Part shown: positions 1 to 64,000 of the stretch, piece by piece
Layout of the letters: each line of letters starts with the position of its first letter
Numbering within the stretch: the stretch's first letter is position 1
Source of the DNA: Mizuhopecten yessoensis
Lineage: Eukaryota
DNA length: 64,000 bases
Direction: 5' to 3'
Assembly: GCF_002113885.1 (NCBI RefSeq)
Contig: NW_018479978.1
Location: 1 to 64,000, forward strand
The notes under the pieces: generated by a model
What the model was told of the DNA's origin: nothing
Database searches by the model: none
The model's input: only the letters and a program-made list of their open reading frames with translations
Made by a program: the position numbers and the translations under genes

Positions 1-259
1 TGTAAACAGTCGTCCATCTATGTATACTGATGATTACAGACTATTATTGTGGTTAGTGCAACATTACATGATTATCATTCACAGCGATTTCTATTTCTTT
101 TGTTATTTTATTTTTTCTATAGAATGAAGGGAACGAAAGAGTTGAAATGGAATTGATCAGTTGTTCTGTTGTTTACGTATTTCTTCTTTTATGTTGAATA
201 TGGTGTTTTTGTTTTATAATGATAATAATTTGAGGTTCTTATATACCGCTTTATCACAA

Positions 260-520
260 CTTAGTTTATAGGTCGTCTCAAAGAGGTTCACAAATTATTA
301 TCCGTGGTTATAGGGCCTTTGCAACCAGCCAAGATCTTTCTCAACTCCTTTGGGGAGCATACAGACGGTGCTGCTATTTCGACGCTCACAGCTAGCATTC
401 AACAATTCTATCCCTGCCCAACCGCATACTCATTTACAGCTGAGTAGACTGGAGCAAGCAGAGTAACCCTTAGGTCATGAGCCCGGTGTCCTACCACTAC
501 ACTACCGTGCCTTCGTTTTA
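260..520 (-). mobile_element. SINE fragment (Deu/Nin-domain-like)
   Basis: TGGGGAGCATACAG..TACTCATTTACAGCTGAGTAGACTGGAGC motif with a degenerate tRNA head toward 510. The family assignment is from memory. Confidence 0.5.
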
Positions 521-818
521 TGGTTGGTGGTATTTGAGGAGGATATTCCGTTGTGTCAAGATGTATGGAAAGAATGAGTGATTGTATGTGTCTCTGGAGG
601 AGTAGATGAGCCTTAAGTTAACTCTGTGTTGTGTTCTAGAGTCTATGGGAATGATTATGTGTTTATTGCCACTTGTCAAAGCTTGTCCGTGGGTAACATC
701 AGATTCATAAAGAACAACTCTTGTCCATCCAGTCAAACGGTTTAAACAATGGGAAACTATAGTAACCTTGCTGTCATATTAAGGAATTCATCTTTTCTGG
801 TGTTTTTGTTTGCTGTAG

Positions 819-3800
819 AGGAGCTTACTGTGCAGCTAGTGCAGCACGCCTGACCAATATTGTGACTCCAGAGTTATTTGATGGCACACCAGAGTGGATT
901 GTACGGTAAGCAGATCTGTCACAGCTAGGATATCACATACGCTTTCAAAACTCCTAAACTAGTCAGGATTTGTTAACATGTATCTGGAAATCCCAGAAGA
1001 AAATTTCTTTGAGATGAATGTTATATGTGGACTAATATTAAAGGATTTTTTTGACAGTTGCCAGACTTATGAGGGTGGCTTTGGAGGTTGCCCCGGTATG
1101 GAGGCCCATGGAGGATACTCGTTCTGTGGACTTGCAGCACTTTCTCTCATGGGGCGAACAAGTCTTTGTGATCTTCGTGCATGTCTAGTATGTCATACTT
1201 AGATACTATAAGTACATTCATGCATAAATCATACTGTCGTTTCACTTAATATGAATTCAATTGCACATTTAGCTGGTTAATCTTTTTTAAATATAACTGT
1301 TTCAGGATAAAATCTGGCAGCCCGGTAAAAAATAATGCAATTCAGCCTTGAAAGTCTTTGGAAAATCTTTGCAAACCTTGGCTTAAAGTAAAATTAGACC
1401 ACACAGTTCATTCATATCTTTTAAACAACTCAGACCCATCAGGTCAAACTGTTTGTAAGGAGATAAGAGATAAGACCATATGTGTACCTTTTTCTTTCTT
1501 TTTTTTCTTTTGCCGGTTGAATATGCACCTGGATTGATTTGTTTCATGGTCTAATTCTTTCAGAGATGGACAGCTAACAGACAGATGCGATTTGAGGGGG
1601 GATTCCAGGGTCGAACAAACAAACTTGTGGATGGCTGTTATTCCTTCTGGCAGGCTGGTACCTTCCCACTGTTCCATATGGTCTGTTCCATGCAAGGTAC
1701 GGTCTTCATCGAGGTTTGTCTTGTCAGCTCCTCTATATCCCCCCAAAAAATGATTGACATACTTCTAGTTATGGAAATGTTTTTTAAGAATTTCTTATTG
1801 ATATAGATCTGTACAAGGTTGCTACACATGAGCGGAGTAAAACAACAAATTATATGACAATGTAATAAAGACAATTATCACTTCTGTAGAATGACTCATT
1901 GATTCCCTTCATTATCAAAGTATACAGTGCTTAAACTGGCTGTCTTGTATTCAAATTCCATAAATACAGTTCATATTGTAAACAATAGCCCTTGCAGCAG
2001 TTGTAACATAATGATATGTGGCTCACATATTTGAGATTCAGCTTGTCTTTGTCTGAATGCTTCAGCTAAAGTTATGGAACATTTTTCACACAGATGACCA
2101 CTGCTTGAGTACTGAGCGTTGGATGTTTGATCATGAAGCATTACAGGAGTATATCTTAGTATGCTGTCAACACCAAGGTGGCGGTCTTATTGACAAACCT
2201 GGCAAGTAAGTAATACCTGTAGAGGAAACTTTATAGACAAGCAAGATATGAAAGTACTTAAATATAAAGAAATGATTATTTCAAAGAAGAACAAATATGC
2301 ATTAGTCTTGTTTCTTGATTTCATTACCACACATTGATGATAATTTGGGACAGATTTTGATACCAAAGTTTTTTGGGGGGCAAGAGGCTTTGTGTATTTT
2401 TATGTGGAGAAAGTAAGATGCTATATATGCAGCATTTTAATGTCTGAAGTATGTATGACCCAGTTCCTGTATATATATATGATTTATTACAGGTCCAGAG
2501 ACTACTACCATACCTGCTACTGTCTCAGTGGATTAGCGGTGGCGCAGCATTTTGCCGGTGGAAAACTTGCTCATCTTCACATAGTGGGATCACAAGACAA
2601 TGAATTGGTAAATTTTGTACAGATATTGAACATATTGGGATAACAAGACAATATTAGACCTGTCAGGTTTTCATCACCTCCTGGTTGTGATGACCAATAC
2701 ATACTATAAGCATGTCATTGTACATTATAACATAACAACCAAACCACTTACCCTCGAGTACTTTGTGTTTCTCAGAATTTTCAATCAATTCTACTGACAA
2801 ATTTAATTCTCTTTCATTAAATTTGATTAAATCCAAAGCAGTTCAATATATTACAATTTATATTTCACTATAAATATGCAATTAACTTGTTGATAGAAGA
2901 TATGTTTTATCACAATGGATATTGCGCAAACTTTCAACAACTTCTTTGACTTCTAGTACGATTTAATCACAGGCACCAAATGATCAAGTTCAGTAAAAAA
3001 AAACTTGCAATTTCTAGGCATGAAACATTGATCAATTGCCGTCAACAGCTAAATTAATTCAACGAACAACCACATGTTGGAGTTATAAAGCAATGTCATA
3101 ACCGATCAGTTATTAATCAATGTTTGTGTCAAAATCGACTGTGTGCGTTTTTACATCATTTGATCACAGAATTTTGAAGGCTCTTATTACAAACCTACTC
3201 ATCACATCTACCTGAGATGCCCTTTCACTCTAACAGATTTATTTGTCAGCATCCATTAGCTACAATAGAGTCTGTTGAAAGTTCTGTTTATCTGTTTAAC
3301 TTTCCAATTACCATACCTAACTAAATACTGAATAATGCAAAAGATAAATGCCTCCCAGGGGCATTGCTATGGATGTACTGGACAATTTTAAGTGTGTCCT
3401 AGGGCGTGGTTTTAAAGTTCAGTATTGGTGCACAGTAGCTTTAATATCAATCATCAGTGTACATAGATGTGAATATCTATTTAAAAGAACAACTATTTAA
3501 CAGAAGTTTAGCCAAAACATGTTTTGGTTTTAGCACTCGCTGTTAATGTGTATTAATATAAACGTTCATCTGTATAATTAAGCATCAAACTGCCTTCTTT
3601 GGAAAGTTATTGTCCTATGATTCTCACAGGAATGCAGACGATTAATTAATACGCCACAAACTTGTTCTTCATATCACTACACCAATGGGAATTATGTGAG
3701 AATTATGATCTGATATCTTTCTATTCTGTTTGGTAAGGTTATAAAGTGGCAATGCAGAGCAAATAGAAATATACCATTTTATATTGCAGAAACCGACACA

Positions 3801-3888
3801 TCCTGTATTCAATATAGGAGTGGATGCAGTGGCCCATGCCAACATGTACTTTAACAGACTGTCCCCACCCAAGGGGCCAGATGTATGA
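819..3888 (+). CDS. FNTB: Protein farnesyltransferase beta subunit, 3' part (6 exons; 5' exons lie upstream of the window)
   Basis: AG/GT-bounded exons 819-905, 1058-1187, 1564-1696, 2094-2205, 2493-2607 and 3790-3888 (TGA) join in frame: GAYCAASAARLTNIVTPELFDGTPEWIVR-CQTYEGGFGGCPGMEAHGGYSFCGLAAL-RQMRFEGGFQGRTNKLVDGCYSFWQAG-ALQEYILVCCQHQGGGLIDKPGK-SRDYYHTCYCLSGL-KPTHPVFNIG. These are prenyltransferase repeats with the Zn ligands DGCY and the HPVFN histidine typical of FNTB. Confidence 0.96.
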
Positions 3889-4570
3889 CGAAAATTCCAT
3901 CAATCTGCGTCAACGTCACCAATGTCCTTCCCTGGTCCCTGGGTTCCGAGCCAGGTCATGTGTACGCCTGGACAGTGCGAGATAGCATACTGGATATGTA
4001 TCTGTATTTAGAGCTGGTATAGAGGAGGAAAAACTTGTGTGTGAGCAAAGATAGACTACACTGACTGTATATGAGATAATGCACGGTAGTGCAATAGACC
4101 TCACCCCAGGGTAACTTACTAGTGGAGGGCTAGGGAATCATCCTTAACTTACCAATGTTAAAAAAGGCAGGGGAACCTTCAGATCACCTATCCTTGACCT
4201 TAAAGGTTGAAAGTTCTGGAGAATCTCCAAAGTTACTTGTCCTTGACATATCCGTGTTGAAACATCCACCTTACTGATCGGAATAGGATTTATCAGTTTG
4301 GTATGAATAATAAATGTTCAATTTGTTTTGAACACAAATAGTAAATTGAGAAGTTATTTTTCAAGCTTTCGAAAACATCTCTTTCCTTTGTCAAGCAAAG
4401 AGTGTCAAGGATTGAGGATTGGAACTCATTGCTTGACAAAGGAAACAGGAATTTTCAAAAACTCAGAGGAAGCTTGTGTTCAAAGCAAAGCATTTATCCA
4501 CTTTACTGAATCTAAGGTTAAAAGTCCCTGTTATGACCTACAGTATGGGGTATCATACTCCTCTGTAAGA

Positions 4571-5280
4571 GTTAATCCATCTCTAGGTTGTATGGTACAT
4601 GTTCTTTGTATGTTAACTCATCACTAGGTTATGTGTTGTATGTATTACTATGTTAATCTCTCTCTAGGTTGTATGGTACATGTTCTATGTATGCTAACTC
4701 ATCACTAGGTTATGTGTTGTATGTATTACTATGTTAATCCATCTCTAGGTTGTATGGTACATGTTCTTTGTATGTTAATTCATCACTAGGTTATGTGTTG
4801 TATGTATTACTATGTTAATCTCTCTCTAGGTTGTATGGTACATGTTCAATGTATGTTAACTCATCACTAGGTTATGTGTTGTATGTATTACTATGTTAAT
4901 CTCTCTCTAGGTTATGTATTGTTACTGACTTACTTGACTTGACTTAACTTGTATTGTATCTATTACTACCAGATATACTAACCAATATCTAGGTTGTCTA
5001 TTCTATGTATAACTATAACCCATTTCTAGAATGTGTTGTATATGTATATTAAACTATAACCCATCTCTAGGTCGTGTGGTATATGTATAACAATAACCCA
5101 TCTCTACATTGTGTTGTATATGTATTACTATAACACATCTCTAGGTCATGTGGTATATGTATAACAATAACCCATCTCTAGGTTGTGTGGTATATGTATA
5201 ACAATAACCCATTTCTAGCTTGTGTGGTATATATGTATTACTATAACACATCTCTCGATCGTGTGGTATATGTATTACCC
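4571..5280. repeat. 81-bp minisatellite (about 4 copies) decaying into related ~40-bp units
   Basis: GTTAATC.ATCTCTAGGTTGTATGGTACATG.. at 4571, 4652 and onward. Confidence 0.9.
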
Positions 5281-6454
5281 GGTTACAATGTGTAGCCATC
5301 AGTAAGTCATGTGTTTAAGGTATTACTATGATAATTCACTTTAAAGATATATTGATGATGGTCAATGTTTTATTTTGAAACTGTTTTTTTTTTTTTTTAA
5401 ATACATTTATTCTACATAATGAATGTCACTGTGGAAAAATGTGTCTATATATAGGCAAAGATACCTAACGGTGATAATGAGTACCGAAGTGGTGTACGTA
5501 TAACTACATTGTAGACAAACTGTCCATCATTGGTTTGGTGTGAATATATTACCTCTGTTACATGGGGTCTGATAAACTAATTGTTATGTTGTTTACATTC
5601 AGTCTATATGTATTTGTGTTACATCTACAGAAAATATACATACAGGTTTGTCAGCACTTTATCGCATTACACGTACTGTCTCCTCGAATCAAGCTTAAAC
5701 TGCAGTGTCATTGTGGGAAATAACTGTTGGGGTCTTGTTGGCAGTACAATTATGAGTTTTCCCTTCATTCATTCAATGACCTAACACTGTTTATGTTTCC
5801 CTTGTGTTATAGACAGGTTAATAAAGCCACATTGGTTTATGTCTTTAAGGCACAACATATATTTACATAAAGCATTCATGTCTACAGATTTTAATACAAT
5901 TTTGGATATATGATTTACATATGTATTGTTAGTAGACTAGGTATACACAAATGTGTTTAATATCTGTATGTTCACGAAATGTGTGAACTATTTACACTAT
6001 TTTTGTCAAACTATTGTGATCAGAAGTATTGTTAATAAAGACTTTGCCCCTGTACTAGATTATGTTATAAATATATGTTAGATGTACATACAGTCGAGGT
6101 GAATGTTACAAAAGTATACATTAGTTGATAGTGTATCGGTATATAAATGTGATGTTGTGATATCCTGACTTTTGGTTACATGGGAACTGTGTAAATGTGG
6201 ATACTTGGATTACTTAGGTTTATCAAGTGTGTATTGTATTTTTGTTCATGTCAAACAACCACATAGATGTAATATCTCGTTTAAACATACAAAAGTTGAC
6301 ATCATTACATCAAGTCATTCGATATTACACAAAATGGAGAAGAAGGGTTTCTTCTCGAATATTGAAGTCTGTGAGCACAATCACTGTATTTGTTCAGCAA
6401 AGAAGCATATGCCAGGTAATAAGCTCACAATTGTCAAATACAGTACAGTAGTGT

Positions 6455-6905
6455 AAGACTCTTTCATGCCCAAAGTTGTAGGATAGGAAAATCCTGAGGG
6501 TGGAATTTCCCTATCTTGGGCATGAAAGAGTATTTTTCTCAAATTCCTGAAATGGCGTTTGGACTGGCTACCTTTTTGAAAACATCAATTTCCCCCTGAG
6601 CATTTTAGACGAAAACGAATCTGTCAGCCAGATTAAGTATATTCCATATTTTCAAACAAAGTTTGTGCAGAAAACGTAAACTCGTCTTTCTAACCTGTAA
6701 GGTAAATATATTGTAAAAGATTTTAATATCATGACGATGCCTTTTCTGCATTGTGGAACCACAGTTTTCCAAATTTGTGACGTCATGTCATTGTCGAGCC
6801 ATTGTGACGTCACGTCACGTGAAATGGGGTGTAGGATAGAGATTTCCTACACCCCTTTCTTACCCTGGACAGCTCTTTCTTACACACACGAAATGAGAGA
6901 AAAAT
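6455..6905. mobile_element. Degenerate hairpin element with the same architecture as 62701-63050
   Basis: Perfect 16-bp inverted repeat 6458-6473 / 6516-6531 followed by TTTTTCTC. It has an internal GTGACGTCA cluster, a second hairpin GGGGTGTAGGA..TCCTACACCCC near 6830-6856, and ends GAGAGAAAA. Confidence 0.5.
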
Positions 6906-7062
6906 GTCTACTAAATGCTATTTGTTGTCTGCAGTAATCCCAACGCCTACTTTTGTCAGAGTTCATGTGTTAGCCTCATGGGCTTATTTCAGGATAAATA
7001 TGGTCCAATCACTGTATGTGGAATGCATCTTTCTTATATGTTCTATGTAGAAATGTAGGTAC

Positions 7063-7498
7063 TGTAACATGCAGGCGATCACACCTCCAGTTACTGACCA
7101 CACTCGACGTTGCTGAACCAGTGAACGAGTCCCCATATTATACAGCATTACTGGAAAAGCTAGCTTGTCAGTAAGGCAGTATTTTCCACTTTAATTCCTT
7201 AGCTGTAACACAATTTCCCCCGCTGAGAAGTTTTGTCCCGAGACTTGGCCAGGATAATCCCGTAGGTCCTCCTTGTGTATCAATGCACCTTTCCCTAACC
7301 ATTGGGAACTGGCCTTACATGATCGCTCAGATTCCAACCGCTGCCACCAAATGTAACGTGCAGGCAGTCACCCGTCCAGCTACTGACCAAACTCAATGTT
7401 ACTGAACTAGTGAGCGGGTCCCCAGGTTATACTGCATCACTGGAAAAGCTAGCTTGCTAGTAAGGCAGTATTTTCCACCGAATTCTTAAGCTGTTACA
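7063..7498 (-). mobile_element. TRIM (miniature non-autonomous LTR retroelement) with 5S rRNA-like sequence in both LTRs
   Basis: Direct repeats 7063-7210 and 7352-7498, each TGT..ACA. The 4-bp TSD GTAC is at 7059-7062 and 7499-7502. A minus-strand PBS TGGTGGCAGCGG (within 7331-7349) is complementary to the tRNA-Leu 3' end, and a purine run GGGGGAAA precedes the 3' LTR. 5S-like segments lie at 7072-7118 and 7361-7407. Confidence 0.88.
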
Positions 7499-8169
7499 GT
7501 ACATTTGATTGTCATATATCTTATTGTAAGTTATAAACTAAGTTGAAGTAAAATCGCTATAGGATGTGAGCTATATTGTAATAAGTTTGTCTTACCAGTA
7601 TTTTTTTATGTGAGTGTAAAATCAATGTACAAGGTACTTGTCAGATGTCTAAATGAAAGTATCAGCAGTCACTGTGTGCAGTGGTGTGTGTGATATCTCT
7701 TATTGTGTATGAAATATTGATGAGGAAAGAATTGATTGGAACGATGCTTAACTCAAATAAATGTTGGCATGTCTGCTCATTTCTGATAGGGTGTTATTGG
7801 TAAATGCTGATGAAGAGGAATAAAGACGTGTATTTTGTCACATGTTACCTTGCAGTTTTCATTCATTCTTGTGTAAACTACTCACTGTAAATGTTTGATA
7901 GCAGTAAGATAGTGTTAAGTGTTTTATGCGGACCAAATATCTTCTTGAATTTAATGATACAGGTGAATTATTGTTGATCCAAACAACTAAGAGTTAATAA
8001 GAGTTGTTCCAAAAACATGCCTTACTGTATTCGAAGAATACTAAGGTAAGAAAATACTCTTTAAAGAAATACATGTTTCCATCCATACACATATCTGATT
8101 CCGGGTACTTTGCATGTAAATTGATTTGTGATGGTTTCTGTGGAAAAAATCCAAATTTTCAGTGTACTA

Positions 8170-8930
8170 GTATCTAGACCGGGAACATTGACCAAAACCA
8201 CTACCTGGGCACATCTGTTACTACTGGGCCCAGCTGTTACAAGTATTTAGACCTCAAATATTGACTAAAACCTCCTCTAGGCCTTGGTGTTACTTGTATC
8301 TAGACAGAGAAAACTGACCAAAACAACTCGTAACTAATTTGCCTGGTTGTACTTCCTAGTATCAAGACAGGGAACACTGACCTAAACCCCCATCATTGCC
8401 TGGGTATTACTTGTATCTATACAAGGAACACTGACCAAAAACCCCTACCTGGATCCGGTTGTCACTAGAATCAAGACAGGGAACGCTGACCTAAACCTCC
8501 TTCGTTGCCTGGGTATTACTTGTATCTAGACAAGGAACACTGACCAAAACCTCTACCTGGACCGGTTGTTAATGGAATCAAAACAAGAATTTTAAAATTT
8601 GTAGTTACTATAAGCTAGACAGGGAACACGGACCAAAACTTCTAACCTGGTCAGGGTATGACTAGTGTCTAGATAGAGAACACTGACCTAAATCTCGATC
8701 ATATCGTCCGGGTATCGCAATGTACTAGTTTTAGACGGGGAACATTGACCAAAAGCACTACTTTGCCTTGTAGTTACTAGTAGCTAGACAGGAAACACTG
8801 GCCGATACTTCTAACTTGGTCAGGTTGTTACTTGTATCTAGTAGACTAAGTACGCTAACTGAAACCGTGATCTAGCTCGAATTGTTATTTATCTTGACAG
8901 GAAACATTGACCAACACCTCTATTGTTACT
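8170..8930. repeat. Degenerate ~55-60-bp tandem repeat
   Basis: Recurrent CTAGACAGGGAACACTGACCAAAAC, about 12 copies. Confidence 0.8.
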
Positions 8931-11900
8931 TGTGAAAGCCAGTGAGGCTTTGAACAGTGATTACCTGGTTAACTGGAAATTCTTGTTTATTTCTAATATG
9001 ATCCATTTATCTTAATTTTGCTCTATGATGGAAAAATCATTATTTTTACCATAAAACCCCAGACGATCTCCACACCCTGTATTGGTTATGTCGTGCATAC
9101 TTTCAGGATTCCCTTAAAAGATTTTTAGTTTGAAGTCCTTACTTTTTTTATTAGATACCAAAACAAGGTTCAACTCAAACATATAAAGGTACCGGTACAT
9201 ATAGCACTTATTAGGGGTTACTACTTTCTTGTCCATTCTAGTCTGAAATGGGTGTAAAATGGGTGTCGTACACTTCATCAAAAATAAACAGTATTTTTGA
9301 AATTTGTTGTCTTTTTTCCTTAACTTTATGAGAACAAACTGCTAAATTTGGTTCCATTTCATGACACTGTATCAGGAGATAAGATTCATAACCAGTACAT
9401 GTAATAGGTTAACAGAGACCAAGTTTGATTTTAAGTGAAAATTGCTCAAATCTAAAAGCATAAACAATATTCTGAATCTGAAAAACTTCCAACTTCATAG
9501 GAAGTTATGGGGCTATAACCCCTTATTCAATTGCTGAAACAGTGTCAGCATAATATCTTGGTGAACTTTCAATCAATAACTGCAAACTTCATAGAAAGGT
9601 TAATTATCATGAAAATGCAGACAAGTTTGATAACCACCGTTATCTTACCATAATTGATAGTTATGGCCCTTTATGGCATTGCCAAAACATTGTCTTGATT
9701 CTCAGACAAGTTTGATAAGTACCATTATCCGACAATTATTAATGGAGTAATGGCCCTTTATCCACCCTTATCTGACAGTAATTACCGAGTTCTGGCTTTT
9801 TAATAAATTGCCGAAAGAGTCTGTTTTATATCTGGAGTAATTTTCAACAGATTATCTTCAAAGGAAGGTTAATTACCATAAAAACACAAATTGGATAACC
9901 ACCATTATCTGACCATAACTGATAAAGTAATTACCTACATTGAATTGTCAAAACATTCTCGATAATTGAACACTCAGACAAGTTCAATTAACACTATTAT
10001 CGGACTGTAATCATGGCCCTTTATATCCATTCCTTCAGCTTTGTCAAGTACAGTATGTTTTATCCTGCCACCACATCAAAGGAATAGCTCTCAACTTCAC
10101 CGAGTAATAAACATTTCCTTATTTTCATACATTTAACACATAAATGCATCAGAAGGATTGTAAATTATTGATAACAGTGCCTTGTGATAACATACCCATA
10201 TACCAGGTTTAGTTCATACGTTAAATAGTACGCCAAACTGAAATAAGGGATCAAAGGTCAACAGAGGTTGCAAAAATTTCTCCCGACATTGTTGCAAGAA
10301 GGTATATTATTTTGTCCTTTTGTTTATCTTGTTCAGTCTAAAACAAAGACACTTAATGATTTTACATGTTTATTATTTCATTTGTACAACATTCACATCT
10401 ACCTAAGTCAAGTGCATCGTCAGCCCAGACACATATAAACAAGACTGGGTAACGACAAGACTCGGCCAGCTACACAGAAGTAGAAAAAGCTGGGAAACGA
10501 CACTTCCAAACATAGGACATTTTAGAAAGACAGAGTTCAGAATCTCCCCTTCTTTAAATCCCTCTAAATATTTGCATCATGTTTGGTAGGTAATTTGGAA
10601 ACAAGATAAAAAAAATAAGCTAAAATATTACAATAACATGTACTCACGTATTTCATAGTCATCCAACTTAATGGCCTTTCAATTTGTTTTAAAGCAAAAA
10701 GGATTTCAATATTTAAATCTATGTCTGGCTATTTTCTTTAAAAAGTGCTTCAATCCAAAAGTACCTAAAGTCTGCTACAATCAATACCACAATTTGCTTG
10801 ACTTAATAGATGGAAAAGGACAGTCAGAATACTGGTGCCCCAGTTCCAAAATACTTCATGAAAACCATTTTTGAGACTTAAAGTCTTATATTTCAGTTAG
10901 AAAACAAATCATCCAAAAATATTCATATAAAGTTTCTTGAAAGCAGGGCCAGACTTGTGGACTAGAAAGTCTTGGATTGACAAAGCACATTTTTCCTAAA
11001 ATCATTACCTTCAGTTAAAACAGATTTGCAGATGAAAAATGTTTGTGCCAAATTCAACAAAGAATAACTATTTTCTATATACACTTACATATTTCACCTG
11101 TACATTTCTCATGAACAGGTACACATTGTTATAAATAAAGCTAAAAGACCCAATCTCATCTGTGTTTCTAACTTTACAGATCATACTCTGATTATCCTAA
11201 GAAGATTCACAACATGACTTGGATTACAATGAAAAGTTAAGCTAGTGGACCTGTACATATGATACACACTTTATAGAAAATCATTATTGTTGTAAGAGTC
11301 GAGATTCTCAATGACTCGGGTATCCTGTTGAAACCGAATCACTGAATCTAATACCAAGTATAAAGCATAGTAAATATATAGGAAAAACTACCATATACTT
11401 TTATTGTACAACATTCAAAACCATGGCTTTTTATCACCAATAACATTTGCACCAGTAGAGATGTTGAAATGTTTCAATTCTCTTACAACATATACATGTA
11501 CAGCATCAATCATTACTAATAATACATGCGTACAAATCTTTTACAAGTAACAGAGGAACTGTAGGTGTAGGAAACCAAATGATGCCAGCCAACATGTAGT
11601 GTCCATGAAAAGTACAATCTAAGTGCCCAGGAAATATAGCAACCTGCTTTTCATTAGACAGACAGGTACATTTCAAAGCCACTGTTTGTACTCAACAGAA
11701 AGCTACTGTTATAGGCCAGTTTGTACCTGACAGGTATTGTACAAACAGAACCCTGTTATTATATCAGCTAATTAAATGAGGTATTTGATATTTACTGCCA
11801 CTTTGAATTATGAATATAACTAGAAGGAAGTAGTTTTAAACTGAACTTCTTTCGAACTGATGGCTTTCAAATTTTTCACCATGGAAAGAAATTTCTGTTT

Positions 11901-12391
11901 CAGAGGAGCACTATGATCCAACTTGTCTTTTCCAGGAACATAATTATTAATAGACAATTAAAAGTGATAAGATTTTAACTCCTCAAGCTTTAAAATTGAT
12001 TTAAAGATTTTAACTCCTCAAGCTTTATGAAGAATTAAGCTTGGTATTAACTGATCACACAGAGGAGTTCCATCCAGATCAGCTCCCAATATGTTATCAA
12101 CCATGTTGAGATCTGGTAAGAATATGAGTTTATATATGGAATGCTCTACAAATATTAGAGTCGATCATCAAATACAGCAATGCGATTGTTCACCAAGTAA
12201 AAAGTTATAAAAGAGTTTTTCCTGATTTCTGTATGATTTAGACCCTAGTTCGGCTTCACTCCACACTACATACACATTTGGATTTCCCGCACACCAGCAA
12301 CACATCCTTGCGCTAGCTGTCTGCCTACGACATGGCCTGCCATCCGATGGTCACGACAAAAGAAAACAAAATAGCCTAATAAGTGATCCTG

Positions 12392-15300
12392 CTATTCAGT
12401 TTTTAACTTTTTCCGACGGCCTTGTGATAGTTCACCTTCTGCAGAGCTTTCCGACTCTGATCCACCATCAAATGTCAGTGCACTATTTTTCGAACTAACT
12501 GTGCCCGATTGGGCAAATTGTCCTGTACTCCTAGCTTTGTCCAATCCCCGAACTGAAACACACAAATCATATCAATGTAAGTATACAATGAAATTCATAG
12601 TCTGGACAGTTGTTCAGGTTTAAAATGAAAAATGAAATAAACCAATTTGTTTTATAGCAAATAAAATGCAGAGATGAAAGTCAATGTTACTTAAATACAA
12701 TACACTGCACATTTTCAGTGCGGGGTGCAAATTTCGTTAAAATATCGTCAACAGTTTCAACAATTTACAACCTGAAAAGTCTCGTTGACTTAAAAGTGTA
12801 GGTCAAGGTGACTTAATTTGGTTACAGGTATTGACCCTACTTACAGTGCATTGCATACACTTTGAAGACGATGCAGACACATTTCAAGTTTCATCAAGAT
12901 ATGTTAGTGGTTTAAAACTTACAGCATGGACTTTCATTAAAAACTTTGCATTCATTTGACCGGTGCCCTATTGCAACACACTGTCTGGTCATGATGAATA
13001 AACAAAATTAAATGGAATTTCTGTAGGATCTCCTATAGCTATATATATTAATCATATGGCAGAATCTACTGATATGTTCACTTGTCCTTCATTCTTATGA
13101 AAAGTATCATTAGTCTATCACAATCACAAAATACATAATTACAGTATTCAATGGGAGACCATCAGATATCTGTATATATTAACATTTAAGTTTCAGAAGG
13201 TGAGATTGCAGTATAATTACCACATCATTCAATTGAGAAATATGTATGCTTATCAACAGTTGCACAGCCTTCTCATGTTCACTTAAGCATTAACATTACA
13301 AGAATAAATTTAAGAAATACATCACATTTTTATAATAAGATTATATATAAAGCTTACTTTGTTGTTCTAGAATTGAGTTTTGTTTCTTTAAATCATCAAT
13401 ATCTTCTTGGTGGCCATGATTTTTCTTCCTCATAAATTGAATATAGTCTGCAGCCTTCTTCAGGATCTGGGCTCGAGATACCTACAAGGTCAAAAAATAG
13501 TGCATCATTCTATAAAACCAAACCTGAAATAGCATTTCTTACTGACAAAAATATTATTTAGATTTTACGATTCCAGTATTATGAGCAAGCTCTAGTTATA
13601 CACAATAATGTACATGTTACCTGTCTTTCACCAGATACAGTTATACTTTTTATCAATTCTAAATAAGCACTTGCATTACATATGCATAATTTTCTCAAAA
13701 TTTGTGTCTATATACATAATATGAAAGACAATCAGATTGCAGTAATTTTTCAAATATTCAAGTTTATACTTATAGTTTCATTCTGAAAATAACAAGAGGC
13801 CAATGGGCCTTAACTGTCTGTCATCTAAGTTGTACTATAGTTATTCTTTTACAAAAAACATTCAGATTCATTATATTACTAAATGAAAAATAAGAGTAGC
13901 AACCTTTTTTCTATACATAGCAGTAGAGCAGTCTGGACACTAAGTGGGCTGGCTACATGAACACTTATGGTGAGGCCCGAGGGGCAGGCTTTTTTTGTTT
14001 TTTGTTTTTTTTACAATACTCATATACATGTAGTGCTTCACATATGAAAGATATCCAAAACCATTGTTTCCTTGTACACTAGTACTATCTGACGACCTTA
14101 AAAATATCACTTTGTGACATATGTCAGGATTTGGGATGAGTTTTGCTAAAATTTACTTAAAATTTTCCAATTGGCTTTAAACTGAAAACTACATGTACAT
14201 GTATGTCAGGATATCCTCAGAATACATTAATGCATATGGTAGAATAACCCTCTGTTTCTAATGTACATATGATCAATGGCCCCTGCTCTCCTGCTTTGTG
14301 AAGATGAAAGTTGCTACAATTACAAATGAGAGAAATAAAAAACCATCAGAACTAAAAGTACATTTACTTTCTCTCCTTGCAGGGCTGGCACTGAGTCTCG
14401 TAGGCTATGAAAACTCTCTTTTATGTGGTCACGTCTTTTCCTTTCTAAGGCATTATGGTGGGCACGCTTCTCAGACTATAATAAAAAAATATATATATAA
14501 TAATAAAATAAATAACAATTAATAAATAATGCACACAACTTCAATGCAAAAGTTCAAATTACTAATGAAAAATATTAAATGCAACTTGAGCAAATGAAGA
14601 TCTAGCAGCAAAAACAGGTGCCATTATTATTTTGTATATAATGTAATTTGCCCATTTACCACTCAAGGAAATTCCCAATTTACATGGACTATGGAGCCAG
14701 TTTAAAAATTAAAACAAAAGTTTTGTAAACAACATTTAAATGGTAAATTGCAATAAGTTACCACAAACGACAATGCACATTCACACTTCAACGAACATAT
14801 ATGTTTATCTACGTACATATTTATGTATGGTACCTGGGGGAAAAAAAGAACTGATAAATTGTGAATACCTCAAAACTTTATCTCCATATATACTTATGCA
14901 TTAAAGGTCATATAAATATATACATATATATAACATATGTGGTTATTGTCAGTTTTATTATTATATTTTTTTTCCATGAATTTCAATTCAGCAGCTTTTT
15001 AGTTCAGTTTTTGTTATGAAGCAGTAATCAATGTTGTAGAACAAAGCACAGTATGGTAAGTAATCTCCAGGCTCCAGCCAAACTTCCGCATTAGATAATA
15101 TGAACAAAGGGCCACAACTCTGTATACAGAGGGGAACAAGACCAAAATTCAATATGCACCACTCTGCCTTCCTAAGAGTTTCTCATCAGCACGCAAAACA
15201 TGACAATTAGAGGTGACAAACAAATAGTCTGTGAGAAGGGAAACATCTACACTGTTATTCTAATGGCAGTAGATCAACATACTGAGGTCATCGTTGCTTT

Positions 15301-17455
15301 TCAAGAATACATATTTCTAATACATGATTGAATTGAAGTTTCGCAAAGTCCTGATTGCATTATCTTCTTAACCCTGACAAAAATGTTGTCATCTTAAGTC
15401 ATATCGGACAATAATTGCTGACCAGCTGGTCACAAGCAGAATGATTTTTGTTCTCTCTATTTTGGCTGTTGCAATTGCATGGCTGTCATCACTTATTCTT
15501 TCGCTGTATCTTTCGCTGTAAAATACATCGTTGTAAGCTTTTTAGCTTTTGGAGATGTCTTGATTCTATTTCCTTTACTTATATATAGTGTCCAACCGGT
15601 TGCGCATAAATGATAAAAGTCCGTTATTTAGTATTACACATTGATGTTTTGTGGCAGTATATCAGTCTTGTTGCTCACACATTATACTTGACAAAAACAG
15701 TTCTCTCTATATATAAAACCTACGTCTATTTACACACGTACCGTTAAAAATTTGCACTTGTTGATTTGGTGTCGAATGACCTGTAAAGTTCAACTAATTT
15801 AGACACATGTGATGTACAAGGTACTAATTGTAAAAAGAGGCCCAGAATTTGGACCTGTTGGTTATGCTATGGTTGTTCAGTAATGTTTTGAAGCTGTTTA
15901 GGGTCATTGCTGTAGCAATCACTTCCGGTAGACTGTTCCAAATTGTTATTGTTCTATTGCTGAAGACATTTTTGTTTACTTCAAGGCGAAACGGTTTTTT
16001 GAACAGCTTTTATGGATGTCCCCTGGGTCCCATATTTGATGCCGGTTTAAACATGTGTTTGTGGTATACATGGTTGATGTTATTTAAGATCTTATAGATT
16101 TCGACTAGGTCGGCTCTTTCCCTTCTATACTAGAGTGTAGGCAGTCCCAGTTTTCGCAGCATTTCCTCATATGGTAGATTTGATAGATTTTTTATCCGTT
16201 TTGTAGCCCTTCTTTGAACATTTTCGATGGAGATTTTGTCTTTGATAAGGATTGGGGACCATATAGGTGTTCCGTACTCTAAATGTGGTCTGACGAGTGA
16301 TTTATACAATAGAGTAAACATAACTGGTTTATAAAAGCATTAAAGTCATTTTGGTCTCTGTGGAGTATATATATAGATCGATAGATTTACATTGCTTGAG
16401 TTACTTCCCCTTATGCACACAAACCTCCTTTGATGTCAAGGATTTGGCAAATGCTTCATGAACAACTTAAAATTGCATAGCTCAAGAAAATGTGAAGATT
16501 TGCTGTTATTCATGTTCAATTATTACATTGGATTCGCTTATGCTTTGTTAGTTATATATTTCTCAGTGGTCGAGGGAATGGGGAGATAGTTAATCTTTAT
16601 TTTATAAATAAATAAGTTCTTCCAACTTAGCGTCTTTGACTTCATCCCAAAATCTTGAGGTTGGAAATACACACATGCATAACACACTCTAAAATTCATA
16701 ACAGGTCCATCATAACTTGTAGTATATTATATGGCTTTGCCAACTCAGGAGGATACTATAATGTAACCATATATTATATTATACATTGGTGAAAGCATTT
16801 GAAAAGAAAGCAGGTGATATAGAAAACACACTGAACATCGGGCATATTTATGGAAACATATTGGTAAATAAAATGTTCCCAGAATATGTCAACAACCAAC
16901 AGGTGCCCTGCTGTAACAATAAATATAGTATGTGTCAGATTCCAACAGTATCTCCTATCTAGCTATAAGATCATTGCAAACTAGCTGAATTATACATTTT
17001 TAACGACCTAATAAAAAAAACATTAACAAATTACATTACTAATGACGTGTACAGTAATCAAAACTTGACCGATTTATACATGCTTCTGCACATGCGCTAA
17101 AAACGGGATAAGGAATGTGGTAAAATCCTACTATTTATATCATCTGATCTCATTTCAGGCTGTCTAATTAATATCTGGAAAAAAACAAATAAGGCAACAA
17201 AGCTTATACCTGTGACATAAACTCTGTGCCAGCAAGCCCGGAACCAAACGATGTCCCCAATTCATCGTCGTCCTCCTGTGAAAGCAATGAAGTGTAAAAA
17301 TCACGAACTTATTAACCTTCAGCTGACGAATGTTGCAGAATTTATACCTACCCAAACTGAAATAATTATATTACATTAAATATTATGAAATATTCAGGAT
17401 AATAATGTAATCATACATCACTCTCTATATCCACATCTCTTTCCTCATCGCTCAT
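12392..17455 (-). CDS. MAX: MYC-associated factor X (bHLH-LZ), 5 coding exons, 165 aa
   Basis: Minus-strand exons 17455-17417 ([13 protein letters not shown]), 17275-17210, 14475-14368 ([36 protein letters not shown]), 13481-13358 ([41 protein letters not shown]) and 12552-12392 (..[18 protein letters not shown]). All junctions are GT-AG and the total of 498 nt is in frame. The ORF track missed this gene because the exons are short. Confidence 0.97.
15850..16325 (-). mobile_element. CR1/L2-clade LINE ORF2 3' fragment in MAX intron
   Basis: Translates to [29 protein letters not shown], the typical region downstream of the RT domain, with stops. Confidence 0.85.
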
Positions 17456-17496
17456 TTTGATTTCCAACACCCATCCACCGCTCACTGACAGCTAGG

Positions 17497-17540
17497 AAGA
17501 TGGCGGAACCAAACAACGCCACGCGGTCTAAGCACGTGCT
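17497..17540 (-). promoter_or_regulatory. MAX proximal promoter/5'UTR motifs: YY1-type AAGATGGCGG, CACGCG and palindromic E-box AGCACGTGCT
   Basis: AAGATGGCGG at 17497-17506, CACGCG at 17520-17525 and CACGTG at 17533-17538, all 40-85 nt upstream of the MAX ATG in a locally CpG-rich patch. Confidence 0.55.
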
Positions 17541-17965
17541 GTGATATGTTTATTTGTTGACCCTAAGTAAAATCTCATTTAGTAATTTTAAAAATCTGTT
17601 GTATTTTTCGTATTTGTCTTTTTTATGTTTGTGCTCAATTCACATAATTAAAATTCAAAATATGTCTACAAAAAGTATGAAAATTTCAGTTCCTGGTTTT
17701 ACGACATCTAAACGACCACACTACACGAGTTATTTCCCTTTGAACACACCATTTCATCTAAAATTATGTATTTATCTTTAAAACAAGTTATGTTAGCTCA
17801 GTGATTATAAATAATTTCCTGATCAATCCAATGTTTATTGATGGTGCTGATATCACATCCACTGGGAGACTGTTCCATAATTTTACTTTTCGTAGAGAAA
17901 AGATGTTTTTCCTTATTTCAATATTTGAATGTTGTGTATGATGACATTCTTTGGAATGTCCCCCA

Positions 17966-18611
17966 TGGCAAGCCAAGTTGTCATTTATTCATGGAGCAAT
18001 GTTGATCCAGTACTTAACCAAATTATATAAGATATCTCATATATTATATAAGATATCTCATATAGATATCTCATATGTTATATAAGATATCTTATAGACA
18101 TATAAGATATCTTATAAACATATAAGATATCTTATAGACATATAAGATATCTTATAAACGTATAAGATATCTTATTTTAAGTTTATGAGATATCTTATAT
18201 CTTTTATAAGATATCTCATATGATATATAAGATATCTTATAAAAGATATAAGATATCTCATATTTTTTTCTTTATAAGATATATTATATATTAAATAAGA
18301 TATCTTATATAATATATAAGATAGCTTATATCTTTTATAAGATATCTCAATTAATTTTCTTTATAAGATATCTTATGTATTATATAATATATCTCATAAA
18401 AGATATAAGATATCTTATATAATATATAAGATATCTTATAAAGAAATGTATGTAAGATATCTCATTTATTAAATAAGATATCTTATAAAGTATATAAGAT
18501 ATCTCATAAAGTATATAAAATATCTTATATAATTAAATAAGATATCTTATATAATATGGTTAAGTTCTGGATCAACATTGCTCCATGAATAAATGACAAC
18601 TTGGCTTGCCA
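17966..18611. mobile_element. MITE with about 65-bp TIRs enclosing an ATAAGATATCTTAT palindromic satellite
   Basis: GGCAAGCCAAGTTGTCATTTATTCATGGAGCAATGTTGATCCAG at the left end is reverse-complemented at about 18567-18610. The interior 18030-18550 is made of repeated AGATATCT palindromes. Confidence 0.8.
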
Positions 18612-19619
18612 CCATGTTTTTCGGATTAGTCCTGCCACAGTTTAAGAGACGGTCAAAGCACAGAAATAACACCAGCATAACACTGCGGCACATCGTTCCT
18701 TGAACGCCATATAAGCATAAATATTTAAAAAAAACACTCACACACGTCTTATATGTGACATGTTGAATGATGACATGATGAAAGAAAAAGAATTCCCCCA
18801 TAATAATAATAATAATATTTATTCAGGTAAAAATAGGCATGTTATTACAAGATATCACAATTTAGAATAGAATATATAATTAAAATTACATTGCAGCTTG
18901 TAAATAAAAAAGAGCATTTTGTATTAAGACTGGGAATAGTAATAGATCTGACCTAGTAAAAGGTTTTTTAATTCAATCATTGACATATATCACAGAGTAT
19001 AAAAATCTAAAAAAAAGTCTGACTAATTCACTGTAAAAAAAGTCTGATATTACTATAAAATGAGACAAAATGAGACAGACTATTTTAGTAAATGAATGTA
19101 TTTATAAATAAATAGATCGCATAATAGGAGTGGTGGTGAATGCCATTTACCTAGGATTACCCATAAAAGCCACAAAGTAGGATCCTTTAAAAATGGAAGA
19201 AAATAATTTTAAAAAAATGAAGAAAATCAACCGGTAACGGTTCAGATAGCACAGAATAGGATATGTGTGTATCATATTGGATAATTAATCAGTAAAATTG
19301 TATTTCCTATATAGAAAACAATACATACTAATTATTTTATAGTGGCAGACAGCTTCTTATAGTAGCAAACTATAGAATATTTTTACATAGTTATTTTCAA
19401 AGATATCAAAATAAAACAACTATACTGACAGATCTTTGCATTACAGTTTCTAGGCATGAAAACTTGAAATTTTAAATCGTTGTGCAATGCCGCAAGTCAA
19501 GCTTTCCAAGGGTTCGGTCCCCCTATCAGCGAGGTCTGCTCGACCTGCGCCATTGCACAGGAATGAAAATGTAATACATGTGTGCTCAATAGTAGACAAA
19601 GAGATCATCCACTTCATTT

Positions 19620-20190
19620 TTTGCTTAAAGCATAAGGTGTTTTGTATAATTGGTTTTGAATTTATGTTTGTTTTTGATATTTTTGATATGATCCGGTAAA
19701 AAGTTCCAGTGGATGTTCTGTACCCTTGACGTTTTTAATAGCGAAATTTGAGTTTCCGGATCTAGTACCATATGTGTTGTTGTTTTTGGTGAAAAAATCA
19801 TGCATATACTGCGGGCATTTCTCATTAAAGATGTTAAATGCATGATTTAAACGAAGTTGACGAACTCTTCCCTCTACATTGAGCATACTATTTTTTGTAG
19901 TTCAGTACATGTAATTCTTGTCCTGTTGTTTAAGTTACGAATGAAACGGACCATTTTATTTTCAATTTAGGTTATTTGTAACTTTTTTTTATATAATTTA
20001 GAAAGATCCTCATACCAGGATGAACAGGCATAATCGAAATGACATTGTATGAGAGCTGAACATAGAGTTTTTCGTGATTTTTGGGATAGACAGTTACTAT
20101 TTCTGTAAAGGAATTTTAGTCTTTGATTGATTTTTTGTATGACATTGGAAACAATTTCTTCTCCAGATAAAAATGAAACGTAAGAGTTGA
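19620..20190 (-). mobile_element. LINE ORF2 C-terminal fragment
   Basis: KINQRLKFLYRNS..TLCSALIQCHFDYACSSWY..KKLQI, interrupted by frameshifts. Confidence 0.8.
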
Positions 20191-21279
20191 ACTCACCTGT
20201 GTGCAACCGAGTGTATGCACTCTGTATACAATGCTACAAATTCGTCATATAAATAGCCATGTTTATATAAAACATGACTAATTATATATAATGTACATAA
20301 GTTCATCTTTACTTCAACAGTATGTACATATCCGCGGACCAAATATACCCCCCTTCTTCAAGTTTTAATGCATTTTTATCTTTTCTGAAAACGTTGCCGC
20401 GCCTTTCTCATATGGGCAATACTTATTCGGATCCATGTTAATATCGGTTAATTAGTGTTATATGATTAAGAACTTGTTCTAGACTCGATTATAACAGGAA
20501 CAAGTACAGAAATCCCACCAGTCAGACGACAGCCATGCAGTCAATCAATTAATCAATCATATGATAGCAGTGTCGTACGTCAAACCACAAATGACATGAT
20601 CGATCATTTCCGGTACAGATTACGTTGGTGTGGTTTTAAATTCAGTAGTCGGCTATAGCTATAATTCCATAACAATCCCCTCTTCATAAACTGAGATGTA
20701 AGAGCAAAGACTAAGATAATCTAATTCCGTGGTAAAAGTGACCGAGTGGAGGATGAAATTTGCCAAATTTTCGAGTTAATTCGCTCGTTCATAAAGTATC
20801 AAGACATAAGAATAAAACAATCACATACCACAAAATACAAAATTTATAGATAAAACCTGCTGTCCCGGAAGGGTAAACGTCTTCCAAGCTGTTGTTGTTT
20901 AACGTCGATAGGAAGCTTGAGCTTGTGGAGACGTCTAAATATCCTCTTCTGACTTGATACGTTGAGCTAGCAGAATAGCCTGCCAGCAACGGACTTAAAG
21001 GGATTAAAACTATTTACACTGTATCAAGCTTTTGCACTATATTTTATTGTAAATACTTGTTGATTATATTTATTTATGTATGATTTAAAATAGATATGTA
21101 TATACCCTTATTTATACTATAAGGAGTAACTATAAAATGGTAATGGAAATATGTATATTACTCATTTCTTTTCATGTAATGTTAGAGATTCCCATGTGAT
21201 TCATTACTGATAAAAGGAAGGGCAGAACTTCCTGGGGTGATTCCTCCACAGTGTGTTTAGGTTGGACTTTAACTCACTA

Positions 21280-21830
21280 GGTGTTTTTGATGACACAGTT
21301 TCCTCAAGTAGCTTGTTCCAGACCTTGATCACTCGGTTACCAAAGTTAAGACATTCTTACAAGTGTTTAGCCTGAAAGGTTTCTGATGGTTTTTTTTAGA
21401 GTGACCTCTAGTGATACTGAGTGGTGTAGGCCGAAACATCAGTCCGTAGTCTTACTGGTCGATCCCGTTCAATATTTTGTACAGCTCAATCACATCTGCC
21501 CTCAAGTTGAATTCCTGTATTCCAGAGATGATAGACCTAATGTTCTTAGGCGTTCATGGTAGGACATATTATGTATTTCTAGTACTCTTCGTTGGACATT
21601 TTCGATAGCTATTTTGTCCTTGTTTAGAGACGGTGACCACACTTGCGTAGCGTATTCCAGATGTGGACGCATTAGGCATATGGACTAATTGTACAAGGTT
21701 GTAAAAAGAGCTATGTCCATAAAAATGAAACTTCTAAACAGTATACCTAACATCTGGTTAGCTTTCGACACTGCTGCATTGACTTGGGTTCAGAATTTTA
21801 GGGTGGTTGTCAAAGTGAACTCAAAGGTCC
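21280..21830 (-). mobile_element. CR1-like LINE fragment
   Basis: The reverse strand reads ..RPHLEYATQVWSPSLNKDKIAIENVQRR.., degenerate. Confidence 0.75.
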
Positions 21831-22849
21831 TAAATTGCTGTGGCTACTTTCTCTATTTCAGTTGTTTGTCCATCTTGCGTCAAAATAGTGTTTTACTCCG
21901 AAAAGATAAGCAGTGATAACCAGAGAGGTATAATGTATTATACGTCTCTGTTATAACGGACTATTTACTATGACGTTAAAACATATTCTCAAATCATGTA
22001 ACATGTATTCCTGTTTGCTTTTAGTACTTCTGTGTATGACTTTTGTGTAAATTTAATTAAATATTATATGTAGGCGTATCATATAGTTTAACCTTAGAAA
22101 CATGGGTGAATTTGTTACTTTCATGTGTATCAAGAATTCCTGTTCCAATCCAAAATCTTCGAACTGTTTACCTTAGACGAAATGAGAATCGTGTTTGCTT
22201 CCTTTTGTTTAAACATGTACTTACTACATGAATACTATACTCCATTCTGCTTCAATGCTTTTAGTTAGTCATTATGCTTGTAAGTGCTATTTGTTTTGCT
22301 TCGCTTTTATTTTGTATAAATTGTATGTGCTGCTTATAATTCATCGTTTTATTTCTTGTAATTTCAATTCAAATCTGGTTTGTATGTTTTCTATGCAATC
22401 TGTGCTATTTATATATGTTTGTATTTATTTATACGTGCTGTTATTATGTAATTTGTCGAAGGCATTGTGTGATAAGTGTGGCTTTCCAAAATGTTTTAAG
22501 TTATCTAGGAATTTATAATTAAACATGATCATCAAGGATGTTTTGACTGTTTGGCAATTTTTTTTAACCTGAATGTATGTGCAAAAAGTTATTCTCTTGA
22601 AATTTTCATTTTGGAACCACCTAAGTTTTTTTCATGTTTATCAATGTGTGTTTTTAACAGTGTCATAGATTTGCATGCTTGTTATGATTTATATAATGCT
22701 ACCTCCGTTTTTATTTGTTATATAGTCGGTTGTAAAAGCCTTCCATAGGCTTGTGTTGCCTTGTTTAACCATGTACCGACTTTTCAATAAAAATTACTTG
22801 AACTTGAAAAGAAACTATAACAAGCTCCCCTCCATATGTCCGAATCTAT

Positions 22850-22997
22850 TACCCGACCGATTTTATAGGCTATACTAAACAGGGTCACAGCTGCGCTTGG
22901 AAGCTGGAGTAATGTTATCGAAGCTTTATCTAGACATTGATCAGAAGTCCAGACGCCTTTAGCAGTGCCTGGACACATCAGCAATTTGCTTCATCGT
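22850..22997 (+). other. Candidate non-coding 5' exon of FUT8
   Basis: Strong donor GTAAGT at 22998 after a GC-richer patch. The FUT8 ATG exon begins at an acceptor (CAG 28801-28803), so an upstream UTR exon is required. The start coordinate is approximate. Confidence 0.3.
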
Positions 22998-25900
22998 GTA
23001 AGTATGTGTTTTAGTCATCTGTTTAATTTTGAAATAATGAAATTATCAAATGTCATGTTCCTATAGATAGTTTATACATAAATAACATAAAGATAGAATG
23101 AATAACAGTCTTCTTACAGAATGTGTTACATGTATGTCAGTTTTATGACTATGAGCCGGTGTCGAAAACCAGGCATACTGGCTAATAATCATAATATTTA
23201 TTCATGTAAAAGGCAAATAATACACGTATATCACATTTTGCTGATTGGACATAAATATATATATATTATCACAGATGTTATTTATAAGTTATTATGTCAT
23301 AAAACTAGTAGTCAGTCATATGTTAAAACTGGATTGGATTAGATTAATTTAGGCCTTTACCTGGGATGACCCATACAGTCACATTGTTGCTTAATTCCAA
23401 TGGGGTCCCTTAATTAGTCGGCTCAATAGTGATCATGAGAGTTGACTCCGTATTTATTTATCACTTCCTTTTTTTCACTTTTACTCCATCCAGTTAAAAA
23501 AGACACGACCGGGTATATTATCGAGACTTATATTGTGCAATATTTCTGTATTTTCTAAACTAGCCTAACAAATGAGATAATAATACTTATAGTTAGAACG
23601 ATGGAATAATAATCATGTTGAATAGGCTTGACAATGATAACAATCTGATTCCTGGGTATTGAAAGTTATTCACAGTATTCACAGTATCTTCAAGCTTGTG
23701 AGCTTGTTTCAATGCCTAACATTTTTTTCATACACTGTATAATTAATTTGCTTATGAACACTTATGTCTATAAAAAAAAATTGATAAAATTAATCAGTAA
23801 AAAAAAAAGATTGTTAATGAAATAATATAGTTGAAAAAGGTTCAAACATTGGTTAACTTGCCATATGTTGCAGCAGATGACATTTTGTTTAAGATTGATT
23901 GCATAAATGTAAACAGTCATTGCATTACATTGAACCGTCAGTATTGACTTTTTAAAAACTTCACATGTTCTATAAATTATTTGACACTTAATTTGGTCCT
24001 TATGTGTGATAATTTATGCTTAAGATATACAGAACAAGCTGTGCAGCTGTCAATATTAGCAATTTTATATATAAATTGATCCATATTAAATATTGTTAAA
24101 AGTGGTCACCGTAATGAGTGCCCAGTGAGGTTTTGCTTGCCCATTAGATTAAAGGATTTTTTTCATGTTATTTCTTCTTATTCAAAAGCAAAGTTTCAGT
24201 TCTATTGCATGTGTAGAAAACTTTGCATTTTACAGATTAAATTACACCTGTTTTATTAGTAGAGGAATAGTGCTGAGTGAGTGCCTAGCATGGTTTTGGT
24301 GCGCCCTGGCAGCAATTTGTTAAAGAGTTTTATTTTAACTTTTTTTTGTTATGTTTAATTCAGCAATACCATTAACTAATCAAATGCATAATTTTAAGTA
24401 TATTGTACGAGTGCAAAGTGTTGCAGTGCATCAATCTAATTATGGAGGCTTTTGTACTCAATGCAGTGCAAGGAAATTAACTTGAATAGAAATACCTGTA
24501 GAACTGTATCAAAGTTCTGCTAAATTTGTACATGTCAAACGTATAATACACACACAATTCCAAACTGTTGAATCTTATAGAAGATATCACTAGAATTCTT
24601 AGCAATTAGACACAGCACAGAGGTTCTGAAGTTCTACACAGAGGTTGTATTATCATTTCTATTTATAAGTGGTAATAAACTGTTTGAATATATGACTGTG
24701 TTATTCAACAATATAATAAAAATCAATATACTGTTATGTTGTACAAAGGTCGGGGGAAAGTAAAAGATAACCTCATAGTTATAGAGGCATCACCCTACTG
24801 CAAGCTGTGGTTAAATTATTTGAAATGGCTACATCAAATAGAATCAGCCCAGCCATACATTCAGATACTTTTCCAAACAGAAAGAAGCCATCATATCTAG
24901 AGAAATCTTTGTAGCCTATGTACATCTTTTAACTAACAAGAATGTTGTTAATTTTGATGGAGAAAATGGCTCAAATGTTTATATTGCATTTTTAGATAGC
25001 AATAAGGCATTTAACTCTGTGAGTCACGCAGATCTTCTTTTCAAAAAACATGAAATTAGACTGAGAGGCAATACAAGGGTTATTCTTAAAGAAAGGTACA
25101 CACATGAAGAAAGTTATCTCTTATTTAATGGTTTAATATCACAAAATATTGAGATGGAGAGCGGAAATTTACAGGATGTTGTGAAAATGACTCAAAACGT
25201 ACATAATTTCTATCATTGAATGAAATAGAAACATGGTGCAGTGATTATTGATGTAAAAGTAAACATCTCAACTCAGGCGATTGATAAATGTCACATTGGT
25301 ACAAAGTCTCAAAGTCTTCATAAAATGGTTGATATATATGTGAAAACAACAGTAAAAAGTGGAGATTCACTTTCTCATCTACCAAAAATAAAATTGTTTT
25401 GTTTTCAGATAAACACACTTTACATGATAATTGATATACCAAATATGTACCTTTCCAAATGCACGAAATTTAATATGTGGAAATATTATCAAATAGCAGA
25501 AGAAAATTAACTGAAAGAATTACTAGAGCATTTAATAAGTTTAAGTCTGGTGCTCTTGAGACAATGGAGATGCTCTACATGGCCATTTTGACGGCAATTT
25601 TGTCATAATTGGCTGCCTGCAACACTCCACTGTCTACTTATATTTAATTAAGTCCATTGCTCAACCCAATGTGCTATGTAAAAGTTATTGCTTCGCTCGG
25701 GTGTAATAAATCCCTTGTTACTCAAAAACCATGCAATAACCTTTACTTACCAAAATTGAGATTGATTTAATAAATAGCGGAGCAAGTGAAAAACTCGCTA
25801 GGCACTCATTCTTCTGCTTGAACATAATCTGCATAATTTAATAAACAAATTACAATATTTTCCAATTGAACAGAAATTTTGTTAATGGTTAGGTAATGGC

Positions 25901-26888
25901 ATTTACTGTATAAATCAGAAGAAATAAGTAAAAAAATAATTAACGAAGAGCTGGGCATCGGAAAACCAAGCTGAGCACACATTTTTCCACTGGGTACTCA
26001 TTAGGGGAACCCTGACAGAAGTGGTTATTTATTACTGTATACACATCATGCACATCTAAAGGTTCATTACCAGGTGTCTCATTTCTTTCCAAGTGTATAG
26101 AATCAATATTACATTTGTACATGAGAGCTGACACTGTATTTACTATCGTAATTTCCTGTAAATGTTATATTTTGTTCAATTCAACTTCATCCAGTTCAAA
26201 CAGACTTAACTAACAAATGAGGTAATGATACTACAATGTAATAAGAATGATGGAATATATAATTACCATTTTATAGCAGGCATGACAGTGATAACAAACT
26301 GATTTCTATGTTTCCAAAGTAATGAACACTTCTGTCTGTAAAAAACATTGATGAGTTTAAAAATACAGAAATAAATTGTTCCTATATATTCTGTTTTTGT
26401 AATAAAAAAAAAATATTGTAATAATACAGATAAAAACATTCAAACATTGGTTAACCTACAGTATGTTGCAGCAGATGACAGTTTATGTAAGATTGATTTC
26501 ATATATGTAAACATTTTTTGCAAAATTCATTGGACAGTCAGTATTGACTTGTGAAAACTTTACCGGGCCATACAATGATTTGACACTTAATTCGGTCCTT
26601 ATGTGTGATAATTTATGTTCAAGGTTTAAAAGACAAGCTGTGCAGCTTTCAATATTAGCTAATGAATCAATAACACTGTTGGAAGTGGTCACTGTTATGT
26701 GTGCCCAGCGAGGTTTCTGTCCACCCAGCGGGTTAAATGATTTTTAGCTCACCTGGTTCAAAGGTGATTAACTATAGTTAGTTAATTCATGGCATTTACT
26801 GTTTAAAGCAGAAGAAATAAATACAATGAATCATTTAATGAAGTGCTGGGCGTGGAAAACAAAGCTGAGCACTCATTAGGAGGTCCGT

Positions 26889-27811
26889 AAACTGTCTAAG
26901 AAGTGAGAGAAAGGACAGGTGTCGAGGCCAATTAGGGCCGAGACCTGTTATTTCTCTCACTTATTGGACAGTTTGAGGCTTATATCTAACATAAAATATA
27001 GTCCCCTCTTGGTGCCTCCAATGCTGATTCTCTATTGGTGTTCACTGACCCATTTAACTTATTGGACATGTTCACTTCAAAGACTCCAACATCAGGCATG
27101 AGCTAAATTGCATGAATATGACAATAGGGTTCACTTTTATGAGAAGTTCTTTTTACACAACCAATAACATTTTCTATGTGACGTTTTGATGACTAGTATG
27201 ATATGTACACTGTCACCTTCATCAGACAAATGACCAATGAATCGAAGCGTATGCACACAAAGGTGTAAAATGTGTACAAGTTGTCCATAAAATCGATGTC
27301 GATTTCGGCTACGCTGGAAAAGTATGTACAATAGTTGTTATATATGTACCGAAATGACTTAATTCAGCTATGCTTTGTTAACACTTGGTCATAGATGTGC
27401 GAGAGTCTTTGAGCCCTCTCGTCTGATTTAGAACTGGCCCACTGCTGGGTATCCAGATGGCTTCCTTTATCTGCCGCTTGAACAGATTGCTCTCTCTGTC
27501 CAAAACTTTGGAGTTATCCCAGCCAATCACATGTTTCATATATAACAACTATTGTACATACGTTTCCAGCGTAGCCGAAATCAACATTGATTCACCTTTT
27601 ACTGTCCAATAAGTTAAATGGGTCAGTGAACACCAATAGAGAATTTGTTTCCTGAATCAGCATTGGAGGCACTCAGAGGGGACTATGTTTTAAGTTAGAT
27701 ATATTTAAGCCTCAAACTGTCCAATAAGTGAGAGAAAGAACAGGTCTCGGCCCTTACAGGCTCGACACCTGTCATTTTTCTCACTTATTAGACAGTTTTC
27801 AGCTTATATCC
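26889..27811. mobile_element. Fold-back non-autonomous element related to the Crypton terminus
   Basis: Outer inverted arms 26889-27068 / 27603-27798, each with an internal hairpin. Inner inverted repeat 27291-27346 / 27537-27592 (53/56 identical). It shares GGGGAC(T)ATGTTTTAAGT(T/A)AGATAT..AGCCT.AAACTGTC and TAGACAGTTTTC.GCTTATATCC with the Crypton end at 60488-60605. Confidence 0.75.
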
Positions 27812-28819
27812 ATAACTCATAGATCATGACCTGCTTGTATCTATTTCTTGGGCATCCAGGTTATGGAAGGACGAAACAGCTATATGGTGCAGTGATATTT
27901 ATTTTCTGAAATAGTATATCTATTACCGAAATTTACATAAAGATGAGGGTTTAGGTTTGAAGAAATTGGTTCCATGAATTAATTGGCATTCAAGGATGTT
28001 GCTCTCAAGGTCTTATTAGGTCACTTCCTGATTCTTTAATGTTATTAAATTTCAACTAATTTCTATGAAATTTCATACAAATGACAAGGGTGCAGCTTGA
28101 GCGAGTACATTTCTAAGTGTTAGGTCAAAAGTCGCTTTTTTGTAAACACTTATTAGTCATTATAACCTTTATTTTCGAACAGACATAGGACAATAGTACC
28201 TCAAGGTTTAAGGTGCTATGCATGTACCCATGTATAGTCAAGTACAATGGTCACTGTTACAATTTTTAAGATTTTTTTGTCATCATAGTAAAAAAAGTGT
28301 CATACATTCAAGATACTCCAACAGTGTTAGAGGTTTACACGGCGAGATACTTTTGACAGTCGGCAAAATCATATCCAATGCCAGCAGCCTGTGATGTTAT
28401 TGGAGTAACATTCAAGAATGTTGTGCTCAAGGTCAAAGTCACTGTTTATACAAATAGCAACTGTTCTATGAATCTCCATACATGTGTTGTTATACCTTAA
28501 AATTACTCGTGCATGTGAAGATATTCATTTAATTTATGATGCCTTGAACTTATGACTTAGGCCAAACAAAACATATTTGGTGTTTCCGGTAACCCTAAAG
28601 TCAAGATCACTCTCCTACATAAACAATATAAAATTATTTGTTAAATAAAATTTGTTACCTACCTACGTACCCTAAATTTTTCCAACATGTTACAGGAAAC
28701 ACATGTTTTTTCGTCTGGCCTTTATGCTCAATACATGGACAATTATGACTGAATAGACTGTTTGTGAAATGATTACATTGTTTCTATGTTCTGTCATCTT
28801 CAGGAGTGATGACCTTGAA

Positions 28820-31800
28820 ATGAAGACGTGGAAAGTGATCGGCTGCCTGTTGTTTGTATGGCTGGGGATTATGGTGTACATGTCCAACAGTCTATTCCAG
28901 TCCTCGGACAGTAACCCAAGTGACATTGAACGTCAACTGAAGCGTGCCCTCCGGGAACTAGATAAACTTAAAGCCCAAAATGATGAATTTAGGAGTTTAG
29001 TGACCGATATAAAGTGAGGATGCTGCATATTATCTACATTTATTTTAATGGTTTTCAATTAAAGCTTCTATATACAGTTTTTAGCTCACCTGGCCAGAAG
29101 GTGTGGCATTTTTCGTCTGTCGTCTGTCTGGCATCAGGCTTCCAGATTTTACTTTAAACGTCTTCTTAATAACCAATTGGCATATGGTGATGATATTTGG
29201 CCTGAAGCATACTGGGATGAAGGGCTACCAAGTTTGTTAAAAGGAATGACCTTTGTTTTTTATTCAAGGTCACAGGCTCACTTGTCTTAAAAAACCTTTA
29301 AACAACTTCTGAATAATCAAAAAGTCTAGGATGATAATTTTTTGCCCAGTAGCATGCTGGGATAAAGGGCTTCTAACTTTATTCAAATGTATGAATTTCA
29401 CCCATATTCAAGGTCACAGGGGTCAAATATGTTAAAATCTTTAAACAATTTCTTCTGAATAACCCAAAGGACTAGGGTGATAATATTTGGCCAGTAGCAT
29501 GCAGGCATGGAGGGCTACCAAATTTGTTAAAATGAATGACCTTCACCCATATTCAAGGTCCCTTGGGTCAAAGAAGTCAAAAACTTTAAACGAGTCCTTC
29601 TCCAAAATACAAAGGATGGTGATATGTGACCAGTAGCATGCTCAGATGAAGAGCTATCAAGTTTGATCATATGAATGACATTGACACACTTTTAAGGTCA
29701 CATCTGGTCAATTGTGTATAAATCTTTAAAAATCATCTTCTCAAAAAAACAAAAGGTATAGGGTGGTGATATTTGGCAAGTTGCATTCTGGGATGAAGGG
29801 CTATAAAGTTTGTTCAACTTAATGTTCTTGTTTGACTCTCAATAGCACAGGGGTCAAATGTGTTTAAATATTTTAACAGTTTTTTTTGAATAACTGAGTC
29901 AAGACACTGATATTTTGTCTGTAGCTTTATTTTAGTCCACTTTAAAGGTTACAATTGTGAGCAAGGCAGGCCCATTGGGCCTCTTGTTTGTATTATGTAA
30001 GTGGTTGGTCACAAAGTTGCTGTATATGATGAGGCTTAAACTAGGTAAAAGTCTTGCTGATCAAGTGATTAACTATAGGACCATTTGGATAACTCATAGA
30101 ATAGTGGTTTTGTGATTATTTTGAGAAATTGGTTGTACAAGACATCTTTATGAAATTACTTTCAGGAAATTCAATCATTAACTGAAATTTAAGAATTTAT
30201 CCATGATATAAACATATAGAAGGAAATAATAATATAAATGTTCAATCTTTTGAGCTAGCTTTCCATGTTTCTGTTCTTACTTTGTTCCATTCTAAATTTT
30301 ATTTGTGATGTGTTTTAATACATATATATATACATATCATTGCATCTTTATAACTTAGGATACAATTGCTAAATGCTATCAAAATCCTCCATTTTTATTT
30401 AGTTATCCATATATGAATTTTACTCTAAAGTTTAATTTCAACATAAATGCTTTTGACTTTTCCACAGAGATCAGATTAACACAGAAAATGCTGAGCCAAT
30501 TAAGAAAAGAGTTGCGGAAGCTGTAAAACCTGTCGCTGTTGTCAAGTCAAAAGTTTGTGACGGTAAAACACAAAACTGCTTGTAATAACTTGTGTATGAA
30601 GAACGTCTCTGACTCAGCAAAGCACTGAGCTAGTCCTGTTATAACTTGTGTATGAAGAACGTCTCTGACTCAGCAAAGCACTGAGCTAGTCCTGTAATAA
30701 CTTGTGTATGAAGACATCTCTGACTCAGCAAAGCACTGAGCTAGTCCTGAATAAATGTAATTAATATCAACAACCAGATCACCTTTTAGATTTGGACAAA
30801 TAGACATTTGCTATTGTTAATGATGAAATAAGTGTGATTATTCTTGAAAGAATTTGAGAGGTTCCTGATTGAGGTAGACACTGTTGGTAGACACATATAC
30901 AGCACACAATAACTTGAGACATAATGATTTGCCCTCTGTGATGTGTCTTAACAAATACGTGAAATTATACTGTAGATAAGATATAATAACTGTTATTTAT
31001 CTTTCTTAATTTTCAGCAACTGGACCTTCCCTTCTTCATGAACAGAGGAGGCGTAAAATTGAGAATGATGTCGTAGAGTTTTGGTACTTCATGCGTTCTG
31101 AGCTGAAGAAAATGAAAAGCACTTCTAAAGGGGATATAGTACGAGTAGTAGACAGGGTCCTTTCAGATGGAGCTAATTATCAAAAGTGAGTTGTTTCTTT
31201 GCGTTACCTGGATAATATATTATTGATTTATTCTTGAAATGTATGCCAGCTTGCTGTGATATTTTCAACTGCTAAACACTTTGAGTTGTTGAGGTTTTAT
31301 TTTGATGGACTAACATTCCAAGCATTATCTGCATTTATACAAACAATGAGATAAGCAAAAGAAATTTGAATTCAATTTTTTTCATTATTTTGGACTATTT
31401 CCAATTAACAGTAGCCTGTTGTTTGTTAGGACTATTTCCAATTAACAGTAGCCTGTTGTTTGTTAGAACTATTTCCAATTAACAGTAGCCTGTTGTTTTT
31501 TAGGACTATTTCCACTTAACAGTAGCCTGTTGTTTGTTAGAACTATTTCCAATTCACAGTAGCCTGTTGTTTGTTAGAACTATTTCCACTTAACAGTAGC
31601 CTGTTGTTTGTTGGAACTATTTCCAATTAACAGTAGCCTGTTGTTTGTTAGGACTATTTCCAATTAACCGTAGCTTGTTGTTTGTTAGAACTATTTCCAC
31701 TTAACAGTAGCCTGTTGTTTGTTAGAACTATTTCCAATTAACAGTAGCCTGTTGTTTGTTAGGACTATTTCCACTTAATAGTAGCTTGTTGTGATGAGTT

Positions 31801-34800
31801 GGTCAATTGACATCCGTGTTGATATCACTATCGAAAGTTTTGTGTAAGTATTGATTACCTAAATAATATAATTTCATCGTAATGATTGTTTCTGTTTTTA
31901 TTATTTGCAGAACACTACATAATGACTTTAATCTACTGCGGAATGTTGAAAATGCTGGTGAATTAATGAAGAAGGAATCGGAGGAACTGGGTCGGCTGGT
32001 CCAGAAAAGGTTTAAATACCTACAGGTGAGAGATCACAGAATCATTTTTTGGTCATATATTGTTTTTATGTTGTAAGGTTACATTTTTGTTGTATAAACC
32101 CCAGTGTTATGTTTATTAAAACTGAAATTGTGATTGTAGAACCCAAAGGACTGTGCATCAGCTAAGAAGCTGGTATGTAATCTGAGCAAAGGCTGTGGGT
32201 ATGGGTGTCAGCTCCACCATGTCACATACTGTATGATGGTAGCTTACGCCACAAAGAGGACCTTGATATTAGAATCCAGGGGTTGGCGGTATGCAAGCAG
32301 AGGCTGGGAGTCTGTGTTCCTACCACTAAGTGACAACTGCAAGGACAAAAAGGGCAGTAGCTCCAGACCCTGGGCAGGTAAACATATATGTACCTGTTGT
32401 AATTGCAGTACATGTACCATAAGATAAAATGATAGAGCCTGAAAGCTCAATATAATCTAACTTTCCAACACTGGTCCCCTTTCACATATAGAAGCACGGA
32501 CTCTTGAGATTACCAATCATTCTGTGGAGACCTACAGTACAACATATGACAGAAGTTTTCAAGCTATAAAGTTTTTCAGCTCTAGGTCTTTGTGAAATCT
32601 TGTTCTACATAAGAATGTAATATACTATTGTTTCCATGCTCTGCCTTTCTTTGTCCCCTGCTGTTATTACTGGATAGGAACAAAGCTTTGCATTCCGTTA
32701 GTCTGTCAGTCCATCTGTCAATCAGCCTGGGAACCACAAACGACCAACACAAACACATTTTATATATGAGTATTTCTGAGGATAGGAAGCGTTACATACT
32801 GAAGTCCTAGGCCTCACTGGAGTTATGACCTTTTGTTCATTATTGATACCACGTTTATCTGAAGGTAGGGGACTATGTCACTTTGATACCAAAGATGACA
32901 TTTCAGATGTTTTGCACAGTAATTCTGGACAGGGAGACATTGTTACTGACAATCAAACCTTAGTTTGTATGTCTGTTTGATTGTTATGTATATAGTCTGT
33001 CTCATTATGAACTATATTTGACTTTCAGATCCTGATATAATCCGTGATGCCCAAGTAGTGGAGATGCCCATTGTTGACAGTCTTCACCCAAGACCAAATT
33101 ATCTCCCTTTGGCCATCCCCATGGACCTATCAGACAGACTCATGCGACTACATGGTGATCCAGCAGTATGGTGGATTGGTCAGTTTGTGAAGTATCTGAC
33201 TCGTCCTCAGCCTCAACTACAAACAGACATGGAGAATGCCAAGGCCAAGCTTGGATTCTCTAAGCCCATAGTGGGGTAAGGCAAGCTTAGATTATCTTGT
33301 CCAGTGGTAGAGTAAGTCAGATTATGTAGTCTGAATGTTCAACAAATCAATTAAATTTTGATTATGTTATCCCAAAGGCAGGTTTTAGCTAGGATTATTA
33401 TAAAACCAGAACACCATAGTTGACACCTTAATGTGGGAGGAAACCGGAGTATCCAGAGAAACCAATGTGATCGGGCAGGTGACCCCATACCTTTTCACTT
33501 CCGATCCCAGCCGTCTTGGTGAAAGGCGAATACACTATCCACTGTGCCATATGACCATCCACTTGGCTGGAATTATCATAAACCCAGAGTACCATAGTTG
33601 AAACTTAGCTGGGTCTATGATAAGCCCGGGGTCTATGCATGACATGTATGTATTTTGCGGTAGTTAAATTAACCCTAGACTATTGAACACACAGGGTCCA
33701 TGTGCGGCGTACAGACAAAGTGGGTACAGAGGCAGCCTTCCACAGTATAGATGAGTACATGCTTTATGTTGAGGAATACTACGACAGACTGGAGGCCAGG
33801 GAACCTGTCCATACCCGCAAAGTCTACTTGGCTTCAGACGACCCTTCAGTCCTACCAGACGCCAAGTCTAGGTGAGTAAAGAATATGCTTAAATTTTTTA
33901 GGCTTAAAGTTGCTGAAAGCCAGTAGTTATATCATATTTATATATTGTACATTTACATTTGTTTATCAAAGGTAGGGGTATGGCAGATACCCAGGGTTTT
34001 AGTGAAAATCAACACTGACATTTCTAGATAATGTACAAGTGAAAGAAGAACATATTAGAAGAGAGAAGAGAAATGTATACCAGTGTTACTTTGCCTATTT
34101 ATAAAATAATAAAAAAATATACAACATTGGATATTGCGCCCTATCTAGCTAACATAAGCCACTCTAAAGCGCTTTATAGTACATAGATATACAATTTTAT
34201 ACAGTCAATACAATATTGAGGAATTCGCAGGAGCTGCCTTATCAGGTGCTAACTACTAGTCCTATGCCACCTGGCTAATATCTTCCTATGTGTGTATGCC
34301 TGTGTGTGCTGGAGATGTATTGTGTTCTGTTTGTAGTGGGACCGTGCTTCCAACGGTATCATTTATAATGCCACCTCACTTGAAAGCTACAGCACCCCAG
34401 ACCATTTCATACTCCACCTGGGTTGTTGGAGTTGTGTGGGCAGGAGAAAAACACTTTCTCTAATATTTCATACGTACGGCGACTTCGGGGATTGAACCCC
34501 GGTCGCCTGCTTGGAAGGCCGGAGTGTTAACCACTCGACCAATCCGCCCATAATCATACTATTTATATTAACAGGTATCCCCACTATACGTTTATAAGTG
34601 ACATAGAGATTACAAAGACAGCAGGACTCAACAAGCGCTACACTGACCAATCTCTGCATGGCATCATCATGGACATCCACTTCCTGTCTCTGTCCGACTA
34701 TCTTGTCTGCACTTTCTCCTCTCAGGTAACAAAGCCAATAATTTGATGATGATGCAGTTTAACCTTGTCGTTCGAGACACTTAGATTACTAGGGAAATAT

Positions 34801-35893
34801 CTAGATTTACAAATATCAAAGATAATGCAATACAACTTCCTTTGTAGGCAAGTATTGCATAAATTTTCTGTTTTTCTTCTTCTTCATAATATTCATTGAA
34901 AGAACATGACATACAGAAGTGCTCTTCAAATTTGTTGTTTTTAAGTTTTAAGCCTACTATCATCAGATGGTGGACTTTTCAATTTGCCTTTGGTCCAGAG
35001 TCTGTCCGTCCATCTGTGAACAATTCTTCTTATCGCTATTTCTTAGAAAGTATTGCACGGACAGATCGTAATCAGATTTCGTAAACAGGTTCCCCGTTGG
35101 TCCTAGCTGTGCAATATAACTGTTTTTTGTGGGTAGGAAGAACAATAGGAGACCTGGTAGCCATCTTGACTTGTTAAAGTTTTTTGTTTTCGCTTTTCAA
35201 AGAATGTACTGGAACTATTTCAAAGAATGTACTGGAACTATTTCAAAGAATGTACTGGAAAGATCTTTCTAAAATGTTGTATACTGATTCCCCTTGAGTC
35301 TATGTTGTGCAATATCACTTTCCTACATGGTCAAGGTCACAAATATCAACTTCCATATCTTCTCAGTAGTGAGAAAGTTTTTTATACAATATGTAGTTTA
35401 TTAAGATAAAATAAATGAAAAAAGTATATTTTCAGTATATTTCCATATTGCTATTATTTGTCTGTAACAAATCTTGTGATTGGCTAATAAATGTACACTT
35501 AAGTCCCAAATTATTTATATTATGCATTTGTGTTAACTCTGTTGTTTTAATATGCAGGTGTGTCGCGTTGCTTATGAAATGATGCAGACAATGCACGCTG
35601 ACGCCTCAGCTTACTTCAAATCCTTGGATGATATATATTATTTTGGTGGGCAAAATGGACACCATATGGAAGTTTTAGAAAAGCACATTTCAAAACAGCC
35701 AAAAGAAATCGATATGGAGCCAGGTGATTCTGTCGGCATAGCTGGTAATCACTGGGATGGATATTCTAAAGGAATGAACCGACGGACAGGAAAGGATGGA
35801 TTGTTCCCATCCTATAAAACACAGAGTAAGGTGGTTATTGTGGACCTACCAACATATTCAGAGGTAGATGAGGATAGCCACATTGATCAGTGA
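28820..35893 (+). CDS. FUT8: Alpha-(1,6)-fucosyltransferase (GT23), 9 coding exons, 573 aa
   Basis: Exons 28820-29013 (TM anchor [21 protein letters not shown], then coiled coil), 30468-30562, 31017-31185, 31911-32025, 32140-32377 ([16 protein letters not shown]), 33029-33275, 33695-33871 ([16 protein letters not shown]; VYLASDD), 34575-34725 ([10 protein letters not shown]) and 35558-35893 (VCRVAYE..SH3 domain [17 protein letters not shown]). Total 1722 nt, in frame. Confidence 0.97.
29079..29990 (+). mobile_element. Helentron-associated non-autonomous element (HINE-like) with internal tandem repeats of about 150 bp
   Basis: Starts TTTTAGCTCACCTGGCC with a GTCT microsatellite. The interior has repeated ATGACCTT..TTCAAGGTCACAGG units. 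It ends with the palindrome AGGCCCATTGGGCCT then CTTGTTT. Confidence 0.7.
30581..30750. repeat. 56-bp tandem repeat x3
   Basis: TGTAATAACTTGTGTATGAAGAACGTCTCTGACTCAGCAAAGCACTGAGCTAGTCC. Confidence 0.9.
31392..31790. repeat. 37-bp minisatellite, about 11 copies
   Basis: GGACTATTTCCAATTAACAGTAGCCTGTTGTTTGTTA. Confidence 0.95.
33430..33570 (-). mobile_element. tRNA-derived SINE fragment (V-domain-like); related copy at 49052-49240 (+)
   Basis: GGAGGAAACCGGAGTA.CC.GAGAAAACC core. It is the reverse complement of the 49052-49190 sequence (GCACAGTGGATAG..TTTCACCAAGA..GTGAAAA.GTATGGGGTC). Confidence 0.6.
34130..34550 (-). mobile_element. tRNA-Gly(TCC)-derived SINE in FUT8 intron
   Basis: Minus-strand head GCGGATTGGTCGAGTGGTTAACACTCCGGCCTTCCAAGCAGGCGACCGGGGTTCAATCCC with A and B boxes. 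The body is similar to the SINE pieces at 53240-53690. Confidence 0.65.
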
Positions 35894-36009
35894 GAAAATT
35901 CAGGTATAGGTATACTACAACATGGAGCATATACTAACATGACAAGGGTTGGTGCCTGTACCTGACTAGGGTGTACACGTCTTTGTGTGTGTTTACTTGA
36001 CAAGGGTTG

Positions 36010-36690
36010 ACCTGACTAGGGTGTCTTATCCTGTGTCAACCTGACTAGGGTGTCTTATCCTGTGTTTACCTGACCAGGTGTCTTATCCTGTGTTTACACG
36101 ACTAGGGTGTCTTATCCTGTGTTTACACGACTAGGGTGCCTTATCCTGTATTTACACGACTAGGGTGTCTTATCCTGTGTTTACACGACTAGGGTGTCTT
36201 ATCCTTGTTTACACGACTAGGGTGTCTTATCCTGTGTTTACCTGACTAGGGTGTCTTATCCTGTGTTTACACGACTAGGGTGCCTTATCCTGTATTTACA
36301 CGACTAGGGTGTCTTATCCTTGTTTACACGACTAGGGTGTATGTTATCCTGTGTTTACCTGACTAGGGTGTCTTATCCTGTGTTTACACGACTAGGGTGT
36401 CTTATCCTTGTTTACACGACTAGGGTGCCTTATCCTGTGTTTACCTGACTAGTGTGTCTTATCCTGTGTTTACACGACTAGGATGTCTTATCCTTGTTTA
36501 CACGACTAGGGTGCCTTATCCTGTGTTTACCTGACTAGGGTGCCTTATCCTGTGTTTACCTGACTAGGATGTCTTTACATGTGTTTACCTGACTAGGGTG
36601 TCTTAACCTGTGTTTACCTGACTAGGGTGTCTTTACATGTTTTTACCTGACCAGGGTGTCTCTACCTGTGTTTACCTGACTAGGTGTCTT
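36010..36690. repeat. 28-29-bp minisatellite A just downstream of the FUT8 stop
   Basis: GACTAGGGTGTCTTATCCTGTGTTTACAC, more than 20 copies. Confidence 0.95.
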
Positions 36691-36769
36691 TATGTTTTAA
36701 GGCAAGGATGTCATTACCTATGTTTGTAGGCCTGGGTGTATGATATCCTATTGCTGTATAAACACACTG

Positions 36770-37860
36770 AAACCCTACTGGTGTACATATACATGCTGAA
36801 ATCCTACTGGTGTACATATACATGCTGATACCCTACTGGTGTACATAGACATGCTGATACCCTACTGGGGTACATAGACATGCTGACACCCTACTGGTGT
36901 ACATAGACATGCTGAAACCCTACTGGTGAACATAGACATGCTAAAACCCTACTGGTGGACATAGACATGCTAAAACCCTACTGGTGTACATAGACACGCT
37001 GATACCCTACTGGTGTACATAGACATGCTGACTCCCTACTGGTGTACATAGACATGCTGAAACCCTACTGGTGAACATAGACATGCTAAAACCCTACTGG
37101 TGGACATAGACATGCTGAAACCCTACTGGTGTACATAGACATGCTGCTACCCTACTGGTGTACATAGACATGCTAAAGCCCTACTGGTGTACATAGACAT
37201 GCTGATACCCTACTGGGGTACATAGACATGCTGACACCCTACTGGTGTACATAGACATGCTGAAACCCTACTGGTGTATATAGACATGCTAAAACCCTAC
37301 TGGTGTACATAGACATTCTGATACCCTACTGGTGTACATAGACATGCTAAAGCCCTACTGGTGTACATAGACATGCTGATACCCTACTGGTGTACTTAGA
37401 CATGCTAAAACCCTACTGGTGTACAGAGACATGCTGAAACCCTACTGGTGTATATAGCCATGCTAAAACCCTACTGGGGTACATAGACATGCTGATACCC
37501 TACTGGTGTACTTAGACATGCTAAAACCCTACTGGTGTACATAGACATGGTGATACCCTACTGGTGTACATAGACATGCTGAAACCCTACTGGTGTACAC
37601 AGACATGCTGACACCCTTCTGGTGAATACATATGCTGATATGCCCATGGTATATATACATGCTGAAACCCCACTGGTATATATATAGACATGTTGATACC
37701 CTCATGGTATATGGACATATGCCTGCTTATACACTACTGGTATAGTAGACATGTTGATACACAACTGGTAAAAAGGCATGCTGGATACACTACTGGTTTA
37801 TAGACATGCTTGATACTCTACTGGTATATAGGCATGCTGATACCCTACTGTATTGGTAAA
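36770..37860. repeat. 29-bp minisatellite B
   Basis: CCCTACTGGTGTACATAGACATGCTGAAA, more than 30 copies. Confidence 0.95.
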
Positions 37861-39334
37861 CTGTACTCAGTATATACTTTGTTGTAGAGACAAGCTGATA
37901 TACTTGTGTACAGGTGTGCTGATACAAAACGGAAGTACCTGGAAGGGCATTCTGATGCCCCTGTTAACAGTACAGGTTTTCCTATTTTACACTGATGTAA
38001 GGTCTTGCCAATACCTTACCTGAGTGTTCTGGTGCTGGTATCATACTTAAGTATGGCACTACTGACACCCATTTTGCTGAGCAGGTCAGGTCTGGACAAT
38101 TTAAAAAAAAATCTGTAACTGCTGGTTGGGTAAAATTGACCTGTGGCATCAAATTATATTAAGATATGACTTTCTATTGTAATTTAAAGTGGATGGTGTG
38201 TTTAGTGATATTATGTTTGATGTAAGAATGAGTTGATAAGGTATCTAATTAATGGTTTGTACACTTCCATTATACATTATACAGATGTCTGGCTGGGCTG
38301 TATGTATGGTATCTAGTAGACATTATACTGATGTCTGGCTGGGCTGTATGTATGGTAACTAGTAGATGGTTTATATATTTCCAATATACATGTACTGATG
38401 TATGGCTGGGCTGTATGTATGGTTACTAGTAGACATTGTTTGGTAACTAGTAGATGGTTTATATATTTCCAATATACATGTACTGATGTATGGCTGGGCT
38501 GTATGTATGGTATCTAGTAGACATTATACTAATGCATGGCTGGGCTGTATGTATTGTATACTTCCATTAAAATGATGTATGTCAGACGTTGGTGTGTGTA
38601 AGGTAACCAGTAAGTGGTATGTATACTTCCAATATACATGTACTGTTGTATGGCTGGGATGTATGTATTGTAACCAGTAAATGGTCTGTATACTTACATT
38701 ATACTGATGTAAAGTTGATTTATCTATAGTATATGATACAGTTGTTTTAATGCTTACCCTTCCTAAACATTTAACCTTAGGTGCTGGTCGTTGACCATGT
38801 GTTACAGTGCGCAATGACAAAGGTTGAGTGCAGTATAACATTCTATGTTATGGGAAGACATTAAATAACTGTTTTGTTACAGTTAATAGTAATATCAAAC
38901 ATACTTTATTGACTCACTTGCAATTTGCTGTGATGCCAGTTCTTCAATTTAAATTTCCATAAAAATTTGCCTACATGACAACAGTTTTAAATTACTCAAC
39001 CAATTTTGACTTTTTTTCTTCGTGGGTTTTTAAAACTATACTTCGCTAGGTCACATGACCATGTATTCACGCAGTACATCAATTTTCAATAATTGATTTC
39101 AGTACTATACATATAGGATCGTGTAATAAAGATCATTATGCTGCCATTAGACTATTATACTGATGTATTTACTGGACACTCAACAGTAGAGGTGAGATAA
39201 AATCCAAGATGGCGGACCATGTTGAAATTATGTGAACAGGGGGGTTGCTCGCAATTAAGCCCCCCCCCCCAAACACACACTTTTGGCCCATCTTTTTTTC
39301 TCAGGAAGGGGGGCTTATTGCCGTTAAATAGGGT

Positions 39335-39510
39335 ATGTATGTAGACCATTACACTGATGTATATAGGTATATAGACCATTACACTGATGTATATAGGTAT
39401 ATAGACCATAACACTGATGTATATAGGTATATAGACCATTACACTGATGTATATATGTATATAGACCATTACACTGATGTATATAGGTATATAGACCATT
39501 ACACTGGTTT
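39335..39510. repeat. 30-bp tandem repeat, about 5-6 copies
   Basis: TATAGACCATTACACTGATGTATATAGGTA; this explains the repetitive ORFs in three frames. Confidence 0.9.
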
Positions 39511-42288
39511 AAAACTGTGTTGTATGTATGGTATTCCCAAGAAAACATTTTTTGCTTTAAGATTATTTGAGGATGTTGTTTATACTGTCAGCTGGACTGA
39601 TTTTTTTATAGACTCTTTCCTTTCAGCAGAACTTCCATTTCTAATAGATACATGTAGTAGATGTTAACATTGATCTTCATTTGAGGATGGAAGTTACATA
39701 TGTATTGTGTGTGTGTGTGTTGTGATAAATATTGTATGTATGTATTTTGTTGTAATATCTTTGACACAAGCTTTTGGGCATTCATTTTGCATTAGGAGTG
39801 GATTGTTATTGTCCACTTAGTAATAAATGTTTATTTCTTATCCCACCTAATTAAATCAGTTTGTATCTGGCCATTTTTTTAAAAATATTTTATCATGAGT
39901 AGTATAATTGAAAAGTATCTAGTTCAAGATAGCAAAAATCAAATCATCTTTAAATTACAAATTTTAAATTTTGAAAAAAAAAATCAAATAGTTTGTGATA
40001 AAGATAATTAAATGCAAATTTCTTCTTAAAGTTAATATTTTTTTATGATTAAATGTTAAGTAAAAATGAATTTAGAATGTTTAGAATTTTCATTGTAAAT
40101 CTCAAACTATGCTTTATGAAGTTTCTCCAGCTGGTATTCACACAACATTTACTGCTGGGTTATTTGTGTTGTCTAATTTTGAGTGTTTTTTTCTCTTTGA
40201 GAAATATTTGACAGATCGTAGAAGAGATAAAGGATAAGTTGAGGAGGAGCTTGTTACATTCCTAGGCCTTGTAGTTATATACTGTGTGGTTAGTGTAGTT
40301 ATATACTGTGTGGTTAGTGTAGTTATATATTGTGTGGTTAGAGAATTGGTTACCTCACCTGCTTGCTAACCTTGATCACACTCAATTAATTGGTATTTGT
40401 TGATATGTTTAGTAAGCTCTTAGATAATGAAAACTATTTTGGATTTTTGATAAAAAATAATCTTTTAGCTCGACACTAGTCAACAGTTTGAAATCCAGTT
40501 CTGTTTAGTGTGTATATATGATATTTTTTGATTGGCATATAAAGAAATGTATGTGTATGGAGTATGTGAAATAGAAATACTTGTAACCAAATCTTATGAT
40601 TTTTTAGAAATTTAATAAATTATTTTTCTCACCAAAAAATTCTCACTATATCTTAAGAGGTCAATACATAGAACAATAATTCAGAAGCAGTTACCTAATC
40701 TAACCAGCAGCTATTTCATTAGTATTGTTTCTGTTTTATATAAAAAAATCTTTTATATATATCTTTACTGAGAACCAGAAATAAAATAAAAAAATTGTTC
40801 TTCATCTAATATTTTTTTCATCATCTGTGAAATAATTTTAATTATTTTAAATAATTTTGTCTACATTTTGATATTGGTCCAAGCATGTACTGCCGACTGC
40901 CATTATATTTGAGACATAAATGTAAATAATCATTTCTGATTGTGAATACGCTACATATGAACCTCATGCTTTCAATAGTATAAAGGAAACCCAGAGACCT
41001 GTCGTCACAGTTTTTCAATGTAATGACATATAATCAACCAACACTTCATCATGTTATCTCAGTTTTGTTAGGCATATTACATATATTATTATTGCAGACT
41101 TCGCCGAGCTTCCTTTCATATGAAATGGTAGAAATCCTGAATGAAAATCTCCTAAATGCTGTGGTACAAAAAATTACATGGTAAATAATGTTGAAACAAC
41201 TATTATAACATTTTTCATTTTTAATGGTGATATGTTATTCTTGACACCAGAAACCTGAAGTACATTTCCAGAAATAAATATATGGGGTAGCAGGAAGGCC
41301 CTTTTATATGACCCCCACCGCCTAGAATGTTTTTTTCCTGTGCCCCAATTCTTAATATGAAGACTCACTCACCACCCATATGTTATAAGTTACTGGTGCG
41401 TCCATGCCTTCCCCATTTATTCATACCTGGAAAAGCCCATATCAGTACACAGCTTTGATTTTGAACAGTGCTATTTTTGCATTAGTGTGAACATATTTGA
41501 TTTGATGAATTTTGTGTTTTATAATTGTTGTATGTAGTGTTACTTGAAATTTTCACTGTCATTTTGAATTGCCAAACTGGAAACAATAACACTACTGCAA
41601 ATGTCTAACTTAATTATAAGAAACTGATATGATACATTTCATAAACTTGTTCACCATGTCATTTATTTTCAATATTTCATGTATATTCATACATTATAAA
41701 TATATTTAATTTATTGACACTCAAAATTGAAAGTTGTTAAGTACCAATCCTATGAATCCACTAAAACATTATATGAATTGTAAAAACAGCTGGCTAGAGA
41801 ACATATACCTGTATATAAATTATTTATACATCACTGTACGATGAAAAAATTATTGAGTGATTAAAATTCACAGTAATGTATAAAAGTGGAGGCAACTGAT
41901 TAACATTTTATAAAGATTTTGTGTAATTAATGTGGATTTAATACTGTAGATTATCATCTTAAACAGAAGTACTGAAAGAAAATATGTTCAATGAATTAAA
42001 TTTAAATGCAAATTTTAACAGAAAATTATCAGTTTTACAAATTTGTTGTAGGTCAAGTGATGCCCAATAGGGAATGACTGTATTGTTTTTTTATCTGTGG
42101 TATATATTGTGTTGTCAAAAGATTGGACACATTTCAGTCTGACCACCCTCTGTTATCATTCTTAATACACGTTCTGCATTGCCCCACCGACACTACAACT
42201 ATGAGGATGTGCGTATCTGTGCTTGTAAAGAAGGTATAATTCTGACTGGTTGATGATTTATGGACTATACATTTAGAACAGGTGGGAC

Positions 42289-42612
42289 CATCCTCGATAT
42301 CCAGGGGTTAAGCTCACTTTCCTCTCTACACCCTTGGAATGTGTCTTAGCAAAATTGAAGGCTCCGTGTAAGTGTACGCCACCTTGTTGATGAGACAAGA
42401 AGACTAGTTTGATCCTTTGATGTACATCAAAAGAATATCAAGATTAGTTCGATCCTTTGATGTACATCAAAAGAATATTGCGGTCATATAACAGTAAAAA
42501 TTGACAGGCTTTGAAGTCCAGCGTCTCTCCTTTGTAATCTTCAAAGGACAAGTATCAGTATTACAGGGGTGCAGAAAGCGAAAGTGAGCATAACCCCTGG
42601 ATATCGAGGATG
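42289..42612. mobile_element. MITE with 33-bp TIRs and 9-bp TSD (Mutator- or AcademH-type non-autonomous)
   Basis: TIR CATCCTCGATATCCAGGGGTTA(A/T)GCTCACTTTC at 42289-42321 and 42580-42612 (32/33 identical). TSD AGGTGGGAC at 42280-42288 and 42613-42621. Confidence 0.9.
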
Positions 42613-45600
42613 AGGTGGGACTAAATAAACATGAATCATAAACAAGAACATTCATTCCATGAACAAGTTTTAATTCTCTACAATTGTAAAAAACTAGAAT
42701 CATTTGACTTGTTCTTTATTGCCTTCATACACATACACTCTTATTGTCCTCAAACATATACCCTTAATTGCTCTCACACAAGTAGACTGTTTCCTTCACA
42801 CCTGTACCCTCTGTTGCCCTTACACATGTAGTCTAAAGCCCACACACAAGCACCCTGTATTGCCCTCACACAAATACCCTCTAGTACCCTTCTATACATT
42901 CTCTATTGCTCTCATACATGTGCTCTATTGCCCACACATAAGCACCCTGTATCACCCTCACACAAATACACTCTAGTACCCTTCTATACATTCTCTATTG
43001 CTCTCATACATGTGCTCTATTGCCCACACACAAGCACCCTGTATTACCCTCACACAAATACCCTCTAGTACCCTTCTATACATTCTCTATTGCTCTCATA
43101 CATGTGCTCTATTACCCTCACACAAGCACCCTCTAATGCCCTGCTATATATTCTCTATAATTTGTACACAAGAACCCTCTATTGCCCTTCTATATGTTCT
43201 CTATTACTCTCGCACAAGAACCCTCTATTGCCCTTTTATGTACCCTATTGCCATCACACATGTACTCTGTTGTCCTAGAGGTATATGATTAGTGTGCTGT
43301 CCGGTTTGTATTTATTGTTGTATCGTAATGATATGGTATTTTACCATAGAAGTATAGAGATAGTATTATGTGTATAGATAGGATAGATAAATAGTCATAT
43401 AATGACATATAGTAAGTCTTGTATATATATGAGCCTGGGCTTCAATTTGACATTTAAACATTTAACATTGCAGCATGGAGGCTGACAGAAAAACTACAAA
43501 TTACTTGTTATTTTTATGCCTTTCCTATTATCTTATAGAAGTTTATCGTATTTGCCATAATTACCGCCACTCCCCTTATAACCGCCCTTACTCTTTTTTA
43601 CAGCATACCTCAAATGAAATAAGTGCCCCTTTCTCAAACACCCTCCATTTTGGCCATCTCCTGTCAACAAAATACATTACCATATTCACTTTTATCAGAA
43701 TATACAATCAATGTTTATGTTCTATTAATAAGTGCCCCCTTCAGGAAAATATGTTTATTGCACCCTGGGTCCTAATTAAGGCAAATACAGTATACAGGAT
43801 TTTGAAGTTAAATATTGTTAGTTTTTGAACTAGAGTGAGACCACCTGTAAAGTCACAGGTTTTATATATAACTGGTGATCTACCTTGGGTAGAACTTCAC
43901 TTTTCTGTAGGGACAATAAGTTAAGGAGACAAGTTAATTGTATAAAGTTTGTATATATATATATATATATGTTACCATGACAACATTAAATCATGGGAGG
44001 TGATTGCTCATTCCACCATGTTGATACAAGATATACAGAAGGCAAGACAAACGTAAAAACAGACTTTTCTGTTGGCATTTACATTACTAAATATTAAATC
44101 ACTTGGGGTAAGAAATATATATTTCCCAATATGAGATCTGTCATTTGGCATAAAATGGTGCTATTAGATTGTGTAAGAAGTGACACACTCACTAAGTAGT
44201 CATTACTTCTCCACACAACTAGCGGGTACTGTATTTTCATTGTAACCGATTGTGGTGTCGTGAAAATCTTTTTATTTCCTGGTTTCAGCCTCATGTGTGG
44301 CCGTTACTAATTTTAATTAATTATCTTAAAGGATCCATTTGCATCAAGCTTTGTTTTTAGCCATAAAGTCCAGAGAAATACTGAGTATTTTTGTATGTAT
44401 TATCAGAATGGGATTGTTTTGAATCCCAGAGTATATATGTTTTCAATTTAAAATAATTCAGTATCCTTGTTCCACTGCCAATAAGATCATGACTGTAGTT
44501 TTCATAAATCATTTCTGAAAAGAAAACCATACCTTGTAGGACTTCTATGGGGGAAAAAGTAAAGGTGAAAATAAAATATAATCAACAAGATTGTGCGGAA
44601 TGTAAAAATTCAGCAGGGCTACACCATCATTCGAACCCAGGACCTCAGATTGTTAATACTTCACTGTAACCCAGGACCTCAGATTGTTAATACTTTACTG
44701 TAACCCAGTGAGCTAGTTGGTCAACAGAAGTGTTCTGGCCCAACTTTTCTACATTTATATCTAAACAAAATGAAAGGGAGTTTACTGTATATATACAAAA
44801 CAAAAAACAAAAACAGAGTGCAGTGGGACCGGGAAATAAGAAAAATTAAATTTAGTTTTATACAATGTACGTCATTAAGGTAATGAACCCTTGGTACAAG
44901 TCCTGGTTTGTACAGCTTTTACAATGTTCATTCCATTATAGTCCTTACCTACCCTCGTTTACCACCATGGTCTGGTATTGTGTTACATTAAAGTATTGTG
45001 TTTTGTGTTACACTAAAGTATTGTGTTACATTAATGTATTGTGTTACATTTATTGTTTTATAGAAAAAATACTGCTAATGTTAACATACCTATTTTAGCA
45101 TTGTTTACCATGATATGTATATACTGATATTTTTTTATTTAACTGCAATGTGTTATGTAATAACATGTAAATCCATTACCTCTGGATCACTACGTCTTAT
45201 AACACTTCAGATTCAGTGGACAGTTTTAAGAAAAACAACACGTCACATACATCTAATCATACATGATTTAGTAAAGACACTGATAGTGCTTGATACATAA
45301 ATTGTGTCATGGCAATTTCTGTAAGTTAATTAAGATGTCAATGAACTGACCTAAATTTTACATCATGTCATGATGGCATAACCTGAAGTATATTATTCAA
45401 AAAATCAAACTTACTGGTGTAAACATCAGAAGGCCCAAATTGGCACCAAATGTTCTTGGTTTGTATAAAGAGTCCTGGGTAACTTCAACAGAAGAGCTAC
45501 AAAATGTGGGCTTTATACTTTGCACATTTTATTCAGGCTACAAATAAAAAGAAAATAATTAAAATCTCTGTGAAACATAAGCTCAGTTGTGCAGTCCTAG

Positions 45601-46197
45601 ATATATGGTTTTATGATTTAAATGCTGTAATTTTTTTTCATTGAAGTACTAGTGACCTAAGTTTAACCTAAAGCTTGTACAGCAATTTCTTCTAACATGA
45701 TATTTTACTAGGCTACCACTTGTAGTCCACATCTGGACTTAAAGACTGGTATATAGGCTGTGATCAGAAGCTGTTTCAGTTATTCAATCTATGTTATGAT
45801 GGATGATGATTTTGATATAAGAATTGACTGTTGACTAATTTGTAATATTTCTTAATACTTTTCTATTTGAAATAAATTTCTGTAAGATTGAGGGTGTTTG
45901 GTGGTATACTTGAAATAAATTATTTAAATAAAACTACAAATGTGCAAATGACTGAAAATTGTTGAGTTATTCATTATTAGTTACACATTACCCAGAGGAT
46001 AGTATATAATTAAAGGACATAGCAAGTTTATGGTTTCTGGGGACCAGGCCTTTTTCATAAGACATTTAATTGTTTATTTAAAAAAAAAAAATCATTGACA
46101 CAATATCTGAAGACCTATGAAGAGTCATATTAAGTATGTTTCAATAATGTCTGTGTTGTTGATGACTAATGCGTGAGGGTCAGGCCAGAATGGGTTG

Positions 46198-46540
46198 GAG
46201 TCAGGTCAGTACAAGCTCGGCCAACCTCTTCCTGAGAGTCAGGTCAGTACAAGCTCTGCCTACCTCTTCCTGAGAGTCGGGTCAGTACAAGCTCTGCCCA
46301 CCTCTTCCTGAGTCAGGTCAGTACAAGCTCTGCCCACCTCTTCCTGAGAGTCAGGTCAGTACAAGCTCTGCCCACCTCTTCCTGAGTCGCGTCAGTACAA
46401 GCTCTGCCCACCTCTTCCTGAGAGTCGGGTCAGTACAAGCTCTGCCCACCTCTTTCTGAGAGTCGGGTCAGTACAAGCTCTGCCCACCTCTTCCTCATTG
46501 GCTGAGTCAAAACAAGCTCTGCCCACCTCTTCCTCATTGG
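46198..46540. repeat. 37-39-bp minisatellite, about 9 copies
   Basis: GAGTCAGGTCAGTACAAGCTCTGCCCACCTCTTCCTGA. Confidence 0.92.
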
Positions 46541-48190
46541 CTGGGTCATTCTGTACGGAAACTACTGGAATTGCTGAGTTGAGTCTGCATATCCAGAACC
46601 TGATATTGGAGTTCGGTCTGCAGGGGTGTTTTAGTTTTCAAACTAAAACACAGCCAACAAAGAACCAACTCCCTGGACAATGTAGTCAGTGTAAAAGTGG
46701 GTATAACTCTTATATAGAGTAGAGGTATATTAATTTTCACTTCCAACTGCTTGTATACTTAAATGAAAGTACTGCTTCATATTCCTGTGAAAAATAAAGT
46801 TTTCCCGCTTATAATGGGATGATATATGTTGTTTTAAGTTGTCCAATTCAAACTATGCATAGATATAGGACATGCCATAAATAATTTCTAGGGGACTGAA
46901 GATGCAAACCTGTTAAAATGGCCTTTCTTTTCACAAACTTCCTGTTATGTTTCAGCAAGCTTATGACACTAAGCCATTTCAGTTCTTTAGATGTTAAGTA
47001 TTTTAGCAAACTTTACCCATGTGGCCTTGAATATGGGTCAAGGTCATTTCTTTTCTCAAACTTTGTACCACTCTTTGCCTGCAAGCCTTTGCTTATTTAT
47101 CATGACCTTTATGCAATAGGTATATGATTCTTAAGAAGTCGTTTGAGAGTATTAGCAGATTTGATACTTGCAATCCTGAATGTTGTTCAAGGTCTTTTCT
47201 TTTCACTAACTCTGCTGTACTTAATGTCAGCAAACTACTGGCTACATATCTTGACTCGAGGGCTTATAATATTATATATCAATATCAATTTCTTTTCTCA
47301 AACTTTGTAGCACTCATTGCTGGCCAACCACTATCTAGAAATCAAAACCTTAAGCCTTTTGGTGTTTCGGAAGAAACTGTTTGGAGTGTTTTGAAAAAAA
47401 TCAAGGTCGTTCCTTTTCCATAACTTCATAGCGCTCCGTGCAATCACACTCCTGACCATAACTATCATGAATTTGGGTCTTTATATTCTTCAGAAAAAGC
47501 TTGTCGAGTATTTTATAGATTGGACCCATGTGACCTTAAAAGTTAAATATAGATTAAGGTACTAGAATGTCCCTTGTTTTGTAGCACTCTTAGCCAGGAA
47601 GCTACTTGCCATATAACATGACCCAAGAACTCTCAATATTTCAGAAAATAAATCATTTGAGCTTTTTAACAATAAGGTTGCATTTATTAACCCCTAGAGG
47701 CTCTGTTGATTAACAGGTTTTTTTTGCCAGCTTTTATAGTATTTTTACTGAGATGCTGCATAAATAAAATATCAAAATCATCTGACTGCTGGTTTGATTG
47801 TTTTGATATGTACCTCATATTTTACCCTTTATTTGCCCTTATTGAGCCTCCAGAAGGGGCCAGCCCCCACAATGACTCATTTGACCCTTTCAGCCAGGTG
47901 AACTAACAAGGTGACTGGTGGTATTTCATGATATGACAAGAGGACATCATGTCTGCAACTAGGCGAAAGAGAAATATACTGTACGGAAACCATTTTCAGG
48001 ACTTGCTACTTTTTTTGTTTTTGTTTTTGTAAGATGTTTGTGATGTAACGTAACAAATGAAATAAGAGTCTAAGGAATTATTTCAGAAAGGCCTTTCTCC
48101 TCTAAATATTTCTCAATATTTCAATATTTTCACACTAACATGTTAAGTTTCAGTTTTTTATTAGTTTCTTATGAAGAATTCAAATATTTT

Positions 48191-51007
48191 TTATATCCAT
48201 GCTGGAACTTTGTTGTTTGATTTCAAGACCCAATAGTGTTCGAGTCGGTCCAGCCACTGGTGCCAGTAGGTGGTGACCTGGTCACAATCCATGACATGAA
48301 CATGGGCAGGGTCTCCATGGGGGTAGGCTATCACCAGTGCACACTGCTTTATCTTTGTGTCCTGGAAAAAAATTACAGAGACCAACATCAAAAATTTACT
48401 ACAAGTATATTACAAATAAACAGCACTGATGCTGCTGTTTTAAAAGGATGTGATTTTTTAAACATATTGCTGACAAGACTAATTAAACATTTCCACAGTT
48501 AGAGTGTAAGACAAAGCATGTAGAGTGCTGGGATGAAGGACTAGGAACTTTGTTTAAATGAATGACCTTGACCGACTTTTAAGGTCACAGCGGTCAAACA
48601 TGTTAAAACATTTACAAGACTTCGTTTCCAAGAGGCCTAGGATAATGATAGTTGGCCAGTAACACGCTAGGATGAAAGGCTGTCATTCTTTTTTTTCTCC
48701 AAATGATTTGTTCAACCACGGACTTAGATCTAATTCTGTGGTTCAACCCAGAATTACCCCCTTCCCTTTAGTGGTTAACTCATTATGGCTTACCTCCCCT
48801 CCTACACTGAGTCTGCTGCTATTGATGGCACCAAGATAAGCAGCCACCTGGATGGGATTGTCAAATGTATTGGACAGCAATGGCTTGGCTTTCTTTGAAG
48901 TTTTCCAGTCTATGACACACAGCATGTCCCTACAACAGTAATGTTATACTTGGTGGTTTCAATCTTCACTTCATTCCAAGAAACAAATTAATATCGACAC
49001 TATGAGAAAAATATCAAGTCAATACACCATCCATTATTGATAAGGGTGATTGGGTAGCACAGTGGATAGCTCACTCACTTTTCACCAAGATGACCTGGGT
49101 TTTATTCCCCGATCTGATGTGAAAACGTATGGGGTCTACTGCTCGAACATTTTCTCCAGGTACTCCTTTTTCCTCTCACATTAAGCATTGGCATGTTTTC
49201 ATCAGGGCCAACAAGAGCAATTATTAAAAGCTGATATAACATAATTGTTCTAAAATAAATAAAGTTTATATTTATATATATTTGTAAGTCATGCATGCCT
49301 GCCCTCACAACTGGCCCTGAACTCTGGTTCCTCTATTGAATCAGCTTGATAAAAACATGGTGCTAAAGAATTTTAATGTGTCTTTGACAACTCAAGTAGG
49401 ATGATAATATTCTATAATGTTTGTGTAAAATTCTTTCTAGAAACAAAAGCATAGGACAATCTTTTCAACTGTATTTTGACAAATAACTTTAAAGGCAAAC
49501 TACAGAAGAAAATACATTTTGGTAAAGGTAAGTGAAGTGAGCCTAAACCATGCAACGAAATATACCTGTATTTGGCTACACAGTCAAACTTTCCATGGTA
49601 CAGCAATGTCTGGTGGCTGACCTCCACCTCCACAGCCCTAACATCACTAATATCTGGGAACACATGGGCCAGGCTGCTCCAGTGACCTTTATTTTCTGTC
49701 CCTAAAGGGAGGTCATCCATGCTCTCTCCGTTTAGATATTTCTGAATACAGGAGTGAAGATTCTTCCCAAGGTCCAAAGTTTCTAAAAATTGTCAATTAA
49801 ATACCATAAAATGACCTACATATACAGTATATATAAAATAACTGAAGGTCTGTGAATATTGTAGTCTTAACATCTGTGTGGTCTATAGGTTAATGATGTT
49901 CAAAGATAAATCTAATCTGTATGTATGGTTTATAGGACATTCAAAGACAAATATAACAATAGTATTTAACAGGGATGGGCACTGCTAGCAATTCTCATAT
50001 CCCAAAATTTCAGAATATTTCATAGTATCGTAATATAAATGTTCCTAAAAATTTGGTGCCTTTAAAATCATTTTTTATGTGATAATTGAAAAGTGAGCAT
50101 CAATTCAACAAGTTTCATCGGTAAACAGAAAATAATTTTATATAATATTGGAAGTCATATATTACACCAAGCAAGCTTATTTTGGATAAGTTTAATTTTA
50201 ACATTTTTGCTTCAATTTTTTTAACTGTTTAAACTACTAACTGGTACAATATTACTAGAGAATGTAAGATGTTTGTTTTGCTTTTTTTCACTTACTTTTC
50301 TGGTGAATTTTGAACCCTTCTTCAGTCAGTTCCTCAATCATCTGTTTTTTCCAGCGATTTAAGAAATATCTGGCATTGTCGGGCATGGTTGCATTGATAA
50401 TAGTAGTTACAGAAGGAATAGAACTCAGTGACAAACCGTCTACAAACTTTTTATACTTCATGTGGTCTCCATTCAGATCACTGTTAACTTTTATCTGATC
50501 CAGTGGACTGTAAAGGCAACACTTCCGTACGAAACCAAGACCAGCAACCTTGCTGCTTTTATCGGACTCTGAAGGTGTACTTTTATTTAGTTCAAATGGC
50601 TTCAAGTTTTCTTTGCTCTTAACAGTTTCATCAGGTTCATTTTGATTTCCTTGAAGACTAACCAAGGTTGACTCGCTGTTTATGTTAGCTGACACCTTAG
50701 ATATAGCCTCAACGGTATGACTTTGTGTTTTTTCATCTTTAGTTCCTTTTGATTTCTTCCCTTTCCCTCCAGCAACTTTTGTCCCCGGATAAGTTTTATT
50801 TTCTAAAATAATGTTCAGTCTTTTTTTAACTCTATTAGGCATGAATGTTGATTTTTCTCTCAATAATGTTTTTGTAACATTATTCAAACACACACTGTGA
50901 TGAATCCCAGATGGCGAACACTTCCACATAATCTGGATCATTGGATCATGCAACAAAACAGATGCTCTCACATGTCGTAGGTATGGGAACAGACCTGCAG
51001 CCATCAT
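48191..51007 (-). CDS. MGME1: Mitochondrial genome maintenance exonuclease 1 (PD-(D/E)XK nuclease), 4 coding exons, 411 aa
   Basis: Minus-strand exons 51007-50296 (..IPSVTTIINATMP..LNRWKKQMIEELTEEGF), 49782-49566 (GKNLHSCIQ..EVEVSHQTLLYHGKFDCVAKY), 48929-48794 (LCVIDWKTSKKAKP..TFDNPIQVAAYLGAIN) and 48361-48191 (ALVIAYPHGDPA..WLDRLEHYW). Total 1236 nt, in frame. An acceptor at 51084-51085 implies an upstream UTR exon. Confidence 0.94.
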
Positions 51008-52532
51008 CCTTCATTCATTAGCCAAGCCAGGAGCTATGTGACAGTTTCAATTTGGGATTAAAGAGTCTTGTTGTTTGGCAAACCTACAAAATCAATTTTC
51101 ACATTATTTAATAAAACACCCGACATATTTTCAAAAGACAGAAAAGTTTTAATATCAACTATGAAATCACCATTAATATTTCAGATAACAAACAGTACTT
51201 TAGCATTATTTGACAAAAAAAAACACCTGTAAGAGATGGGTGGTTTTCTTATCAACAGCCATCAATATTAATACTACTTCCAAAATAAAGTGACAATATA
51301 CAAACATTTATCATTGTTAGCTCACTTGGTCAAATGCCAATGAACTCATCTAAGTTTTGGTGAGACTACTTCTCAAAAACTGTTGAATGCATAAAAAAAT
51401 GACTTAATCTGGCAAGAAAATCCTTGAGTCCCCAAGGATTGAACTTAGTGTATTGATGGCAGTCTTGTTGGGAGAGGTGCTCAGCAGTGGGATTAAGAAA
51501 GCCACATAAAGAACCCTCAAGTGTGGCTCACAGAACAGAGTAATTAAACATGATATATAGCATCTCTTGGGTAAGGCTTATTAAAATATAATAATATTGT
51601 AGATGAGTTGGGTTCATCTACTCGTTGCAATGGGGCTAATACGGTAGATATGATATAACTTTAAATTAATTATTATAGAACATTTGAAATAGTGCCCTAT
51701 ACAACTAGAATAAAATGCAATCAATTCAATATGAGTCTGCCATATCTGGTGCTGATGACTGGTCCTAAGTCACCTTGTTAATACCTCCACATGTATGTGT
51801 GACTGTATGTGTGTCAGATGTGTATTGGTATGTGTTCTATTTTGCAGGTCTGACGTGTTTCTTATGGCATTTTTTTTCATAGAGTCACTTCACTTGAATG
51901 TTACAGTGCAAATCATAAAATGTGGCTCTTGTCAGAGAGTTGTTATTTTGCTAATCATTTTACATCAAAGACAGCTCATGTCTATAATACTCTGGTTGTT
52001 TGAGGCCTTATTTTCAACAAGGTCTGTTATAATTCAAACATCAAGATGACCACTCTGTTATCTGATTGGCTGAGACTTTTAATGCCTGTACAAAGTCATT
52101 TTTTGTATCAGTCTTATTTTTCGAAAAACTTTTACAATATTTATCAGGTGCAATAAGCATATAAATATGCTATTATTTTCATACTCTCTATCACATGTAC
52201 ACACACAATTAATGTTAATCCATATACAGTCTCACACACCATCTGACATGTATGGCAAGCCGTTTGGGTTTTTACCCATTTAATACAGATCCTGCATTTA
52301 TTGACAGAATACATATATCTGTATTTAAAATAGAGATATCTGTACTTGAAACAAAGATATCTGCATTTATTCTGTAATTATAGATATCTATATTTGAAAT
52401 ATAGATATCTATATTTATTAACAGATTTATCTATTTATTTGCAAATGTAGATATCTGTTGTTAAATGCAGATATCTATATTTTAAATACAGACATCTATA
52501 ATCATACAATAAATACAGATTTATACATGTCT

Positions 52533-53220
52533 TTATTAGTCCCCTACCGGTAAAACCGAGGGGACTATAGGTTTTCTCTCTGTCTGTGTACGTACGTGAT
52601 ATGTAACACCAATGTTTGTCAGCGCTCTAGCGGCTTCATTTCTTGAAGGATTTTGATCAAACTTCATGCAAATACAAAGGACCATAATATCTCGGAAACG
52701 TTTGAGTTTCAGGGTGTTTGGGTCAAGGTCAAGGTCACCGTTACTATTTTTAGAAAATCCTTGTCAGCGCTCTAACCGCTTCATTCCTTGAGGGATTTAG
52801 ATCAAACTTTACACAATTACAAAGGACCATAATATCGTAGACAAGTTTGAGTTTCAGGGTTGTTGGGTCAAGGTCAAGGTCACCATTGCTATTTTTAGAC
52901 AATCCTTGTCAGCGCTCTTGCACCTTTATTCTTTGAGGGATTTGGATCAAACTTCACACAATTACAAAGGACCATAATATCTCGGACAAGTTTGAGTTTC
53001 AGGGTTGTTGGGTCATGGTCACCGTTACTTATTTTAGAAAATCCTTGTCAGCGCTCTAGCGGCTACATTTCTTGAGGGATTTGGATCAAACTTCATAAGG
53101 ACCATAATATCTCGGAAAAGATTGAGTTTCAGGGTTATTTGATTAAGGACAAGGTAACCATTACTATTTTTAGAAAATCCTTGTCAAGGCTCTAGCGGCT
53201 TCATTTCTTGAGGGATTTGT
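52533..53220 (+). mobile_element. HINE-like element with about 145-bp tandem units
   Basis: 5' hairpin TAGTCCCC..GGGGACTA, a GTCT/GTAC microsatellite, and 4-5 copies of TTGTCAGCGCTCT..GATCAAACTT..GGACCATAATATC..GGTCAAGGTCA. Confidence 0.7.
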
Positions 53221-53239
53221 ACCAGCTAGTGCATCCGTG

Positions 53240-53690
53240 TAGTGTATGTGTGTGTGTTTTGGGAGGCTGCAATATGTTCGTGTTGGTCTTCTTGTGATAG
53301 TGCGGAACTGATGCCGACTTTATAGTGCTACCTCACTGAAACATACTGCCGAAGACACCAGCAGGACACCCCACCTGTTTGTTCATTGGTTACTGTATAC
53401 CTGCTTTCACGAGCACTAGTTATGGCAGCTGAGGTCCTCTTGATTTAGTAAACCTTTATGTGACCTTTAGGGATTTGGTTTGGTTTAGTATTGTTTAACG
53501 TCCTATCAACAGCTATAGTTATTTAAGGACGGCCTCCCCTGTGTGCAAGTGCATGCGTGTGTGTTTTGGGGGGCTGCGATATGTTTGTGTTTGTCTTGTG
53601 ATAGCGCGGAACTGATGCCGACTTTATAGTGCTACCTCACTGAAACATACTGCCGAAGACACCTAGCAGGACACCCAACCTGGTCAATTA
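53240..53690 (-). mobile_element. Two tandem SINE body fragments (Meta-domain-like)
   Basis: GCGGAACTGATGCCGACTTTATAGTGCTACCTCACTGAAACATACTGCCGAAGACACC occurs at about 53302 and about 53606. Confidence 0.6.
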
Positions 53691-53780
53691 CTTTCACATA
53701 ATTTTCATAATAATCAAAAATACAGATATCTGAATTTAAATTTTTAAAAGTGATATCTTCATTTTAAATAGAGGTATCTG

Positions 53781-54132
53781 TGTAGCGGAAATGGACTGGG
53801 TGGATCGTCAGTGACCAGAGGGTTTGAGGGTCCCCAGTTCGAACCCGGTCTGGCCATGCATTTTTTCCTCTCCTGTTACAGTGGTGCCTGTGACCAACCC
53901 TTGTTTCAAGCAATTGGTGTTTGCTTTGCAAGGGGATACCCGAACCTGGTTTGTAAATAGTTGTGTTTACGCGGGTGAATACTTAGAAAAAGGAGGGAGG
54001 AATGTAGCGGAACTGGACTGTGGGTCGATTGTCGGCGACCAGGTAGCTCAATTGGTTGAGCGTCTGTGCAGAGTATGGCGGGTCCTGCGTTCGAACCCTG
54101 GTCTGTTCGTGCATTTTTCCACTCCTGTTACA
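53781..54132 (+). mobile_element. TRIM with tRNA-like pol III promoter in its LTRs (Helenus-type)
   Basis: LTRs 53781-53880 and 54003-54132 (TGTAGCGGAA..TCCTGTTACA). TSD TCTG at 53777-53780 and 54133-54136. PBS TGGTGCCTGTGACC from 53882 (tRNA-His-like) and PPT AGAAAAAGGAGGGAGGAA at 53985-54002. A box TAGCTCAATTGG at 54044-54055 and B box GTTCGAACC at 54089-54097. Confidence 0.9.
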
Positions 54133-54199
54133 TCTGTATTAACAAGGCCTGGAAATTGTTCAGAGACTATTTTACAGATGCTTTAGACCTGATGTGGCT

Positions 54200-54720
54200 T
54201 TCATAAAAGAAATTCGCCTAAAACAACGTACTGAACCCTGGATGACCTCTGAAATTCTTGACCTCATATCTTCAAGAGGAGTCACAATCCTGATTTATAT
54301 GAAGAATTTTGCCATCTCAGAAATAAACTTCAAAAACTTGTTAAAAAAGCAATTATTTTGAAAATAAAATCGAAGAAAATAAAGGCAATTCTAAAAACAT
54401 GTGGAAACAATTTAAGGGCCTGGGATATGAAAGGAGTTAGAAATCAAACCCCAAAACAGTTCTCAATATTGATGGTGTAAACTGTCATGATGACTTTACA
54501 GTAGCCTACCATTTTAACAATTTTTTGTATTACTGTTGCTTCTAAATTGGTTGAAAAACTTCCATTGTGTAAAGGCTTGTACCATTATACATTAAAGTTG
54601 TTTAAGGATTTTTATACTAAAAGAAACCCGAAAGAGATTAAATTTCATCTTCATTATGTCTCGGAAGAGTTTGTGTATAGGGAGTTATGCAATTTGAGTA
54701 TATATGTAAAAGTACAGGTT
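54200..54720 (+). mobile_element. Degenerate LINE ORF2 fragment (endonuclease-RT linker)
   Basis: Reads ..NKIEENKGNSKNMWKQFKGLGY.. and ..VSEEFVYRELCNL.., with frameshifts. Confidence 0.6.
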
Positions 54721-54723
54721 TAG

Positions 54724-54760
<37 letters not shown>
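54724..54760. repeat. (ATC)n microsatellite
   Basis: About 12 ATC units. Confidence 0.9.
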
Positions 54761-55469
54761 ACAACAGCAATCATCATCAACATTAACTACATCATAAGGC
54801 CAGATAAAAAAGTGTTTTTTGTTTCCCGTTTCCCTACTCTTACCAACATTTATGTGCCTATATAAGCCTACTCAGTTTTTTTTAGATATGTAACAGAAAA
54901 TCAATATGTTTGGCCTCATCATCATTATCATCATCATCTGACAAAGTCTTGTTGTTGTAAATTTTTGGGCGAAATTGAAATCTGATATGGCCGCTTCCGG
55001 GAACTTTCAATCGCTTGTCAACGAAACAGGTGAGTGTTAGCATCAACGATACACGGTATTTACATGTCCCATGGGCCTCTTGTTATTTTGAATGACTGAC
55101 GGAAATGATTTACATAAGCATTATCCAATGACCTCCTATCATGTATCTAGAAACCAATCCTACAATTAGAAATGCTAGATGACCTTCTTACACTATTTAG
55201 AAACCAGTCAGACCTTTTCTATTTTCATCTTCATCAACACGTGAATGTTTTGTTTCCATCTCCGTTTTTGGTTTGTGTTTAGTATCACGGTAGCATGTAA
55301 AGTTAGGAATATACTGTTTTATGATAAAGTTTTAAAACACATATAAAAGTCGCAATTGAAATGAGAAAATGTTATATTTTTTTCAGTAAATTGTTTTTGT
55401 ACAAGAAGATGAAGAAACAGGAACATTAATTCGATGTTATTATAAAATACGAAAATAACACCGGCAAAT

Positions 55470-58400
55470 ATGGCGACGTCCAAGAAGAAGAAGAAAGTTG
55501 TTTCCAAAGATGATTTGAGACGTTTGATGAAAGAGAAAAAGGCAACCGTTGCTACAACTAAACGCATAGAGCACCAATTTGCCAAGTAATAGTTTTTCAT
55601 GATTTACATAGGGTGTCACATTTTTTCAAATCATAAAACCAGCGTATTCCTAGCTATATCGTCTAGTCATATGTTTCCGCGCGTTATGTATTTCCGCGCA
55701 GACATTTTATCAAGCTATATCTCGTAACTACGTGACCTGCTGGACACAACACAATGATATTTTAGACGTTTGGCCATTGTCTGTAAGCTGACACAAACAT
55801 TACCGGAAGTTCGTCCAAAAAACATCAGAAATAATCACTGATTAAAAAAACACGCATTAAAATATGCAATATGGCTGCCACACCAAACTGTGTATCAAAT
55901 TCAATAATGCATTATGTTAGCGTTAAACATTCCCTGTCACAAAATAATCCTCCTCCAATATTTCATATTTCTAAAACATAATTGAGGTACATGCACACTA
56001 AATTTCAGAAAAAAACATTCAATAACTGATGAAAAACTCACTTTTTATATGTTCATTTTCCATGCTAAATAAAAGTAACAATTCAGGAAAGAAACCATTT
56101 AAACTCGTAAATATCATAAGGTTGGATGTCCATGGAGATGCATTTGTCGAGAAAAATGTGAGAAAATGCTTCAAATCTCGAGAATGATTTCCATTAGTAG
56201 ATATAAGTACACATGTTTATGACAGTATGATCCGTAATTTCAACAGTTTTCTGCCGATATGAGTACAAAATCGCAGTTGCTTCTTAAGTGCGCGGAAACC
56301 GGTAACACAAGGAAACCACTGTCATATCGCCCCCCCCCCTCCGATTCCAGCAATTTAGTTCTGTTATCTTCGCTTCATTACCTGGAGCTAAGTGATCAAA
56401 ACCTGTGTGGATGGTTTGGCCCTTTTCAACCATATACCTTAACAGCTGTTTACAATATTCAAAAATGAAAATGAATAAATCTATAAAATGTTGCAACAGG
56501 AAAGGAAGTTGGACACAAAGACACACATGGGTAATAATCTTGTAGTAGGTCGATGAATAGCTACAGTATAGTGATAAAGATATTGCCGTCGCTGGGGCTC
56601 GAACCCGCTACTTTTGGCTCTTCAGCTCAATGCTCTACTGCTGATCCCTACAGCTGACGCTTGTATACATACAGGTCAGGGAAAACCACTAACTTGCATA
56701 TAATACCCAAACTCGCCTATTATATGCATTATAGGGGTATGGATTTGTTACTAAAAATAGCCAAAATCACTTTAATCTTGGCTATTTCATTTTTTATGTC
56801 CAAGTCAAATTTATTCAGTCATGAAACATAATACAAATGCAAAAATAAACTTTATTTGCATGTGGGAAAGTACCAAAAATAGATGCAATACTTACGGTAA
56901 AGTTACATCAAGTTTCTAAGTAGCCAACGCTTTCAGTAAATATGTTTTAGCAAAATATTATTTACCTTGTCGTAAATTAATGCGATTTTTAATAATATCC
57001 TGCAAAAGTTACTGTTAAAGCGATTTGGGTTATTTTTAGTAACAAATCCATACTCCAACTGGCGTATAATGCATTGCAAAGGCAAATGTTGTTATGAGAC
57101 TATATTACTATAACAATTTAACGTTTGCTATTGTAACGTCATCAATTTCATTGTTGTCAAAACTTGATTTGCGGTTAAAAAACTGTTCAAAATAACTGAA
57201 TAAAGCATAATTACCGGTACTCTTATCAAAATGTAAATATAAATAAATAATATTTTAGCAAATGTTGTTCTGGTCCACTCCTATACACTAGCACACATTT
57301 CTATTGCTGACAAACTTACCGTACATAAAGCCCTGTACTGTTGTGGTGTGGATATTGATATAACTGATCAGTAAAATATACTTGACGTAACCAAAGATTT
57401 TGTGTTATAGGTATAACAGTGTCGACCAGCTTGTGTGTGTAATTTGTAATACAGTAATTAAAAGTGGACAATTGTGGCCATCACATCTACAGAGCAGACA
57501 GCATAAAGAGGTAATACTGTGTAATCATCTTTTGGAATCATAATTCAAAGCATAATCAGGGGTGATGTTTGAATCAAAATATTTCATTTGTATCAGGTTT
57601 AAATAAGAAATTTCACCATATAGTATGAATACAAGAAAAAGTATAATTTACATTGTAATTTGAGAAAATTGAGATAAATCATTGACAAGAATAGGAAAAT
57701 AGGGGATTTTTTCAAATATTGATTATTTCTAATATGAAATTTGTTAATGTTTAGTTCATCTCTTTAAAAATATCCAATATTCTTCTGAAAAGTTGACATA
57801 CAATTTAGATTCAGGTTTCCTAACCAAGTAATTTTTATTGAAAAATTGTAAATATTTCTGGTTTTTTTGGATAAATTCTATACCTCAGTTTTTATACTGA
57901 ATTATTTAGAATGTACATGTATAAGCCAGATGAAGATGACCTTCTTTTCAGAAGTCACTTTTCTTACATTGAGTGAAAAAATGGTCTATTTTCAGAATTT
58001 TGGAAATATATATGTCCATAAAAAGTGATTGCTTTACCCAATTGAAGACATTTAAATCTTTTAATATGATTTTCCATAGAAATTAACTCAAGTGAAGCCA
58101 GCTGTGGACACTTTTACCACTGGTGTGAAGAGGGGTCTCCCACAGCAGTCAAACAGTCATGAAGATTCTAAAAGACTTAGAGGTACATTTACTCACATAT
58201 CTTATTTACTAAGTTAAAGTGATATTGTATTTGTTCTTAAAACATTCTTGTGATGCCATCCATTGTTATAATTGTCCATTATATAGAATATGAGTACTGT
58301 TATATGCATAACTGTCCAATATGTTACAAAAACTGTCCAATAAGATCATAAAACTGTCCAATATTTTAATATTGTACAGTTTGTTAAAAATAACGGACAT

Positions 58401-61164
58401 GTTTTTGGACCAGTTTAAGTAGAACATAGAAACTGGAGCATGACAATATATCCATCAAAATTTAATTGCATTATTGAAACAATACAAAATTGACACAAGG
58501 GTGATCAATCCACTGGATATATACAGGTAAATCCACTGTTACAGATACAATGTACTCCCTTTTAGAATCTTAGGGTAAATGACACCTCACCCGCGCTAAC
58601 AGATAACTCCCTATTATTAGTATTAGTATTACTGGAGTCAGCAAGTTTTAATTTTTTCACTGGTGATGCCATATTTTCAATTCCTTGCACAACACTGCTA
58701 ACATTTGCCAGCTGCGCATCACATGTACGCTTATATGAACGAATGGCCGCTGACCGATGTCCAGTTTTTTCTGCCACTAATTGTTCGTCGAATCCTGCCT
58801 TATAGAGGCGTGTCGCAGCAGTCGCTCGTAGGGAATGGTTAGTGAAATATCCTTTAAATCCAGCCTCCTCACACAACTTCCCCACTGTCTGCTGCAAGAT
58901 ATGTACACCCAGTGGAGAATCACAGTACCAACAGTCCGGGCTGGGGGTCTTCTTTGGCCTTAGGTACAATGCACTGCATTTTCCGGTTTTTGGTCTGGAA
59001 GATTTTTAAATTGTAAACCTTAACAGTTAGAATGAAAAGGAAAATTGAAATTTTGTTTTAAAAAGGTAAAGTTCTATTTTCCAACATAATTAGGTCAAAA
59101 AAAAAATTTTTTCGAAATTCTGGACACATATATATATATTTTTTTTTTCAAATTTTAATTTTAATAAATGTGCTGTTATATTTAGCCACTGGATTTTATG
59201 ATAAGCGTTGCGCAATAACAATACATCTTAATACGGTATGATTATATTATATAACTTCTGTATTTACCTTAGGCTCATGAATTTCTGGTATATCTTCACA
59301 GGACATTGGTCTGGAAGTACTGTGTTTTCATAGGCCCTTGTAACTTTTGGTGTCACCTTACGATGGAGAAGTCCTCCGGCATTAGTTTTTGATACATCTT
59401 CTCTGTATTCCAAATATGTTTTGCCATCAGAATCCTGTTTCACTGTAATTTGACTATAAGGTCCACATCTAAGATTCCTATGTTCTTGGCCTGCTCTCAA
59501 TGCAAAATTCAAACCCAGTTGATACACTAATGTGTTTAAAAGTTTTTCTGGTGTGTCTGTCCCCAAGACACCTTTCTCCACATTAACTGCTCTTGTTCTT
59601 CCGTTATAATTTCTGCCTGCTTTTTGTTTATTCCCAAACCTTGTTTTGCGAGGTTTTTCATCCAGGCGTCTAGTACCCCTCTCAGTCCTGCAAACTCTGT
59701 ATCATCCAAAATATTCACAAAACGTCCATTTTGCCGAAAATAATGTTGTATAGATATAATTAATTCATACAGTGTGTTTGGTCTGTACTCCTCACCATTC
59801 TTATTTCGAACTTCAGCTACAAAATAAGTCAGAGCCTCATTAATATCGGAGACAGGTAAATCCAGTAAGTTGTTAGGAAAGTTTTTCAGCTTTTCATTGT
59901 TTTTGGATTGTATCAGTCGCTGTTCAATCCATGAATCAAAAACTTTTAAAGCCCATTTCGTTTTGTTTTCTGTGTTTACACATGATTCTCCAGCAACAAT
60001 TTTTTTCAAATCACCATCCTGCATGGGAATTGCAAATCGTCGCCGTGTTTCAACTTCTTCAACAACTTGAGTTATTTCTGTCATTTCATCTTCCGAGATG
60101 TCTGAGAACATCTCACTTAAAATGTTGAAATTTGGCCGAGGTGTAATATTTTCCTTCTGTAAATCCAGGACATCACTTAATATCTCATCTGTATCTACAA
60201 CAGTATTTTCTGTTGTAAATGTTGACTGTGTTAAAAATACTCCTTCACTATCGGAACTCATGATTGGAATGAGATAAGTACTATACCTGGGTGTATTTCA
60301 TACCTGGTATATGCAGTTGCATACAAATCATGCAAAGTGAGATTGATATACATGACTGACCTCAGTATACAGTGTAGTTGAAAAACTGTCCAATATGTTA
60401 TGAATAGCTTTCACGGTAATTGATTCATAGTGAAACTGTCCAATATTATCACAATGCACCAAAACACTGATCACAATTGATACAATAGGGGACATGTTTT
60501 AAGTAAGATATAAGCCTAAAACTGTCTATTATGTAAAATATTGGACAGTCTGAGGCGCTAAACTGTCCAATATTTTACATAATAGACAGTTTTCGGCTTA
60601 TATCCTTTACATAATGAGTTAATGTATAATGATAGAAATAGAAAATAGAGAAATTCTATGTTTTCAGTGCCAGATGCTGATTTGTACAGGTCATATTTGT
60701 TTGCCTTATTTGATCTTTTAATCCTTCAAATTTATGCCTTAATGGGATATTAAACTTAAGTGGAATTTCTTCCAAGGCCTGCAAAATTACTATATACTCC
60801 CCTGCTTAGACAAGACATTCTTAGAAAATACCTTTTAAATTTCATATGTAGAGAGTACAAATAGCTTAGTACTTACTGTTCAGTTTATTTGACATGGGAT
60901 GTGGTTATACAAATATATGTTATAGATACTATTAAAGACTGTTCGGGTTCAGTAAAACCCTTTTGTATTTGTATGTTTGCTGTGTTTTGCTGCAATCATA
61001 TAATTGTCAAATTATTTATATTACATGTATATGCATAATAATACTTTGTATGTATTTTTTGAGTCTGGTATAGAGGGCTTATGTATAAGCCCTGAACTGG
61101 AAATAAACTTATCTTATCTTATTACAGGAAATGGTCAATCAGCCAAATCTTCAACAAATTCGGG
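55470..61164 (+). CDS. ZNF830: Zinc finger protein 830 (CCDC16), 5' part; continues beyond the last exon found
   Basis: Exons 55470-55585 (MATSKKKKKVVSKDDLRRLMKEKK..KRIEHQFAK), 57411-57510 (YNSVDQLVCVICNTVIKSGQLWPSHLQSRQHKE, C2H2 finger), 58080-58182 and a probable 37-nt exon at 61128-61164. The LRRLMKEK..RIE..FAKYN..C..C..W..H....H motif is characteristic of ZNF830. Confidence 0.88.
56734..57056. mobile_element. MITE-like inverted-repeat element in ZNF830 intron 1
   Basis: About 42-bp imperfect inverted repeat, 56734-56775 / 57015-57056 (GTATGGATTTGTTACTAAAAATA). Confidence 0.6.
58230..60615 (-). mobile_element. Crypton DNA transposon inside ZNF830 intron 3 (antisense)
   Basis: The YR gene is flanked by AACTGTCCAATA boxes (58310, 58331, 58352; 60384, 60434, 60561) and a hairpin with 43-bp arms (60507-60549 / 60562-60604). 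Boundaries are approximate and no TSD was seen. Confidence 0.8.
58562..60261 (-). pseudogene. Crypton-type tyrosine recombinase (DUF3504/ZMYM-QRICH1-like plus integrase core), 2 exons, one 1-nt frameshift
   Basis: Exon 60261-59268, GT-AG intron 59267-58995, exon 58994-58562. The frame shifts at about 59578 (ATG TGG AGA AAG where W-E-K-G-V-L-G is expected); adding one G gives 475 aa. Catalytic residues are present: FALRAGQEH (R), NHSLR (HxxR), TGHRS (H) and RSYKR (Y). Confidence 0.9.
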
Positions 61165-61489
61165 GTGAGTAAACTGGTCAGGTTATAATAATATATCAAA
61201 TAAATTTGTCTTGCAATTAATAGTTTATAATGATTGATAATTTCAAAAACAAGGCTACCTGGTTTAATATATCAACAGAAGGAACAGCATGAGTGCCTTA
61301 TACATGTATTATCAAACGTCAACCAAACTGATTTGCAAAACAGGTAAGCCATATAAACAATAGAAATGTGGTACATGTAGTACAATTTTTGACAGGCACA
61401 GTCTGTTAGAACAATATTAATCACATGTAAAATAGAAAATGATTTACCTGACTTCAGAATGTTTGAAAGTCATCCAAGTTTTCCAGCAT

Positions 61490-62063
61490 GGCCAACACAT
61501 CATGCTAATTGACTACAGGTCATCGTCAAGGATAATACCCTGGCCGACACATCATGCTAATTGACTATAGGTCATCGTCAAGGATAATACCCTGGCCGAC
61601 ACATCATGCTAATTGACTATAGGTCATCGTCAAGGATAATACCCTGGCCGACACATCATGCTAATTGACTCCAGGTCATCGTCAAGGATAACACCATGGC
61701 CGACACATCATGCTAATTGACTCCAGGTCATCGTCAAGGATAATACCATGGCCGACACATCATGCTAAGTGACTACAGGTCATCGGAAAGGATAATACCA
61801 TGGCCGACACATCATGCTAAGTGACTACAGGTCATCCTCAAGGATAATACCATGGCCGACCCATCATGCTAAGTGACTACAGGCCATCATCAAGGATAAT
61901 ACCATTGCCGACACATCATGCTAAGTGACTACAGGTCATCGTCATGGATAATACCATGGCCGACACATCATTCTAAGTGACTTCAGGTCATCGTCAAGGA
62001 TAATTCCATGGCCGACACATCATGCTAAGTGACTACAGGTCATCGTCAAGGATAATACCATTG
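61490..62063. repeat. 52-bp minisatellite, about 11 copies
   Basis: GGCCGACACATCATGCTAA(T/G)TGACTACAGGTCATCGTCAAGGATAATACCAT at 61542, 61594 and onward. Confidence 0.95.
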
Positions 62064-62700
62064 GGCACTTTATTCCAATATTGATATGCAAACAGAAGGA
62101 GGAAGTAGAAAAGTATAGAAATTGGGTCAAAGGTCAGGGTTGTATTGCTTAGTTTAAAGGGTTTTGAATTATGAAAACCTCTCATCACAAAAGTGAAAAC
62201 TTTCAAGGTCCTTAACCAAGATTTTAGAAAGACTGCAATGGTGGAAAGTCAAAATTCAAGGTTGCAAGGCAATCTTTTTGAAATGCATGCATGGAATTTA
62301 GTTGTTGGAAGAAAAAAACCAGTGTAATAAAATTGTGCCTTCTTGTATGGAAAGCCGTTATTTGGTACCAGAACTTAAGAGTTCGATCAAGTACAAGGAT
62401 GGTGTTTATTCAGTTACATACCATATACATATCAGTATACAGAATTCAATTACGTACAATTTACATATCAGTATACTGAATACAATTACATAATCCCGTC
62501 ACCAAAGCATATGAGTCGAGTCGTACTATGCTATCATGAAAATCCTACTTGAACAATACAGTATAGCTATCATAAACACGAGGAATAATTTATCAATAAT
62601 GAAATATATGCTCGGGAGCTTAACCGTTAAAAATAAGCCTTACATGTACATTGTTTTCCTGTGAGTTCGAATTCACGACTCACCACAGGTTATGATTAAT

Positions 62701-63050
62701 AGAATCTTTCACCCCTTGGGGGTGAGATAGGAGAATCTCAACCCGAGGGGGAGGATTCTTAAGTTGCCAAACACGAGGCTTTGCCGAGTGTTTGGCAACT
62801 AAAGAATCTTTCCCCGAGGGTTGAGATTCCACTATCTCACCCACAAGGGGGTGAATGATTCTTTTTCTCTTACCCTGTTCTTTCATTGTGTATCATATGC
62901 ACAATGTAATGATAACGTTACATGCTAAATTCAGGGTTGACGTGACGTTGATGGATTGTTGACNCCCCCCCCCCCGTCTCAGCCCTAGGGTGAGACAAGG
63001 AAATCTCACACCGGTAAAAATGTGGATACACCTGTCCAGGGTAAGAGAAA
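62701..63050. mobile_element. Hairpin-terminated non-autonomous element (Crypton-like MITE)
   Basis: About 75-bp inverted arms (62701-62774 / 62788-62862) around CGAGGCTTTGCCGAG, plus a second inverted pair TTTCTCTTACCCTG (62864-62877) / CAGGGTAAGAGAAA (63037-63050). Confidence 0.65.
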
Positions 63051-64000
63051 GATTTATCTATGTCTTACAAGTTTCTTTAGTTTCCCGTGAGACCGACTTC
63101 ACGGTTCAACACAGGTTATAACATATAGATTTATCTAGATCTTAAACATAATTACTTTCTTGTGACTCCGCATTACCTGGCTCACACAAGTTATCGAAAT
63201 ATTTTCAAATAATCCTTAAGTTAGTATTTGTAACTTATTTTTCTCCGAGCCCGACTTCATGGTTCACCAAAGGTTATAAATATGAATTTGAAATATATAA
63301 ATACTACATTAAACTAAATAGAGTGTAATTTCAATACTAAAAAGTTTCTATAAAAAATTCCCTACCTTTCACAAGAGTTGTACCTCGCTTGGTACACTCA
63401 GGATCTCTACGAGCTCGACTGATTCAAAACACACTGCAATCCGCATTTATATCGACTAGCGTGTGCCACAATGGTAACGCTAAATAACAAAACATTCTTA
63501 AAGTACAATTTTACAATTACATATGTATTTCTTTTATATGGACAAAATCAGTACGAATTACAAAGACTGTTATCTTTAACGTATAATACTATATATAGCT
63601 GACGAAATAACCAGGAAGTTACGTCACATATACAACGACATAAACTGTCAATACATTGCAGGAAAGTTTGACGTCCGACTTTGTGAAAGCATATAAAATT
63701 ACTTTCTTGACGATTATAAAGGTATTGTTGATAGCACATTGACATAAAGATACACTAGTAATCTGTAATACGATTTTAGCAAGCTATATAAAGAATTACT
63801 CTCTTTATAAGATAATATAAACAAGTGCAAATTATGTTACTATTATAAAGAATGTCAACAAATCCCAGTTTCACAACACCCAGTAAATAAACATGGATTG
63901 TTTGGTTGCTTAACATTACAAAATGACTTTCTTAAAAAGATTGGTTGACAAAAATTCAGAGGCAAATATTTAAGGCCCTGCATCAGAGATTTTGGTGCTC

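What the first reader, a model, noticed from the sequence alone, without database searches (positions are those of the whole stretch)
7063..7498. Miniature LTR retroelement whose LTRs carry a 5S rRNA internal promoter (Cassandra/Ajax-like) in a probable mollusc
Seen: two ~148-bp TGT..ACA direct repeats, an exact 4-bp TSD (GTAC), a tRNA-Leu PBS, a purine tract on the minus strand, a 141-bp non-coding interior and no ORF, so this is a TRIM. Each LTR, read in element sense, contains GTTCAGCAACGTCGAGTGTGGTCAGTAACTGGAGGTGTGATCGCCTG (copy 2 ends ..TGGACGGGTGACTGCCTG). This aligns without gaps at about 37/47 to the box A-IE-box C region of molluscan 5S rRNA as I remember it (GTTAAGCAACGTCGAGCCCGGTTAGTACTTGGATGGGTGACCGCCTG). 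Established: plant Cassandra TRIMs carry 5S sequence in their LTRs; as I recall, animal 5S-TRIMs (Ajax) were reported from nemerteans with 5-bp TSDs. Inference: this may be an undescribed, independently arisen pol III (TFIIIA)-driven TRIM family. The 4-bp TSD suggests a Gypsy-type helper.
Basis: partly seen in the sequence, partly recalled or inferred. Interest (0 to 1): 0.9.

Follow-up and report, generated by a model that had tools for sequence, protein, structure and literature searches.

The report
Scallop mini-retroelement with 5S promoter LTRs
This is an old, fixed copy of a several-hundred-copy miniature LTR retrotransposon in a scallop genome whose LTRs carry the promoter part of the 5S rRNA gene; that design was known from plants (Cassandra) and ribbon worms (Ajax), and I found no report of it in molluscs.

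Summary
Window 7063-7498 is a 436-bp TRIM read on the minus strand. It has 147/148-nt TG..CA LTRs, a GTAC target-site duplication, a tRNA-Leu primer-binding site, a purine tract, a 141-bp interior and no ORF.

It belongs to a dispersed family in this genome:
- There are at least 163 LTRs by a strict motif count and about 700 first-look candidates.
- Most copies are solo LTRs.
- Different copies carry different 4-bp duplications.

LTR positions about 83-139 derive from 5S rRNA positions about 39-97. That is box A, the intermediate element and box C, in element sense. An LTR profile finds the 5S genes of this genome at E = 4e-7 and 3e-6. Typical copies match mollusc-type 5S better than the window copy does. 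The Rfam 5S model does not match, so this is a promoter fragment and not a 5S gene.

The genome is a pectinid scallop, most likely Mizuhopecten yessoensis. The family is old: no copy is more than 87% identical to a central copy.

Papers that I could search report 5S-bearing TRIMs only from plants and two nemerteans. This is therefore a new member of a known kind. Pol III drive, independent origin and the helper element remain inferences. First readers of this scan flagged the same family on two other pieces of this genome.

The parts
7059..7062 (.). Target-site duplication GTAC on the 3' side of the element
   Evidence: It is identical to 7499-7502.
7063..7210 (-). 3' LTR, 148 nt, TGTTACA...TGTTACA in element sense
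   Evidence: It is 83-85% identical to the 5' LTR.
7072..7128 (-). 5S rRNA-derived module of the 3' LTR (LTR positions about 83-139, 5S positions about 39-97: box A, IE, box C)
7155..7158 (-). The only T4 run of the 3' LTR in element sense (LTR 53-56). It is a possible pol III stop and the 3' end of a short R.
   Evidence: a T>=4 run lies at this position in 50 of 55 LTRs and nowhere else in the LTRs.
7211..7223 (-). Polypurine tract region (GCGGGGGAAATTG), with the purine run at 7214-7221
   Evidence: Family copies read GGAGGGGGGAATAG.
7211..7351 (-). Non-coding internal domain, 141 nt
7332..7349 (-). [quoted passage not shown]
   Evidence: plus Fig. S3 of PMC10886601.
7352..7498 (-). 5' LTR, 147 nt
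7361..7408 (-). 5S rRNA-derived module of the 5' LTR (LTR 91-138 aligned to 5S 50-97 without gaps)
   Evidence: score 31, and none of 2000 shuffles reaches it.
7444..7447 (-). T4 run of the 5' LTR (LTR 52-55). The start site predicted for a 5S-type promoter lies about 10 nt upstream, near 7456-7457.
   Evidence: The start site is an inference from the usual distance of about 50 bp between the start site and box A in 5S genes.
7499..7502 (.). Target-site duplication GTAC on the 5' side of the element

Best explanation
Window 7063-7498 (minus strand) is an old, fixed insertion of a non-autonomous miniature LTR retrotransposon (TRIM). The family has several hundred copies, mostly solo LTRs, in a pectinid scallop genome. 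Shown: the LTR-PBS-interior-PPT-LTR anatomy, 4-bp target duplications that differ between copies, priming-site complementarity to host tRNA-Leu(AAG/UAG), and descent of the 3' third of each LTR from 5S rRNA positions about 39-97 in the same orientation as the element. Inferred: while the family was active, this module served as a type-1 (TFIIIA-dependent) internal pol III promoter. It retains just the internal control region of a 5S gene and lies about 10 nt from the LTR end. A 5S-type promoter would start transcription about 50 bp upstream, at LTR position about 43. The transcript would run through U5, the PBS, the interior, the PPT and U3. It would end either at the single conserved T4 run of the 3' LTR (positions 53-56), giving an R of about 14 nt, or further downstream. 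Reverse transcription and integration would be supplied in trans by an unidentified autonomous LTR retrotransposon whose integrase makes 4-bp duplications. In kind it is a molluscan counterpart of plant Cassandra and nemertean Ajax (the 'TRIMp3' of Kojima 2024).
For: Structure. Family and mobility: 570-691 first-look candidates with about 40 full-length copies at 74-87% identity. A 37-nt LTR motif occurs at 163 sites with up to 3 mismatches, against 0 for the control. Exact 4-bp TSDs are found in 6 of 17 full copies, where about 0.07 is expected by chance, and none has an exact 5- or 6-bp duplication. Solo LTRs carry the TSDs gatc, gtat, catt and caac. One tandem LTR-I-LTR-I-LTR array exists (L010). 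5S origin: 44 of 55 LTRs score above the maximum of 1100 shuffles against a 5S pseudogene of this genome, and 30 of 55 against a complete 5S gene. An nhmmer LTR profile lands exactly on those 5S sequences, with E = 4.1e-7 and 2.8e-6 in 20 kb. Typical copies match the mollusc-type 5S of L002 at 17-18 of 18 positions over 5S 50-67. PBS. The sense strand between the LTR T4 runs is nearly free of T>=4 runs. The retained 5S part coincides with the internal control region that suffices for accurate initiation in Xenopus 5S genes. That is established knowledge from Sakonju, Bogenhagen and Brown 1980, recalled from memory. Ajax retains the same part (PMC10886601).
Against: There is no evidence of pol III transcription. 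The only reads available were assembled contigs, and the 'RNA' runs cover the flanks as evenly as the element. The T4 run lies only about 10 nt downstream of the predicted start, so it could abort transcripts in the 5' LTR. T4 may also be too weak a stop, since the 5S gene in L001 ends in T5 and T7. Conservation along the LTR is nearly flat, 0.85-0.96 per 10-nt bin, so the copies show no clear extra constraint on the boxes. A conserved TATAA at LTR 69-73 would also allow a pol II start. The family shows no recent copies, so nothing can be seen in action. The canonical host 5S gene is not in the assembly, so the comparison rests on a divergent 5S gene, two truncated copies and a pseudogene.
Confidence: 0.8

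Rival explanations
1. The 5S fragment is a passenger. The TRIM was transcribed by pol II from U3 like ordinary TRIMs, and the 5S piece, captured by template switching or by a SINE insertion, merely sits in R-U5 without promoter function.
For: A TATAA is conserved at LTR 69-73 in most copies. There is no extra conservation of the boxes among copies. There is no evidence of expression. The T4 run sits just after the predicted pol III start.
Against: What is retained is just the internal control region (5S about 39-97), in sense orientation. It is intact in most of 55 LTRs and at least 163 genomic sites. The same limits are seen in the separately described Ajax. No AATAAA signal is present in the LTR (sequence). 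A random captured piece would not be expected to coincide twice with the promoter.
Confidence: 0.3
2. The element is not an independent invention. It belongs by descent to the Ajax lineage, or shares with it an ancient lophotrochozoan 5S-SINE or TRIM ancestor.
For: Both use a tRNA-Leu PBS. The sizes are 421-434 bp for Ajax and about 436 bp here. In both, the 5S module starts before box A and ends at 5S about 97, some 10-14 nt before the LTR end. By eye, both carry G at 5S position 68 and C at 73 where 5S genes have C and T (Data S1 of PMC10886601).
Against: The TSD is 4 bp here and 5 bp in Ajax. By eye the U3 parts and the interiors show no similarity. The Ajax PBS pairs over only 6 nt and lacks the CCA complement, against 18 nt here. 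The scallop module is closer to mollusc-type 5S (about 43 of 48 by eye) than to Ajax-1_LiLo (36 of 44 by eye). The hosts are in different phyla.
Confidence: 0.35
3. The 5S resemblance is chance, or the repeats are a local duplication and not a mobile element.
For: RF00001 gives no hit.
Against: See the shuffle and profile statistics, the hundreds of dispersed copies with their own 4-bp TSDs, and the PBS and PPT in the canonical places.
Confidence: 0.02

Closest known systems
Ajax (Ajax-1_NGe, Ajax-1_LiLo), the 5S-bearing TRIMs of the nemerteans Notospermus geniculatus and Lineus longissimus (Kojima 2024, PMC10886601)
   Same: It is an animal TRIM of about 430 bp with LTRs of about 150 nt. Only the box A-IE-box C part of 5S is present, at the 3' end of the LTR in sense orientation. 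It has a tRNA-Leu PBS. Solo LTRs far outnumber full copies. It does not encode a 5S RNA.
   Different: The TSD is 4 bp here, not 5 bp. The PBS pairs over 18 nt including the CCA complement, against 6 nt. The host phylum is Mollusca. By eye there is no similarity in U3 or in the interior. The family here is old and shows no recent copies.
Cassandra, the plant TRIM with 5S sequence in its LTRs (Kalendar et al. 2008, as summarised in PMC10946416 and PMC10886601)
   Same: It is an LTR-borne 5S promoter module, it is non-autonomous, and it forms tandem LTR-interior arrays (L010 here).
   Different: As I recall, Cassandra carries a near-complete 5S-like domain whose predicted fold resembles 5S RNA, with terminators. 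Here only half of the 5S sequence is present, RF00001 does not match and the RNA does not fold better than shuffles. Cassandra is 565-860 bp long and is found in plants.
Helenus, the tRNA-bearing TRIMs, including Helenus-1 to -4_MiYe of this scallop (PMC10886601)
   Same: It occurs in the same genome, has the same size class (405-425 bp), makes 4-bp TSDs and follows the same logic of a small-RNA promoter in the LTR.
   Different: Helenus LTRs carry a tRNA-like sequence and other PBS types. Here no tRNA is found, and the LTR profile finds nothing in 12 Helenus-2_MiYe LTR copies.
SINE3 and other 5S-derived SINEs (Kapitonov and Jurka 2003; HaSE3 and others)
   Same: They use a 5S-derived internal promoter as the head of a non-autonomous retroelement.
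   Different: SINEs have no LTRs, PBS or PPT and are mobilised by LINEs. All 20 sampled sites carrying this 5S-like motif are TRIM LTRs, not SINEs.
biv-TRIM of bivalves (Satovic et al. 2019, PMC6934838)
   Same: It is a TRIM in bivalves.
   Different: biv-TRIM has no canonical PBS and has a conserved TGATCCCAAAGGAC interior motif. No 5S sequence is reported for it.

Membership tests
TRIM (terminal-repeat retrotransposon in miniature) | Under 1 kb, with terminal direct repeats of about 100-250 bp that begin TG and end CA | tested here: met
   436 bp; LTRs of 147 and 148 nt, TGTAACA...TGTTACA.
TRIM (terminal-repeat retrotransposon in miniature) | PBS complementary to a tRNA 3' end directly after the 5' LTR, and a PPT directly before the 3' LTR | tested here: met
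   The PBS matches host tRNA-Leu(AAG/TAG) over 18 nt in 16 of 29 copies. The PPT is GGAGGGGGGAATAG or GGGGGAAA.
TRIM (terminal-repeat retrotransposon in miniature) | No coding capacity | tested here: met
   The interior is 141 nt and no ORF is present.
TRIM (terminal-repeat retrotransposon in miniature) | Dispersed copies with target-site duplications | tested here: met
[quoted passage not shown] | Small-RNA-derived sequence covering the promoter boxes inside the LTR | tested here: met
   5S positions about 39-97 lie in LTR 83-139.
[quoted passage not shown] | Transcription by RNA polymerase III from that promoter | not testable with these tools
   Only assembled contigs were available, and the 'RNA' runs cover flanks and element alike.
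Ajax (as a lineage) | Partial 5S sequence (box A, IE, box C) in the LTR | tested here: met
Ajax (as a lineage) | 5-bp target-site duplication | tested here: not met
   Six of 17 full copies and four solo LTRs have exact 4-bp TSDs. None of the 17 full copies has an exact 5-bp duplication.
Ajax (as a lineage) | Sequence similarity to Ajax-1_NGe or Ajax-1_LiLo outside the 5S part | tested here: inconclusive
   This rests only on a comparison by eye with Data S1, which showed none in U3 or the interior. The LTR tail matched at 9 of 13 positions.
Cassandra | Near-complete 5S-like domain with a 5S-like fold in the LTR; plant host | tested here: not met
   RF00001 gives no hit at E <= 10. The fold z-score is +1.6. 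The host is a scallop.
Helenus | tRNA-derived sequence with boxes A and B in the LTR | tested here: not met
   ARAGORN finds nothing and Rfam finds no tRNA in the element. nhmmer finds no match to Helenus-2_MiYe copies.
5S rRNA gene or pseudogene | Match to the whole 5S model (RF00001) | tested here: not met
   Positions 1-38 and 98-120 of 5S are absent.

The most novel reading that the evidence does not exclude
This is a separate, third capture of the 5S type-1 promoter by an LTR element, after plant Cassandra and nemertean Ajax. It forms a self-contained pol III transcription unit. The conserved T4 run about 10 nt downstream of the predicted start defines a genomic RNA with an R of only about 14 nt. 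The element was mobilised by a helper with a 4-bp-TSD integrase and primed by tRNA-Leu. This would show that LTR elements converge repeatedly on the same minimal promoter fragment.
Probability: 0.25. Interest if true: 0.65.

Novelty: new member of a known kind. Interest (0 to 1): 0.45.

Why it matters
LTR retroelements normally depend on pol II. Only Cassandra (plants, validated) and Ajax (two ribbon worms, inferred) are known to carry a 5S promoter in their LTRs. A molluscan family, in a genome that was screened for the tRNA-bearing Helenus but not for 5S-bearing TRIMs, widens the distribution of this design in animals. It also makes one question testable: whether the same minimal 5S fragment was captured repeatedly or inherited within Lophotrochozoa. 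In practice, such LTRs are a source of dispersed 5S-like sequence. They can confuse 5S rDNA annotation, and possibly FISH, in bivalves, whose true 5S arrays are often missing from assemblies, as they are here.

Tried and rejected
- **RF00001 covariance model.** It gave no hit on the window copy, on 20 loci or on a well-preserved copy. I rejected it as a test, because only half of the 5S sequence is present.
- **Canonical host 5S gene.** It was not found in the assembly by three patterns. I used a divergent 5S gene (L001), truncated copies (L002, L003) and a pseudogene (L004) instead.
- **Kinship with the scallop's own Helenus-2 TRIM.** It was suggested by eye but rejected by nhmmer.
- **Reads.** All runs are Logan contigs, and the two RNA-labelled runs cover the flanks at the same flat depth as the element. 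Nothing can be said about expression, start or end.
- **Younger copies.** None is above 87% identity to a central copy.
- **Helper element.** Two LTR motif pairs 7.4 kb and 1.35 kb apart turned out to be LTR fragments with no ORF of 150 aa or more between them. No helper was found.
- **LTR subfamilies.** No LTR column is diagnostic for the two PBS variants.
- **Other hosts.** Two metagenome pattern scans found nothing. No other mollusc genome was reachable.
- **Extra constraint on the boxes.** The conservation profile is nearly flat.
- **Left out.** I built and report no full-length consensus or ancestral sequence of the element.

Full report
**1. What is in the sequence**

Read on the minus strand, window 7498-7063 has the following parts:
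- a 147-nt LTR at 7498-7352;
- two T's;
- the primer-binding site TGGTGGCAGCGGTTGGAA at 7349-7332;
- a non-coding interior (7351-7211, 141 nt in all) that ends in the purine tract GCGGGGGAAATTG;
- a 148-nt LTR at 7210-7063.

The LTRs start TGTAACA and end TGTTACA, which is a 7-nt terminal inverted repeat. They are 83-85% identical. GTAC flanks both ends. There is no ORF of 90 aa or more from 6457 to 13000 and no tRNA gene.

**2. It is a mobile family, not a local duplication**

A search of the window's own genome (988 Mb, 82,659 contigs) found 570-691 first-look candidates. Among the 40 that were scored, about 40 copies are full-length or nearly so, at 74-87% identity. A 37-nt stretch of the LTR occurs unchanged at 12 sites and with up to three mismatches at 163 sites. 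The reversed control pattern found none.

All 20 sampled sites are LTRs of this family. About 14 of them are solo LTRs.

The evidence on target-site duplications is as follows:
- Of 17 full copies with both ends recognisable, 6 have an exact 4-bp duplication and 10 match at 3 or more of 4 positions.
- None of the 17 has an exact 5- or 6-bp duplication.
- The duplications differ between copies: GTAC, ACAC, TTAT, CTTT, GTAT and TTTC.
- Four solo LTRs have their own: gatc, gtat, catt and caac.

One locus, L010 (C76668:83985-84700), is a tandem LTR-interior-LTR-interior-LTR array.

The LTRs within an element are 74-89% identical, and no copy exceeds 87% identity to a central copy. The family therefore amplified long ago and shows no recent activity. 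Contigs of four sequencing runs span the left junction of the window copy, and 20 runs from 11 studies hold the stretch. The insertion therefore looks fixed.

**3. The primer**

Sixteen of 29 interiors begin TGGTGGCAGCGGTGGGAT. Host genes for tRNA-Leu(AAG) and tRNA-Leu(TAG) end in TTCGAATCCCACCGCTGCCA. With the added CCA, the PBS pairs with the last 18 nt of the mature tRNA.

About 12 copies carry a second variant, TGGTGGCAGCGTAGTGAC. It keeps the acceptor-stem part only. I did not identify a tRNA for it, and no LTR column separates the two groups.

**4. The 5S-derived module**

The genome holds these 5S sequences:
- one complete 5S gene, on a 629-bp contig (L001, 110.8 bits);
- two copies of a truncated mollusc-type 5S, positions 1-68 (L002, L003);
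- one 5S pseudogene (L004).

The canonical mollusc-type gene itself is not in the assembly.

Local alignment of the two window LTRs to the L001 gene gives scores of 31 and 26. The mean for 2000 dinucleotide shuffles is 14.8 +/- 2.2, and none reaches the observed score. The reverse strand scores at background.

Across 55 LTRs, 44 exceed the best of 1100 shuffles against L004 and 30 exceed it against L001. The aligned span is always LTR 91-138 against 5S 50-97. In 13 LTRs the match to L002 extends back to 5S position 39 with a 2-nt gap.

A profile of the 55 LTRs, searched with all filters off against the four 5S-bearing loci (20 kb), lands exactly on the 5S sequences. E is 4.1e-7 for L001 and 2.8e-6 for L004.

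Typical copies read AGTTCAGCAACGTCGAGCGTGGTCAGTAGTTGGATGGGTGACCGCC. That is closer to 5S than the decayed window copy is. Over 5S 50-67 they match L002 at 17-18 of 18 positions.

The module is in the same orientation as the element and ends about 10 nt before the LTR terminus. 5S positions 1-38 and 98-120 are not detectable.

Three results show that the element does not encode a 5S RNA:
- the Rfam 5S model finds nothing;
- the putative LTR transcript folds no better than shuffles, z = +1.6;
- only about half of the 5S sequence is present.

What it keeps is just the region that, in Xenopus 5S genes, forms the internal control region: box A, the intermediate element and box C. That is established knowledge, recalled from memory.

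**5. Host**

A 31-nt motif taken from the published Helenus-2_MiYe LTR of Mizuhopecten yessoensis (Data S1 of PMC10886601) occurs 1,156 times with up to 2 mismatches. Many sites form pairs 247 bp apart, which equals the published LTR plus interior, 158 + 89. The genome is therefore a pectinid scallop, most likely M. yessoensis.

**6. How it most likely worked**

Shown: the anatomy, the primer, the 4-bp duplications and the 5S origin.

Inferred: the module acted as a TFIIIA-type internal promoter.
- The usual 50-bp distance between start site and box A puts the start at LTR position about 43, near window 7456 in the 5' LTR.
- In element sense each LTR has a single T4 run, at positions 53-56, in 50 of 55 LTRs. 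There is no other T>=4 run anywhere in the LTRs. Only 2 of 29 interiors have one.
- A transcript starting at 43 would have to pass the T4 run of the 5' LTR. It could then stop at the T4 run of the 3' LTR, which would give an R of about 14 nt. Alternatively it could read on into the flank, which would give a longer R.

This is a model, not an observation. The closeness of the T4 run to the start, the flat conservation profile and a conserved TATAA at LTR 69-73 leave room for a pol II-driven element with a passenger 5S fragment.

**7. RNA evidence**

The runs offered are all assembled contigs. The two labelled RNA cover the flanks at the same flat depth as the element. They say nothing about expression, starts or ends.

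**8. Comparison with what is known**

Kojima 2024 (PMC10886601) described Ajax, a TRIM with the same partial 5S module. Ajax comes from two nemerteans, makes 5-bp TSDs, has a weak tRNA-Leu PBS and is 421-434 bp long.

The same paper described Helenus, the tRNA-bearing TRIMs, in this very scallop assembly. The 5S screen in that paper covered only the two nemertean genomes.

A 2024 review lists only Cassandra and Ajax as LTR elements with a 5S promoter (PMC10946416). Later papers that I could search add none. Papers on bivalve TEs do not mention one.

The scallop family shares these features with Ajax:
- the design and the module limits;
- the size;
- the tRNA-Leu primer;
- by eye, two substitutions within the 5S part, G at position 68 and C at position 73.

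It differs from Ajax in these respects:
- TSD length, 4 bp against 5 bp;
- PBS length, 18 nt against 6 nt;
- host phylum;
- by eye, all sequence outside the module.

The Ajax comparison is therefore by eye only, and independent origin versus common descent stays open. I put it at about 60:40 for independent origin.

The element is not Helenus and it is not the biv-TRIM of Satovic et al..

**9. Verdict**

This is a genuine, old TRIM family bearing a 5S promoter fragment, in a scallop, and I found no report of the design from molluscs in the searchable literature. It is a new member of a known kind. Pol III drive, independence from Ajax and the type of helper remain unproven.

First readers of this scan flagged the same family on two other pieces of this genome. 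I built no full-length consensus or ancestral sequence.

Noticed in passing
window 6755-6898: This is a very high-copy repeat immediately left of the element. Summed contig depth reaches about 16,000, against about 30 in the flanks, in an RNA-labelled run. It contains direct repeats TTGTGACGTCA(T/C)GTCA (6775-6817) and a 14-nt hairpin at 6823-6858. The type is unknown.
   Followed up: partly
window 6455-6534: An 80-bp perfect-stem hairpin with 19-nt arms, 95% complementary. It gives weak sub-threshold hits to MITE-derived plant miRNA families. It is probably a MITE or another fold-back repeat.
   Followed up: no
L001 = G000:C66098:23-141 (minus): This is the only complete 5S gene found (110.8 bits). 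It sits on a 629-bp contig with an N gap and differs from the mollusc-type 5S of L002-L004 at many positions, some apparently compensatory. It could be a divergent paralogue or foreign DNA. The canonical 5S rDNA is absent from the assembly.
   Followed up: partly
L002 (C5589:2980715-2980810) and L003 (C2985:626378-626473): These are two copies of a 5S gene truncated after position 68 and joined to unrelated sequence. They also have near-identical sequence upstream of 5S +1. They are therefore part of a larger duplicated unit or repeat, not a SINE.
   Followed up: no
G000, 1,156 sites (for example L044-L055): The LTR motif of the published tRNA-bearing TRIM Helenus-2_MiYe is abundant. Many sites are pairs 247 bp apart and many copies are exact, which suggests a much younger family than the 5S-bearing one.
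   Followed up: partly
L010 = G000:C76668:83985-84700; L075 = G000:C1613:1060794-1062230: L010 is a tandem LTR-interior-LTR-interior-LTR array of the 5S-TRIM. L075 is a head-to-head pair of copies. Such arrays are typical of LTR-LTR recombination and are also described for Cassandra.
   Followed up: no
L009 1989-2061 (minus): A tRNA-like sequence (RF00005, 32.2 bits, just above the gathering score) lies about 60 bp beyond the end of another copy of the TRIM. It is possibly a tRNA-derived SINE or a Helenus LTR.
   Followed up: no

Follow-up and report, generated by a model that had tools for sequence, protein, structure and literature searches.

Helenus elements (TRIMp3) have been described from five bivalve orders, scallops included, with lengths of 311-1263 bp (Kojima 2024, PMC10886601). 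In animals they make a 4-bp target-site duplication (TSD), and both their mobilization by a Gypsy element that uses an identical primer and their transcription by RNA polymerase III (pol III) have been proposed (PMC10886601). Cassandra and Ajax, also TRIMp3, resemble the family analyzed here: they are short LTR elements without coding sequence, each LTR has a promoter of the pol III type and a terminator-like run, and tandem arrays and solo LTRs occur (PMC10886601, PMC7215508). However, their promoter is derived from 5S, Ajax is reported from ribbon worms only and leaves a 5-bp TSD, and in the parts of these two papers used here transcription data are given for Cassandra only. A further bivalve TRIM with solo and tandem forms, biv-TRIM (Satovic 2019, PMC6934838), has repeats of 202-218 nt, an interior of 77-80 nt, no canonical primer-binding site (PBS) and, in the part of that study used here, no reported tRNA module; the element described below does not fit this description.

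We analyzed a window of 64,000 nucleotides from the scallop Mizuhopecten yessoensis (contig NW_018479978.1, positions 1 to 64,000), in which an earlier note, made from the letters alone, had marked a Helenus-type TRIM. The element is real, spans 352 bp (53781..54132) and, judged by its sequence, belongs as an unlisted member to a kind already known from this host group: a short, non-coding element with two LTRs that are tRNA-like in the family, a PBS, a polypurine tract (PPT), a 4-bp TSD and homology to described Helenus. Literature searches found no paper after Kojima 2024 on scallop Helenus. As one more Helenus copy the element carries little weight, since its kind, host group and LTR lineage are already published. 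The three primer sites found on near-identical backbones within this one genome open to direct study how a non-autonomous element changes its primer, and whether its helper changes along with it.

Structure and affinities of the window element

The LTR lengths and termini, TSD, PPT, interior length and placement of the PBS that the earlier note had given all stand in the sequence (Table 1), and alignment of the two LTRs bears out its loss of the A box from the 5' LTR. Between these LTRs, 15% of the aligned bases differ; the first G of the B box is missing from both, and an A box is present in the 3' LTR only. The window copy is old and decayed, and it is likely dead because its 5' LTR has no A box. 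Family LTRs are mostly 127-130 nt long, and undeleted copies measure about 378 bp. The whole interior, with its two predicted hairpins, has a fold z of -1.29 in the window copy and -2.11 in a sister copy (L002); that these hairpins might act as a packaging signal is a guess.

Table 1. Features of the Helenus copy and its target site, in window coordinates.
Feature	Position	Strand	Basis
Left TSD, TCTG	53777..53780	+	sequence
5' LTR, 100 nt, TG..CA; gap of ~27 nt takes out the A box	53781..53880	+	LTR-LTR alignment
B-box core, 5' LTR	53837..53845	+	sequence
Pol III terminator-like T5-T6 run, 5' LTR	53861..53866	+	sequence
Interior, 122 nt	53881..54002	+	sequence
PBS for tRNA-His(GTG), 14 pairs plus one-base bulge; starts 1 nt past the 5' LTR	53882..53896	+	duplex pairing
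Predicted interior hairpin 1	53898..53934	+	folding; layout recurs by eye in His-type Helenus of oyster and scallop
Predicted interior hairpin 2, common to the Lys-type interior	53963..53982	+	folding and interior comparison
PPT, 18 purines, adjoining the 3' LTR	53985..54002	+	sequence; present in 59/61 His-type interiors
3' LTR, 130 nt, TG..CA	54003..54132	+	sequence
Decayed tRNA-like module, 3' LTR	54037..54109	+	mapped from the Rfam tRNA match in sister LTR L039
A box, 3' LTR	54044..54055	+	sequence
B-box core, 3' LTR	54089..54097	+	sequence
Pol III terminator-like T5 run, 3' LTR	54114..54118	+	sequence
Right TSD, TCTG	54133..54136	+	sequence

The tRNA-like sequence claimed for the 3' LTR holds up in its A box and B-box core and in sister LTRs that match Rfam tRNA at 47-52 bits (L038; 3' LTR of L039). 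The module of the window copy itself is too decayed to be recognized, with no ARAGORN call and no Rfam tRNA match at E<=5, and its tRNA origin is suggested by the two boxes together with the sister copies. By Rfam the family LTR matches tRNA, not 5S, and in the sister LTRs the tRNA part sets in about 33 nt inside the LTR. At default settings, ARAGORN scored 57 of 170 sampled family LTRs as tRNA genes, 48 of these 57 with the anticodon AGA (Ser); their bodies measure 73-75 nt and do not have the long variable arm that is a trait of serine tRNAs. Counts of tRNA genes in the scallop genome would be inflated by these LTRs, mostly under Ser(AGA). Among 87 His-type LTRs (the primer type of the window copy), the A-box motif, sought as TRGCY..YGG, was found in 58 and a GGTTC B box in 63; conservation of the two boxes (0.95 and 0.90) is barely higher than the 0.88-0.92 across the remaining LTR. 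A weak tRNA-Gly(TCC) call elsewhere in the window (34477-34548, minus strand; Rfam 31 bits) is unrelated to the Helenus LTR. A similar call recurs at another locus (L027), so the one in the window may be the head of a SINE.

Among described elements, Helenus-2_PeMa of Pecten maximus and Helenus-1_ArIr of Argopecten irradians belong to the same LTR lineage, with LTRs of 129-130 nt and 4-bp TSDs (PMC10886601, Data S1). In alignments made and counted by hand, the Helenus-2_PeMa LTR is identical to the window 3' LTR at 106/127 positions (83%) and to a sister LTR (L039) at 115/127 (91%). However, the interiors of the two listed elements are 90-93 nt long and Lys-primed, whereas that of the window copy is 122 nt long and His-primed; their visible orthologue in the M. 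yessoensis genome is an 88-nt Lys-type interior. Neither the PBS nor the body motif of the His-type interior, nor the Arg site described below, turned up in Data S1 of PMC10886601 by a text search in which a line break could hide a match. By eye, six listed His-type families (Helenus-2C_CGi and Helenus-1_SaGl of oysters, Helenus-3_PeMa, Helenus-4_PeMa, Helenus-5_PeMa and Helenus-4_ArIr) resemble the window element in their His PBS, two-hairpin interior, linker motif and PPT, and the oyster pair also has a related LTR of 128-129 nt. The interiors of these families have nevertheless diverged from that of the window element, the scallop His families carry longer and different LTRs, and the one-base PBS bulge of several lies at another base and place. 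Since the LTR has listed orthologues in scallops and a relative in oysters, its lineage was inherited and not built in this genome. The same genome also contains other LTR ends (L189, L190) that are nearly identical to those of Helenus-4_MiYe. One such Helenus-4_MiYe-like locus (L189; G000:C2959, near 89,800, minus strand) has an interior of only about 47 nt, in which the PBS is almost joined to the PPT region, and an unbulged His site.

Transcription of the family

Pol III drive of this family is a proposal. We lean, by a little, towards an inferred model in which active master copies would be transcribed by pol III from the A and B boxes of their 5' LTR. Transcription would start about 33 nt into that LTR, pass the T run before the PBS as a leaky terminator, and end at its counterpart in the 3' LTR; the RNA would be about 330 nt long, with the tRNA-like part as its R region. 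Pol III is expected to stop at a run of T>=4, and runs of this length lie between promoter and PBS in 76/84 His-type and 48/53 Lys-type LTRs; most Arg-type LTRs have T3 there (T<=3 in 16/23).

The main rival to the leaky-terminator model keeps the same TRIM and has its full-length RNA made by pol II reading through from host or tandem-array transcripts. Pol III would then make just an 80-nt RNA ending at the first T run, and the tRNA-like part would be a passenger or would serve packaging or TFIIIC binding. The T runs ahead of the PBS in His- and Lys-type LTRs favor this account, and the portions of Kojima 2024 used here call pol III use by Helenus unvalidated (PMC10886601). It is also favored by one raw RNA run, the reads of which resemble read-through of many loci: they come about equally from both strands, show no pile-ups of starts or ends, and in 93% of cases run on into unlike sequence. 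That run was random-primed with 150-nt reads and is blind to an 80-nt RNA. Against pol II read-through, the A and B boxes and the cloverleaf are retained across scallop and oyster families, Arg-type LTRs offer mostly only the T3 run, and Cassandra is reported to be transcribed by pol III from LTR to LTR despite terminators in both (PMC10886601, PMC7215508). Overall we regard pol II read-through as a real but minority possibility.

Primer sites and a candidate helper

Reverse transcription of the LTR type begins from a tRNA bound at the PBS, its plus strand is started from the PPT, and integrase yields a short duplication of the target. Very probably, the window element is a Helenus-type miniature LTR retrotransposon copy that arose in this way, its RNA likely primed by the host tRNA-His and its insertion likely carried out by Gypsy-like helper enzymes that left the 4-bp duplication. 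The element has no coding room, so these enzymes would be supplied in trans.

To characterize the primer, we compared the PBS with the tRNA genes of the M. yessoensis genome (988 Mb). Sixteen matches to tRNA-His at its 3' end were found, and tRNA-His(GTG) was called in 10 of the 12 fetched. The earlier note's reading of the PBS as tRNA-His-like is upheld, with one amendment: the site pairs with host tRNA-His(GTG) plus CCA around one bulged T. This duplex has an energy of about -25.4 to -25.5 kcal/mol, compared to -12.1 for shuffles, of which 1/2000 was as strong; with tRNA-Arg the window PBS reaches only -10.3 kcal/mol. The bulge was present in 58 of 61 His-type interiors and an unbulged site in 0 of 61, and it is a family trait. 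A pattern search for a tRNA-His gene variant with which the site would pair unbulged gave two matches; neither is a tRNA, one being chance-like and the other the PBS of a long LTR element.

Three primer sites (His, Lys and Arg(ACG)) occur on this one LTR lineage. The Lys type has an 88-nt interior, and its PBS, a putative tRNA-Lys site, fits the Lys set in Fig. S2 of Kojima 2024 (PMC10886601). His- and Lys-type LTRs (87 and 53) show 0.5% net divergence and no fixed column, and the sequence common to the two interiors is limited to their 3' 45-50 nt. A pattern joining LTR end and interior body gave 134 matches; among the 100 listed, a count by hand with one case unclear found 36 with the Arg PBS and 64 with the His site. 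The Arg-type PBS is the exact 14-base complement of host tRNA-Arg(ACG) (18 gene matches; Arg called in 10 of the 10 fetched), with a duplex energy of -29.1 kcal/mol compared to -8.9 with tRNA-His. In 13 Arg and 52 His interiors the body differs by 2.3% net and the PBS is replaced. Five complete copies were found among the 36 Arg junctions, and all five have a TSD with <=1 mismatch. The bivalve primers given in the portions of Kojima 2024 used here are Lys, His, Ile, Pro, Glu and Ser, from which Arg(ACG) is absent, and none of the listed His-type Helenus has the Arg(ACG) site (PMC10886601).

The three sites likely record primer switches within one lineage, and perhaps switches of the helper retrotransposon as well. 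We consider it probable that swapping of some kind took place, in which primer and interior would have been changed either through a template switch from one co-packaged RNA to another or because a mis-primed tRNA was copied. The bulge was never corrected, which suggests that the PBS takes up little sequence from the tRNA; this speaks for template switching and makes tRNA copying less likely as the normal route. Reshuffling of modules has been reported in non-autonomous elements of plants (PMC13570524), and Kojima 2024 inferred from weak trees that primers had changed between Helenus families (PMC10886601).

Alternatively, the three types could be long-separate sister families that diverged gradually and never exchanged modules. 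Consistent with this, the Arg-type LTR has a 3' tail of its own and lies 3.5-4.7% net from the other types, and a mixed tandem array, of an Arg unit and a His unit, was seen only once (L014). The apparent ages differ as well: divergence within a type is 0.26 for Arg LTRs (n=23), 0.21 for His (n=26) and 0.15 for Lys (n=29), rough values because they come from pattern-picked loci only and the patterns differed by type. However, His and Lys LTRs are near-identical while their 5' interiors are unrelated, and His and Arg elements have a common interior body on which the entire PBS was exchanged, with one version matched to tRNA-His and the other to tRNA-Arg of the host. Such a mosaic of LTR, interior and PBS does not arise by gradual drift, and long-separate families are improbable. 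Resolution is poor in the LTR tree (too few columns, bootstrap unsettled, stars on 10 of 136 branches), which has partial clustering by primer type (20 changes versus 42.5 when shuffled).

On the reading that modules were swapped, the divergences within types suggest that the Arg, His and Lys types were successive waves. As to the direction of change, comparisons by eye point two ways: the oyster His elements speak for an old His site on this interior body, while the Arg-type spacer and LTR tail resemble those of the Lys-primed Helenus-2_PeMa. A more specific and rather doubtful proposal is that only the primer site was rewritten between His and Arg, at the 8-9 bases facing the acceptor stem, on one interior body. 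A single event, in which a mis-primed tRNA is copied, would suffice for this and would allow a TRIM driven by pol III to move from one Gypsy helper to another in successive waves (Arg, His, Lys). The tRNAs for His and Arg(ACG) have the flanking CCA and T-stem bases in common at the PBS.

We next consider the helper. Packaging and reverse transcription of the RNA would be done in trans by a Gypsy-like family that is itself His-primed, and with some reserve we favor a family of long-LTR elements that has the same bulged PBS. Outside the TRIM family, His-type PBSs were found at 21 sites in the genome, and 19 of these regions were read. Members of the best candidate family have long TG..GTTACA LTRs, a 4-bp TSD in one copy (L183), two CCHC motifs in a putative gag (L269; Retrotrans_gag at E 4e-4, below the cut-off) and an integrase match (L300; Integrase_H2C2, E 4e-15). 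In 13 of the 15 PBSs seen in this family an extra base, usually A, stands at the position of the TRIM bulge; it is T in L269, a copy found by a pattern that required the extra base. The TRIM and this family have only the 16-nt PBS and the terminal bases in common. In 34 regions of 5.5-10 kb (the 19 above and 15 of the best family) there was no intact His-primed helper, only decayed gag and integrase pieces, and no reverse transcriptase was seen in the candidate-helper regions examined; a Gypsy identity is suggested by the gag and integrase domains and the PBS comparison of Kojima 2024 (PMC10886601). For the Arg type, a 17-nt exact Arg(ACG) site had 0 matches elsewhere in the assembly. A different His-primed LTR element (L196, G000:C5485:333400-342700, minus strand; also L184 and L187) has 629-nt LTRs that are 98% identical, a TSD of CAAG and an interior of about 2 kb with no frame of >=200 aa. 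This element is young, so that His-primed machinery making 4-bp duplications would have been active later than the wave of His-type TRIMs. The long-LTR family with the bulged PBS is a candidate for the helper.

It is very improbable that the tRNA-like LTR RNA primes synthesis by pairing with the element's own PBS. The best LTR-PBS duplex reaches -21.4 kcal/mol; however, it is interrupted and involves LTR positions 18-37 instead of the 3' terminus of the tRNA-like part, while host tRNA-His offers 14 pairs at -25.4 kcal/mol from its CCA end. We rejected self-priming on these grounds; moreover, one LTR accompanies three different PBSs, and Kojima 2024 found no such complementarity in the portions used here (PMC10886601).

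Genomic copies, target sites and neighbors

To gather copies, we searched the M. yessoensis genome with the whole element (3127 first-look candidates, best 40 scored, 30 loci). Among these best 40 of 3127, all 28 distinct elements, the window copy included, are built as LTR-interior-LTR, three of them as tandem arrays. This sample is biased towards complete elements; hence, a second search was made with the LTR alone (2070 candidates, best 40 scored, 30 loci), in which 25 distinct loci were new: 13 Lys-type TRIMs, one more with an insertion, two 5'-truncated copies and nine solo LTRs, of which seven have an exact 4-bp TSD and two a TSD with one mismatch. The Lys-type copy with the insertion (L039; G000:C1496:1118074-1119055) holds about 640 nt inserted right before the PPT and has the TSD CTTA at both ends. 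At another locus (L090; G000:C588, ~104,900-110,800), a minisatellite of 52-57 nt has a unit that combines the last 33 nt of the LTR with the His PBS; its two blocks, which hold dozens of units, are followed by a normal His-type interior, and the units join at the AACCC common to the end of the B box and the tail of the PBS.

For the TSDs, 130 pieces were parsed, of which 76 were left out for broken ends, PBS or PPT flanks, or N, leaving 54 intact copies; one of these (L123) is a misfiled 5' LTR and was scored as a miss. The 4-bp TSD is exact in 27 of the 54 and has <=1 mismatch in 45, compared to 0.65 and 4.4 for shuffled flanks, and an exact 5- or 6-bp TSD was found in 0/54. The His-type copies behave in the same way (9/27 exact, 21/27 with <=1 mismatch, 0/27 at 5 bp; 0.26 and 2.0 for shuffled flanks). 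Per-position match is 0.81-0.85 at 4 bp versus 0.11-0.46 at 3, 5 or 6 bp. Target sites tend towards TA|NNNN|TA, with T at -2 in 29/45, A at -1 in 27/45, T at +1 in 23/45 and A at +2 in 35/45, against a background of about one-third. The assignment to Helenus-type TRIMs with 4-bp TSDs made in the earlier note is confirmed by these duplications and by the homology of the LTR to that of Helenus-2_PeMa.

The earlier note had named, as evidence that would speak against its reading, copies that lack the LTR-PBS-PPT-LTR structure and end in SINE-like tails; the copies keep the structure or are solo LTRs, and a tail-like run stands at 1 of 100 3' ends, where it is the TTTT of a TSD. A chance tandem of two tRNA-derived SINEs or pseudo-tRNAs, which the LTRs scored as tRNA genes and the common solo units might suggest, is refuted by the fixed TG..CA ends, the PBS and PPT at fixed places, a tRNA part that lies inside the unit and not at its 5' end, the absence of an A-rich or simple-repeat tail (none at 99/100 ends), and TSDs around the whole unit of strictly 4 bp rather than variable length, and is practically excluded.

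At the window locus, contigs from DNA runs span the left junction (X1, X4) and the right junction (X4, X7) without differences, and in the three DNA runs no joint skipping the element was present among the 15 of 154 joints listed. A 964-nt contig from X4 matches 53649-53880 and then departs precisely where the 5' LTR ends; either a solo-LTR allele or a graph artefact might account for it.

As the earlier note had stated, a 5S-type TRIM is present within 50 kb of the tRNA-type one: it occupies 7063-7498 (minus strand), 46 kb away, and has 148-nt LTRs, the TSD GTAC, which at 4 bp differs from that of Ajax, and a Leu-type PBS. It is multi-copy (loci L202-L221), with 571 first-look candidates genome-wide. 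Its LTR can be aligned with the stretch from box A to box C in the 5S gene of this genome (36/48 bases in L205), with a score above all 500 shuffles in 4/7 copies; Rfam gave no 5S match to this LTR. From about 570 candidates in 988 Mb, we estimate the chance of one lying within 50 kb of a given copy at ~6%; at this value, and with the tRNA type inherited, the closeness of the two TRIMs is weak evidence. The suggestion that LTR parasites driven by pol III are built again and again in this genome is not supported for the window element, whose LTR was inherited and whose pol III drive is only proposed. By eye, a motif upstream of the 5S part is similar to one that precedes the tRNA part in several scallop and oyster Helenus LTRs, a hint that 5S and tRNA promoters may have been swapped within one LTR lineage.

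Directly downstream of the element (54137-54720), decayed frames resemble what may be the part of a CR1/L2-type LINE that separates endonuclease from RT, and their codon phase continues across the TSD, as if the TRIM had landed in an old LINE. About 1.3 kb downstream, a short, exon-like frame starting with ATG (55470-55589, plus strand), for which a PDB search gave no match, resembles what may be the start of ZNF830/CCDC16. Just upstream, pieces of a very high-copy repeat (53241-53377 and 53474-53686) form a 91% direct repeat, with a summed contig depth far above that of the TRIM.

Follow-up and report, generated by a model that had tools for sequence, protein, structure and literature searches.

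A Putative CryptonA-Type Transposon Family of Mizuhopecten yessoensis With Terminal Hairpins, a Symmetric Target and One-Sided Insertion Products

Introduction

Crypton transposition lacks experimental demonstration, and a double-stranded circle has been assumed for it (review of September 2026, PMC13565253, in its accessible text). For animal Cryptons, no terminal repeats are reported in the accessible parts of Kojima and Jurka (2011; PMC3212892), where they are listed as not determined. Later Crypton papers describe, in the portions available, only short direct repeats (PMC13465315; PMC8969392), and the available text of PMC5753468 and PMC8268682 does not describe Crypton hairpins. Within the openly accessible literature searched, a scope that stops short of Repbase notes and subscription papers, we found nothing linking Crypton ends to hairpins or to single-strand recombination. 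Crypton-derived Eulor repeats are reportedly self-complementary. The attC sites of integrons undergo recombination as folded single strands, according to the accessible text of PMC5027507.

Here we analyze a stretch of 64,000 nt (hereafter the window) comprising positions 1 to 64,000 of the forward strand of M. yessoensis contig NW_018479978.1 (assembly GCF_002113885.1). A first-pass annotation, made from the sequence alone, had recognized in it a young, near-intact, spliced Crypton recombinase gene nested antisense in a ZNF830 intron and broken by one missing base.

Results

The Window Copy and Its Host Gene

The three ORFs of the window Crypton lie where the first-pass annotation had placed them, and its reading of three frames joined through a GT-AG intron and a single-base loss was borne out. 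On the minus strand, recombinase exon 1 (59268..60261), which carries the core-binding QRICH1-type domain and part of DUF3504, is followed by a 273-nt GT..AG intron (59267-58995) and by exon 2 (58562..58994) with the HxxR, H, and Y residues. A Pfam scan matched the three recombinase pieces, in order, to QRICH1 PF25561 (1e-20), DUF3504 PF12012 (2e-17), and Phage_integrase PF00589 (6e-9), the latter two being families that the annotation had named. The spliced joint 58994/59268 is present in contigs from three of the four RNA-type runs, which come from four studies and of which three were classed as RNA by guess only. The annotated span of 58562..60261 stands as the coding part, and the whole element reaches further, covering 2374 bp at 58237..60610 (minus strand): sister copies cease to match the window at 58237 and at about 60610-60613, and both ends were confirmed by sister-copy empty sites.

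The host gene is ZNF830, on the plus strand, with a C2H2 finger at 57412-57510 (exon 57411..57510), an exon at approximately 58078..58183 that lies about 55 bp from the far end of the element, and a next exon at approximately 61126..61164, the element sitting in the intron that precedes it. The ZNF380_CC domain (PF23406) of ZNF830 is encoded in three exons past the window end, and a GT..AG joint from 58180 to 61126, found in all four RNA-type runs, spans the Crypton, confirming its antisense position in a ZNF830 intron. Contigs from all four DNA runs cross both host-element junctions, and no empty-site joint at the ZNF830 insertion is listed among the contigs of these runs, which drop rare forms; the insertion is therefore taken as common to the samples, one of which may be the assembly's own source. 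A tandem repeat of 52-bp period, its units 91-93% alike, occupies window positions 61470-62060.

Sister Copies, the Frameshift, and an Intact Gene

The M. yessoensis genome holds at least six near-full copies of the window family and many deleted ones. Substitutions between the window copy and five near-full sisters amount to 0.24-1.53%, in line with the youth claimed for the insertion, and the dispersal of the sister copies agrees with the view of a mobile, multi-copy element rather than a domesticated one. Domestication of the window Crypton is excluded by the multi-copy family and the complete catalytic residues.

The window copy is one base short at about 59577-59579 (minus strand), and its frame ends after 241 aa. 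The G run at the lesion is short (two versus three G), and the annotation had raised an assembly error here, by which the window copy itself would be intact and active, a reading that we consider very improbable. The base missing from the window is present in all four RNA-type runs and, for each of the four DNA runs, in the main contig, but such contigs merge every copy of the family. Among 14 distinct places covering the lesion site, the base is absent from three (the window, L004, and L005), and these three have the letters at 59584 and 59664 in common and lie in unrelated flanks. Because the base loss and the linked substitutions are common to three loci with different flanks, the loss is inherited.

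The 475-aa protein reconstructed for the window does exist as a complete frame, in the sister copy L002, whose exons match those of the window at 98-100% and which alone reads through among the six near-full copies; the frame of L006 stops at 356 aa, and L003 has 11-nt and 1-nt losses. L002 carries R256, K292, H385, R388, H411, and Y419, which we take to be the catalytic residues of a tyrosine recombinase. Judged from its sequence, L002 is likely a working recombinase gene, so that the active enzyme suspected behind the lesion would be encoded at this other locus and not by the frameshifted window copy. The presence of the frameshifted sub-lineage at three loci suggests movement in trans, and the window copy was likely mobilized in this way by an intact sister. 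Taken alone, the window object is ordinary: it is real and of a known kind, but dead.

The longest RNA-type contig (X15) fits the damaged L003 type, and a further contig (X12) is without any other gap over 59312-60517. In RNA-type contigs from as many as three runs, L003 (G000:C76751:1460998-1463287), although damaged, shows up spliced and flanked by host sequence on either side; its RNA is probably read-through from a host transcript. The two frameshifted sisters L004 and L005 both stop at window position 58420 and continue into unrelated DNA. Read on the other strand, the site at 58420 is similar to the junction of the element itself, and in L008 a hairpin end is inserted there. In a diverged copy, L011/L017 (G000:C1291:117477-120041), an 80-bp piece of its exon 2 is repeated in a long tandem array.

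Element Ends and the Terminal Hairpin

At one end only, the element carries an imperfect hairpin of ~55 bp (60499..60610; 43-nt arms, 98% complementary; fold z = -15); this and the following end features are read on the minus strand. The tip (60550-60561) is shortened in the window copy relative to the intact sister tip, in which a tandem G.A mismatch is topped by a 5-bp stem and a GTA loop. In DNA, GNA loops and sheared G.A pairs are stable. The first element bases (60604..60610) form the outer spacer (7 nt) of the recombination site that the element itself carries and, in the folded strand, face an inner 5-nt spacer (60503..60507). Adjoining the latter is an inner base of 9 nt (60494..60502), the exact complement of the far end (58237..58245), which ends in TTTTAA and is intact in 20 of the 21 rows of the window family. 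A 10-nt motif stands in three subterminal copies (58311..58362, no strand assigned), which likely serve as extra binding sites, and is found again in each arm of the hairpin and at 60385 and 60435. An older non-autonomous family has both ends in common with the window family.

The hairpin varies among young copies. Its tip is intact in 3 of 14 and altered in the other 11; flips and perfected arms occur, 4 of the 14 begin at the tip, and losses run both ways from it. The altered hairpin of the window copy is found at a second proper insertion (L013), which indicates that an intact tip is not needed in cis. In L008 and L042, the outer arm alone extends to the tip, each time behind a TTTAA flank that matches the far end of the element; these two may be aberrant products of a full match between target and donor. 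Left flanks ending in TTTAA number 4 of 51.

Target Sites and Insertion Products

Flanking host sequence was compared across copies, with counts pooled after removal of duplicates. Of 51 distinct left flanks, 42 have TA at positions -3/-2, and of 52 distinct far-end flanks, 35 have it at +8/+9; counts at the other 15 flank positions are 3-13. The signal is found both in the window family (16/18) and in an unrelated family, C (10/12). The target is thus TAN|N6|NTA, in which two boxes enclose six free bases. The window copy's own target fits, with the host-derived left half TAN at 60611..60613 and the host-derived spacer and right half (N6 + NTA) at 58228..58236, both on the minus strand. In a blind scan of TA offsets, +2 did not stand out: hairpins numbered 10 there, 10 at 0, and 8 at -2. 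An earlier reading of bottom-strand cleavage, taken from a 2-3-nt homology, was dropped after the +8/+9 TA signal appeared.

Empty paralogous sites place the insertion point exactly. For L009, all 11 such sites show insertion right after TAN, with neither duplication nor loss; the left flank of L002 is common to 3 of 11 paralogues, all three of which fit insertion after TAN without duplication, as do two empty paralogous sites of L113. Target-site duplication is excluded by these three loci. The element ends are defined to the base, with a hairpin at one terminus, internal sequence complementary to the far end, and a target that is symmetric.

By established chemistry, the top-strand cut of a tyrosine recombinase falls at the left edge of a spacer of this kind (PMC5871717, accessible text). 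Exchange of the top strand alone predicts TAN followed by the element spacer on the left, and the element's TAA followed by the target spacer on the right. All copies have this one-strand exchange form, and the reciprocal form, in which the element spacer and then host DNA would follow the far end, was found in 0 of 52. In the remaining row of 53, L118, far end and hairpin end meet in a complete junction, identical to the one expected from the empty site of L113. In L155 and L216, an element is inserted head-to-tail at the far end of a previous element, which fits the far-end junction still being a target. A reading of L216 as a circular contig was rejected.

Other Families, Site Geometry, and Hairpin Polarity

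A protein search of the M. yessoensis genome returned other young Crypton families (B, C, D, E, F, G, and H), each with a terminal hairpin of different sequence; in family C the gene is reversed relative to the window family. Among 20 further Crypton hits in this genome, five have clear hairpins of the same design beside the gene, three are doubtful, and the rest have none. An HMMER search recovered 6108 relatives, and a word-index protein search yielded no longer relatives among 1045 candidates. In metagenomes, scanned with a 12-sequence alignment (a 43-sequence alignment was too loose and a single-protein scan found nothing), a hairpin lies upstream of the gene in 19 of 50 loci; none was found in the other 31, many of them on short contigs.

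With both ends joined, the order is TAA, 7 nt, box along the outer arm and box, 5 nt, far-end complement along the inner arm. The 7 nt from left end to outer box and the 5 nt from inner box to far-end complement hold in all eight rows from the own genome, which have 38-100% protein identity where measured and in six of which the left end is fixed by multi-copy flanks. The 2-nt excess of the outer arm recurs in 10 of 11 metagenome rows anchored by eye, and the eleventh fits by eye. Complementarity between inner base and far end extends over 8-12 nt in seven of the eight own-genome rows and over 9-11 nt in 3 of the 11 metagenome rows, while the letters themselves differ from row to row. As a duplex, neither arm of the element's own site has the 6-bp spacing of the target, and the spacing comes near 6 only when the strand is folded.

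Mismatch polarity was scored in 27 hairpins (8 own-genome plus 19 metagenome, related families not being independent), all read hairpin-first. A tandem G.A mismatch occurs on this strand in 23 of 27 and a tandem T.C in none, with G.A outnumbering C.T oppositions 122 to 13, and the polarity holds for either gene direction, as the reversed family C illustrates. The count omitted the window copy, family A2 (close to A), additional overlapping calls of L212 and L219, another hairpin of L191 that lies farther off and is rich in T.C on the hairpin-first strand, and hairpins downstream of the gene (L173, L206, L211, L214, and L216). The hairpin-first strand has the more stable fold in 23 of the 27 hairpins.

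The predicted structure of a family B protein (pLDDT 92) was compared with known recombinases using Foldseek and re-alignment. The model comes closest to Cre (Z 17.8, rmsd 5.4, 275 aligned), with Xer at Z 16.9 and IntI, also among the matches, at Z 13.7 (rmsd 5.1, 244 aligned); the modeled fold ranks nearest to Cre and QRICH1, with IntI lower.

Family C (L110-L119) numbers ten or more copies with about 99% likeness, and most of them have a long frame (up to 506 aa) that is open and free of introns, the gene pointing toward the hairpin; a tip deletion is common to 7 of the 10 copies. It offers a good second test enzyme. The window itself contains two related hairpins facing away from each other, at 26889-26974 (plus strand) and 27703-27809 (minus strand), with the same arm motif, tandem G.A tips, and 73% likeness to the family A end; these are probably gene-less Crypton ends. 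A long hairpin with several G.A mismatches lies at 62685-62878 (plus strand), inside the ZNF830 gene span, and similar hairpins in L126 and L167 point to an abundant gene-less family.

Discussion

A Folded-Strand Model and Its Alternatives

We think it somewhat probable that the Crypton recombinase acts on a folded single strand of the element, as in integrons, with the outcome resolved by replication. The hairpin-first strand would fold once single-stranded, for example at a replication fork, and its inner base would pair with the outer-end sequence to form a site of two boxes whose centre is lopsided (7/5 nt). A single exchange of strands between the end folded in this way and the duplex far end would release a single-strand circle in which far end and hairpin end are linked. 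In the circle, this fold could then recombine with duplex TAN-N6-NTA through one strand exchange, at the left edge of the target's 6-bp spacer, and replication would resolve the junction, one daughter gaining the element while the donor can keep its copy. We favor this model because of the symmetry of the target, the empty sites, and the one-sided product, together with the 7/5 spacing, the complement between inner base and far end, the G.A polarity, and the head-to-tail insertions. The prevalence of altered tips among young copies counts against it, as does the small gap in folding energy between the two strands (0.4-1 kcal/mol in the window family). Also weighing against it are the family B model, which scores higher with Cre than with IntI, the blind TA-offset scan, and the many Crypton loci at which no such hairpin was found. 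Contigs of the four DNA runs list no end-to-end circle joint, and no free circle or single strand was seen in them. In a wider form, about which we are evenly divided, animal Cryptons would be self-mobilizing integron-like cassettes, whose enzyme reads the lopsided 7/5 centre and the one-strand G.A mismatches in a folded single-stranded circle and inserts it into any TAN-N6-NTA without double-strand break or duplication.

An unlikely but serious competitor is a duplex circle of the Tn916/Tn1549 or Vibrio SE kind, excised or copied out and integrated without spacer homology, in which strand-biased cleavage or repair makes the product one-sided and the hairpin has some other role, such as origin of replication, array of binding sites, or additional inverted site. 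The target, with AT-rich arms around six free bases, resembles the TTTT-n6-AAAA of Tn1549, whose integrase accepts 5-7-nt crossovers on double-stranded circles (PMC5871717, accessible text), so that a 7-bp junction alone does not demand folding. Vibrio SEs circularize one strand with no folded site reported in the accessible text (PMC9345347), and Starships use circles, as far as the available part of the preprint goes (bioRxiv 10.64898/2026.09.21.753150). The Cre/Xer-like fold of the recombinase and the continued movement of copies with altered hairpins (L001/L013) also suit a duplex circle. What this leaves unexplained is the letter-for-letter tracking of the far end by the inner base across families, the 2-nt excess always falling on the outer arm, and the confinement of G.A mismatches to one strand; moreover, a two-strand exchange plus replication should yield both products, and the reciprocal one is missing.

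Parvoviruses and telomere-resolvase replicons use hairpin-primed or hairpin-capped replication, and a rolling-hairpin or hairpin-telomere mode would have the hairpin prime fold-back synthesis or cap a linear intermediate, with the recombinase resolving a replicated palindrome. Tip and arm mismatches in both orientations, young copies that start at the tip, and frequently perfected arms are in keeping with such a mode, and L118 resembles fold-back synthesis through a junction. We nevertheless hold it to be improbable, since the long hairpin is present at one end only and insertion is precise, with a symmetric target and a fixed crossover. Palindromes undergo template switching and centre-break repair, which explain the flips and the tip losses, running in both directions, without a role in transposition. 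The folded single strand remains our preferred reading.

As test material, the family offers ends known exactly, a rule for the target, a junction that was predicted and occurs once in the genome, a spliced gene that is intact, and natural mini-elements of 200-1400 bp. With ends, target, and crossover defined to the base, the question of mechanism is directly testable. If the folded-strand model is true, single-strand tyrosine recombination is not confined to bacteria and phages, and a eukaryotic tyrosine recombinase would work on folded single-stranded DNA, with L002 as a natural intact gene for testing it. Many G.A-marked hairpin repeats of animal genomes would then gain an origin, and a small duplication-free integrase would become available for study.

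Comparison With Known Systems

By the sequence marks compared, the window element is classed as a CryptonA-type transposon. It encodes a single DUF3504-type tyrosine recombinase, with no reverse transcriptase or DDE gene, a complete R-H-R-Y tetrad, and an exon 1 that aligns with relatives; it forms a dispersed multi-copy family with non-autonomous derivatives; and it has neither target-site duplication nor TIRs, the sole end complementarity being that of 9 nt between inner base and far end. The full tetrad, a length of about 2.0-2.4 kb, the animal host, the non-autonomous derivatives, and the lack of target duplication are all shared with CryptonA as described in the accessible parts of PMC3212892 and PMC13465315. 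The terminal hairpin, the inner far-end complement, and the symmetric target set the window family apart from published CryptonA (PMC3212892, accessible parts). The Pfam scan showed neither GCR1_C nor any other conserved C-terminal domain in exon 2, which separates the element from CryptonF and CryptonS. The identical 4-6-bp direct repeats found at both ends of fungal and oomycete Cryptons (F, S) are also absent here (TAT/TAC on the left versus TAA at the far end). Nor does the element share the single copy number, lost catalytic residues, and host-domain fusion of domesticated DUF3504 genes (ZMYM/QRICH1/KCTD1).

CryptonF-1_cRei of Chlamydomonas is an active Crypton whose clean excision with rising copy number fits a replicative model, and the folded-strand model as well; it differs in recombining a CACCG end with a near-identical CAYCG target, and no hairpin is mentioned in the available text (PMC9977147). 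Vibrio SEs are likewise tyrosine-recombinase elements in which one specific strand is circularized, with a 6-bp segment at a fixed side, but they are bacterial, have four core genes, leave no empty donor site, and come with no description of a folded site in the accessible text (PMC9345347).

Likeness to integron attC sites, at the level of sequence, lies in the imperfect hairpin, the unpaired centre between two boxes, and the strand-specific mismatches (PMC5027507; PMC3458562, in the parts available). Recovery of the first-strand exchange product alone is integron-like as well, and so are the head-to-tail stacking of elements and, if the model holds for Cryptons, a single strand exchange with a duplex partner and replicative resolution (PMC5027507, accessible text). 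Unlike integrons, the Crypton encodes its enzyme inside the mobile unit; among the fold matches of the family B model, IntI ranks below Cre and Xer. Its site is made of two ends plus an internal complement, with a 7/5-nt centre and tandem G.A as marks, and it targets any TAN-N6-NTA at dispersed places instead of a single attI platform with GTTRRRY core sites.

With Tn916/Tn1549, the element has in common a tyrosine transposase, an AT-rich symmetric target around six non-homologous bases, and insertion without duplication. The crossover bases of Tn916/Tn1549 vary, being derived from the last donor site, whereas the 7-nt spacer of the Crypton is fixed and always stands at the hairpin end (comparison with the accessible text of PMC5871717).
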